A stretch of 64,000 bases of DNA from Podarcis gaigeae (Eukaryota), in assembly GCA_964106915.2 (NCBI GenBank), contig OZ066916.1; one strand, 5' to 3'. The notes beneath the pieces were generated by a model that was not told the origin of the DNA, made no database searches, and saw nothing but the letters and a program-made list of their open reading frames with translations. Within the stretch, counting starts at the first letter, position 1, and every line of letters starts with the position of its first letter. This document shows, piece after piece, positions 1 to 64,000 of this stretch. The translations under genes and the position numbers were made by a program.

Positions 1-357
1 AATAAAGATTCTCCCCAAGTTTGGTCTGGTGCTGGGAAATAGAAATGAAGCCAAATGCGATTTTGCCCACCTTCCTCTACCTTGCACTCCTTCCTGAGTC
101 CCGCCTTCACCTCCCACAGGTGCAACAACTCATGGCTTCCCAGCAACTCAGAAAGTAACTTTGTTAGGGGGGAGAAGAACTGGTATACCATACATGCTTT
201 TTCAGATAAGTTAACACCATGACATTTTCTCCTGTAAAATGGTATGTCCAGGTTGGGGAGGGGGGCCATACAACTCTTTCCATTTCAACAACAGCAATGA
301 AAATCAAACAGTTGTTAAAGATTTAAATCCACACCAATTTGCTTTTCGCCACTATAC

Positions 358-968
358 CTTGTTTGAGCTTCAGATACAACAGATACTTCTTTTTTCTTTT
401 TCTTCTTTTTGCTCACTTCATTATTCAGTGCCATTTCCTGGCTTTGAACATTGGGGGTGAATTCAGACATCTGTTCTTTAAGTTTCTTTTTTATTTTCTT
501 CTTAATTGCATTTGCTTCTTCCTCAGCCACTTGCTGCTCATAGGCTTGAATTAGCTGCTCTTCCTCATCTAATTCAGATCTCCCTCTCATTCCATTCAAG
601 GCACTTTTTATGTGGCCGTCCCCCTTTTGATGAAATGCATCTGCCTCTAACACACTTTTTGTTTTTTTCTTTGAAAAAACATGAATCTGTTTTTCAGAAC
701 TGTCCAACTTAGTTTCACGTAGGTTTTCCTCCTCATTAAGTTGTTCGTGTAACACTGTCTTTTTCTTCTTCTTATTAGACGTTGTTTGCACGCTTTCCTC
801 TCCACTAACAACATTATTATTTATTTTTTCTGCAACTGAGGCTTTGTGTCTGAGCTTGCTTTTTGTAATCCGTGGACTCCTTTCCTCTGGGTTATAAGTA
901 TCATTTATAATTACCTCATCATTTTCACTTTCTTGGGTAATGCCAAGATGATTTTTAAATGTTTCAAG
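358..968 (-). CDS. AHI1: AHI1 (Jouberin) third coding exon, 611 nt, N-terminal coiled-coil/lysine-rich region; gene continues off the left edge
   Basis: Acceptor ttttgtcttgattgtag| and donor AG|gtatag. Translation LETFKNHLGITQESENDE...ELDEEEQLIQAYEQQVAEEEANAIKKKIKKKLKEQMSEF...KKKKEVSVVSEAQT resembles human AHI1 [36 protein letters not shown]...KKKKEVPVFSKAET. Phase is compatible with the upstream exon. Confidence 0.93.
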
Positions 969-1928
969 CTACAATCAAGACAAAAACACTGAAAAGTCAG
1001 CCCCCTCTTATATAATTATAAGCATATGTATTATAATATTAATATTTTGGTACATTATTAGTTTTATCGCATGCACTGAAGTTTTAAATGAGTCTTAATT
1101 GTTTTATGTAGCAACCAACAGATGGAATTCATATGAAACATGAAAAGATTCTAGATTTGACCAAGCTTTTAATATATTATTCAAAGCTTGTTTTAAGAAA
1201 AAATCCCTCAAATGTATTCTAGAGTATTTGGAAAATTGGCCCACCAGTATGGCGTTATATGTTGTTAAAATAAACGTTACTGAGAGGAGGAGGGTGTACA
1301 GATCTAGTGTAACTGAAATAATATTTAACAAAATGTCCTCATGATAAAAATGTAAGAAATGATTGTAAGCAAGATCTTTTAAAAATTCTGCCTAACAAAC
1401 CATTTAAAGAGATATTTCCAAATTGTAATTTGGCCATTAAATTAGTATAATTGTATGTGTAGTAACTCACTGCGGTTTCCTGAACCAAATGTACAGAGTG
1501 TGACACACAGAACTTAGATATCTGCGTAAAGTACTAGTACCCTTTCCCCCTCAATATAAGCATCAATAAAGACATATATTAAAATGATAATTAAAGAGCT
1601 TTTCTTTTCACATTCACAGAACCTCCTTTATGTATGGAAAAGGACAAATAAGTATAGTGAGCCACTTCCACTACCAACAGCGTAATAGTAAAAGAAACAG
1701 CCGTCATGAATTTGAAGGCCGTGCTTTTCTAAATCATGAGATTGAAGTGCTGGTATTTGTAACCCCAAGGCTGCAACAATTTCTGCTTTCCGAAAGAAAT
1801 TAACTGCAAAGAACAGTCCACTTTTCTTCATACTTCTTAAGGAATTGAGCATGAGACACTAAGTTTTGCTCTTTTTAAACCTTTCTGCCAAGACAGGCAA
1901 ACAAAGTTTCATAGAGTAGACAACTCAC

Positions 1929-2050
1929 CACAATGTTCTCTGGTGTGCCTAATGCTTTCTTCTTCAATTTCTTTTTATCTGCTAGGTCAGCATGGCTCTT
2001 GAATATTTCCTCAAAACGAACCTTGGTTTTTGCCTTGGCTTCACTCTCCA
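1929..2050 (-). CDS. AHI1: AHI1 second coding exon (122 nt)
   Basis: Acceptor tttgaccttttcag| and donor GTG|gtgagt. Encodes (V)[40 protein letters not shown] versus human [32 protein letters not shown]. Confidence 0.95.
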
Positions 2051-2790
2051 CTGAAAAGGTCAAACAGCAGTTTTGTCACTTTCATTAGCTTATTAGCTCA
2101 AAATGGCTGTCACAGCCCAGTTATCAGCTTCCATTCATGCCAAAGGTGAACCCAAGGTCCCTGCAGATGTTCTTCCTTCCCCTGCTGAAAATAGGTCTGA
2201 AAAGGGGCTTTCTTAGAACCGCAGAGGTTTCATTACAATCCACAATCCATTTATTTATTAATAAATAAACAAATAATTCTATCAATAGAAAAGGTTGTAG
2301 TGTGTGCTTGGTCGCTGTGTGCGGTGCTGACAATAGTGTTTCCTGTCAGAAACAGGCCCCAAAAAGTTGGTGATCCCTGATAATATGAGCCCATGACTCC
2401 TGCTAGCCATAGAAAACAAGAACAAATACCCTGTTTCCAATCTGCCAAACCTCATTGTAAAAAGCCTAAGTGCTGATTGGCAGGGTGGATCTGCAATTCC
2501 ATTTCTGCTAAGAGTTAAAGAAGCAGACACTGTGGTGATAATACTGCCGATTCTTTCCTTGCGAACTAGCTACTGCATCACAATGCAGACATGAATGCAT
2601 ATCAACATGCACTACGAGTTGCTGTCAGGGTCTTTGGGTGTACAGTTATCATCTCTGGAACAGGACCCAGGTCTGCAATGCTAGAAATACTAATCAGTAA
2701 CAAAAACCCTTCTTTACACAGATAAAATTTAACAGTAAATGGTTCATACAATGCAAAAAGTAAAATTACTATAGCACATATACTACATAC

Positions 2791-2800
2791 CTGCTGGCAT
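2791..2800 (-). CDS. AHI1: AHI1 start-codon exon, coding part ATGCCAGCAG (whole exon 2791-2847 including 5' UTR)
   Basis: Acceptor gttttctttgcag| at 2848-2849 and donor CAG|gtatgt. ATG CCA GCA G + TG GAG gives MPAVES, matching human MPTAES; 10+122 nt gives phase 0 into the next exon. Confidence 0.9.
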
Positions 2801-5459
2801 TTTCATGACCCTCAAAGGCAACTCAACACATTTCACTTTTCTTCATTCTGCAAAGAAAACCAGAATATGTTATAGGACAGTAACACTGAGAAAGACAACT
2901 ATCAGTGAACAATCTAACACAAACTATCAGACACAACGTGAAAAGGTGTTGCAGGCTTATTAACGTTGGTTAATATGCAATGGTGACGATCATCTTATAG
3001 GAAAAGGGGAGACTTAATCACCCTCCCAACTTCATTTTACTACACCTTCTAAATCTACTCCAAAGGGCCATTTCTGGAAGAGATTTAAGGGTAGCACAGG
3101 GTGCTGAAGGGTGGGGAGACAGGAGAATGGCTGAAAACTGCCTGCCTCCCTGTTCAGCTGACAAATTCTCTACTATCAGTGGACACTCATACTTGAACAT
3201 CACCCCTTGTTCATGATGTTTGAACTATCAGCCATTCAATATTTTTATTGTATTTTTTCACTTTACATTAAGGATGAAGCAAGTACTTAATTTTATCAAC
3301 AGCAAGCCTAGGATCCAAAGGACTGTTTAATGAATTCTTCAATAGACTCAAGTTTGAAAGGGACACGAGTCTCTTCAACTACAGACCCCCATGCTACTTG
3401 CCAAAGATTTCTAAAACATGAGAATTGAAAACCTCCATTAGGAGGAAGAGTGGGATATAAAATTTAAAAATAAAACAAATAGAAGTTTGGTATTACAGCA
3501 TGGGTTGACAGGAATATCCTGTTTAAAATCCTAATCTCCCTCAATGGACAATAGCCCTAGCTCACCTAAATTGGCTCTCTGGATCCTAAATTGTGTAAAG
3601 TTTTCTTCTTTTAATTAAACAACTCACTGTTTAAAGCTTGATTTACAAGACAGTCCTATAGTCCAAAGCAGAGTTCATTGTGCTTTACTCTCAGAAAATG
3701 GGTATAGAGTTGTAGACTTATTCTATGTAAACTAAATATCTAAAAGCAGAACCCATGGAAGCAAAAATGTGGTTTAAGGTTTATTCTCTGTGAATTGGTC
3801 CATAAGAAGGCCCACAGAAATCACCATCAAGAAAAAATATCTACGGCTGGAGGGAAGCCAGTAAGACAGATAACCAGTAAGCAAAATTCTCAGACCTAAC
3901 GCAGCAGCAACTGGTTAAACCTAATCAACCAGGTCCCCTTAATGACTTCTAAAATAATGTCTTAACTAATCAGCCAGCAACATTTTGATGCACTAACAGA
4001 TACACCAGTGCAGTGCACTACACTAAGTCTGAATTAAAGTGCAGAAGAATATAATGAATAGTGTTACAAAACTTCAGTGATGCCATATACACACTACTGC
4101 AAATGTTTAAAACTGTAGTGGCAGGTAGAGCGCCTATGCTAGTTTCAGTGCCTTCGGTGATTGCCCAAAATTCTTATTTGCTTCAAATACATTTCTAGGT
4201 CATTGTGCCTGGGGTTATGCACACTTTGCCTCAGAATAATTAACTGGCATAATAAGTACAAGAAGACAGGGAGAGGAAAGCTAGACATGAATTCTCTGAA
4301 TTCGTGCAATCTCATGTTTGGTTTTCCAAAGGTTCTAGCCCCACCTGCTGAAGATTTGGTGCAATAATTTATAGTTTATATAAATGAGTTCACTGCATCT
4401 GACAAATGTTGAACATGGCACCCCACTATAACCAGCTGATCTTCAAGCACCAAAAAAACCAGCCTGCATACAAATTCTACATGCTCACATGTAGTGTGGG
4501 AGAGCTCTCAACAGAAAGAAAACACTACACCTGTAGCTTAGCCACCAGGAATGCTCCCTTGCTGTAGCTTAACCATTTGCTCTACAGAAGTGCTTGCTGT
4601 GATGTAATCCTATACCATGCCCATCCTAAAATCCTGCCTAGCATGTGCAACCAAATAATTATGACTTAGCACAATTTATCATGTAATTTGGTTAATGCAT
4701 TGGCCAAAAAGGGCTTCAGAAACATGGGCAGTCTATACTACTGCTTGCCTCACACCTCCTGGCTACCCTCGCTGCGCATTTATGTGCTATGTAGTGTTTG
4801 AAGTCAGTATACATGTCACGGCCACTGCACAGAAGCTGCTTTGTGCAAGTCCTCATGGTAGCTGTTATCAGTGGTAGGTTGTTCAGGTGAAGCAGTCTAT
4901 CATGTGATTACAGTTGTTACTTTCACAACAGTGGAAATGATTGTTTCTGTGTGCTATTTGGGTGTGGGGAGTCTGCATAAGTGTGAAAACCCAACTCAGA
5001 TGTCTCCTGGGCTCATTCACTTCAAACAGCTATGCCTTAGAGCAGTGAACCACTCCACATGAATAGCTTTTTGTGTAAGAAGTTGTGAAAGAATGACTCT
5101 AGTGCACTAGCAACATTCACGAGGGACAGATGGGACTTAATTGCCGACTGGCACAGGCCAGCCTGTGACACTACACCTGCCGCATGGAAGCTGCATTTAA
5201 TTCTGTGGAGACAGGCCAGTGCAACTGTCAGAGTTGACTATGACACCAGTGCAGTGCCACAAACTAACACAGGCTACATTAAAACCGAGCTTAATAAAAT
5301 GGCCCACCACTTGCAAGGTTAACCGTTGCCCTTCTAGAAGGGAGGACTGACAGGCTGGGTCCAGAGTTTTAAACGCCTCTTTGGCAGGGAGGGGTAGTCT
5401 CGGCCACCTTAAATGAAGCAGCTGTTAGGATCATTCCTGAAGAATGCTTCCTTCAACCC

Positions 5460-6389
5460 TGTGAAGAAATCTTGCTTATTTGAATTCAGTTTAAATGTGG
5501 ATTGGATTCTGTCATTTGTATGGTAATGTGCATTGTAATGTTTAATGCGGGGAGTCCTGTCTGGCCAGGTGGAAGTTGGTTCAACTGTCTCTGGGGGGCT
5601 TTAACTGACAACTCAGGAGCGGTTAGAGATAGAGTTCTCAATATGCAAAAGAAGCAGTGTTCTGGCTGGTGGCTGCAGGGTTAGAATTTTCTGTTAGACC
5701 ATGTGATTGGCTGGGGCTGGACTGGAGGGCAAGAAGTGTACTGTATATATGGCTGGGTGCTAGTCAGCTAGAAGTCAGTCTGTGCTGGTCAGTGAAGGAG
5801 TTCATGGTGCACTGCCCGAAGACTGCAGAGGAAGAGGCTTGAGAAAGAATACGTACAAGAAATGCAGTGTCTTGGTGGCAAAAGACTTGTTGGGGTATCT
5901 GAATCACTTGGGTCAGGCATAAGAGATGAGGAGAGAACAGCGCTGAGCAAGAAGTAGTGAGAGGCAGTTGCATTGCCAGGCTTTTGCACTGGTAGGCTTC
6001 AGCAAAAGTCCTCACTTACAGTGTTGGTGAGGCTTAACTGTGGTGGAGTAAATACAAAGGCAATTGGGCAAAAAGTTTTAATAAGGTTCGCCAAAGCTAC
6101 AGTTAATTAACAAGGAAAGTGTATGTCAATTTAAAGAGACTGTACTATGTTAAAGTAACCACATAAGCTTGTACGCTACATAATCTTGTAATAAACAAAC
6201 AATATATTTCCTAAATAGAGTAGATATATCTGTCTGGCTTTATATCACAGTTAGCAGGTTATTGGCAAGTTAAGGGTGAAAAGGGTCCAAGTTATATTAA
6301 ATGGTGGGAGCGGAACAGATTTAGGAAAACCATTGAAGTTGGATTTTGTTAATAAAATAAGTAAGGAAATATCCTGTTCTCTTGCCACA
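5460..6389 (+). mobile_element. Probable solo LTR (Gypsy/ERV-like) in an AHI1 5'-UTR intron; left boundary uncertain (5460 or 5510)
   Basis: Ends in ...TTGCCACA like the solo LTR at 11368. Internal gattgg CCAAT box, TATA-like tatatat and AATAAA. GATTC precedes TG at 5510 and follows the terminal CA (possible 5-bp TSD). Confidence 0.5.
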
Positions 6390-6641
6390 GATTCAAAGGA
6401 TCCTCACTGGACCCAACCAGCCAGTTGCAAAGATCCTTTTCTTCGGCAAGTTGTGCAGAGGTCACCTGCATATATGGAGTTGGGTGTCATTGATCTGATG
6501 ATGACACCCAGGTTTAACTGTCTTTTGCAGGTAAGTCAGAAAAGGTGCTGAACCAGTGTCTGGGAATAGCAGTGGACCAGACCTGGGTGGATGTAGCAGC
6601 CAAGTAATTCTGTTGTCCCTGAGAGGGGGCAATGACAATAA

Positions 6642-6685
<44 letters not shown>
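6642..6685. repeat. (AAT)n microsatellite
   Basis: Direct reading of the sequence. Confidence 0.95.
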
Positions 6686-6688
<3 letters not shown>

Positions 6689-7638
6689 CTTGTCTAACAA
6701 GTGTGATGGTGTTCAGCAACTATGAAAGGGAATGTATACTCCTTAAAAGGATTCGATGTGAATTCTGGAAGTGCTACTAGATTTACCTTTACCTCTTAAG
6801 GGTCAGAAAGCATTAGGCGCACAAAGAGCCTTCTGTGGGCAGAGGCTGATATACAAACTATAACTCTCCTAAAAAGAGATGACCTAGCCACAGTTATCTA
6901 TGTTCTGTTAACCTCACCACTGGACTATTACAAGATGTTTTACCTGGGGCTGCTTCAGATTGGAAATTGCAGCTAATCTAGAAAACTTTTAGGTTTAAAA
7001 CTGTAGCCTTTCTAGAAGACTTTTAGCCCAACCACTGCCAACTCTGCCTCTGCCCACTGCTAATATAAGGCATCCAAAAGATTATTTCAGAGGAATGCGG
7101 CCCTCAGTATAAGGTTCCACCCCCTGCCATAAAGGAAGGAGGGGATATAAAGCTGCCCTTAGATATCAAGATTTAGAACTTATGTCTTGTATCTTGATGT
7201 AAAACTGCCAACGTTTCATAACAAGAACTAATTACACGATATATAAGCAAAGATCTAAACATTGCATATCTACATTGTTTGTATTCAAAACCGATGATGT
7301 GCAAGGAAAAAATTGTTATGGAAAATTTTCCATTTGAAACAAAACATTTTTATTTAACAATTTTTTATTTAACAAATCAGTGACATAAAGAATGTATACA
7401 AAGAATGGAAGCTCAGTCAGCTTCAAAGTTGATCTTAACTTTTTTTCCCAAGCATCTTTGGGCATGATAAAATCATGTTCATAACAGTTTGCAATATCTT
7501 CACTTTGTTCTTCAAATTAAAACAATATAATGAAAATGTATGCTTGTGAGTTATACTGTCTTAACAGTAAAAAAGTATAAAAAATAAATAAGTATTCCAA
7601 TGAAAATAATTTCCAGATAAAGTTTTGATTGTGTTTCA

Positions 7639-7692
7639 ATATCATATCATATCATATCATATCACATCATATCATATCATATCATATCATAT
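7639..7692. repeat. (ATATC)n pentanucleotide microsatellite
   Basis: Direct reading; one ACATC variant unit. Confidence 0.95.
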
Positions 7693-8038
7693 ACCGGTAA
7701 TATAATCCACATTCAGAATACTTTTTAAATTTTTCCTCTAATTAAATATTTCTGTTCAAATACTTCTAGGTGTTAGAAATTTTATTTTAGATTTACACAT
7801 GACTTTTTTTTACTTAAAAAGATATAATGGTTAATACAGTTAGTCCTTTCCATCACAAAGATATCATGCAGAGTTAAGCCATCATCTTCCTGAATACCCT
7901 GTGCAGACTGTTACTGTTGTCTTCTGCCTTAAGGATTTTAACAATTATATGGCTACCTACTGTATGCATTACTCTTCCCTACATTTTTAATTAATGTCAA
8001 CAAAAGCAATTAAGGATGGAATACTATATTGCACTTAC

Positions 8039-8062
8039 CACTGAACTGAACCGGACTTATTT
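8039..8062 (-). other. Candidate 24-nt non-coding 5'-UTR microexon of AHI1
   Basis: Minus strand reads atcctatcctttattcag|AAATAAGTCCGGTTCAGTTCAGTG|gtaagt: a pyrimidine-rich acceptor and a consensus donor 24 nt apart, between the promoter and the ATG exon. Confidence 0.45.
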
Positions 8063-9078
8063 CTGAATAAAGGATAGGATTACACAGTGTGCCTTATATG
8101 TATTAGCAATGCAGTTGGATTAAGCAACAAACAAGACAAACGTCAATGGAGAGGGAAAGAGTGTAAATATAGTCCTTTAAGCAACCTGAATAAGATAAGG
8201 ATGTTCACTAATTGTAATCCCATCTCTAAATAGAAATGATTTCATCATTCAACTCAAATAGGCAGAAGAAAGTGATGTTTCCAGTGCAGGAATTGCCGAA
8301 TGCAGATTGTATTATAAAAACACAAATAAAAATGGCATACATATTTCCCCTAATAGTTGAAAAGCTGCCTTTAGAATAATTTGCCATTCCACATAATGTA
8401 TACAGTATAGTAAAGAAGGAATGGATGCACATATGCCCATCTTTTATAGATTTTCATTTTGATATATTTTCTGACATCTAGATAACATTGAAATATGTTA
8501 TAGTTCTTGTCTGATTCCATGCACTGTCATTTGCATCTTTAACAAGACACAAGGTAGCATCATATTTCATGTGATTCTTAAGTAATTTTACTTAAATATA
8601 TTTAAAATATATTGTATCCTTATCTGTAATTATTCTCAATTATCTCACTATTCCCTTTAGTCTAACACCATTCCCTTTAGTCTAACTACACATGAAACAG
8701 ATTAGAACTGGCTAATTTCAAAGGCCACAGCTCCCCCCATCAAATGAGTTTCAGAACTAAGCAAGGATTTAAAGCTGATCTTCCTTGCTACATCCAACCC
8801 CAACTGTCAACTACGTAGCACATCGTGGAATCATTATTGTCACTGGTGCGGTTTGGGATTGCTAGTAGACTATGGACACGAAGTCAGTTCACAGCCATAG
8901 GGAGAGAGATAATGACACTCATTATTTTCCACACTCTTCAATGGAAGTTACCCCTCCGCATAGGATTGCTATTAAGGAGAACTGACATCCCTAGGCACAT
9001 CTGTGTAGGAGCGTTAACTCCAGATTTAAAGCTCTTTCTTGCATAGGATCAAGCCCTACTGGATCCCAGAGGGACTTA

Positions 9079-9440
9079 GGTAAAGGTAAAGGTACCCCTG
9101 CCCGTACGGGCCAGTCTTGACAGACTCTGGGATTGTGCGCCCATCTCACTTAAGAGGCCAGGGGCCAGCGCTGTCTGGAGACACTTCCGGGTCACGTGGC
9201 CAGCGTGACAAAGCTGCATCTGGCGAGCCAGAGCCGCACACGGAAACGCCGTTTACCTTCCCGCTGGTAAGCGGTCCCTATTTATCTACTTGCACCCGGA
9301 GGTGCTTTCGAACTGCTAGGTTGGCAGGCGCTGGGACCGAGCAGCGGGAGCGCACCCCGCCGCAGGGATTCGAACCGCCGACCTTTCGATCGGCAAGTCC
9401 TAGGCGCTGAGGCTTTAACCCACAGCGCCACCTGCGTCCC
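9079..9440 (-). mobile_element. Sauria SINE, full length, young
   Basis: Minus strand has a tRNA-like head GGGACGCAGGTGGCGCTGTGGGTTAAA...GGTTCGAATCCC and an (ACCTTT)n tail. Flanked by a 15-bp duplication TCCCAGAGGGACTTA (9064-9078 and 9437-9451). Confidence 0.92.
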
Positions 9441-9451
9441 AGAGGGACTTA

Positions 9452-10830
9452 CTTCCGAGTAAATACTTCGGACCACCCCCGAGCAGAGGCGATCCTGGCA
9501 TCGCGTTGCGCTAAAGTGGGAAGCACTACGAATTCAAACACCAAAGAAAAAGGGAGCTTCATGGGGCATCGTCAATTCTTAAGTTTCTCTAGCCCACTCC
9601 ATATTTAAGCAACGCGGAGAGGAGAGCGCAGCCCTTAATAACGGCCACAACCGAAATCACTGGGTTTGATTCACATTTTGAGCTCCCTTCTTTCTCGAGC
9701 CAAGGCGATGCTACTGTAGTCCCGCCCTCGCACTCCGCCTCAGCCAATCGGCGCTGCTTTCGGAAGAGGCGCGCACGCCCAGCTCCCTCCTCCTCTTCAA
9801 GGTACATGCTCCGTCTCCTAACAGGACCTCATTCTGTCATAGGTGAACCACGGGAGATGTAGTGCTGGCTGGAGGTTGCTGGGACTCGTAGTCTTCTTGC
9901 ATTCCTCGCTTACTCTGTTCTCCCCCCCTCACACGCCCCTCAGGTTTCTCCGTTAGGAACCGCCTGGGCGCTGGCTGCCGTTCCGCTAACGGAAAAGAAC
10001 GCAGAGGCCGCCGGTAGCTTTGTGGGAGGAACCGCTGGCGCTGTGAGGCGGCAGGCAGCGCGCTAAAGCCGTTGGGAGCCCACCCGCCTCCGTGGCAGTT
10101 GCCCGCCGGCGGCTGAAGATGATGCGTGGAAGCTGCGTGCTATGAAGGCCTCCCTCCGCCCCTCGCCTATTCGCCACAGTTCTGAATTGGAAATAACCGC
10201 CCTCAGGAGTCCCCTCCCGCTTAGAATGTCGGCCGCGCCTTGGCCGCCCTCGGGAGAGACGAAGCCCCCATACAGAGGCCGCCTACGCTTCTTTTTTTCG
10301 GGTGGGGGCGAAGGTAGCTTTGCGCCGCCATCTCCCCCCTCCCAACCAGACACGTAGCGGGTCCTGGTGGGAACCCAGTAAAAAGGGGGAGGGGAGGGGG
10401 TTAGAAACTCACTTCCAACCCTCGATTGCTCCGCGCTGTAATCAACGGCAGCTGCCTACGCCGCCTCCGACTCTGCTGGCTACGTCCGATGCCACCGACG
10501 GCTTCTTCACCCTGCCGGTCAATTGGCCTTCGCTTTCATTCCGTTCCTCGCCTCTTTCGTCACCCCCCTTTGCCCCAAATGGTTTCGCCTCAAACAAGCT
10601 GATGGCTGCCAAGGAAACAAGGGCGCTCGCGGGCGGGCGCGCATGCGCAAACGACGTGGCAAGCTAAGCTAAATGTGCGCTGACTTGAATCTCTCGGTCT
10701 GTCTGCTGCTAATAATGTATGGTTGTTTTGGTAGGTTGTTCGGTACCGGGGAACTACTCACATGGCGTCGTTGGCATGAAAATGTCAGCCCATACTCACC
10801 CCCGATGGGATATTTTTTACCCTTTTCCGG
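9452..10830. promoter_or_regulatory. CpG island / AHI1 promoter, probably bidirectional
   Basis: GC- and CpG-rich unique sequence upstream of the AHI1 ATG exon. GC box 9721, CCAAT 9744, ETS CGGAAG 9761, two ACTAYRNNNCCCR (ZNF143/THAP11-type) motifs at 9851-9863 and 9880-9892 (minus), GC box 10631, NRF1 palindrome GCGCATGCGC 10639-10648. Confidence 0.85.
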
Positions 10831-11034
10831 GGAAAACACAGCAAACTTTATGGAAAGTAAAAGGCAATGCAGACTAAAAAAATAATACAGAAAGGTAGGA
10901 CGCTTTGCAAATCACAATAAAAAAGTTTAAAAGTAAATATTTTTATTGTGGGGGAAATTTCTATCCCACTTTTCCTGTCCACAGTATTTAGGAAACATAA
11001 CAGTATAGGCTTGCCATGTAGGGATTAAAATGCT

Positions 11035-11243
11035 AACTCAGAACTAAGGGAGAAACGTGCCAAGAGGAAGGCCGGCTTAGCAAATCCACACTGTGATCAA
11101 CTCCCACGCGAAAACCTATGTCCGCACTGTGGAAGGACGTGTGGATCCAGAATTGGCCTCCACAGTCACTTACGGACTCTGTTAAAACCCTGTTTATGGA
11201 AGACAATCTTACTTGGCTATGAGTGATTGCCAAAGAAGAAGCA
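11035..11243 (+). mobile_element. RTE-clade LINE, short 3'-terminal fragment
   Basis: Highly similar to 54018-54213, the 3' end of the long RTE copy (CPHCGRTCGSRIGLHSHLRT zinc-finger end); (AAG)n tail. Confidence 0.88.
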
Positions 11244-11367
11244 GCCTCTTGTATATTGAAACATGGTTTTAATAAATAGGCAAACCTAGCAAATACTCAA
11301 GCCAGCTCATGCATTTGGCAACCTAGAAAATTAATGTTCATTAGAGACATTTATTCATATATAATGC

Positions 11368-11839
11368 TGTGGCATTTTCCCTCCTAGGTGTGTGACATCA
11401 TACTGGGTTCATAAGGAAAGGGTTAATTAATTGTAAAATGACTAACCAATGGGAACCCAAGGGGAGGAGTTAGAGTTAGGGTGGTTGAGAAGACAGTCTG
11501 GAGTTAGAGAAGATAAGTCTGGGTTGGGCTAGTCTGGTGTGTGTGAGAGAGAAATTGTTAAGAGGAGTCAAACAGTTGAGATAATCAGTCAGAAGGTATT
11601 AAGAAGGTATAGGCCAGTAAAGAAACTAAAGTTAAGATACTGACAGGAATATTATCTGAGAAACCATGAACTTGTTAATGTTTATAAAATAAACTTGTTT
11701 ATTTGGTTCACTTTTAACAACTGTCGACTCATTGTTTTACCCGAGAGTAACTGGTTGGTGGCAGTGGGGAAGCGAGCACAGTGGTGGCACAGAGATCAAT
11801 AGACTGTTAAACGTCTGGGGACGCTGTGTGATTGCCACA
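11368..11839 (+). mobile_element. Solo LTR (472 bp)
   Basis: Terminal inverted repeats TGTGGCA...TGCCACA, 5-bp TSD AATGC/AATGA (1 mismatch), internal CCAAT and AATAAA. Confidence 0.75.
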
Positions 11840-12899
11840 AATGATTTTATGTATTTACCTGTACATAAAATTGTCAAATATTATCAGACGTCTCAAACGT
11901 TAGGCTACTCTTTTGTTATGAGTCAAAGCTGTGTTTGTAAGTTAGGAATTTAACTTTTGCAAAAAATATTCAGCCTTGAAGTTTAGTTACTTTTCGAGAA
12001 CAGAGAAGCTCTAAGAAATAATACAGTGACTGCCTAGCAACCAGGAGAGAACCATTATGTGTGTATGTTTGTGTATGTTTTTGTGCAAATGTGTTTGTTT
12101 GCAGAGGGATAAGAAGCAAAGAAGCAGGTTTGGCCTAGCAGATGAGCAATGTCAGCAGTCTAGACTGTTACTATTTTATTTTGCTACAGACCTGGGCCTA
12201 AACAAATGGAAGATGTTCCCATGGATGTGGAGAGAACAACACTGAGACAACTCAAACCTGGATCTTGGCAGAGAAGAATGCTGTTTTCACAAGCCAATTG
12301 GATTTCTGGTTTCTACGTGAAAGAATAGTATACTATAATAGACTATTACTATAAAAGCATAATATTACTGTAACAGGCTACGGCTATTATTTTCAAGAAA
12401 GTAAATGTCAAAACTTAGTTTTAGTCTTACACTGTCCTCTAGGTGGCAATGAAGTTACATTCATGTATAGCTTCCCAACCCCAACCCCCATCTCTCTGTC
12501 TGGAAAATTATTTCTGAGGCACATTTTTAATTACCATTTTTAGGGTCAGTTCATCCATTATGTTTGTGCTAATTTTTGCAAAACTAGTGCTCTAATATAC
12601 ACATGCAGAGAAACATCATAAATGTGGGACATGACTGACTCCACTGACAGTGGTCTAAGCTACAAAAGAAAATGATATTTTGTACATAATAGATAATATA
12701 CATATATTTGTGAAAGAAAGTTTGTGGTTTTAGTGTGCAAAAAATTACACCAGGGACTGAGTAACCTGATGCCTTAATAGATGTGTATTCAGTGAATGGA
12801 TTGTTTAGTGTCACAAATTGTGCTTCCTTACAGCTTACAATCACATGCAACAAGGTGGAATGTAAGAGAGGTTCAGAGAAGACTAACCCAAGGTCATAC

Positions 12900-13645
12900 A
12901 GTTTCAGGTAATGTTGCCGTGTTGGTCTGTCATAATAAATAACAATGATGAAAGATTTTTTAAAAGAATATTGAAAGATGTTCCAGTAGCAACTTAAAGA
13001 CCAGCTAAGTATAAGCTTTCTAGGTATGAGCTTTCGTGTATATACACACTTATTCAGATACTCTGAAACAGAGGTCACTACAACCTTATAACTGTTGATG
13101 ACTGTGAATGATGGCAGTTTGTTCCACAGAGAAGGGCAAGGGATTTTTAAAGGGATAGATGTCCAAAATTAGCTTTAGCATGTATAATGGGACATGGATC
13201 CAATATCTCTGTTCAGACCAGGTCTCTCCATTGTTTTTAGTTTGGTAATGAGTTGTAATTCAGCAACTTCTCTTTCAAGTGTATTTCTAAAATTCTTTTG
13301 CAATAAGACAGCTACTTTTAAGATCTTGTATAGAATGTCCTGGGAGACTGAAGTGTTCTCCTATTGGTTTCTCTGTTTTATGATTCCTGATGTCATTATG
13401 TCCATTTATTCTTTGGCGTAAGGTTTGTCCTGTTTGTCCAATATAGAGAGCTGAAGGGCACTGTTGGCCTTTGAAAGCATATATAATGTTGGAAGATGAA
13501 CAATTAAATAGGCCTGAGATGGTATGTTTGATGTTATTGAGGCCAATAATGATGTTGTCCAGGTATATGTGGCAGCAAAGTTGGCATCTAGATTTATTGC
13601 AGGCTCTTGTGCCAGTGTCCAGGAATTTGAACTATGATATTAACT
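12900..13645 (-). mobile_element. Penelope-like element (Neptune-type) 3' fragment: GIY-YIG endonuclease plus pseudo-LTR
   Basis: Minus translation ACNKSRCQLCCHI...NIIYAFKGQQCPSALYIGQTGQTLRQRINGH...PIGEHFSLPGH...EREVAELQLITKLKTMERPGLNRDIG (one frameshift, stop 13175-13177), followed by a pseudo-LTR with a hammerhead motif. Confidence 0.9.
13024..13061 (-). ncRNA. Minimal hammerhead ribozyme of the Penelope pseudo-LTR, with a core variant
   Basis: GUAU-CUGAAUA-A-GUGUG(UAUA)UACAC-GAAA-GCUC-AUAC: stem I GUAU/AUAC, stem II hairpin, GAAA core, self-complementary AGCU stem III, UC cleavage site. Core is CUGAAUA rather than CUGAnGA. Confidence 0.75.
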
Positions 13646-13647
13646 GT

Positions 13648-13770
13648 TCATAAGAAGGTAAGAACAGCCTGCTGGATCAGGAAATGGCCTATCTAGTCCA
13701 GCATCCTATTCTCCCAGTAGCCAACCTGCGGCCTGCCTTTGGGAAACCTGCAAACAGGACCCAAGCACAA
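13648..13770 (-). mobile_element. Old CR1-type LINE 3'-end fragment (similar fragment at about 21346-21510)
   Basis: cataagaa...gcctgctggatcagg...ctagtccagcatcct motif, recalled as the antisense 3' end of squamate CR1; two similar copies in the window. Confidence 0.5.
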
Positions 13771-16700
13771 GAGCTAACCAGCCTATATTTGGCTTGTGTT
13801 TTGTGTACCCCAGATAGAAATTCAGCCATCGTACCTGACAGCTGGTCAGGGGCGGTGGTAGGTGTATGTCTAGAATATGTAGCCATTTTTTCTTCTTCCT
13901 TTGCATGGAACAGCAGATTGCTGATATTCTGGCAGGGCTATCACATGCAGTTACAACTTCTTTGTGCTTATAGAGCTGCATAAGGGTAACTGAATATTAA
14001 AGTATTTTTAGAAAAATTGGTGCTTGGAAATTAGACTTCATTTTCTTGATCCTATTAAACATTGAGCTATTGATCAGGTTTTCACCCCCCCAGTTTGGGA
14101 AACTAGGATAAATGAACTCAACACTGCTCTGTTTAATCTTCTGCGTTAAGAAAAATAATTGTATTGTTTCCACACCCCTTCCCTTAGGTGGAAAGGTGCA
14201 TTAGACACTGCCCAAGATTAAGAAGCACTGGTTCTGGGAACTGACTCCATCCTTCCTGTTAGATTTATCACATCAGCTGTGTCACTTCATATTTGCACAG
14301 GTCACATGCAAGCTTTTTTGAAAATGCTGAGTTATTACATTTTGTACATGTCAACATTTCAGCTTTAAAAAATGGAACACATTTTTAGTTTTTTTAAAAA
14401 TCAACCATTTATAAATCTGAAATATATTTTATTTTAGGAAACATTAACTGTATTAAGCTTTTAGAACAAGGAAGGGAAAATATAAATCAAAGCACATAAT
14501 GATAGATAGTGGATCTGTGGATTTTCTCTTGTGTTTCAAATGAGAAAGGAGTCACAGACACACCTGCTAGTTACGGTGTAAGAAAACCCCTATTATATCT
14601 TCTTAGATATTGATCAGGAGGAAATCTGTATTTACACCTTTAGAAAATAACCAGCTTATTTGAGAAAAAGAATTTATCCTTATCTCAGGTTGTCTTCATA
14701 GCACATTTCAGTTGCTTCAACAATTTAAAGATTTTTTTAAAGAAATTAAATCTTATTCTTTGTACTGATGTGTAGAACTGAGCAATCTTCAGCCTTTTTG
14801 TAGTTCCTAGGTTTATTGTTTAACCAAAGGCCATGACAAACTTGTATCAATCAATAGTGTTAATAAAATAATACAAAACATACATCTACAATACAAAAAT
14901 CTGCAAAGACTTTGCCTGTACATTAAAACATAGTTTCCCTTGTGCATCTCTGGCAACTCCAATCTGAATATTATTTTGCTTTTTAAAAATCCATTTTTGT
15001 TGCTCTAAGTACATATATTGAATGTGGCACATTTGTGCACTTGACCCTTTTAGACCTCTTCACATTGACCTGGGAGTAGGCATCATTGAATGTGGTGGGA
15101 TTTGATTCTGAGTAGAGATGGCCATTTTTAGTTCTCTCAGTTTCTCCTTTTCCCAATCTTAAATTCAGTTCTCCATATTTCTGCAGCAAGTTGTGATTTT
15201 AAAAAAATCCTCAAAAATAAATAAATCAGCATTTCAGTTCAAATTTGTTCTAAGAAACACATGCTTGTACTGTATGCAGTTTTGAATAATGCAAGCCATT
15301 TCCCTAACAATGAATTTTTATGTTACTTTCATGAATATGTTCATTTTTATGCACACTTTCTCCCAATATTTTTGGATACATTGGTTGGAGAAATGCATTG
15401 CAGAATTCAGATATGTACAAATTTCTAAGGATGACTATGTTTCAGTTCTCACAGGGTTTTGGAATGTGTGCATTTGATAGATTCACCTTTAAATGTGAAC
15501 AGAATCAAATTTCTTCCCCATCCCTAATTCTGAGTATACAGGTTGGCACAGGAAGAAGCTTAGATTTGTCTACCATTCCATTTGCAAATGCCACATTTTG
15601 GAGTAGTGTACCCTTGCTAGGCAATCTTAACTCCTACTGATTAATCTCCTGCCTTAGGGCCAAACCTGATGCTACACCCAGATGTGTGTAGATTTACCAC
15701 TGTGAAAAGCAGCATTGGGATGCCCCAACAAAGAACAGAAAAAATGGCATGGGGGAAACACATTTAACTCTTTCCCTTTTGGTTGTTTTTTCCTACTTAA
15801 AATAAGACACCCTTCCTCTTCTCCCTAAGCTAGGGAAGAAATAGCTTGGGTGGGTAGTTGAAGTGAGCAGGTAAATGGCAAGAGGAGTCAGTGTTAAGGA
15901 CTTCTCCTTGACATTCTTCCACCCTTGCATTACAGCCAGGAAAGGCTACTTTTAATTTGAAAAACTCATGAGAAATCTACATGATCTTTTGCACAAGATC
16001 TAGTTTAGCCCTCATATTTTCAAATCATCTAGCAGTCCATTGCACAGTTCCTACTCAAACTGCCATTGTTTTTATGCCACCCCTTGTATTATATGTAAAT
16101 GCTAATTATATAATGCAGTAACATATCTGAATTGCTTGTCCACGTCCTACTGACCAGAAGCCTTTGATCATTTATATATTAGTTGTGTAAGGGCACCAGA
16201 TCGAAATCATGCATGTCATTGTTCTTTTTTAAAAAGAAGTAAACACTAACACTTTCTCTAAGGTTATCTTATTGTATGTGAACTTTACAGATGATGAGAA
16301 AACTATTTCATAGATTACATTACAGTATTAGGATTATTCCATCAATTATCCCTCTGCTTTTTTTGGAACTGGCATTTTCCTTCCGTCAAACTCTTTTAGG
16401 ACAGCCGGACTCTCAGATGTTTATCAGTTCCTTCATGTGGAGCATAACACAGCACATGTGTGACTACTCTGGTGCTGACATGATAAAACATATTGCAGAA
16501 GAAGAGAGACAGCTGTGGACAGAAAGTTTCCAGTATTGTTATAAGATACTTTCCAAGAATCATCTTGCAGCCTAAGAAGAAGCCTAGTGTCACTTTGTAC
16601 AAAGCTCGTTTTACTTACCTAGTCAGACTGGAGAAGTTTGAGCAGAACTTGTAAAATAAGGGCTTTGACTTTGCAAACTATAGACACCATAGAAATTTCA

Positions 16701-19700
16701 AATTTGTAAAGAAGTTAAAGGTAAGACGTAATTGAATTCTCAAGAAGAGAGAGGTTTAAATTTGAATCATGATGTAGCCTCTACTAAAGCTATATAAATA
16801 TAATAAATAGGAGAAAACCGATTCATGTAATGGGCGGAATCAAGACACAACTGCTTTTGGCTCACAGATGGGCTCTTTGAATCCCAGCTGATAAGTATAA
16901 AATTACACTTATCTTTGTAGAACCATGAATATGTTTCTTGTTTGCATAAGCCACACATAGGCTTGTCTCTGTGCCATATATCACGGTTTTTAGAATGGTT
17001 TCGTTTGTTCCTTACAGCTGCTTATTCCTACCACACAAATGACAGGAATTCTATTTCTCAAATCTTTGAAGAAAGATAAAGATCTTGACCTCTCTTATGC
17101 CGAATGGATGAATGAGTTTTCCACCACAGATCTGATGGAAAAATCTGATATTGTTTAAACAGGAAGTACTAATTGAAAGTGGATGGGATGAAATGAGAAA
17201 CATAAAAGAACAGCACAAGCTCCCAAAGGGGTGGGGCGGTTATTTTCTCTTCAGTGTTTACATTTTCCACAGATTGCTTCTAAGTCAGCTACTTTGCTTT
17301 ACAACTCTGATTAAGAAGTAGATAGTAATAGAGACATGTTTTTAAGAAGGGTGGTAAAGGGTAGTTCAAGCCTCAGATAATCACTCCCCAGATTAGGATG
17401 CTGGCATCTCCCCAAAGCGGAACCACTTCTTCTTCCAAATACCCATCTTGTTGGCATTAGGGGGAAATAAGGTAGTGTGTTCCAGAGGGTTGGATTTAGC
17501 TCTGATGCTAATCCTTACTTGGCCATGGTCCCTTGGAACTTGTCCACTACATTTGGGAAGGTATATTGCCGTTCACAATTTACATATTTTCTCCAGGAAG
17601 CACCAGCTGATATAACTTCTGTTTAGTCGAGTAAGCATGATTGCTAGGTAAAATACAAAGTGGCCTTGGGATTTAGGAATGAGGAGAATCATCAATTCCT
17701 CTCAAAGGTTTTATGCAGTACAGTTACTCAGATTTAATTGTGCAAATCAACAGAATACATGCAGATCTGCATATCCTAGACATGTTAATATGAATGCCTT
17801 TCCTTTAACATCACACACACACACAGCATTTTTCCCTGACAGGAATCAAGGCAGTTTATGTATAAAAACATGAATCTTTTTTTTCTTTTTTTTAAACCAA
17901 CCTATTAAACATTGCTAGAACTAAAACTGTGAGCATATATAAAATCTGTTTGAAACATACAAACAATTGCAATAAAAACAGCATGGCACCAGCCCTTTCA
18001 TAAAAAGTCAATTCCCAAAAGGCTGTTGGAACAAGAAAGTCTTCACCTGCCAGCAGAAGGACAAGGAGGAAGCCCATCTAGCTTCTTGAGGGAGGGAGTT
18101 CCAGAGTCTGGGAGCAGCCACATGTAGGCAATGTTATCTTCTTTGCAGTGCCCGCTGACAATACTATAACCATTTAAGGTGGATCAAAAGTGACTGAAAG
18201 CAGAGAGGGGCAGGTAGGTAAACAGAACCCAAAGGCACCAGAACCTTCATCCTCAACATGCTGTTTTCAATCTAGATTTATTCTAGATCCTGCCATCCAG
18301 AAAGGTAGGTGTGGTTACTTGATACACTGCCCTGCTTGATTAAGTTGTCTATGCCTTTTATGCTTTGCCCCCCTACAGGAATTGGGATTGGGGGGAATCT
18401 TATCCCTCCCAGTAAATTTTGAATAGGAACAAAGTGTTATGGCCAAATTATCTTTCTATATCAGTCCTTCACTCTTCTCTCCACTCTCCAAAACCTTCCC
18501 GTATGAATTCTTTAGTGTTCTGGATATCATAAAAGTTCAGAAGAGCAGCTAGCTGGTGATTTATTTTTTATTGTGCAGGGCTATAAAGTTAAAATTGGCT
18601 TAATCTATAAACAAAAGTGGGATAATTGTGAATATAACAAAGTAATTACTAAATATAAGCACATTCTTCGTTGCTCTGAGTTATTTTAGTATACCTATTT
18701 TAACTGCTTACTATCATCCATAATAATACACCCAGTCTGTTTCCCCAAGGGCTGACAAATTATCTGAGACCCAGTACTGAAGGCTGTGTTGCCTTGCTAT
18801 GTGGGTGGGGAAAACGAAGCCTACTAGGAAAGACTGGAATGATATTTACATTCTGTGGCTGCCGTTGTGACATATATAGGTGGAAATACATACATCAGCT
18901 GTTATTGTACAGATGCTCTTTCTTTTAGTTACAAGGGAGTTAGTAGTCTGGGGAAGAATGCAATAAAACATACATCCATGTTTTGACCTTTTTTTCTTTT
19001 TCATTGCTTTTTCTTATTTTAATTTTTTGGGGAGGAATAAAGCATAACAAACCATCAAATGTGGTATTTACTGAAGGGCCTTATCCAAACATCATAAACC
19101 ATTTCCAAACTTCAGGTAAATCTGTTCTCTTCTCATGTGACATGTTGTAATATCTCCATCTGTCTTGTAATAAGGCTTCTGTTGAAATTGTACAGTTCTG
19201 TTAGCATAGCTTTTGTTCTCAATATCAGTAACCTCCTTACAATCCTTTTCCCTCCACAAATACATCCCATCACACAAAGCCTGGCAACTCTGACACTGTG
19301 GACTTTGTTTCCTCTTCCTGCCTTCCTGTGGGGTCGCCTGTTTTTACTAGTGATGATGGGTGATAACTCCTTGGCTTGGTTTGAAAAATATTTGGGGGTT
19401 TTCAAGCTTCCTTAAGTAAACTTTAAAAAAAAATAATTTTCAGTATTCTTGAGAAAAGTTCAAACAAACAATTCCCAAATAGGTGAAACACATATAGTCC
19501 AGGCCCACCAGACAAAGGACAGGACTGCCAAGGGGTCTGCCCAGTGGGCACATGGGACTTCGCCAAATATGGTCCTCCAGGGAGCATGAGATATCTGGTT
19601 TCTCATAGAGGCTCCCCACATAATTCAGAACCCTGAAGAATCACTGGAAGTGATATGAATTCCCATTAAAATTTATGGACCTAAGTTAGTCATGGCCATA

Positions 19701-21908
19701 ATTCTAAAAGGTCTAATCTTGGCAAAAGTTTCTTGAATACAATCCTATACAAATTTCTAGAAATATTCTCAAAGCAGTTAGCAATAAAATAATAACAATA
19801 AACTCGTATAGCAGAGTTTGAAATGCTCTATGTATACTTGTTATATTAGTATATCGGGTATCCATTGGCATATGGGTGACACCACACCAGCGATGTCCAT
19901 ATCATAACTGGTGATGTGCCATACTTCCTCTTCCACCCCTATGCCATTTTTTTGGTGGGATAACCAGCCTCAGATAACCAACATGCTTAAGTCTAATTAA
20001 TGCATGAAGGGGTTAATACCATAGAGTTAGCTGTCCTCCCAGGCTTAGCTGAATCCACTTCCCCTCACCTTGAGAGGAACTAGGTAATCAAGCCTTTGTT
20101 CTCTCCTCACTCTACCTGAGAAGCTCAACATGGGGAGAGGTTTGAGCTGGTTGTTCTGGCTCAGCTGCGTGGTTCTCACAAGCTACTCTTGAGTTCCTAT
20201 GCCAATAATTTAGGAACTTTTACCACTTTGTAACTACTGGTAAGTTAAGTTTTAATGTCTGTGTTCTGAAGTGCATGAACTTGACCTTTGAAGAGTTTGT
20301 AAGTAAACAATTTTTAATTTATCAAACATGGTTTCTTCCTGTGCAGGTAGAAGAGAGAAACTTTAGGAAGAAGTTTTTTAAGGGGACATTTTGCAACCCA
20401 CTTAGAAGGGCATATTTTAAAGGTCCAACAGCCTATATTTCTGTGCTTTACTTCGCTGCATATTTTGAGATTTTAAATCTCTGCTGAAGTTCTCTCACCA
20501 GAGTTCTTGCCCCAAACCTGGATTTTAGCATCCAGGAATCCTTTCTATATTTTTCTTTTGCACCAACAGTTCTGAAATCTTATTTTTTTAAAATGCATTT
20601 GATTTTAATGTTTTAATGCTTTAAAAAATCTGAATACCCTTCCACTTTTCACATTTTCATTGAGGTAGACGTTAAGTAAAATTTGAAACAACTAAAACAC
20701 TCTTATCATTTCATGTTTGTTTTTCTTCATTGATTTTCAGGAATCTATTTCATTTCAGGGAGTGAGGGAGTACAGGTCTCTTGCTCGAAAATAATTAATC
20801 ACATATCACATATTCTAAATAGACATTTCTCTGCACAATTGAAAGCTATTTAAGATAGCTGCTTTACAAGTGGGTAAAACTAGTTTCTGTTGCATCTATT
20901 TAAAAATATTTACAATGTTTATGAGCTGTAGCCAAGCAGTACTCACTAAGCGACATGAGCTGCTGCTTATATAAAAGTGATATCAGCAGCTGCTTATATA
21001 AAAGTTAAGTGGCAGGCTTTGGGGGTGGGTTTTTTTCCTATGTTTAAGAAAACACAATAACACAGCACAGCAATCTGTCTTCCCACCCCAACCCTCAAGC
21101 AAGGCTATTTCCTTATTTGTTGTGTAGAGACAGTTGACAAATAATAAAACTGGATATTTCCAGCTTTAAGGGCAGATCTTCCAAAGAACATTGCAGTTAC
21201 GCCAACAAGTCCCACCTCAAGTTGTTCTTTACCCTTCTGTGCATCTAGTTCTGTGTACCCTGGGTTCTGACATTGTCACAATGTGTTTCTCTGATTTTTG
21301 TTATTAGCTCTGGCTGGCAAAGAAAATGTACCGTGTTATCCTAAACATATAAGAAAAGCCTTCTGGATCAGGCAAGTGGCTCACCTAGTCCACCATTTTG
21401 TTATTACAAGACACCTATGGAAGCCCACAAACTAGGATCTGGGCTCAACCATACTCTCCCCTGGTATTCAGAATCATACCTCCAGCAGTGGAGGTAGAAC
21501 ATAATCACTAGGGTGGGGTACCAACTTGAATAAAATAATGGGGGAGAAGGGACAGGTAAGGCCCGTCCCACATAAATGATCATGAGATGTGGTACATGCA
21601 CACCATCTGAATGGCAATGCCCATCAACTTTGAGACGGCAGCCCCCTTAATTATTTTAGGGGGAGAGCGGAGGGACCTTGGCCCCAGGAGTTGGTTAGTA
21701 ATGTTATTGTATTGACCCAGGCTATGGCCTGAAGGCACATGAGGCAGTGGCCTTAATGACGCTAATTAGGTCTGGATCTAGTTAGTGCTTTGCATGGGTA
21801 TGCCACCTGGGGCTCCATGACGGGAGAAAGGTGGGGTAGAAATGCAAGAAAATACATACATACATATATACATACATACGCAAGCAAGCTGCAAGGCACA
21901 TTAAACTA

Positions 21909-22162
21909 CAGCCATACCTTGGGATAAATATGCTTCAGGATGAATATTTTCGGGTTGCGCTCCGCGGTGACCCGGAAGTAACGGAGCATGTTACTTCCGG
22001 ATTTTGCCGTGTGCGCATGTGCAGACACTCAAAATGGTGTCACATGCATGCTCGGAAGTGCCGAAACACGACACGCGCAGATGCGCAGACACGGGTTACA
22101 TTCGCTTCGGGATGCGAACGGGGCTCCAGAACGAATCCCTTTTGCATCCCGAGGTACCACTG
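21909..22162. mobile_element. Tc1/mariner (Tigger-like) MITE
   Basis: TA|CAGCCATACCTTGGGAT...ATCCCGAGGTACCACTG|TA: imperfect TIRs with TA duplication; CpG-rich interior with CCGGAAGT motifs. Confidence 0.8.
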
Positions 22163-22469
22163 TAGATGCTATGGAGAGGTGTCACTCAAAAGTGGGGCTG
22201 CCATAATTGGAAGCAGTGCCATGTTTTTGGTACTGCAACGTGTTGCTGCACACTAAAGGTATGTAAAACGAGAATCAATGAGGATAGATTGTCTTATATT
22301 GATGGGGGAAATTGTGCTTGCTCCTGTTCTGCACAACCAGTGAAAGATACAGGAGCTGTATTCGTCATATATTATAGCTAGAGGTGGACAGACATGCCCA
22401 TTTTTGTTTCTTTCAGTTTCTTACTTTCCCTGCCTTAAGTTCCATCCAACACATTTCTGCATCAGTTCA

Positions 22470-22752
22470 CAGAGGCATAGTGTGTGGGGTTCCAGGGGGC
22501 TGTGGCCCCATGTGCATGATTTTTGAGGGGTGCAAACCAGGCACCGCCATGCGCAGGCACTCCTATGATGGCCCGGTGCTCTTCTCTGCCACCAAGGGCC
22601 ACATTGGCCAGCCAAGCTTTCCCCTGCGCAGGTGGCAGCTCAGCATGGCCCCACTTTGCTCCAGTGAGGGTGGGGTTGCTCTGGTGGCATCGGTAACGGG
22701 ACTGGGCTGGTGCCCCCCAACTGGCACAGCGGCAACCAACGCTATGCCACTG
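22470..22752. mobile_element. hAT-type MITE nested in an older AT-rich repeat (about 22380-23010)
   Basis: TIRs CAGAGGCATAG...CTATGCCACTG; 8-bp TSD TCAGTTCA/TCAGTTTG. Confidence 0.7.
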
Positions 22753-24699
22753 TCAGTTTGTGAATATCTTTTAAGCACTTATAAAAAATTATCAGCACTT
22801 TAGTATGCAATGCTCCTAATATAAACATTATTTCTCTGTAATATGCACCTTTTTGCAAGCAGTACCCTTAATATAATGCATTTCGGGGTACAATTTTCAC
22901 TAATGTGTGCATTGTTATGCATACTTTGTCCTAATGCATGCATCCTCATAGACATTACTTGGTTGAAGAGCTGTATGAATTAGGTGCACATTAAAATGTG
23001 AACCTTAATTATGGCAACCCAAATTGGTGCCTCCATGACAGACCAGTTGCAAAGAGTTCTTGAAGCCATTAAGAGCACTGGCAGTGAGATACAAGAATCT
23101 TGGTGTTCTGGCTGTGTTCTTGTTCTTCCAAGTGCAGTTTCTCTGGAGCTATTTGAAAAAGTAATGAATGGATTATCATACATGTGTCGGTGTAAGAAGA
23201 CCCAAATACATCAAGATCCCCTGAAGCGGCCCTGGAGTCTACAGATGTTCTCTCAGAAAGAGACATGTATATTTTAGATCTTGCATTAATTTTTACTGCA
23301 TCTTCAGACACACACTTGGCCCAGGAGAGTGCACCTGTGCCTTTAGAAAAGATAAGAACAAGACTGAGAGCCTAAGACATGTGGTACAGGACACAAGGAG
23401 AATGAGAATGTACTTGGGAGCCTTAACTTCTTCCAGACATCACAGGCAGACATCACAGCCCGTTAAGTAACTTTAGGATCACATTAAAGATACCTGTCTT
23501 ACAAGTCAAACCTGTTTTTGTTGTTGAATCTATTCCATGGTGTATTCTAAATAGTTTTGATGGTCATGTGTTATATCTTAGACCCTCCACTGCAGTCCTG
23601 AAGCTGCCTTTGTGGTTGCACAATAGGCCTTAATACCTATATCCATGAACACACTTGCTCTTTCAGCGGCACACTAGGGATTGCCTCCATCTTTTCCCTA
23701 CATACTGCCCTGCAAAGAGTCCTTAAAGCTTCCCAATCCTATAACAGTACTTTTGCTTAGATCAGAAAAGTCACACTCATAATACAATGCTGCATTATTC
23801 TATCTGTACTGTGCAGCAGTTTCTTACATTTAGCCATTTGTTGCACTTCTATGTGGCATGTTTTGAAAAAGGGACACTAGGTCATGTTAGCTGATTTTAA
23901 CATGCTGAACTTTTGTGGTGACTCCATTCTTGCACCAGGGTGTTCAGTGGGCCACAGACACAACCACAAAACCAACCCAATGACGCAGATTGGCATGTGA
24001 CATAAACAAGCTGAGAGAGACCAGAAAGTCAGCAATGAACTCTCAGGAACTGCTCTTTTTGTTTTGTTAAGACAAACATTTCATATTTCATAACCGTGTA
24101 AAATGCATGGGAATTTAGCGTGTCCAGTTTCATTGTTTTCAAAGGAGCATGGCAACATTTGTGTTTGCAGTATATTTTATATATGGGAATATTTCACCTT
24201 TATTTGTGTATGTGGGTGTACTTTCTTTTATGTGTTGGTCTGTCCTATGAATGTTTATTCAGTTGTAAAGTTTCACTGTATTCTAATGGACTCTACTCTG
24301 AAGTAAGTTCTAATGAAACAGATATATAGTATGTGATATAACTAGAGAGGTGGATAGATAATGTGATAATTGGGCATAATCATGGATTGTGTATATAACC
24401 ATGTACCTGTGCATAAATAGATTTAGCTTCAGATCCCAGACTTGAGGTCTGTCATGGCACATATCCAGCTTTGGCATATTCTTAAGTTGGGAATGTTATT
24501 TATTTATTTAGTAAGTAAGTAAGTAAGTAAGTAAGTACCCCATCTTTCCTTGAGAACCTTCCCTAAGCAGCTAACAGAAGTAAAATCATTATGAACTATC
24601 AAGTCAATATAACATATCACACCACATGAAACCAGAGCCAATGAAACAACAAAAACATCAGTCAGTTAAAACCGGCATGATCAGAAATGCACACAGCAG

Positions 24700-25320
24700 C
24701 AAAGAAAAATGAATTGTGTCTGAATTAGGAAGTTTTCATCTGCCGACAGAAGGTAATTGGAGAGGGGTCTAGACAAGCCTCCCTCAGAAAGGGCTCTAGA
24801 GTGTGTCTCTCTACCCCCTGCCAAAAGTGTATTGTGTGTTGATGGGGCTGAAATGAGCTTCTCTTGAAGATTTTATAACCATGTCAGCTTATATGGGAGA
24901 GGGTGATCTTTCAAGTAACGTGGTCCCAAGTTGTTTAGGGTTTGATGGGTCATAACCAGCATTAATAACCCTGACCCAGTTTAGCAGCCAGTGAAGCTGC
25001 TATAACCATAGGGTCACGTATTTGCTGTAACTGGCTCTGGTCAAGAATCTGGCTGCAACACCCTGAACCAGCTTCAGAGGCAGCCCCATAAAGAGCACAT
25101 TACATAGCCCAAACAATACAAAACTAAGGATTGTATTAGTAATCGTGGTAAACCTGACATCTCCAAGAACGAACCTAGTTAATGCACTGTTCTTAGCTGT
25201 GCAAAGATGCTCTTGGCCACCGAAACCTGGGCTGAGGGATGCATCTGCAATAATACCCAAATGGAAAACTGGAATCTTCAAGGGGAGTACAGTTGAATCC
25301 TAGACAAGCTGAAACCACAT
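24700..25320 (-). mobile_element. Degenerate L2 LINE 3' fragment
   Basis: Minus translation remnants LGII.DASLS and GLPLKLVQGVAARFLT resemble the C-terminus of the young L2 at 31934-33404. Confidence 0.65.
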
Positions 25321-27500
25321 TCCCTCATCTGAAATATGTTATGACCTCAGAGTCTTGATTCCCCATCTTTGAGGGATGAAGCCATGGATTTGAAGGCAGT
25401 GGGAGCGAATTGCCACCAGAGCCATCCCTACTATCTTGGAAGCATTCACACACGAGGAGCACATTTTACCTCCTCTGATCAAGCCCAGAAGCCCAACTGG
25501 AGCTATGGCGTCCTTTGTCCAGTGTGAAGCAACAGCTGATAAACAGGCCGGGCCCCTTTAATGGAAGAGGCCAGTGGTGGAGTGTTTCTGGCTGGTGCCT
25601 GGGGCAGGGTGCACAGTTGGCTGACTGATTTGAAGGGTTCACTCATGGCGCCCTGCGACCCCAGCGCTGCTTGGGCTGGCAGGGCACATGCCTGTTGTGT
25701 CCTTCTCAAGCCCTATGTGTTCCCTTCCCTGTGGCATCCTTTTCACACAGCCCTTCACCTGGCCTGCAGGCTGGCAGGGCATTGTGAGGAATGCCCTCCC
25801 CCAAAAAACTGTGCCTGGGGCAATGCCCCCCCCCCCGCCCAAGGTATGCCTCTGGAAGAGGCCTCCTCTCACTGAAGGCAGATCTAGCCCCCCTCCCCCC
25901 ACCCAAAGGAGATGCTGCTCTATTATAATGTTCAGGCTGAGTTTGATCTGCCTTGCTTTCCTTTGCAGATCCAGAAATTTTGCCTTGAACTCTCCTACTT
26001 CTGAGGCCATTGCTTGAAGCAGAACAAAGGATTGGAACCACCACAAAACAGGGCCTTCGAGTCCCATATTATCCAGGTAATCTGGGAAAAAACCCCTGCC
26101 TTGTTATTTATTGATTCCTGATTTTGCCAACAAGCTGAGTAATAAAAGTAGTAAGCATTACTTTTAACCATATAGTATGATTTAAATGGAGCCCCTTAGA
26201 ATATGTTCCTGAAAGCTGGATGCTGCCCAACGGTTCCACGAAGAGGATTCGTGGTGATTGCAAAATACATTTATAGCATGGGCCTGGAAATGCACCCACT
26301 TATTATGCCCCAAGTACTGAGGCAAATTTACTGGTGCTGGAATGTCATATCCTGCTGAGCAACCGCGCTTGTAATCATAACACAATATGCTCCCTATTTA
26401 TACAGCTAGAGCCTACGGTGTTTGTTACATTCATGCTAGCAATGGGCACACTGGTAATGGTTTCTGAGGTTTAGCTGCACGAGATTTCTGTTATTTCCTG
26501 TTTTTGATCAGCCAGAAATTCAGTACTGGAGGAAATCTTTTTCTTGAAGCTGTATAATGTTGCATCATATATATTCAGTTTTGTTTCATATCAGTTTATC
26601 TAAGACAGTTCACCATCTCTTGATTGCTATTAAAAGATCAAGTGGCCCTTGCCATATGTGTTTCTTTCTGTGTGTGTGTCTGTGTGCATACGCATATAAA
26701 ATGTTGATTTGTATAATTTCTTACCAAAATATCTTGGCTATTTCCTAACATAATAGTAAATAATCAAGCACCTCTTGAATATAAAATAAAAGAGGCAACT
26801 TTCATTGAACTTAAAATGTTCTCTTGCAAACTAACAGAAACCAATGTTAGAAATTACAATTACATAACTACCCTATGCCTGTTTAATATTCGCTGGAAAG
26901 CCACTTTTTAAATTTTGAAAACAAGAGATTCCATCGGGTGCCGTTTGAGAAAATAATTATCTCATTCTCCAAGACTTTCATCAAAACCGTTACTAAATTG
27001 TTTATAAGTAGTGTTTTCCAGCTATTTATGTAATATGAGTATTTTAGAAGCCTGTTATTTCCACCTTGCTGCATACGTGGTTTGCTGTGGTGAATTTGTA
27101 CGTAAATGAGGTTTCTTCTGTGGCTTCTCCGCAAAGATTGGAGAGCTAGATTATGCAAAAGGTAGCAGGAGCTTTTCCCGTACTGGATAAAGAAAGAAAT
27201 GCAGTTGTGAGTCATACAGCACTTACAGTTTGTTCCATTGCCTCCCATTTAGGCTAAAATGCAAGAATCACTTTCTGATCCTTTAATTTGCAGCTACAAA
27301 GCACAGAGAAAATAATTAACTATGGCTCAAATAACAACTTATTCATTCAGTATTCATACATGCATACTGTAGTCACAACTGCTGGAGCAACCCAGCCTCT
27401 TATACATTTATCCTGATAGTCTACTAGTTTTTGTACTGTTGGTTTTATTGTATTTTTAAACTTTACTGTGCCTGTGTTTTCCTTCCTTCCTTCCTTCTTA

Positions 27501-27988
27501 TAGATTTTATTAAAATTTGGAAAAAGCAATACAAAAAATAATGTCAAATATCTTTTTATCAAAGCTAAAAAGCTAGTATGAATAAAAATACTGAAATGGA
27601 GAGAAAGATATAGAGAAATAGAAAAAGGATAAAGGATAAAGGGAAAAGAAAAAGAAAGAGGGGGCAGAAAAAAGAGAACTTCCAATTCTTAATTTGTTAG
27701 CTATATATAAAAATTATTCAGTACATCCACTCCAAGGTAACACCCAATAAATCCACATTCTATAAACCAACACTATATTCAATCCTCAAACACAAATACA
27801 GTATCATGAATTCATTTTCTTTTCATGCAAGAAATCTATAAGAAGCTTCCAATCTTTAGTAAAAGTTGACAATGACTTTTCTCCAATTAAACATGTAACT
27901 TTGCCATCTCAGCTAAATCCAGTAATTTTTGCAACCATTCCTCCATTGTTTGTAATGATGAGTCTTTCCATCTTTGTGCATATAAAAG
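27501..27988 (-). mobile_element. 5'-truncated L1 LINE (ORF2 C-terminus, 3' UTR, poly(A) signal)
   Basis: Minus translation LLYAQRWKDSSLQTMEEWLQKLLDLAEMAK/VTCLIGEKSLSTFTKDWKLLIDFL is typical of non-mammalian L1 ORF2 ends; AATAAA near 27505-27510. Confidence 0.75.
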
Positions 27989-28570
27989 TGGAACAGGCTA
28001 TCTCCGCCACCCAAATTACCCCTGGACTCAGGCATGGGCACAACCCCCTCACAGGGGTTGACCAAACCATCGAGTCCCTGGATTCCTTTAACGGAATACC
28101 CTTCACATAGGGATGGTGAGACCGCTCTCCCATCCCTATCACCTGAACAAGAGCCTATCAGCAACCTTACAAGTTATGACGATTTGCTACGCGGCAGGCG
28201 AAACCCAAATGGCACCAGCCAATCAGCCAAGTGGGGGAAATTCCTGCTGTGCCCCTGTCCCAACGACAGACGACACACGACGGCAAAGCAAGGTCAAGCA
28301 CAACAAGCCCTAAAGGTAGGGAGAGGTGGGCAGGTGTTCCAAATGCACACGCCAAAAGAGGAAGCTCTGGGTCACATGCATGGGCATAAATAGGTCCCTC
28401 AAACCATTTGGACTGCGTCCCATTGGCCAGATTGTACCCAACTTAGGGACCTACCAATCGGGTGTTGTGGCTTACCAATTGTACCCACCCACAACACACG
28501 GTGTTGGTTGTCCAGGTCTCACTGCAATACGTGCCCTCTTTAAGGGAGGACCCAATTAACTAGGAAGGAT
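27989..28570 (-). mobile_element. GC-rich retroelement terminal-repeat fragment (DIRS/Ngaro-like, family tentative) abutting the L1 fragment
   Basis: Abrupt compositional change, several CCAAT boxes, TATA-like TATTTATG (minus), structured hairpins. Family assignment is from recollection only. Confidence 0.45.
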
Positions 28571-29145
28571 GTTTCTTCTTCTTTTTCAAATATATATACA
28601 AAATGCTTGCAAAGTGCTTCTCAAAAGATGGTTAGGATAATCATTTCTCTCAAGGAGGCATTTATTTTCTACCTCGTGCACCCAACTAGTCAATCCACTC
28701 CTGTCTGCTGCCCCTTGCCTATATCCTCAGGTTGGAATACCTAGAAGTCATCCCACACAGCTTATATTCTTCCATCCTTGTTTGTAAGTCAAACTGGGTG
28801 AAAGTAGAACTCGGACCAAACAGAGATCTCACTCATGAAAAACAAGAGATTCCTTCACATCTCAGTTTTAAAGTGAAGAAGCCAGATTTGTGCTCCCAGT
28901 TTTTGATGTCTCATGTGACCAGAAAAGCAAATGAAGAGGTTGATGAGAAGAGGACAATGGAAGAAATTCACTGGCCTAAGATCAGCTGTTTTGTATCTTT
29001 AGTGGAAAAGTGGTGTGTGTGTATGTGTGTCAGGGAAAGAGACTAGAGTAATAGCCTTGCAAGGTGTGAATATTTGGTTTTCTTGGAATTTGCAAAATAT
29101 TCTTAGTGGATTCAAAATGAAAAAGAAGATATTCAGCAATCTTAT

Positions 29146-29345
29146 TAGGATGCTGCCTTATGCCAGCTCATGCTATTTGTCCTCATAGCCCCGTGTCGTC
29201 AAACTGGCGACAGCTCTGTAGGATTGGGCAAAGGAATTCCCATTATCTGCTACTTGATTCTTTTAACAGGAGTTGCCAGGGATTGAACCTAAGACCCTCT
29301 GTATGCAAAGCATGCCCTGTGCTGTATTGCTGAGCTACGGTCTCT
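29146..29345 (-). mobile_element. Old tRNA-derived SINE (related degenerate copies near 30690-30848 and 59850-60020)
   Basis: Minus strand shows A-box gtagctcag and B-box ggttcaatccc, plus a CR1-like tail (aaggcagcatcct). Confidence 0.6.
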
Positions 29346-31562
29346 TTGCTCTCAATGTATTGTAAAAGAAGCTCCCCTAAACCATATATATTAGTTACTG
29401 TTAACATGAATGAGGTCCTTTCAATCTCTTAATACTTTTTTTCTTTACATTTTTTTGTCTATTAATTCTCACTACAGTCTTTTAGCGTAAGTCGTCATAA
29501 CCACTCTGAAATGTCATAACTTTGCAAAGGCTGCCTTAGTTTCCTAGACTGAAGCCAAATGGTCAGATGTGAATAATATATACTGCTCTTTCTCGGTCTC
29601 TTGCCTTATTCTCTGCTTTGTGTTCCTTGAGCTTGTGTAAGATAAACCAACCAAAGAGCATGCCAAGCTCACATAAGCTCTTTGGGAGATCTACACAAAG
29701 AAAGGGATGCTGCTGGTGAATCAGAAGTGAATACTCAGAATACAATGGTATTTTTAGAATGCCCAAAAATGGTTGTTGCGTGAGCATTGACTTGAAGAGT
29801 ACAGAAAATCTTTCCGAGATCAGTTAGCTCTTACCCACACCCAATTTTGTCCATCTCTGGAGATTGTGTCTGAATAGAAGGATTTCCTGGAATGAATGAA
29901 CTGGATAAGCATATATTTTAATGTTAACGAATGACTTCCAGGCAGCCACGCAACATATATCAGTTGTCAAAAAAATCATCAGGAAAACCTATCCATTGTA
30001 CTTAAGGTGAATTTTAAAAGGTTAGGTTATATTAGTGAGCTTTTTTCTAAGGGAGGAGACAGCAACACAAGAGGCAAGGACAAAGTGTCAGAGTCAGGCT
30101 AGAGACAGACAATAGTTTCAGACAGAGAGAGACATTGCTCATATCTATCCTCCCCTGCAATATTCCATTTTTAGGCAAGTATTTTTTTGAAAAGAGGTGA
30201 AAGTGGAATGGGTAAACACACCATGAGCAATGATCCATCTTTCAAACCACCATCAACTCTATGAAAAAAATAGTTGCCAGTATCAGGTGCAGTGTTCAAG
30301 GAATGTATTACGAGCTCTGGGGTTTACCTGTTTCTGCTTAATAATGTTTTACATCTGTTTGTGCCTATCTTCATACAGTATAAACATTCTTCTCATATCA
30401 AGTGCATGGGGTGCAGCCTTGTACTACACTGCATACCAGCCACATCACACTGCTGCCTTGTCTTCAGCTTATGATCAACTAAGACACTTCAATTTTTTCC
30501 TCACATACTGTTGGCTAGTCAGCTTTCCCCCATCCTATATTTTAGAGTTTGACTCCCAGCAGACATCAGGATAGCTGAAATGCCCCATTATTAAATATGT
30601 CTCTGCTCTGTGAATGTTTTCTCATCTTTCCAGGAAAACATAGTCCATGTCTTCTGGTTGGCCGGGCAATCAGAATGCTGACACAGCAAGATCATTAGTT
30701 TTTCTCTCCTACCCAGAAGCTTTCAACAGGGCTTCCAGTCTCATATTCAGGCTGTGTCTTCCCCGAATCTTATCAGGAGATGTCAGAGATTGAACATGGG
30801 TCTTTCAGAAAACAAAGCCTGTGCCCTACCACTTAGCTAAGTCCCCTTGCCTGTTGCACCTAAATACCAGGAGGATACCTCATTTGGGCATCCCAGATTG
30901 TTTATGAATAAACAATAGGCTTTTGGCCTTGATTTTAGTGGGCAAGCCTGCTATAAAATCTGGAGATGAAGGCAGAAAAAAGCACATTGGTCTGAGAATG
31001 TTTTCACTGTCCTCATATCGAGGGCATCTCCTTAACTTCCTGAGCCATCCTACAGGCTTGTCTGAACGGAATCCTTCACAGGCCTATTAAAAGCTTCTAT
31101 GCTCAAAATAGTTTCCAGAATCATTGTGTGATGCCATCACTTGGAAGTCAGCAGGGGGAAAGGACGGGTTATGTATGCATACATATAACCATGAGATCTG
31201 CAACTGCCAAGCAGGTGTTGGGCCAGTTCCCAGTTGATTAATCTGGTCAGCAGCTGATGGATTCCTATTTTAAGGACACTATGCCCTGTGATCTTTTCAG
31301 AAAGTCCCCCTCGTATCATACCTTCTGAGGAAGGTTGATTAAAGAGATTTGCAAGATAATGAGGAACCTGCGTTGGGATTCCATTTTCACTGCTTCCAAG
31401 AGTAGCCTCAGCTAAGCAGCTTTCTCTGATCACATCTTGGGGGCAGCTTTGAATGTGAGTTTTTAAAGCAGAGAATTTGGCGGGGGGAGGGAGGCGATGT
31501 TGCAACACTAAAAGCTGTCTAGCCACATTGCCGATTTTGTATGTTCACAGAAGCGAACATAC

Positions 31563-31695
31563 CAGAGGTAGGCAACACCCTGCCTTCCAGATGTTGAACT
31601 ACAGCCCAACATCCCTGACCATTGACCCTGCTGGATGAGGCTGATGGGAGTTGGAGTCCAACAACATCTGCAAGTCAGGACATTGGCTGCCCCTG
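31563..31695. mobile_element. Short hAT-type MITE
   Basis: CAGAGGTAGGCAAC...TTGGCTGCCCCTG ends; same family as 61642-61779. Confidence 0.7.
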
Positions 31696-31933
31696 GCATA
31701 GACCTTTTGCCCAATCTCCGCCAGTCATTACCAGGGATGTTGGAAAATTCTAACAGTTACAGAAGCACAAATTCCTGGTGCTTGCTTATTTGTCCCATGT
31801 CAAGAACAGGAATCAATCCAGCAAATATGATTGGTATTTGCTGTTGCTTTCAGTCTCCAAATGTTACATAACTGATTACATACTCCCCCCCTTTACATCA
31901 CATTTGCACTGAAATGAATGAGATGGAGTAGCT

Positions 31934-33356
31934 GCTCTGGATCCATTCCAGTCCGGCTTCCGCGCTGGCCATGGGACCGAGACGGCTCTGGTCGCCCTAA
32001 CAGATGATCTCCGCAGGCAGCTGGATCGAGGCGGGTCGGGGCTGCTGATTCTTCTAGATCTGTCAGCAGCCTTCGACATGGTCGATCACGAACTCCTGGA
32101 CCACCGCCTTGCCGACGTGGGGATCCAGGGCACAGTCCTTCAATGGCTGCGCTCGTTTCTCTCTGGTCGGGGACAGAGGGTGGCGCTTGGGGGGGAATTG
32201 TCATCGCGCCACTCCTTGGTGTGTGGAGTGCCTCAGGGTGCGATTCTCTCCCCGATGCTTTTTAACATCTTTATGCGCCCCCTCGCCCAGCTTGCCCGGA
32301 GTTTTGGGCTGGGCTGCCATCAGTATGCTGATGACACCCAACTCTATCTGTTGATGGATGGCCATCCTGACTCGGCCCCAGACACACTGGCGAGATGTCT
32401 GGAAGCTGTGGCTGGATGGTTACGTGGGAGCCGGTTGAAGTTAAATCCTTCGAAGACAGAGGTCCTCTGGCTGGGCCGGGACGATATGGGATTGAGGGGG
32501 CAACTCCCATCTCTTGCGGGGGTGCAATTGGTGCCAGCACCGTCCGTTAAGAGTTTGGGTGTAATCTTTGATACCTCCCTCTCTATGGAGGCGCAGATTA
32601 CAGCTATAACAAAGGCGGCATTTTTTCATCTCCGCCAAGCTAAGCAGTTGGCCCCTTATCTCTCTCGCCCTGACCTAGCCACTGTGATCCATGCGACGGT
32701 CACCTCCAGACTGGATTATTGTAACTCGCTCTACGTGGGGCTGCGCTTGAGACTGACCCAGAAACTCCAGCGGGTGCAGAATGCCGCGGCGAGACTCCTT
32801 ATGGGGTCTTCACTGCGAGATCACATTCACCCAGTACTATACCAGCTGCACTGGCTCCTGGTGGAGTACAGGATCAGGTTTAAGGTGCTGGTTTTAACCT
32901 TTAAAGCCCTATACGGCCTAGGACCCTCGTACCTATGGGACCGCCTCTCCTGGTATGCCCCACAGAGAAACCTACGGTCTGCAAATAATAACATCCTCAA
33001 GGTCCCAGGCCTCAGAGAGGTTAGGCTGGCCTCAACTAGAGCCAGGGCCTTCTCGGCTGCGGCTCCAATCTGGTGGAACGCTCTGTCACAAGAGACTAGG
33101 GCCCTGCGGGACCTGACATCTTTCTGCAGGGCCTGCAAGACAGAGTTGTTCCACCAGGCCTTTGGTCAGGGCGCAGCCTGACTCCCTCCTCTGGCAACCT
33201 GCATAGAATATTGCTTAATTGGTTGCCATTAATTTGATTTTAATTAATTTTTATAATGAATATTTTGAATGTGTGATTATTTGATTGTTTGATTATTTGA
33301 TTATTGTTAGCCGCCCTGAGCCCGGCTTCGGCTGGGGAGGGCGGGATATAAATAAA

Positions 33357-33404
<48 letters not shown>
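31934..33404 (+). mobile_element. 5'-truncated young L2 (LINE2) element with (TAT)n tail
   Basis: RT ORF, short 3' UTR with stem-loop (gccgccctgagccc...gggcggg), AATAAA and (TAT)n tail at 33358-33404; CpGs retained. Confidence 0.9.
31937..33181 (+). CDS. L2 ORF2 fragment: reverse transcriptase and C-terminal domain, open but 5'-truncated (no endonuclease)
   Basis: LDPFQSGFRAGHGTETAL...LLDLSAAFDMVDH...GVPQGAILSPMLFNIFM...YADDTQLY...LKLNPSKTE...SRLDYCNSL; no internal stop over 414 codons. Confidence 0.9.
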   Translation: MDPFQSGFRAGHGTETALVALTDDLRRQLDRGGSGLLILLDLSAAFDMVDHELLDHRLADVGIQGTVLQWLRSFLSGRGQRVALGGELSSRHSLVCGVPQGAILSPMLFNIFMRPLAQLARSFGLGCHQYADDTQLYLLMDGHPDSAPDTLARCLEAVAGWLRGSRLKLNPSKTEVLWLGRDDMGLRGQLPSLAGVQLVPAPSVKSLGVIFDTSLSMEAQITAITKAAFFHLRQAKQLAPYLSRPDLATVIHATVTSRLDYCNSLYVGLRLRLTQKLQRVQNAAARLLMGSSLRDHIHPVLYQLHWLLVEYRIRFKVLVLTFKALYGLGPSYLWDRLSWYAPQRNLRSANNNILKVPGLREVRLASTRARAFSAAAPIWWNALSQETRALRDLTSFCRACKTELFHQAFGQGAA

Positions 33405-33652
33405 GCAATTGATGCAATTAATTATGTAAATTACATAAGTTATATTATTTTTCTGTGGTGGGCAGTGAGACCAATAATGCAGGCTTGGGCAGAATATTTG
33501 TTTGTTTGTTTACCGCTCTTCATCCATAGATCTCAGGGTGGTTCACAAAAAAGGGGAAAGAAGAAGATGAACTGTAGAGGAAGGATAACAATGTTGGATG
33601 TAACGAATACAGGGTGGAACAGAGAACAATGCCTTCAGTTATAAATCCTCAT

Positions 33653-33838
33653 GATACACACTATACATTTAAAGTGCATTTGAAGCACATTGTTTCCCTC
33701 AAAGAATTCAGGGCACTGTGGTTTATTCCTCTCAGAGTTACAATTCTCAGCAGCCCTTAACTAGCTACAGTGTCCAGAATTTTTTTAAGGGGAAAATGTG
33801 TTTCAAATGTGCTTTAAAGGTATAATGCGTATGCAGCG
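33653..33838. mobile_element. Palindromic MITE (squamate foldback type)
   Basis: Long imperfect TIRs: tatacatttaaagtgcatttgaagcacat ... atgtgtttcaaatgtgctttaaaggtata. Confidence 0.6.
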
Positions 33839-36138
33839 CTAGTCATCACTGCCTCAGGGCCTGACTTGTGAAAAGTTAGAAAGTGCATTGTTTTTCTCTT
33901 TCATAGTATCCCTGCTCAGTATGAAACCACTGAAGCAAAGCAGATCTGGGTTTAGTTAGTATCTAGATGTGAGACTGTCTGAGAACCACAGGTGTGCTAC
34001 CTTGACTTCTGTGATGGAAGAAAGGTGGGTTGAAATGTGACAAAATGAAAATGAAATAGAGTAGTGCTTGGAATAGCCTTGGGGAAAGCAAAAGTGGCAT
34101 TTTGATGCAGAGCACAGCCGGTCTATGCGTGACTCCAATGTTTGCTGCACAAGCGAGAGGACAGTTTATATTGGTATCACAAGAACGACTAGAGTACACC
34201 AACAGGTTCCTGCGATAGCTTCTGGATGATATGATACCAGAGGAATGCATGATGAGAGGGACTCCCTTGCTAAGATACTTTTATGCTAGGTATTAATAGT
34301 TTAATCAACTTTCCTTGAGTGCTTTAGCGGAAAGGCGGTATATAAATGCAGTAAATTAATAGAAGAATAAATATATTCCATCATTATTTATATGTTAGTT
34401 AGTCTGGCATATTCTCATACATCTTAGAGACAGAAAAAGTAGATCTTGGAGTGTCAACATCATGGTAAATTGATAATCCCAGAATTTGTTTCAACTTTGC
34501 ATCCTAAACTAAAAGTTCTTCCATTTATTTTAATTCCCACCCCCACCCCCACTATGTTTTGACTGCAATTGGAAGAAGTCATCATTGTTTCTTTTCTGGA
34601 ATAGGATTATTGAGGATCGCAGAATATTTCTGGAAATGCAAGTGTTTGCTAATGCTGTAAATAAGAGGCATTACAAAAGAAAATACTAGCAAATTAAAGA
34701 GCAATTTCTTGCAAACAGCCATCTCATTCAACACCTACTGAATTTTATTCCGAAAGGTGCTTACATAACACCATGCCTTGTGCTATTGCAGTCTTTCTCG
34801 GTACCCTAACCAGTTCTGCACTCCATACATAAACTTTTCTTGAGTTTTGTTTGTATGCAAACAAAAATGCACAGCATGGGTGCAAAGAATACTTGTTTCA
34901 AATACATCTTATATATGTTCTTATCGGGGAACCAGAATTGGATCTGACTCCTTCTTTTGGTGCTGCTAGGACCTAAACCAACCAAAGCATTAGCATAATA
35001 GCAGCAGCTGGCCATTTTTGCATCATTCTTAGTTCTGTTGGGTCATAGCCAGGCATGGCAAGAATCACTGCACCACCACAACTTCATGCCTGTTTTACTC
35101 CATTTGCACAGGCAGCATGGCAAAACACAATAAAGTACAATCACAGTGAAGCTTTTTCCAGAATTGTATTTCCCTATGAGAAAAGGCTTAACCTGCTGAA
35201 TTGCTGCCTAGAAAATAAGAATCAGGAAAAGTGCATTAAAGTGGAGGGGGAAACAGCAGCAGTTCAGGACTTCAGAGATTCCTCTTGCCTGGTGTCAAAA
35301 CAACTAATTTATCAATTGGAGCTCTGATTTCACTCATTTAATGGAAATTGCTTAGAAGGGTACCTGTACATTTTGCTTCATAACTTTATTTCTAGGAGGA
35401 CTAGATTATTATTTTTTAAAAAGAAAACCATGAAAGCTCAGAATCTGGGGTCTGTGCCTGATACCACTAGTGAAGGTCTTCATGGATGCCATGACACCTG
35501 CAGGTGCCAGGTTGGCAACTCCTGGAATATATATTTTTAAGAAAGGGGATGAGATAGGTGGCTGCTTGAACGACACAGGAATGAGGCATGCAGGGTGGTT
35601 AAAATTGGGGACTGAATTAGAGTGGTTGGTGGAGGGACATAGATGAAGGAAAGGGAGATGTGAGGGTGTTCACTGAAAGAACAGCTGGTATTAGAAAGAT
35701 AATACAGTACTAGAATTATCTGGTATTCTGGTAGATAAATATATGGGGGGCTAAACTGTGTATTGTCTGGACAACCATGGAGCTTTGGAAAATGGGGAAA
35801 TTCTTGGTTAGAGAAGGTACATACAAAAAAGATGAGTGAATGGATTTCACATATTAATGTGAACGATTGAGCTGGGGCTTTGGCTGTAGATCTGCAGCAT
35901 CATTTATATTCACCATTTCTTATTTATAAAACAGGTAAAATTTTCTAGTCACTGTACAGACTCAGATGTCTGCAGGCTAACAATCTTTTCTTTTTTTAAG
36001 GAGACCAAAACATTTCAGTCAGTATCAAACCACTTTAAAGATCCATTGTTGTTTATTAAATTTGTATACCGCGCTTCACCTGAAGCTCACAGGGCAGTTC
36101 GCAACATAAAAATACAAAATACATAATAATACAAAAAC

Positions 36139-36430
36139 AAAGGAATAACCCCTCTGCCATGGCTCCCCACAAAGAATCCTGGAAGATGTAGTTTATTAAG
36201 GGTGTTGAGAGTTCTTAGGAGACCCCTATTCACTTCACAGAACTACGATTCCCAGAGTTCCCTGGGAACAGGGATTGACTGTTACATTACGCTGAAAATT
36301 GTAGCTCTGTGAGGGGAATAGGGGTCTCCTGAGAAGTCTGTTCACAAACAACAGTTCCCCATATTCTTTGTGTGAAAGTCATGACAGTTCAAAGTGGTGT
36401 GATACTGCTTGAAAAACAAAGCGCAGATGA
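36139..36430. mobile_element. Palindromic MITE, left end truncated
   Basis: Inverted arms aggagacccctattc-cttcacagaactac / gtagctctgtgaggggaataggggtctcct. Confidence 0.6.
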
Positions 36431-37187
36431 GACCAGGAATAGAACTGAAGTGGCCATACATTTAAAAATTCTTCTTCACTTCCACTCTCCCATCTTTTAG
36501 TGCTCTAGATGCCTTTGTGCCTTTTCTTTAAAACACTGACCACAACTTTGGAAAGTTTTCTGGCTGATGTTTAGATTTTAAAAAAGAATGCCTAATAATA
36601 AAATGGTGAGACGAAAATGAAAAGAAGAAAATTTCAACTAAGTACACATTCTTTGGAAATAATGCTATCTAGAGTAATTTTCTGTCGAATATTATCTACC
36701 CAATTCCCACGCACATGTCTTTTTGAAATCTTCCACTGCATCTTGTATATGCATTTCCCCCTTTTTAAAAAAAGGCCTTGTTACAGCTGTATGTCCTTGA
36801 TTTATTTGTTTTGTGGAGCATTTTAGACAAGGCCTAACAAAATGGGTTTCATTGCTCTGAGCCAGTTATCTGTTTTGCATTCCACTCCAGTTTTTTTAAA
36901 AAATGGAACGGAAAAGAAAAAGCAGGGAAGAATCCAGAATAGGCAGAAATCTGTTTGTTCTCAACCTTCTGTATTATTTAAATGCTTCTCCCTGGAGCAC
37001 AAAATGGATGACCTACAGAACAGTCTCTTGTCCAATTGTGATGTATGGCTGTGAAATTTGCACCCAAACTAAAACAAAAGCAGAAAATCCTGAAGAAAAT
37101 ATAAAAGCTACTGAATATTCTCCATATATGGTTCTGTTATTGTTTCCATGGTTATATATTAATTTGTACACATGTTTATGATAAATC

Positions 37188-37232
<45 letters not shown>
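37188..37232. repeat. (TAT)n microsatellite
   Basis: Direct reading of the sequence. Confidence 0.95.
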
Positions 37233-37233
<1 letters not shown>

Positions 37234-39745
37234 TATTGAACTAAAGGCATTTTATTAGCAAGCCATCCAGAAACAGTGAGCAAAGCTAGTGCGCAGAAAC
37301 TTTGCCTTAACCAAACAGCCCTAAACTTTGTTAGGTCTCCTTAAGAGGCCTTTGATGTTGGCTCTTAAAGTGGGATTGCTCTGCATAACATAAAAAGTAA
37401 ATAACGTAACAATAAAAATTCTACAACATCACTGAATTCAACATCACTCTCCGGGCAGATGAAGTGGCTTTTCACCTGCCTAACCTGCTGCTCCAGGTGA
37501 ACATCTCTGGAGAGAGGGTTGCAGTGTCGGAGAACGGCCACAGAAAAGAATCCCTCTCTGTTTGAAACATTTGAATTCTTCTCTTCCTGCAAATACTGTT
37601 GCTCCATCTCTTCCACATCACAGGCTTCTAAATAGTTAAAATACTTGCAATCTTTCTTGAACTAGTGCTGTAATTTCTTCCCCTGCCTCACAAACACAGC
37701 GCCATTGAAAGGAACAGTTAAATGGTTATGGGAAACGGCTTTTCCTCAAGGAAGGTTTTTAGGAGTTCATTGATGCATCTGATATTGCTGATAATTGCAA
37801 CACTTTACAAATGTGTTGCTTGACTGGACTGCTGATACCTCCCATGATGGTTGCCAAGGCTCCACCTCCCCTTTTGCAGAAGATTTTTTTTGGGGGGGGT
37901 CCACATTTTCACCCTGCCCCCTTTTCAAGTAGGCAGAGCTAAGACAGGAGAGAATGTAGCAACTGTGGTTGACACAGTCTGTTGCTTTATTTATTTACTT
38001 ACATAGCTGTGGTTTCACTCAAATAACCTCAAATAGGTTCTTAATTTTGACTGCAGGTAGTCTGATCTTCTAATGGAACAGGAAAATACATTTGTGAAAG
38101 GTCACCCTAACTTTCTGTGAAGGTTCATCTTAAAAGTATTTGAACAATGTCCATTTTCCATCATTGAGGCCCAGCTGGAGACATTTCCCCCTGTTTGCAG
38201 TCACTTACTAAATAGCCGAAAACAAAAGCAGATAGCCTCAAGTCTGAAATGGTTTTGAAGTGCAGTTCTTAAAATGACTCTTTTTCAAAAGTGATTGCTT
38301 GAATCCTGTCTGCAGTTATCTCAGTATTGCTGCCGCCTGTAGCACATCCCCTTACTGAGACATCTGATTACCTGGGGTTTTTTAATGTCAGCTGACTCAG
38401 CATAAAGTAAAAAATAAAAATAAAAAATCTGGTTTTATCTGTATTTTATCTTGTTAGTCGCTTTGAGACTTTTTGTGTAAAGCGTCTAACAAACGAAAAT
38501 AATTCTAATATATGTTAAAAGCATGGTTTTCCCAATCCCTAGAAGAAGCTCATAAACACTCAGTCACTAGAGGTGGATAGGACACATGCTGGAATAAATA
38601 GAGCACTAGCTGAGCATGAAATACAGTGAGGAAGCTCTCTCCAAGCAGATTTCAGCACTGATTTCTATAATAAAAAAAGGTGGGGGAAGGAAAGGCAGCC
38701 ATGATGGATGAAGCCATCAAGACAACCCCAGTGAATGTGTGGGTTCATTTGCCTTTCAACCAAAGCTTCCATGTGGTTCACCATTCTAACGTTTCCTGTT
38801 CAGTAGTCAGATGGAAAGGAAATTCCATGTGCTTCCTGGATTTGGATGTGACATGGTAAAAAGGGCAGCCAGCATAAGCAATATTCAGAGCGTTACAAAA
38901 ATATGGTTACTTCAACCATATGCAGCTTTGTTTCATCCCATTAAAAAACCATTGTTGTTTCTGTAAATTGAATTCAATTCCTTACTAAAGAAGGAATATT
39001 TGAAAGGCAATAAGACCCCCGCCTCCTCTTGGCCTATAACATGCATTTTACAATCCATTTTGAGACTGAGAGGCCAGTCAAAATATTTTTCTCCCTTCCT
39101 TACTTCTGTCCAAACATTGAAGCTCTCTATTCAAGTGTCTGGGTGAATGCATGAGAGCTTAAAGTGGGGAGGGGGTGTGCCTGCAATCTCATCCTCAACA
39201 TCCCTGTTCACCCACTTCCAACCTTTACATACCAGACACAAAAATCCGCAGGAAGAGTCTCAGTGTGTTCACCTAAACATGGTTAGAGGCCTGCTCGTGA
39301 TCAGGAACCCTGCATTATTATCAGAAGAGACTCAATACATATATGAAACGTAAATGAATAGTATTGTTTCAGGAACTCTGTTTTTTCAGGGCTTGTAACT
39401 GCAGTGACAGAGCCTAAGTACATGTAGTTTGTATGTACGTGGAATCCATTCTGATGGCCTAGTGCATTCATATAGCTCCCTTATCTCTCCATGCTCAGTA
39501 TACACATAAACACACACAGCTTCTCTAAAGCACAAGTATTTCTAAGATGATTTGAAGTTAAGCCATGTTTTCTGTTTCTAGCTCTGTTGCTGTCTTCCTT
39601 GTCTTTGGGGAAGAAGTTATTTGCACCCTTTTCCTTTTCTCTGCTCATCAGTTGGCGACTGGTGATCAAAGTACTTCTCAAAAATGCTGTTTGAAGCAGC
39701 ACATGCATGTCTTGGGTAGGTGGCAGTGGCAGCGGTAGTAGCAGC

Positions 39746-40094
39746 TGTTGTGTATTGAGTCAAAGGATTTTATATCTGTATTATTATTGTCTGTATTGCA
39801 TTAGGGTAAAGTAACTGCCTTTTGGTTCCAGAGGGTACAGCTACTATTGGTTCATTTAAGCTGCTGTATTTGGATCCTCTGTCTTATTGGTTTCCTCCAA
39901 AAGGCAGGACTGTGATTGCCTGATATTGTTCCCTCCAAAATGTATCCTTTCTAGCTTGTTCCCTGTCCCTATAAATGTAGCTCTCCCCTCCTCAAGTCTC
40001 AGTCTTGTTTGCTTTAATAAAGAAGTGTTACTAGAGAACTGTCTCCAGCATATTATGTCAAGAGAGCTGAAATCACAAACCCTACGTCACAACA
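39746..40094 (+). repeat. 5' LTR
   Basis: TG...CA ends, TATAAAT and AATAAA. By eye it differs from the 3' LTR at one base (gccttttGgttcc versus gccttttTgttcc). Confidence 0.97.
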
Positions 40095-40096
40095 AC

Positions 40097-40114
40097 TGGC
40101 GACGAAGGTGGGAT
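40097..40114 (+). promoter_or_regulatory. Primer-binding site complementary to the tRNA-Ser(GCU) 3' end
   Basis: TGGCGACGAAGGTGGGAT is the reverse complement of ATCCCACCTTCGTCGCCA, the 3' end of vertebrate tRNA-Ser(GCU) as recalled; it lies 2 nt after the LTR. Confidence 0.85.
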
Positions 40115-40218
40115 CTGGAATGCTGAGGAGCGGTTAACGCAGCCCTGCCTCAGAGTCCGGATTGAAGCTAAAACAAGACTCACTGGCCAGCTGAGAAGAC
40201 GACCCTGCCCACAGGACA

Positions 40219-42741
40219 ATGGAGAGTCCAAGGGTATTGGAGCCCTTCCAGCCATCAGAGCCCCACAAGTGGGAAGACTACGTCGAACGCTTCGAGCTCT
40301 TCGCGGTGGCTCAAGGGATCACCGATGCCAGCAAAAGAAGGGCCACATTCCTGAGCTACTGTGGGCCTGAGATCTTCACGCTGGCCAAGGCATTGCTTGC
40401 TCCAGCGAAGCTAAGTGAGACATCTCTCAAAGATATTCTTGCCTGCCTAACAAGCCATTTGGCGCCTACTGAGACCAAGATGGCCCGGCGGATGGAGTTT
40501 CATAAGAGGCAGCAGCGTGCTGGGGAGTCTGTATCTGCATTTCTAGCTGAACTGCGGAAGCTCGCTCAGCACTGCGACTTCCAAGATCTGGAAGAGACTC
40601 TCCTGGATCATTTTATCAGTGGTCTGAGCAGCAAGAAAGCCAGAAGACGCATCGTGGCTAAAGAAGAGGTTACCCTTGCTTCAGCCTTGAAGGAGGCCAC
40701 CGCCACGGAGAATTATGAAAGAGAGGAGCTTGATGCCAGTCGCAGGGCCCCTAAGCCACAGATAGAAGTTGCGCGTGCCATGGACGAGCTAGAGGCTACT
40801 TCGAGCCAGAGCCCAGTCCGTGGGGTCGAGTCAGTGCGTCAGGCCTGCACAGTGCACAAAGATCACCGAGGCAGGTGCCCTGGTTGTGGCGGAAACCATG
40901 AGCGGAAGAGTTGTCGTTTCCGGGATGCTATGTGCCGGACGTGCGGGAAGACAGGTCACATCGCCAGGGTCTGTAGATCAGCGGCGTTGGGAGCGACAGG
41001 AGCACCTAGACTGGAGCATCGCAGACCGCCCACAGCAACCCACGTTCTACAGGACTGCCACTACGTAACGGAGATCAACGGGAGGGTCGTGCAGTTTCCA
41101 GCGCAAGGCAAGGCACACGTCAAGGTGAAGATTGAGGGTCAGCTGTGCGACATGGAGGTGGACTCCGGATCTGGATTCACTATCGTGTCGGACCAGACTG
41201 CGAGGACATTCTTCCCCAGGGGTAAGTTGCCCCCTCTGGAGCCCTTCCCGGCAACTTTGCAGTCATACTCAGCGGGCCGCATCCATGTCATGGGAATGTG
41301 TGCCGTGAGAGTACAGTTCCGGGACAAACAGGCGGTACTCAAACTGGTGATTGCGAAGGGCAGTCACCCCAGTCTCCTGGGCACTGACTGGTTCCCTGCC
41401 CTGGGACTGAGTATATCAGGGCTTAATTCAATGCAAACCTGCCCTGAGATGAGTGAGGCATTATGCAAAGAATTTGCTGGTCTCTTTAATGGAAAACTGG
41501 GTTGTTATAAAGGGCCCCCAGTTGACTTCGAATTGGACCCTGGGGTGGCCCCAATCCGACTCAAACCAAGGCGAGTGCCATTTGCACTGCAACCCAAGAT
41601 CGAAGCAGAGCTGGATAAATTGGTCAAGCAGGGAGTTCTCTCACCCGTGGACTCCGCTAAGTGGGAGACTCCAATCGTCACGCCCCTTAAAGCAAATGGG
41701 GAAGTCAGGATCTGTGCTGATTACAAATGTACTATCAATAAGGCACTCAGGGGAAACTCATACCCCATTCCAGTCGTATCACATCTGTTGGCTAAACTGG
41801 CTGGGGGCAAGGTGTTCACCAAAATTGACCTGGCACAAGCTTACCAACAGCTGCCAGTAACCCCACAATCAGCGGAAGCACAGACTATTGTCACACATAA
41901 AGGGGCGTTCAGAGTTAACAGATTACAATTTGGAGTTTGTGTGGCCCCAGGGATTTTTCAAGGGCTCATGGAACGCCTGTTAAGAGGTCTGCCGGGGGTC
42001 TTGCCATTTTTTGATGACGTTTTGATTGCTGGAAAAGACCCACAGGAACTGGTTGCGCATGTCCGTGCAGTGTTGCTCAAGTTCAAGGAGGTGGGATTGC
42101 AACTAAAAAAGGAAAAATGCAGTTTTGGGGTGCCAACTGTGGATTTCTTGGGGTTTAAAATTGATGCATCAGGCATCCACCCCACAGATGCTAAGGTTAA
42201 GGCCATCATCGAGGCACCACGACCACAGAACAAGATGGAGTTGCAGTCATTCCTGGGACTTATTAACTTTTATCATTCGTTCTTACCCCAGAAAGCTTCG
42301 GTAGCTGAACCATTACATAGACTGTTGCAGAAAAAGAATGTGTGGCGATGGGGGCAGGAGCAGCAGAAGGCTTTTGACTCCTTGCGAGGAATGCTGAGTA
42401 GCAGGAGCGTCCTTGCTCATTATGATGAGTCGAAGCCGCTGGTCCTGGCATGTGATGCCTCTCAATACGGTCTGGGGGCGGTGCTGAGTCATAGGGAACC
42501 GGATGGGTCGGAAAAGCCCATCTCTTTCTATTCCCGTACGTTGTCAGCCACGGAGCGCAACTATGCTCAAATTGACAAAGAGGCGCTTGCAATTGTGGCA
42601 GGAATTAAAAAGTTCCATGATTATGTGTACGGTCGCCATTTCTCCATTGAAACAGACCACAAACCACTGTTAGGGTTGTTCAACCCGAACAAACGCCACA
42701 AATTCTCTCCCCCAGAATGTTGCGTTGGTCTATATTCCTGA
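40219..42741 (+). CDS. Gypsy Gag-protease-RT-RNase H polyprotein, frameshifted near 42690
   Basis: Two zinc knuckles (CPGCGGNHERKSC, CRTCGKTGHIARVC), protease VDSGS, RT RICADYK/KIDLAQAYQQ/FFDD, RNase H DASQYGLGAVL...TDHKPL. Confidence 0.93.
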   Translation: MESPRVLEPFQPSEPHKWEDYVERFELFAVAQGITDASKRRATFLSYCGPEIFTLAKALLAPAKLSETSLKDILACLTSHLAPTETKMARRMEFHKRQQRAGESVSAFLAELRKLAQHCDFQDLEETLLDHFISGLSSKKARRRIVAKEEVTLASALKEATATENYEREELDASRRAPKPQIEVARAMDELEATSSQSPVRGVESVRQACTVHKDHRGRCPGCGGNHERKSCRFRDAMCRTCGKTGHIARVCRSAALGATGAPRLEHRRPPTATHVLQDCHYVTEINGRVVQFPAQGKAHVKVKIEGQLCDMEVDSGSGFTIVSDQTARTFFPRGKLPPLEPFPATLQSYSAGRIHVMGMCAVRVQFRDKQAVLKLVIAKGSHPSLLGTDWFPALGLSISGLNSMQTCPEMSEALCKEFAGLFNGKLGCYKGPPVDFELDPGVAPIRLKPRRVPFALQPKIEAELDKLVKQGVLSPVDSAKWETPIVTPLKANGEVRICADYKCTINKALRGNSYPIPVVSHLLAKLAGGKVFTKIDLAQAYQQLPVTPQSAEAQTIVTHKGAFRVNRLQFGVCVAPGIFQGLMERLLRGLPGVLPFFDDVLIAGKDPQELVAHVRAVLLKFKEVGLQLKKEKCSFGVPTVDFLGFKIDASGIHPTDAKVKAIIEAPRPQNKMELQSFLGLINFYHSFLPQKASVAEPLHRLLQKKNVWRWGQEQQKAFDSLRGMLSSRSVLAHYDESKPLVLACDASQYGLGAVLSHREPDGSEKPISFYSRTLSATERNYAQIDKEALAIVAGIKKFHDYVYGRHFSIETDHKPLLGLFNPNKRHKFSPPECCVGLYS

Positions 42742-44698
42742 ACGGGTTCCAGTACACCTTGACCCATGTGCCGGGGAAGCGGTTGTGCCACGCTGATGCG
42801 CTGAGTTGATTGCCCCTTCCTGGCGGGAGCAATGAGGATCCTGCTCCAGCGGAGCACATCATGATGCTGGAAAAACTTCCGGGGGCTCCTGTAATGGCTA
42901 CTGATATAGCTGAGAAAACGAGGAAAGATGCTGTTCTCTCCCATGTGCTCACTTGGGTGGGGAGGGGGTGGCCAGGTGGTCCGCATGAAGACAAATTCAG
43001 GCCTTATGCGACAAGGCAGCACGAGTTGTCCATGCATAAGGGTTGTCTCCTGTGGGGAGATAGGGTGATCATCCCAGCACCACTGAGAAACAGGGTTCTT
43101 GAGACGCTTCACATGGGACACCCGGGAATGGTCAGGATGAAGTCGCTAGCCTGATGTTATGTGTGGTGGCCTGGAATGGACCAGAACATAGAACAATGGG
43201 TACGAACATGCAAGGCATGCCAAGAGGTGCGGCCAGAAGTGGCCAGAGCACCAGTTCACTGGTGGGAGCAGTCCAGATCTCCCTGGAGCCGGCTGCACTT
43301 AGATTTTGCTGGGCCATTCCAGGGGAAGGTCTTTTTGGTTATCGTCGATGCATATTCCAAATGGTTAGAAGTGGCAATGGTCCCTAGCATGGCATCAGCT
43401 GCCGTAATCAAGGTGTTGAGGCAGCTGTTTGCAACCCACGGGTTACCTGAGACCATTGTATCAGATAATGGGGCAGCTTTTGTATCCCAAGAATTCAGGG
43501 CATTCTTGGCTGATAACTTCATAAGAGGGGTCACATCCGCGCCCTTTCACCCATCCTCCAATGGGCAGGCGGAGCGCATGGTAAGAACAGCCAAAGAATC
43601 CATTGCGTGCTTAATGGAGGGTAACTGGTCAGCTCGCATCGCGCGAATGTTATTTTTGCAGCATGCGACGCCGTGTACTGCAACGGGCAAGTCGCCAGCT
43701 GAGCTGCTCTTGGGTAGAAGACTGGTAACGGTGCTGGATTATGTCCACCCGGATAAAATGCCAAACTGTAATGCAAGAGCAACCCCCCAGGCTGAGACTG
43801 ACACAACAAGGTATCTCGCCCCTGAAGATCTGGTCTGGGTGAGGAACTATTCACAAGGTTCGCGGTGGGTGGCTGGTGTGGTCACCCGGGCTAGTGGTAA
43901 AAAGGTAAAGGTAAAGGTACCCCTGCCCGTACGGGCCAATCTTGACAGACTCTGGGGTTGTGCGCCCATCTCACTCAAGAGGCCAGGGGCCAGCGCTGTC
44001 CGAAGACACTTCCGGGTCACGTGGCCAGCGTGACATCGCTGCTCTGGCAAGCCAGCGCAGCACACGGAACGCCATTTACCTTCCCGCCAGTAAGCGGTCC
44101 CTATTTACTTGCACCCGGGGGTGTTTTTGAACTGCTAGGTTGGCAGGCGCTGGGACCGAGCAACGGGAGCGCACCCTGCAGCGGGGATTCGAACCACCGA
44201 CCTTTCAATCGGCAAGCCCTAGGCGCTGAGGCTTTAACCCACAGGGTGAGGAACTATTCACAAGGTTCGCGGTGGGTGGCTGGTGTGGTCACCCGGGCTA
44301 GTGGACCTGTGTCCTATTATGTGACCTTGGAAAATGGGCAAGTTTGGAAGAGACATATAGATCAGCTGAGGCGCCGGGCGCTCAGCAGAGAGGAGTCTGA
44401 TAATTCATCCCTGGCTAACGACGCAGAGCTACAAGGCCAGGGTGAAAATGGCCCAGAGGTGCAATCACCAGGGGCCTCAGCAAATGAACCAGGGTCTGCT
44501 AGTCCTCAGGATGACGAGGTACAGGTAGGGGACCCTGAGATGTCTGGGACTCCATCTGTTCCTGACGAAACCCCTATAGCAGCCCCCCTACCACAGGTGA
44601 CACCCAATCCAGAACCGGCAACACCTGTTGTCAGGAGATCAAGTAGAAGTTGTAGGACCCCACAGTACCTGAGAGATTACGTCTGCTGTGCTCACTAG
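42690..44698 (+). pseudogene. Gypsy integrase region disrupted by two TGA stops (42807, 43152) and a SINE insertion
   Basis: HADALS*LP, LHMGHPG...LA*CYVWWP...CKAC (HHCC), DFAGPF, SDNG, SNGQAERMV (DDE), C-terminal RRSSRSCRTPQYLRDY ending at TAG 44696-44698. Confidence 0.92.
43898..44243 (-). mobile_element. Sauria SINE (slightly 5'-truncated) nested in the Gypsy integrase
   Basis: Highly similar to 9079-9425; (ACCTTT)n tail; flanked by a 61-bp direct repeat (43837-43897 and 44244-44304). Confidence 0.95.
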
Positions 44699-44709
44699 GG
44701 GGGGAGGGG
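44697..44709 (+). promoter_or_regulatory. Polypurine tract
   Basis: A/G-only run immediately before the 3' LTR. Confidence 0.9.
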
Positions 44710-45053
44710 TGTTGTGTATTGAGTCAAAGGATTTTATATCTGTATTATTATTGTCTGTATTGCATTAGGGTAAAGTAACTGCCTTTTTGTTCCAGAGGGT
44801 ACAGCTACTATTGGTTCATTTAAGCTGCTGTATTTGGATCCTCTGTCTTATTGGTTTCCTCCAAAAGGCAGGACTGTGATTGCCTGATATTGTTCCCTCC
44901 AAAATGTATCCTTTCTAGCTTGTTCCCTGTCCCTATAAATGTAGCTCTCCCCTCCTCAAGTCTCAGTCTTGTTTGCTTTAATAAAGAAGTGTTACTAGAG
45001 AACTGTCTCCAGCATATTATGTCAAGAGAGCTGAAATCACAAACCCTACGTCA

Positions 45054-45058
<5 letters not shown>
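44710..45058 (+). repeat. 3' LTR
   Basis: Near-identical copy of 39746-40094. Confidence 0.97.

Positions 45059-45089
<31 letters not shown>
45059..45089. repeat. (CAG)n microsatellite at the Gypsy insertion site
   Basis: About 10 GCA units directly after the 3' LTR. Confidence 0.9.
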
Positions 45090-45092
<3 letters not shown>

Positions 45093-45549
45093 AGTGGGGA
45101 AGAAGAGACCCCCACTCTCCATCCAGCCACCTGCTCTCAGGAGAAGCACACAAGCTGCTTCAAACAGCACTTTTGAAAAGCAATGTAAAGTGACTCCCAT
45201 GCTCCCAAAAATACTTCTCAAAAGTGCTGCTTGAAATATCAACCCTCTCCATCTACAAAGGGGGTGGCAGCTTCAAATAGAACTTTTCCTTTAAGCCAGT
45301 GGGTGGGAGTGGTGAAGTCTACCCCACCCTCCCCATTACTGTCCACCTACTTTAAGGTAGATGGCTGCTTTTGAGAACAGTGCTTTTGAGAAGTGCTTTC
45401 AGGTAGCTCTTGTATGCTCTCCATTCAGCTGGTCCAAAGTGTGGGAAATAACCCTGGCAGAAAATTAATTGGTTTGAAGTGAAAGACTTGCTTATTAGCA
45501 GCTTTTGTGTGTTAAGCTTTTAGGTGTGTATTATTGGTCTTTCCTTTCC

Positions 45550-45800
45550 AGCCAGTGTGGTGTAGTGGTTAAGAGCAGTGGACTTGTAATCTGGTGAACC
45601 AGGTTCGATTCCCTGCTCCTCCACATGCAGCTGCTGGGTGACCTTGGGCTAGTCACACTTCTCTGAAGTCTCTCAGCCTCACTCACATCACAGAGTGTTT
45701 GTTGGGGGGAGGAAGGGAAAGGAGATTGTTAGCCTCTTTGAGACTCCTTAGGGTAGTGATAAAGTGGGATATCAAATCCAAACTCCTCCTCTTCTTCCTT
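45550..45800 (+). mobile_element. tRNA-derived SINE with an L2-like 3' end (lacertid ~250-bp family)
   Basis: A-box tggtgtagtgg, B-box ggttcgattccc, core gggtgaccttgggctagtca, (CTT)-type tail; second copy at 52102-52343. Confidence 0.85.
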
Positions 45801-48800
45801 TTTAAGCAGCCCTCCCTCTATATAACATATGTCTATATAATAAAAATGTAAGAATGTCATCACTCAGCTCCCATTGGAGATTTTGTAGTTCCCCTCCATA
45901 ATCCTGGATTTGCCTGAAGTCAGAGCATAGCTGCTCCTGGAGGATTTGTAGTCTCTCATTAAAGTCTTTGATTTGTACGAAGTCAGGGCAGGATAGGAGA
46001 GCAAAAATGAAGGCACACCGCACAACATGACATGGGAGGAACATGGGGGTTGAAGAGGTAGGGTTAAAATAATGGCAGGGGTTTGCACAAAGTACCTTCA
46101 TTGTCTGAAAACACAACATAATATTTGTGTGCGTTGCATCCTTTATGTCTTCCACATGAGGCAGCTGAGGAATGGAAGAGGGCGAAGTTTAAGAAAGTGG
46201 CTACTTTAAGCAATGTCAGATGTTGGAGTAAAGTGGGGATGGAGTTCTAGGTTTGCCACACACAAAGTTGTTGAGCTAATTTTCTGAAATTTTGGAGCTG
46301 TTTCTAAGGAAAATTGGCAAAATCTAGACTTCTGACATGAGCTGCCATATACAGATGTCCAGTATTCCAGCTATGTCCAAGAAATTCTGGACGTATGGCA
46401 ACCCTATGGTGGTTTAAACAATCTGAATAAGGACGGGTTGCTTGTTATTAACACATGCCTTTAAGTAATTTACCTTTTATTTCACTCTGTAACTAAAACT
46501 CTTCTTTTTGCCTTTGCCTTTTATTCCCTCCCAGATCTGTTAGGAAGGCACTCTACTACCTAGACTAAAGTTCCCTAGGCTGTGTGCTCTTGCATATTTT
46601 GGTAAACATGTTAGTCTCTGGGCCAGTTCTGTTGGGCTGACAGCAGCCTATTGTCTGGCAAAATGCAGCCAGAGCCACAGAGGGAGATGTTCCCCTAGAG
46701 CTAGAGTAATTTCCTCCAGTCATTTGTGTTCCAGAAGGGCTTATTGCCTGCACACAGAGTAGTAGGTTTCAGACACACATAGAGAGCTGCATGACCTGAG
46801 CAAATGCAGTAACAACACTTAACCACTTTGGCAGCTGAAATGGTTTGTAGTGTTAATGTTCTTCCAAATGGAATACCTCCCTGTCTAATGTAAGGAAGCA
46901 TAAAACTGTACATATTTACATTGAGGAAGAGTTTAAACCACACATTAATTTAATTTGCAAGCAAATACTTATATAGCAGGTCATAAATACAGCAACCAGT
47001 TTTTCTCCAAAGCTGTCAAATCAGCACATTTCAAATATAATTTGGTATGCACAGTTTCAACAACCTCTTCCAAGGTGTAAATACCATGAAAGTATCTGCT
47101 TTTTTAAATGAAAAGTGCTTTGCTTTGTTTTTAAGTGAGTGAAACCATTATTGAAGAAAGCAAAGAAACATAGCTGTATCGGGCATTTTGCAGCAGTAGT
47201 AGCTGCAATGGAACTGAGAGATGGTAACTTTATTGATCCTTTCCAAGTCGGCTGACTTGTCTATGGAATCCCCTCTACCAGACAGTAGAGATCCTGGTAA
47301 CCAATGTTAATTTTAGCAGGGCACATTCAAGTATACACAAGATCTATATAGCTTATAAAAGATTCCTTCATTTTCTGATACTGTGTTGCAGAGTAATCCA
47401 GAGAACCTCAGCCTTACTCCTATCTCAGTGTGATGTTGGGGTCTAGACGGCTGGACCTCAGGTTTGAAGAAGAGTTGGCACAAGGCTTCCTTGAAACTTC
47501 AGGCTCCAGTTAGCCTTTGGTCTAAAAGCAAACTTTGCTTGCTGCCAATAAGCTTTCCCCAAATATTTATTGAGGTTTCAGAACTAATTTATTCTGATCA
47601 GCTGAATTATGTATGAGTGCAACAAAAATGCTTTCTCCAAAAGTCAGATTTCTTTGTTTCTTCTGTGGCCAAACTTCTTTCAGAAATGAGTGCCTCTCAG
47701 TTTCCCCTGCATATCCTTATTATGGCCATTCTCTTGTTGTTTGGCTCATTTCTGGTTTAACTGACATTTGGCACAAATGCAATTGCAAGAACCTTACCTG
47801 AACCTGTGGTCGGAATGCCACTGTTTCTTTTCTAACTTACAAATGTTGAAATGTTCGTTTTCTTGTGCTCAAGAGTTGAAATGCTTTTCACTCGAGGAGC
47901 CAAGAATTTCTTTGCCTCAGGGGTTGACATTGACCACCATTTCAAATATTTTCAGATTGATAAGTGTGTTTGATATGTCAGTGTGTTTTTCTTTTTCTCC
48001 TCCTCCTCTCAGAAGTTAACTTTCTCGAGCAAATTGATGCATTTTGTTGAACACTGCCTGGAAATGAAAATGTATAGAAGTAGCATAAAATTAGTGTATG
48101 CTCTTTTCCACAAGGCTCATGGTGGAAAATGAATTCTTATGCTGACGGTAAACAAGTGTACAATGAAATATATATTTTTTACCTTTAACACCCAAAGCAT
48201 CTTGGGATCTGAGGACCTAAAAGGAACACCTCTTACAGTAGGAGCCCTTTTCATGCACTGAGCTCAATATCCACATTGGCAGTGTGGTCAATGAGGTGGG
48301 ATTGCAGCACTCACTTGACCTCTGGTCGCTTGTATTGTTGCTGCATACTAGGATGGAAAGAGACAGGTGGCAGTGAATTGGGTGCACTACAACAAGCATT
48401 GACAGAGCCAATCTGGTGCTACAGGTGGTTTGTTGTCACCATGCTGTCCTCACAGCCTCCTCCACCCTCCTCCCCTCTTTCCCGCTGTGCAGCAGTGATA
48501 CCGCCAACCAAAAGTCAGGTGAGCACTGCTGCTCCACCTACCACAGCTCATCAAAGACCCTGCTCTTTGTGCCACCACCAGTTGAATTTCATCAGATGCC
48601 TACGTGGAGCAGGGGCCTTTCAGTGGTAGCAGCAATTGCATAGCATGCCTCTCAAAAGATGCCTGCCCAACCTCAGCACTTGGGTCCCTTAGGGGCCAAG
48701 TTCAGGTTCAGATTTGTCTAATTCAAATAATGTCATCATGATGAAAACCGCTGCCATGACTGCAGTAGCCAGTGGAGGAGATTGGTAGGGGTGGGGAAAT

Positions 48801-50992
48801 TATGTGGAATGGCACGAGTACATGGAATGGGGAGGGAAATGCCCATCAATCTCCCCACCCCCCAAAAAGCTCAACAACTCTGGTCAGTCCAATGGATAGA
48901 TCACTGCCAGTTTTTTTTTATAGTGGGAGTAGATTGCAGTCTCTTGGAAGTATTACTGCATCCCAACAGCACAAGGATTCCCTTGAGGACAATAGGATCT
49001 CTCCCCCTTCTCTTTTTCCCTGACCCTGTGCCCTCCCCAAATGTGATTCAGGGGGTTGGGAGAACAGATATAAGGGGGAGAGAGTTGAAGTTCCATTGCA
49101 CAAGCAAAAACCCTTTCACTCACAGAGCTTCTTTATTAGCACATCCAACCCCAAAAATGCAATCCTAACCACATTTACTAGGGAATAACCCCCACTTACT
49201 TTTCAACAGGCATGCACTGATTGCACAGGGCACATATTAAGGAGTAGATCTACTTCTAAGGAATGGTGCATTTTTATTTATTTTTAAAAGGAAACCAATT
49301 GCCTCCTTTGTTTTAATAGGGCCCTTGGCTACCTTTACCGTCCCTAAAAGCAAAACATGGAATTAATACACATAATCTAAGTTGGAAAGAGTGGCTACAA
49401 TTTAAATGGTGAGTTGTCTGTGCCCTTGTGAACAGCCTGCTCTCCTTTCCTGCCTGCTTTATCACTGCAATCGTAAGTGCTTGAATATGACTACTCCCGC
49501 TTAGAACATCCTGCGCTTGGCAGGTTGCCCAAGGTTAAAGGTCTCTCTTGCATGTTGGTTGCTCAACCCAAAGCATTTCCCCTCTTCTTTCTCCTCTAGG
49601 AGATCTTAAAAAACTAGAAATCCATATAATCCAGTACTTCTAGTAGAGCAACATATTCTTAGGCCCTTTTCTGATGATAGCTGAAAAGACCCTTTAGTGT
49701 TGTACTAGGGTTAGGGATGATGAAGGGGTGAGAAAAGGTGCCCTAAACATAGTCTACCTCCCTTTTCCCCTGACTGGATTGCCGCGCCCAGTGGTCGTAA
49801 AAGACAATTGAGTTTTGGAACATGGAATATATGGACTTTGTCAGATAACACAGACAGTGAGCGTCCTGAACGCAGAACTGCCATCATTGCAAGAGAGCAG
49901 TGATGCTTTAACATCAATGTTGCAGTGCTTCAAGAGACTCGAAGAGCAGGCGAGGGACAACTAAAGGAAGAATTCTTCTGGAAAGGTCTATCTGAACAAG
50001 CACATCAAATACATGGGGTAGGCTTCACTATCAAAAACGACCTTGTGAAGCTCCTGTCAGAAGTCCCTACTGGCATTAATGAGGGACTCTCAACCCTTTG
50101 AATAAAGCTCACAAAACCAACAGGCTACTATTATAAGCGGCACCAACACTGGATGCCAATGAAGACATTAAAGAAAAATTTTACTCTCAGCTGGATACCG
50201 TCCTATCAGAGATTCCTAAGGAAGATAAAATTATCCTCCTGGGTGATTTTAATGCAAGAGTTGGGCGAGATTTCGATCTGTGGCCTGGGACTATTGGGAA
50301 AGAAGGACTTGATAACAGCAACCAGAACGGAATCTTACTTTTGACAATATGTGCAGCTCACAACCTTGTTATTACCAACACACTTTTTCAACAGAAAAAT
50401 AAATTTAAAACTTCATAGAGGCACCCTTGGTCAAACCACTGGCACCTCTTAGACTATGTTATTGTCTGTGCTAAAGATCGCTATGATGTGCTCCTTACCA
50501 GAGCTATGATGAGCGCCGACGACTAATACGCTCCACGATGGCTATCAAGATTATACCTCAATGCAGGCTTCAAGGAAGGAAACCAAGGCGCAAAATGAAC
50601 ACTCAAGCCCTTCAAGATCCCATTAAGTGGGATTGCTTCCAAATGACTCTTAAGGGCCATCTGCTTTCAGAATTCCCTGATAACATCGAGGAACACTGGA
50701 CCAAGCTAAAAACATCCATTAATGCAGCCTGTGAACAAACTATTGGATACCAAACCAAGAAACACCAGGACTGGTTTGATGAGAATGACAGTGAGATTCA
50801 ATGCATGATTGACAAGAAAAGGAAGGGTTTCAGATCTGGCAAAGAGATACTGTGCCACTAAGAAAAAAACCTTTGCCAACACTAAGGCTGAGGTTCAAAG
50901 AAGATCCAGAGAACTAAAAAACACCTGGTGGATAAAAAAAAGCTCAAGAGATCCAGCACTTAGCCAACACTCATGATGCACAGAGTTTTTTT

Positions 50993-52068
50993 GGGGGGGC
51001 ACTTGGGGCGCATTGGAAGATGGCCGACAATAACATCTCTCCGACCCACATGAGGTAATTAAGAGGCTGTGATGGGAGTAAGCAGCCTCCCTGCCCCCCC
51101 CAAGTGAGTGGGGGGAACTGCCCTTGCCTGCTGTGCCCTATACCACCCCCGAACTCGAGGGTGTGGGGGCACTAGGCAGAAAGCCCTTGTGCGGACTTCG
51201 GCTCTCCTGGACGCTGTCTCTGATTCGCGCCTCTAGCTGCAGCAACTTCAAAAGAAACAATTAGGTGGAAGCAAATGCACATATTTCAAGGCAGAATGGG
51301 GAGTAAAGACTGCTAATTGAAGAGATCTCTGAGAAAGAAGACGGGTCGGATAAACAGGAATATATCATGAGAAGACACACCAAGGCTCGGTATGTTGACA
51401 ACGGGACTGGATGGGGGGGGGACTTTCCTTTCCTTTCTTAATGTGATTAACCTAGAATCCCCCCCCAAGTCAGAAATGCCGCTTAAATGACCTAAGCTGA
51501 TGATCTAAGGAGATCGTGGAAAGTTTAAGAGCTTTGGGATGACGCGGTAAAAAAACAGCGTCGCCATTTTGGCAAGTTCTGTCAAAAGACTTATGTCTGG
51601 GAGGAGGAACAGATCTGTTTTCACATTGCGGGCGAGCCTCCTCAGAGGACTAAAGAAGGCGACAGATTTGCGAAGATTAATGATGGAAAGAGTGCTTTTA
51701 TTTATGGAAGTGATGATATATGGAAACCATCTTGATATGGTGATTGGACAAACGGAAAAATTCACACAGGATTATAACTGGTGTTTACCTGCTTAAGGAG
51801 ATTATCAGAAGAGATCACAAAGAAAAAAGAAAAATATACGAATAAGATGAGACGTAGGAACAGCAAGATAGGACTGGATAGAAATATGAACATTATTTGG
51901 ACAGATTTGTGGATATTAACACAGCAGCAAGAAGATGATTGGAATCCCCTTTGGAACTTGAAATATGGGTACCCCCAACAAAAATTTAAAATTTGGCTCT
52001 GTAATTCGGAATTTATGTGATGTGATTTGATTTGATTGGTCAGTTAATAAAAATTATTTTTTAAAAAA
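50993..52068 (+). mobile_element. 1.08-kb non-autonomous L1-like (HAL1-like) retroelement inserted in the RTE
   Basis: 20/21-bp TSD ATGATGCACAGAG(G)TTTTTTT (50973-50992, 52069-52089); G-run start and AAGATGGCCG YY1 motif at 51017; AATAAA 52046 and A-rich tail; short frameshifted ORF 51593-52020. Confidence 0.75.
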
Positions 52069-52101
52069 ATGATGCACAGAGGTTTTTTTAAGCCACAAAG
52101 A

Positions 52102-52343
52102 AGAGTTTGGATTTGATATTCCACTTTATCACTACCCGAAGGAATCTCAAAGCAGTTAACATTCTTCTTTCCCTTCCTCCCCCACAACAAACACTCTGTG
52201 AGGTGAGTGGGGCTGAGAGACTTCAGAGAAGTAGGACTAGCCCAAGGTCATCTAGCAGCTGCATGTGGAGGAGTGGAGACGCGAACACGGTTCTCCAGAT
52301 TACGAGTTTGCCGCTCTTAACCACTACATCACACTGGCTCTCA
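52102..52343 (-). mobile_element. tRNA-derived SINE (same family as 45550-45800) nested in the RTE
   Basis: Reverse-complement similarity to 45550-45800; 8-bp TSD CACAAAGA (52094-52101, 52344-52351). Confidence 0.88.
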
Positions 52344-54383
52344 CACAAAGACCATCTGTTGGCCAATAACTCATGGCATGTGCCCCCTATGCTCAGCAGA
52401 CAGTATCACACTTCTAAAAGATAAAGAAGCTATTGCACTGTGGTGGAAAGAACATTACCAACATCTCCTTAACCACAACTCCCCCGTAGCTGCTGAGGTC
52501 CTCTCACAAATTCTGCAAAAACAAGTTAGAGATGAGCTTGCAGTATCTCCAAATCTGGGAAAGTTGTGTACAGCTATTAACCAAATAAAAAATGACAAAG
52601 TCAGTGGACCTGATGGGATACCTGCTGAAATCTTCAAAGTGGGTGGAATTAAACTTACACAACAACTTCACAAGCTCTTCGAAAAAATCTGGGAAAGAGA
52701 AGAAATCCCAGCAGACTTTAGGGATGCCAAAATTATCAATCTCTTAAAAAAAGGTGACAAAACTGATTATGGAAGGCATCTTTCTATTAGCTGCGGCTGG
52801 CAAAATTCTTGCAAGGATTTTAGCAAACTGTCTCGTAACAATATCTGAGGTGACCCTTCCTGAATCCCAAAGTGGTTTTTGGCCCTCTAGGGGGACAGTG
52901 GACATGATTTTCACCGCTCAACAGCTTCAAGAAAAATGCAGAGAGCAAAACCAACCCCTGTATATAGCGTTTATTGACCTGACTAAGGCTTTCAACACTG
53001 TAAATCGTAATGCCCTGTGGACTGTCCTTCTGAAAATTGGCTGCCCAGATAAATTTGTAAACATCATTCAGCTCCTCCATGATAATATGACAGCAACAAT
53101 TGCAGATAACAATGTCTCTCAAAGTGAAGCATTCACAGTAGGATCAGGTGTTAAACAGGGCTGTGTTATTGTCCCAACTCTATTCATTATTTTCATTGCC
53201 ATGATCCTACACTTTGTTGAAGGTAAACTCCCCACCGGAGTAGAAATCATGTATCAAACAGATGGAAAGCTCTTCAATCTGAGCAGGCTGAAAGCAAAGA
53301 GTAAGGTTACCATAACTTCCGTCATAGAGCTTCAGTATGCTGATGACAATGTAGTGTGTGCACGCTCAGAGGATGACCTCCAAACCATCCTAAATATCTT
53401 TGCAGAAGCTTACATTTAACATCCAAAACACCAAAGTGCTGCACCAACAAGTACAAAATAACCCCTCTGCAGCGCCACAAATCCAATGGTGTAACGTTGG
53501 AAAATGTCGATCAGTTCTCCTACCTAGGCAGTTATCTTTCCACAAGGGCCAACATTGATGCCAAAATCCGGCATTGCCTGAGCTCTGCGAGTGTGGCTTT
53601 CTCCCGATTGAAGCGCAGAGTGTTTGAGGACTGGGACATTCACAAGGAAACCAAAATGCTTGTTTACAAAGCTATTGTACTACCAACCTTACTATATGCT
53701 TGTAGGCGAACTAATATCAGTGTACTGGAAGAAGCAAAGATCACCAGTGTCGAAGCAATGATTCTTCAACATCAGCTTTGTTGGACTGGTCATGTTGTGC
53801 GCATGCCTTATGATCATCTTCCAAAGCAACTACTCTATTCCGAACTAAAAAATGGAAAGCGTAGTGCTGGTGGTCAACAAAAGAGGTTTAAAGACTGTCT
53901 CAAGGCAAATCTTTAAAAATGTTGTATAAATACTGACAACTGGGAAACACTTGCCTGTGAGCGCTCTAGTTGAAGAACAGCCTTTACCAAAGGTGTCATG
54001 AGCTTTGAAGACACTTGAACTCAGGATGTAATGGAGAAACATGCTAGGAGGAAGGCACGCTTGGCAAATCCACACCGTGATCAACTCCCGCCAATGTCCC
54101 CACTGTGGAAGGACGTGTGGATCCAGAATTGGTCTCCACAGTCACTTACAGACTCATTGTTAAAACCATGTTTATGGAAGACAATCTTACTCGGCTATGA
54201 ATGAGTGCCAAAGAGGTCTGTCCAGTAAATTTGGTTCTTATGATTTTTTTTTTAAAAAAATTGCCCTGGATGTGAATAAATACCCAAGAATGAAATACAT
54301 AAGCAGCACGAGCTGGCACCTGATAAAAGTGGATCTTCTTCCATTGACGATATGAGTTTTAGTTCATGGACTAAATTTGCACA

Positions 54384-54653
54384 GGGTTGTATCCAGTGGT
54401 GGCTTTTGCACCAGCAAGCAGTCCTTTTGCTCATGCAAGGCATGATACCTCTTCTACCCCACCTACTGAACTTCTCTGCAGCATAACCCTCTGCAGCATT
54501 CTGTTCTGGAAGGTCCCCCCAACCCTCAGGAGCAGGGTTGATTTCCTTTGGAAGGGTGGAGTAGCTAAGGGTGATTGGCAAAACATGTTGTGCTTTGCCT
54601 TGCATGAGCAGAAGTGCTTTCTTGCCAGCACAAAGCCGCCACTGATACAGCCC
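54384..54653. mobile_element. Palindromic MITE (PIF/Harbinger-like)
   Basis: About 58-bp imperfect TIRs GGGTTGTATCCAGTGGTGGCTTT...GCTCATGCAAGGCA / TGCCTTGCATGAGC...GCCGCCACTGATACAGCCC; flanks ACA/ATA. Confidence 0.7.
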
Positions 54654-55837
54654 ATATATATCATGTGTACTTTGAGGAGGGAGGGAGCCAAGAATAATCA
54701 CAAACGAAGAATTCGTATTTGTTGCACTGCTTGTATACAGGATTTTGAAATTGGTATGCAAAAAGAAAGAACTCTCTTGACAAAATTGCTACACTGTGCT
54801 GTGAGAAGTTGCTGCACCTTAATATCCACCCATCTCAGTCACATTCTGACTTTGCCTTTGTTGAGATCTTCTCTGAGTTCCTCCACATGACCTGTCTATT
54901 GAGCATTTGTCTTTATTTGCTTGCCCAAAGCTTATGCAAAGATTTGGTGATGTTGAGTCTTTATTTAAACAGTTGCTCTGATTTGTTTCCTATGAGGTTA
55001 TACGACCATGAACATTCATCCTGATTGCATTCTGATTTGCTTGCAAGGTGGTTATACAAATTCCCACTAGCCAAAGGTTTATCCCACACTTCTAAGTGCA
55101 TATTTCTGACACTTTCCTAACTGCAAAAATGTTCATATCTCTTAGGAAAATGGATTTGTTGTGCTAGGGCAATAGAGCACTTTTATCCATTCTAATTGCA
55201 CAAATCCAAATCTCTGGTATGCAGTTGAATCTCGCAAAATACTGATAGTCTGGAAGCAGTCTCCGTTTTCCTCTAAGCTCCTTTCCAGATCAATGTCACT
55301 GAAGTCACTTCACAGAGTAATAACAGTAGTGAAGTTACTGTTGTCTCCCAGCCAGCGGAGAAGAGTGGAGCCCTTGTTCTATCATGAGCTTTTGTCAAAT
55401 TCTAATGCCAGTGATGTTTTCCAGTACCTACTCATGGCAGGTAGTCTTTGTGTTCTAATTCCAGTGGCGTGTTTATGACAGGAAAGTTTTGCCCTTATTG
55501 ATGAGTGCAGCTTGTATATGATAGGAAGATGTCAAAGAGAGGAAGCACTTTATGATCTATGCAACTGGCCACAGAATTGCCTTATTGTATGAATCCATAT
55601 AAATAGGAATGCAGTGAGAGAACTGAGCCAAACTGAATATCCTCAGCAGTTTATCTTGTTTTGTTGTCCCTCAGGCTTTGTATGGTTCATATGCATGTTC
55701 AAAGCTTACTTCAGTTCTTTTTGGTTTACTGTCTAACCTAGTTCAGCCAAATCACTTTTCTGAATAATTTTTTTTCCTGTGCTTGATCTTCACCCCTCCT
55801 TCAGCTATTCTTTCTTCCCTGGAAGGGACACCTGCAT

Positions 55838-55903
55838 ATTCCTGAATTGCAGGGGGTTGGACTAGATGATCCTTATGGTCCCTTCCGACTCTATGATTCT
55901 ATG
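55838..55903 (+). mobile_element. CR1-type 3' tail fragment
   Basis: gggttggactagatgatcc...ggtcccttccgactctatgattctatga, the canonical CR1 3' end. Confidence 0.75.
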
Positions 55904-58900
55904 AGACATTGCAATCTTCCTGATACTCATTCTGCAAACTTCAGTCTGCAAATTGTTTCAACCCCATTACACATTTGAACAATTCATTCATGGCTTCTCT
56001 CTCTCTCTCTCTCAGCTTGCTGTATAACAGGTGTTTGAGTCTGAGCGACTTAGCCCATTGTATAATTCATGCTACACATTTTACTGCTTGTTTCCCCCTT
56101 CACTTTGTTGTCGCCTTTCTCTTGTCTGAACAAGGCATTGTGTGCATGCTGTCCAATTGTGAGCAAAGTGACTCCCTGATGAACGCAACATCATGCATGT
56201 TTAAATGGATGTGGAGTGGAAATTAAGTGCTTCTAATCTTTCATACACCAGTAATTTATTCTCCAGAGTCCACGGCCAGGCTTGTCGGCTTCTCAAATGT
56301 ATTTCATTCGAGGCTCGGCAGGATTCCAAAAAAACAGACGGCAGCTTCTCTTTTGCTTATGCCAACTTTGAGGGCCTTTCCAGACGCTTCACAGGGAAGA
56401 TTTTGCTTCTCTCTACTAGGGTTGCACTCACATTCACCATATGATACCATATATCCTCTGCCCCCATGTACTGAAAAAAAAGTCAAAGTTGCTGCAGGGG
56501 GTGGAGTGGGGGGACTTGACAAAGAATGACAGACCAGTGCTTCACTGATATGAGCAAGCACACAACTTCCAAGGGAACAACAGTAAAGAAACAGGGGGAA
56601 CTGTATGATCCTGTCTGTGCTCCCTTGTTGCCTCCACTGGTGGTACACAGGACTATCCTTTCTGCTACATGCAACAACACACAGAGTAACAAAAAGTGAA
56701 ATCACTACTTTGTTTCCATGTGTCTAAGGAGTCAAGGGAGAAACTCAGGGCCCCTCTGGACATCTGGGATCAGGGATTAAGGAGGAGGATGCAGGGAGAG
56801 GAGAAAAATGGATTAGCTAGGAAGGAGAAGGTAGGGATGCTACAGGAATTAGAAGTGAAAGATAATGGAGTACTATGAAGGCAAGGTGGGAGAAGATGCA
56901 TGTAAACACACAAATCTAGATCTAGTAAAACTGGTCTTTTTGAAATTGCATGGGGGTTTTTCCCCACAGACTCTCCCTTCAACCACCATCAAATCATAGA
57001 TCACATTTGTCTGCATTAGGGATAGGCTAATCTTTTGTTTTGTTGTCATCCTATGTTAAAGGGGGAGGAGGACACCCATGAAAACCCATGCCTTGGATCA
57101 ATGTTTTTGAGGAACTGACAAGCACCAGATCTGGTAAAAATAACAGATCATGTTATTGTGTGTCCCCCCACCCCGTAAGCTTTTATTTGATGGTAGCTTT
57201 TTGGGGACCCATATAGCATCATGCAAATTCAAGAGGAATTTTAATTCTGCTGTGTCAGAATTTTATCCAACCTTGTTTGTGTGTATCTGTCTGGGAGAGT
57301 GACCCAAGGGAGTAGGGAGATAAGCAACCAGAGGGGAAGGAGTACACAGGAGTCACTCAAATTTCCAAATGAGCCCTAAGGTTCTAAAAGGTTGGTGACC
57401 CCTGTCCTAGAAATACTCCAGAATACTATTTTTCCTGATAATGTTGTATGTACATTTATTAAACTTGATATATTTCAAGTACACTCAGTGAGTGATACAA
57501 ATTTCGTTGTCACCATTAATTGCCGTTCATTAATTTCAGTTGTTGTCATTTAGACGGGGTTAAATTCTATAACAATTTATGGGCTGTCTAATATTGCACA
57601 CTGCCAAATATTTTATCCTTATTATAACAAAGGACAGTTTACAAGGCATTTTTGACAAGGCAACCTAAGTCCCAGTACTAAAAATTGCACAAAGTAGCAT
57701 TTAGGATTTTACATCTTACCGTATATGAGAAATATCCATTTAGGTTTTCCTTTCAGATCCATTTTATAAGCATTTGCAGGCTAAGCCCATGCAAAGCCCA
57801 AGCAATCTTAGTAAGTCTTACTCATGCTACCCACAAAACTTTCATGTGGTTCCCTTAATTAAAAGACCGGGGAAAGTACAGTATGTTCTATGGTGATGCA
57901 GTCCAACATGGTGATGTGAACAAACGAAAGCATATTGATTACAAAATCTGAGTCAAAGCCCTTAAAACTGTAATAGAAAGGAAAAGGCAGTTTCCTCTCA
58001 TTCTTTTCCACTTGCCTTGAAACGAATGAACGAATGAACAAACAAACAAACAAACAAACAAGCAAACCCATAAATTGTAAAATAATGAGGTGTAAAATGC
58101 ATGCTTAAATTAAACAGTGTGACAGTAGTCACAGGTTAAGAGTCCTTCTCTGTACAGTATGTAGCACTAAGAGAATGACGTGGAGAAGAGAATTTGAATT
58201 TGGGAAGAATGGGTTACATCCTGAGTAGTATCTCCTAAGTTACATCAGGACAAAGACAGATGTAATGAAAACATAGATCCACAATAGTAGCTCTATTTGC
58301 AGATTGACTGAACAGTGATTCCGTTTGGGCCATCAATCTTGTCCCCTCCTTCTGCTCTCTCTTTCACTTTTTAATTTTATTTATTTAGAAGAGCATTTAT
58401 AAACCACCGACTCACAAAAATATATAATGATTATACAATAAAAGCACATTGATCCCACAGTTGCCTCCACCAGGGAGAGAAAGGTTGCTTCCAGATGCCA
58501 TTGTTTATTGAATATCCATCCTGATTTGTTCGCACAAAGTTCGGAGGAATGTTAGATGTTATCAGCTATTTACTGAGTGATCATTCTGATTCATTTGCGG
58601 GGAGGTTGGATGATGTTGGCTATGCACTGGGTACAGCAGGGGTGGGGAACTTTTTTGGCCTTGCAGGCTTTGCAGGTTAGATCTTTATCAGGATCAGACT
58701 CAGGGTCCAGTTTGACAGGTGGGTGGAGCCAGCCACCTATTAATCATCGCATGATGACATTATGATTCAGCACAGGGCTCATGGTTAACTTTTTCCAACT
58801 AAAGACAGAAAAGTCAGCAATGGCAGTAAGGGAGGAAGCAGGCAGGCTGGAAGAGACAAGACTGATATGCTGGTACAATCATCTATAGTTTTTGCAGAGC

Positions 58901-59175
58901 CAGGCAGGAACCATGGTTAGTTCTCTTTTTATTTTATGTCTGTGATCAATTTGCACATGCACACTTGTGGACGGGGTGGGGAGAAGAGGCCCAAAGGAAA
59001 CAATGGAACTGAAAGCTGTGGCCACCTGTGCATTCACAGCACTTTGGAAAACATTCAGACCTAAAAAAAGAGTTTGTCATGCATGTCAACAAGACCAGGC
59101 AATTTGGAACTCTGGGTTCCAGATAGCATTCATCTGGAAGGGTCCTGAATCAGACCAAGAATAAAAATTCTCACT

Positions 59176-59291
59176 GGAGAGAGAGCTCAGTTGGTCGAGC
59201 ATAAGACTCCTGATCTCAGGGTTGTGGGTTTGAGCGCCACATTAGGCAAAAATATTGGATCCTCGTGCCCTCTTCCAATTCTATGATTCTA
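59176..59291 (+). mobile_element. Short tRNA-Lys-derived SINE with CR1-type tail (degenerate)
   Basis: agctcagttggtcgagcataagactcctgatctcagggttgtgggtttgagcgccac resembles tRNA-Lys(CUU); ends ttccaattctatgattcta. Confidence 0.7.
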
Positions 59292-61641
59292 AAGTGTACA
59301 ATAAGACTAAAAATGAGTTAAAACTATGAAATCAGAATTCATTTGAGAAGCCTGGTGGAATATTTTTTTAAGTCTTCAGTAAGCACTGGAAGCATAACAA
59401 GGAGGTAGCCTGTTTGACCTCTGCTGGAAGAGAGTTGCATAGAATTAAACAGTATTTGTTCATACTGTTCAAAAGACCTTGGCTGTAGTATACCAAACAA
59501 TTCAGGTTTCACCCTGAAGCTCCTGCACAGATCTGCTACACTGGTGCTGATGCTCTGAATAATACTCAGTAGTCAAGTGTATTCCAGTGGCAGGCTAAAA
59601 GTTAGGAGGCTTTATAATTGTAAATATGAAATGAAGGGGAAAGGAGCAAAACATCTCCAGTGATAAAAAGCTTTGAAACTGGGAGATTATCAGTATAATC
59701 CTAACTACTCAGATTTAAGTCTTACTTCAATAATTCAATGGATTTTACTCCCAAGTAAGTGGGATATTAGGATTGCATCCATAAGGTATAAAATCTTTTC
59801 CAACTATGAATTTTACTCATTGGCTATGGACATGTCAGTCTTTTCCCTTACAATTTATTGGGCCTCTAGTAGAGTGTGTGATTTACATGCAGAGGACTCC
59901 AAATTTAGTCCCGAGCATCTCATTTGCCTAGGACCCTGGATAGCCACTGTCAGTCAGAGTCAACAACTCTGGAGTTAAATGGTCAAGAAATCTGATTTAG
60001 TAGAAAGCATCTTTTTATATATGTCTATCTGACTCGGCCGCTCTGAAGTTTATTACTAAACCTAGGACTATGCCACATTTTTGTGGAGTGTGTTTTTTAT
60101 TTTGAAATGGGGGCATTCAAAGTGCACTATTTTATTTTATTTTGCCAAATACAGTGCTTATTTTGCCAAACAATTCATATTGGTTTCAAACTGGTTTGGC
60201 TTTGCTTTCTGCTTGGCTGTTTTTGCCTCCATGGGTGGCAAAGTAGTTTATGTGTAATTAAACAAATCATCACCATCATCATGGCAACCGATCAGCAAAC
60301 ACATGCACATAATGCTTTATATTATGCTATGTCTGGCATTGTTTTTGTATTGTTGTTGTAAGCTGCTCTGGTGCCATTCAAGAATGAAGGTGGGATGTGA
60401 ACCCCACAAACAAATCTAATGACACATCTTCTACCTGGAGATGCTAGAGATTCAGTTTGGTACAGCTCTACCCCTTCCTGCTTCCATTGGAAAGCAGAGC
60501 TCAAAAGCTCCTGAGCTTTCATAGAAGCAGCTAACTCTATAACTTCAAAGTGGACTCAGAAGTCAGGGCTGGCCAGCTGTGCTACAATTGGTTAGCAAGG
60601 TGACTAAAGGACTTGTTGAGGAACCCCAGTTCTTTGGTGGGGCTTCAACTTAGAAAGTAGTGTGATTTGAGGCAGGTAGGCAGGAAGAGCATCTTAGCAC
60701 AGATCACTGTTCTTAAACCAACCAAGCTATGCCAGATAAACGACAGAACTTAAGAAAATTGCTCCCAGACAGCACAATAAAAAACAAAAACCCACGGAAT
60801 CAACTTTGACTCACCCTTTGTCTTTCCCAGGATACAGAAGTTTTTCCATATCTGGGAAAATATGTGTGACTCTGTGGGAGAATGACCTAAAATATGAAGA
60901 GAGTATGAATTAATTTGATGTCTGCAGTGAGCCATTTGTTTGTATTCTTGTTGTCTAATTGGAACCATATCACTTGCCACTATGACAAAACTCGTATTGG
61001 TTTTTGAGGGAGTACTGTTGCTTTAAGAAAGTCTTGTAGAAGCTTGCATGGATGTTTCCTAGTTGCTTACCAGGGTCGGGGCCCTTCCAAGTCCCGCTGG
61101 GCTAGATACTGTATGTGGAAAACTATCAATTGTCAGTGTCAGAACTAAAAGTGACGATCCAGAGCCTAAATTGTTGGGGAAAGTATCATTTCTACCATGT
61201 CTGGTATTGCTATTTCAGTGCTCCTCCCCATTTGTCTCATTCTGCTCCTGTTGTCACACTAAATGATTGCCAGATCTATCTGCCTGTTATGTAGATTAGG
61301 TAACCAGATGTTATTATATCAAGATGCATTCAGAGCAACAGTGCTAAATTTAAGAAGTCCTACATTATCAAGTTAAAATTTTAATGTTGCTCTGAATGTG
61401 TCCATATGTGTACACATAGTGGCATTGAATTATGCTATTCACGATACTGGTTACAGGCGCAAACTTTAATTGTATACAATTTCTGAAAACCCACACCTAG
61501 ATTTATTTCTGCCTAACGTATTAAATTAATAACTGAAGTTGAATTTCAGAGCTATTGATAAAAAATGAAACTTTTAAACAAAAGATCCCCAGATTAGGCA
61601 ACAGGCTGAATGTAGATGTTTTGTCAATTTAGCCATCAGAT

Positions 61642-61779
61642 CAGGGGTAGCCAACGTGGTGCTCCCCAGAATCTATTGGACTTCAATTCCCATCGTCCCT
61701 CACTAGTTGCCATGCTGGCTGAGGCTGATGGGAGTTGGATTCCAACAACATTTGGAAGGTACAACCTTGGCTACCTGTG
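61642..61779. mobile_element. Short hAT-type MITE
   Basis: CAGGGGTAGCCAAC...TTGGCTACCTGTG; 8-bp TSD CATCAGAT/CTTCAGAA (6 of 8 match). Confidence 0.72.
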
Positions 61780-62789
61780 CTTCAGAAAATCCCTGCTCAT
61801 TCACACAGAGTGGCTAGCCAATTGCCCTGGAAAGAAACAAGGGAAGGCACCTGGGCCGGAAGCAAAGACATACAAGACCTCAAAGGGTGCACAAAGAACA
61901 ACATATCAAACGACACGTGGGACTTTTTTAGAGGCAACTGACTCACTTTTCAAGGATGCCTAGGGTGATAGGATAACAGTCAGATGCCCTCACTATTCAC
62001 TTCCAATGGATGTTTTATCTCAGTATTTTTCTCCTTGGTTTTTTTACACCTGTCCCTAAACTATGGTTCTTGGGAAAAGCAAAGAGCAAAAGTGCTAGAG
62101 TTGTGCCTTGTTGTTCTGTGTAAGATTTAGCTGAGCTACAAGATCTAATGATTGTTACTGTGTAGAATCAGGCAGCTAGATGCAGACAGTGTGGGCAGCT
62201 CAATGCCCCCCTCACTATACAGGACACTGAGCAATGGTCTTCCAATTCGCTGCAAAATTATACAACCCATTTCATTGTTTTCTCCAGATGGAGGGTTTTT
62301 TAAAACATGTTTGTTTCCCAGCTGAGATTCACTTCTAAGAACTGGATCATGAGGAAGAGGAAATCAGTAAAAATCAAGAAGAGGTCTTAATTTATTAAAA
62401 CCTTGCATGAAACCATGACACGTTAGGCTGGTTTGCAGTGAAGTGTACAGAAGTATTGTCCTCCTTCCTAGCCATGCCATAGGATGCGACCAATCATTTT
62501 TATTCCACATCCAAAGTGCACTTAATTGCCAATTAATCTTATTGAACTTAGCATTTTAAAATTGATTTCTCTTTAATCCTGAGGGAAAATAATAATTAGA
62601 AGGATATCAAGCAGTGGATGATACAGCTTCTAAACAATTATCAGCTCCTAAACTGCTGCTGTTGCTGAGATTTTCTACTACATCTGACTGGCTGCTGACA
62701 GAGGGTCATTTCTGTTAGCAGCATGCAGCGTACTGTAGCTTGCTTGAATCAAATTTGTTTTTTCCAGTGGAGCACACAAGTCCTTTTTT

Positions 62790-62892
62790 ATTTTTTTTGC
62801 AAAAAAAGCAGTTAAGAATCTTGAGACACCTTATAGGTGAGACATCAATCTATTGTGCCATAAGCTTTCATGGACCAACTTGGCCAGATGCA
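62790..62892 (-). mobile_element. Degenerate Penelope pseudo-LTR fragment
   Basis: Minus strand tgcatctg...gtccatgaaagcttatggcacaata...aaggtgtctcaagattct; the hammerhead core is partly deleted. Confidence 0.55.
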
Positions 62893-63309
62893 ATTTCTCT
62901 CTCATACACTCCTTTGTACAAGTACTTGCACTGTTGAAAAGCACTTTCTTCTGCATTTAAAGGTGCAATCAAGCTTCAAACTAACCTTCTTCCAAAAGAA
63001 GAGCTTGTTTTTATTATTTTATTATTAATTTTTATAATATATCTGTGCCAGAATGGCTTCTAAGCAGTTTGCAGCTATAAAAATGCATACGTAATTAAAA
63101 TAGACAACAGAACCTTAAAATAGCATGGATTAAAATATACAGCAAAACATGGCAGCTAAGAAGCACAACAGTTAAAAAAAACAGGGGGGAAACCAGTTTA
63201 AATTGTTCAAAGTTCAAATTCAGGGGAATAGTCGCCAGTTAAAAAGCATAACAATTAAACAGTCAAAAAGAAGAAGTTAAAACTGTTCAAAGTTCAAACT
63301 CAGGGGAAT

Positions 63310-63720
63310 CGTTGTCTAAACAGGTGTGTCTTCAGAAGCTGGTTGACTGCCAATACTGTTGGAGCTTCATGTATTTCAGCAGGGAGGGCATTCCACAAAA
63401 CTGGTGTCACCAGTGAAGAAGCCTGCCTCTGTTATCACAAGCTGATAATCATCAGGCCATGGCAAAACTGACTGGGTTGCAATTGCTGATTGTAATGACC
63501 TTAATGGGCAATGGAGCAGAAAGTATTTCTTGAAATAGCCTGGTCTGGATTTATTCAGGGCTTTGAATGTTAGTAGCAGAACCTGAAAACTGGCTCCATG
63601 GCCAACAGGAAGCCTGTGCAGACCCCTCAGCATTGCCGTGATATGTTCAGGATGGAGCCCCACTCACCCTAAGTGTTCTACGCCAGCTGCAGCCTTCAGA
63701 GCAGCTGCAAGGGAAGTCTG
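63310..63720 (-). mobile_element. Degenerate L2 LINE 3' fragment
   Basis: HITAMLRGLHRLPV...FQVLLLTFKALN resembles HIHPVLYQLHWLLV...FKVLVLTFKALY of the young L2. Confidence 0.75.
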
Positions 63721-64000
63721 ATGTAGAACACATTGCAGGCACTGACCCACTTGTGTGTGACCGACGCACATGTGACCGCTGATGGGTGTGCCAGTTTTGG
63801 TGCTGCAAGGGGTGGCAGTGGAGCAGAATGGGGCAGAGAGGGGACAGAACAGAATTTTCATGATGATGATGATGAAGAAGAAAGGACTGAATAGTTGTGG
63901 GCTTCTGTGTGTGTTTCACCACAGTTGCTTGCTCTGGCTAGTTATCCTCAAGACGGACTGATTCACCCAACATAAATTTTTTACTCAGCGCCAATATTTA

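Follow-up and report, generated by a model that had tools for sequence, protein, structure and literature searches.

A large non-coding retroposon family with L1-type insertion marks and a conserved, likely structured 5' head in a lizard genome

In mammals, the L1 proteins act preferentially on the RNA that encodes them, so that a non-coding passenger can persist only by overcoming this preference. The known L1 passengers are mostly Pol III-transcribed SINEs, the ORF1-coding HAL1s and, in primates, SVA and LAVA. SINEs and SVA resemble the elements described here (family 1) in being non-coding passengers of the LINE machinery, with structured heads in the case of SINEs; family 1 is several times as long as a usual SINE, and the VNTR and composite parts that are features of SVA were not noticed in it. 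A SINE was rejected on the basis of Rfam and ARAGORN searches, which revealed no tRNA, 7SL, 5S or snRNA head in family 1, and a solo LTR or ERV (TG...CA ends, fixed target site duplication, TSD, of 4-6 bp) was discarded in view of its G-run start, A-tail and TSDs of 10-25 bp.

HAL1 is, like family 1, non-autonomous, L1-dependent and shorter than L1, but it encodes ORF1p, whereas family 1 has neither a conserved ORF nor ORF1p likeness (PMC5753468, PMC5786205). RIME, NARTc, Bov-A and RTESINE share with family 1 the lack of ORFs and the conservation of both the 5' and the 3' end (PMC5786205). ORF-less bipartite LINEs are thought to be transcribed by Pol II and moved in trans; a 2018 survey reports them from RTE, Ingi, Vingi and R2 alone and not from L1, and each matches at its two ends a parent LINE that is known (PMC5786205). 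For family 1, no such parent was found among the loci sampled. The Sadhu elements of Arabidopsis are non-coding, LTR-less, A-tailed and TSD-flanked with divergent subfamilies, as family 1 is; they resemble neither tRNA nor 5S RNA, lack Pol III boxes, share a conserved motif at the 5' end and have target sites consistent with LINE mobilisation (PMC2848041). However, they are plant elements known from 39 related sequences, as opposed to more than 1,100 copies of family 1, with another 5' motif and TSDs of 7-16 rather than a median of 18 bp, and the likeness implies no homology (PMC2848041). As for the 5' end, CAAGATGGC is the YY1 motif found at mammalian L1 starts, the Anolis L1 clades beginning with other motifs (PMC5381506). 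Mammalian L1s resemble family 1 in having, close to the start, a G-run and then the YY1 core AAGATGGC (PMC5381506, PMC2912911), the match extending to only eight of the nine bases of CAAGATGGC, a motif too short to show descent. The sampled L1s with a visible 5' end, and a second short family (family 2), have a start of the Anolis clade-1 type, from which that of family 1 differs.

The window, namely the whole 64,000-nt stretch of Podarcis gaigeae DNA that was analysed, carries one copy of family 1, a non-coding, non-autonomous family of elements of approximately 1.13 kb. No description of it was found in the literature searched, and a repeat library may contain it as an unnamed entry. Family 1 is real and abundant, is probably undescribed, as the earlier note on this DNA had suggested, and is likely a non-coding L1 passenger with a conserved head that is predicted to fold. 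The reading that we prefer, with a probability of about 75%, is that it is an ORF-less, likely Pol II-transcribed L1 parasite with a G-run/YY1 start, a folded head, AATAAA-dependent polyadenylation and L1 ORF2p acting in trans.

The window insertion and its family

The window copy is a full-length member of lineage B1 (50993..52068, 1,076 nt; this and all the features of the insertion are on the plus strand) set between direct repeats of 20 nt (50973..50992) and 21 nt (52069..52089, with one extra G), confirming the self-contained, TSD-flanked unit of the earlier note. It splits a decayed LINE containing endonuclease and RT remnants (49760..54210, plus strand, ends approximate), which we take to be an RTE; the RT/endonuclease-bearing LINE sequence picks up again across the duplication, on either side of the insert, as expected from the initial description of an interrupted element. 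The same host LINE also harbours on the minus strand, 12 nt past the right TSD, a tRNA-type SINE with box A/B-like motifs and an 8-nt duplication (window 52101-52342), presumably Squam3. The window copy differs from the B1 lineage consensus by 26 substitutions over 1,071 aligned bases (2.4%), and 41 nt present in other copies are missing from it near 51506.

The element opens with the G-run and AAGATGGCCG, present as described; the G-run and the YY1-type motif AAGATGGC (50993..51027) form a likely start-site element and a candidate site of YY1 binding. The conserved head, with four predicted hairpins and compensatory changes in hairpins 2-4 (50995..51200), is followed by an A-rich middle that drifts fast (51201..51950), by a conserved 3' block with TGATT repeats and without covarying structure (51951..52045) and by AATAAA, an AT spacer, a T-run and an A-run (52046..52068), laid out as in the L1 tails of this genome. 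The AATAAA at 52046, the A-rich tail and the stop codon 25 nt upstream, at 52020, had been correctly identified, and no RT or endonuclease was found within the element. The leader had been described as GC- and CpG-rich for approximately 600 nt; it is GC-rich only over its first ~250 nt (61% GC, CpG observed/expected 0.43), GC being 43% in the next 350 nt. Similarly, the second YY1-like motif, CGCCATTTT, is present in the window, but just 42 of the 144 copies have it unaltered, whereas the first motif is found in 140 of them, within the first 45 nt.

A DNA search of the genome yielded 1,826 candidates; 36 of the best 40, which were scored, were near full length, and 28 of 30 fetched copies had their own TSD (12-23 bp) and a common start point, well beyond what chance would give; the element is not single-copy. 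Exact 5' motifs in the genome were 817 (control, 0) and exact 3' motifs 1,111 (control, 3). Since the two patterns recover 71/84 and 70/84 test copies, respectively, roughly 970 and 1,330 ends are estimated, with ~70% of the copies retaining the 5' end; the motif counts are lower bounds because lineage F, which accounts for 622 additional candidates, has other end sequences. Thus, family 1 is a large, old family of more than a thousand copies. The non-autonomous non-LTR family that had been proposed from the single copy, with many members of the same length and insertion marks of the L1 type, does exist.

For the alignment, 144 full-length copies (107 + 37) were used, with the exclusion of interrupted, deleted and truncated ones; the median length was 1,129 nt (107 copies). 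At least six lineages were distinguished, A-E in a ladder-like arrangement and F found later, all of about 1.1-1.2 kb. Members are ~2-6% from their own lineage consensus, and copies of different lineages are ~70-90% alike; both ends are conserved, while identity in the middle drops to 30-60% between distant lineages. The ends are fixed, the tails are A-rich and the copies are dispersed in unrelated flanks. Every lineage has kept a length of about 1.1-1.2 kb, even though some shorter copies, which carry deletions, also have TSDs. Internally deleted copies (about 80-900 nt) are L074, L249, L258, L303, L304, L305 and L231, several of them with TSDs, each deletion being seen in one copy only. Splicing was rejected as the source of the short variants L303-L305 (junction overlap of 3-6 nt, no recurring splice sign), and no recurring skip was seen in RNA reads over family 1 copies. 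At G000:C8:101.80-101.89 Mb (L239-L241, L351, L352, L355) three repeated blocks each contain a lineage-C copy beside a lineage-F copy; these are duplicated segments and, therefore, copy counts are slightly above the number of insertion events.

The first 210 nt fold better than shuffled sequences in the consensuses of all six lineages (z from −2.9 to −5.4; 30 shuffles each) and, with z of −2.2, in the window copy. RNAalifold, applied to 32 copies chosen for diversity, returned 40 pairs, six of which with changes on both sides. The edited model comprises 44 pairs in four hairpins, with 93% of the cells paired and two-sided changes in 12/44 pairs, compared with 6.3 in a column-swap null that preserves relatedness (P = 0.002, an optimistic value because the model was drawn in part from the tested alignment). 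G-U cells (87) outnumber A-C cells (35), which favours the sense strand. When lineage F (19 copies, outside model building) was folded alone, hairpins 3 and 4 were recovered, the former with a different sequence, while hairpins 1 and 2 were not. Three other stretches of the element also fold strongly, in single lineages, and none of 12 pairs covaried in the 3' block. Rfam gave no match at gathering score, and the covariance model of the head found no match to L1 or family-2 5' ends among 33 sources. Overall, these results make it likely that the head is a structured RNA. Two independent insertions, one in L263 and one in L070 and L307, which are a single locus, hit the AT-rich linker that follows hairpin 1 (element positions 56-72), a possible endonuclease hot spot.

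Origin and reading frames

The search for a parent element took several routes. None of 80 5'-motif loci runs into an ORF1, none of 40 3'-motif loci has the motif as the tail of an ORF2, and in 32 L1 loci of two ORF2 groups, which are a subset of the L1 families, only the tail (~25 nt) is common with family 1. The leader shares with mammalian L1s the G-run/YY1-type start. No match to an L1 5' UTR was obtained with the head model in the 25 of the 32 loci searched. Lineage F seemed to match L1 L319 over 78 nt of its 3' UTR, which was dismissed as low complexity (z of 2.1 after tail removal), and the apparent element-L1 chimeras L236/L306, L263 and L265 turned out to be L1s inserted inside the element; L068 is a possible element-L1 chimera. 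About 20 L1 matches that are nearly identical, the majority having an intact ORF2 frame of 1,248 aa, lie together at G000:C8:12.3-13.6 Mb, probably as a result of a segmental or tandem expansion.

A first guess is that family 1 originated from an ancient L1 that lost both ORFs. It may have begun, instead, as a processed host non-coding RNA or as the 5' region of a housekeeping gene with a YY1 start, which then became a self-propagating retroposon. The failure to find an L1 parent among the sampled loci would fit such a host origin, from which the structured head could also derive, and YY1-type starts are common in host genes. We nevertheless regard it as unlikely, although the best placed among the alternatives: Rfam gave no match at gathering score, no tRNA was detected by ARAGORN, no source gene was present among the fetched matches (best 40 of each search), and the pre-tail layout and the A-rich sense strand resemble L1 ends.

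The origin from a small coding element, HAL1-like or like family 2, whose ORF decayed to leave the 3' half as a relic gene, is a little less probable still; it concerns the origin of family 1 and is compatible with the L1-parasite reading. A short ORF-bearing family is indeed present in the same genome, and one projected frame is interrupted by few stops in lineages A, B, D and E (not C), gives Nei-Gojobori dN/dS values of 0.52-0.56 for A versus B1 and is open for 158 codons in one copy, L032 (AlphaFold of this one sequence was uninformative, pLDDT 37). However, the frame was picked because lineage B has it open, the ratios obtained in other frames are similar (0.22-1.46), and changes at codon positions 1/2/3 amount to 1.76/1.93/1.91 (parsimony over 25 lineage rows), with no third-position excess (P = 0.58) and a rate as fast as that of the leader. 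Applied to family 2 as a positive control, this test does pick up the ORF (P = 0.023). Moreover, no likeness to L1 ORF1p, ORF2p or the family-2 protein was found for family 1, nor an RT or endonuclease of its own in copies and consensuses. The 12 lineage consensuses share no ORF, contrary to what had been anticipated, their longest ATG ORFs (39-101 aa) being at different positions, and 71 of the 85 distinct indels with respect to B1 in the proposed coding region shift the frame, the other 14 being multiples of three. On the sequences compared, family 1 encodes no conserved protein.

Mobilisation and transcription

A TSD was found in 123/144 copies (median 18, range 10-25 bp) and in seven of 12 full L1s, a small comparison set with a median of 17 and the same site bias. 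T at position −2 in 58/123 copies and purines at +1 to +4 in 95-101 of 123 define TT/AAAA-like sites; position −1 is biased by the method, which shifts the beginning of the TSD leftwards across any shared As. Of the 40 loci selected on their 3' motif, 16 were 5'-truncated with a TSD of at least 16 bp and one, L297, was 5'-inverted with a 19-bp TSD. 5'-truncated and 5'-inverted copies are among the three insertion forms of human L1 (PMC2912911); inversion alone is no proof of L1 and may not be specific for it here. The last 23-30 nt of family 1 match local L1 3' ends at 84-93%, over a short stretch that is rich in A and T; only 14/32 L1 rows (duplicates included) conform to a strict tail pattern, as compared with 95/123 family 1 copies. 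Taken together, TSDs, TT/AAAA-like sites, 5' truncation, inversion and the L1-shared tail point to mobilisation by L1 in trans. The location of the window copy in an RTE-like element might call for a non-L1 LINE, for example RTE/BovB, as the driver, but this seems improbable: the A-tail after AATAAA, the 18-bp median TSD and the TT/AAAA-like sites match those of local L1s, copies are scattered in unrelated flanks and there is no covarying 3' stem-loop.

Transcription was assessed from raw runs X23 and X24, which are of the same study, are assigned to the organism by label and may not be the window's own. In X23, 608 reads cover the whole window copy with a ratio of about 11:1 in favour of one strand, which in X24 is only 1.5:1; over a young lineage-A copy both runs lean to the strand that is dominant on the window copy. 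The dominant strand corresponds to sense RNA in most stranded libraries. Many 5' reads enter unrelated flanks and RNA starts did not accumulate at the 5' end of the element; therefore, host read-through can explain the signal. We infer an internal promoter in family 1, and internal T-runs and AATAAA argue for Pol II and against Pol III.

According to the proposed L1-parasite mechanism, the G-run/YY1-type motif would fix the Pol II start site, and the predicted hairpin head would be kept as an RNA structure that may aid RNA production, survival or pick-up by the L1 ribonucleoprotein. AATAAA would end the transcript, with polyadenylation after it, and L1 ORF2p would nick a TT/AAAA-like site, prime on the A-tail and reverse-transcribe the RNA in trans. 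Few source copies acting in succession could generate the ladder-like lineages, and the short length would ensure a high share of complete copies, which would retain the promoter and could found new lineages. A broader and more tentative proposal, which we hold as rather doubtful, is that an undescribed class of parasites, long, ORF-less and transcribed by Pol II, lives on lizard L1s, and that the hairpin head is a cis signal enabling their non-coding RNA to compete for L1 proteins; family 1 would be the first such lineage derived from L1, with the length held near 1.1-1.2 kb and the middle free to drift. Having persisted through six or more lineages in which the RNA head is compensated, family 1 provides a natural series for finding the RNA features that recruit L1 in trans. 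It may, moreover, have spread candidate YY1 start sites, about a thousand of them, over the genome, and its insertions could serve as markers in lizard phylogeny.

Proposed micro-ORF1 and a second, ORF-bearing family

The earlier note had joined two ORFs of the window copy, by restoring one base, into a 142-aa protein with an ORF1p-like C-terminus. Both frames are open as noticed (51551-51796 and 51778-52020), and the region (51593..52020) is best described as chance open frames of lineage B, unconserved across lineages. The repair is not borne out by the 144 copies, none of which has the single added base, 87 being identical to the window at the junction and only five having a net +1 shift of any kind near it. 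No full-length copy encodes 142 aa, the longest ATG ORF being of 135 aa with a different start. No third-position excess was detected in the two frames (ORFa, P = 0.87; ORFb, P = 0.84), and no homologue of ORF 51778-52017 was found in protein databases or in the PDB. The joined frame, when compared with a profile built from 10 L1 ORF1 proteins of this lizard genome, scored a probability of 0.4% (control, 99.4%). The window ORFs had no Pfam match, a null result that is uninformative because real lizard ORF1p is also without an L1 Pfam match and the genome search with PF02994 matched nowhere. Thus, that family 1 still encodes a micro-ORF1 of ~140 aa aiding the packaging of its RNA is largely refuted and very improbable, in spite of the window frames of 81 and 80 codons and of ATG ORFs of at least 110 aa in 15/144 copies, given that the 14 of these in the youngest lineage start elsewhere, that their end frames differ with an A/T run, and that the frame, besides its shifting indels and poor ORF1p score, is not common to the lineages and carries no codon-position signal.

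The ORF-bearing mini-element so pictured exists as a separate family. Family 2 (L161:175-1790, minus strand; L187:517-2441; L196:516-2446) yielded 1,033 candidates in G000, the best 150 of which were scored. It is a HAL1-like element with an unknown protein, of ~1.9 kb, with an L1 clade-1-type start, an L1-type tail, a median TSD of 18 bp and no RT, and its 5' stretch is 69-74% like a local L1 5' UTR. Its one ORF, of 212 aa, is open in most of the 150 scored copies, with dN/dS of 0.24-0.66 and a significant third-position excess (P = 0.023). The protein gave a probability of 0.1% with the ORF1p profile, no Pfam match and no usable match in an atlas search, its AlphaFold model was uninformative (pLDDT 35), and full-length relatives at 41-49% identity were found elsewhere. 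The 3' ends of L1, family 1 and family 2 are alike in that AATAAA is followed by a short AT spacer, in many cases by a T-run, and then by the A-run; a T-run ahead of the A-tail may characterize the 3' ends of lizard L1s. In both short families 5'-inverted copies were observed (family 2, L188:516-1375; family 1, L297:2654-3092), as twin priming predicts.
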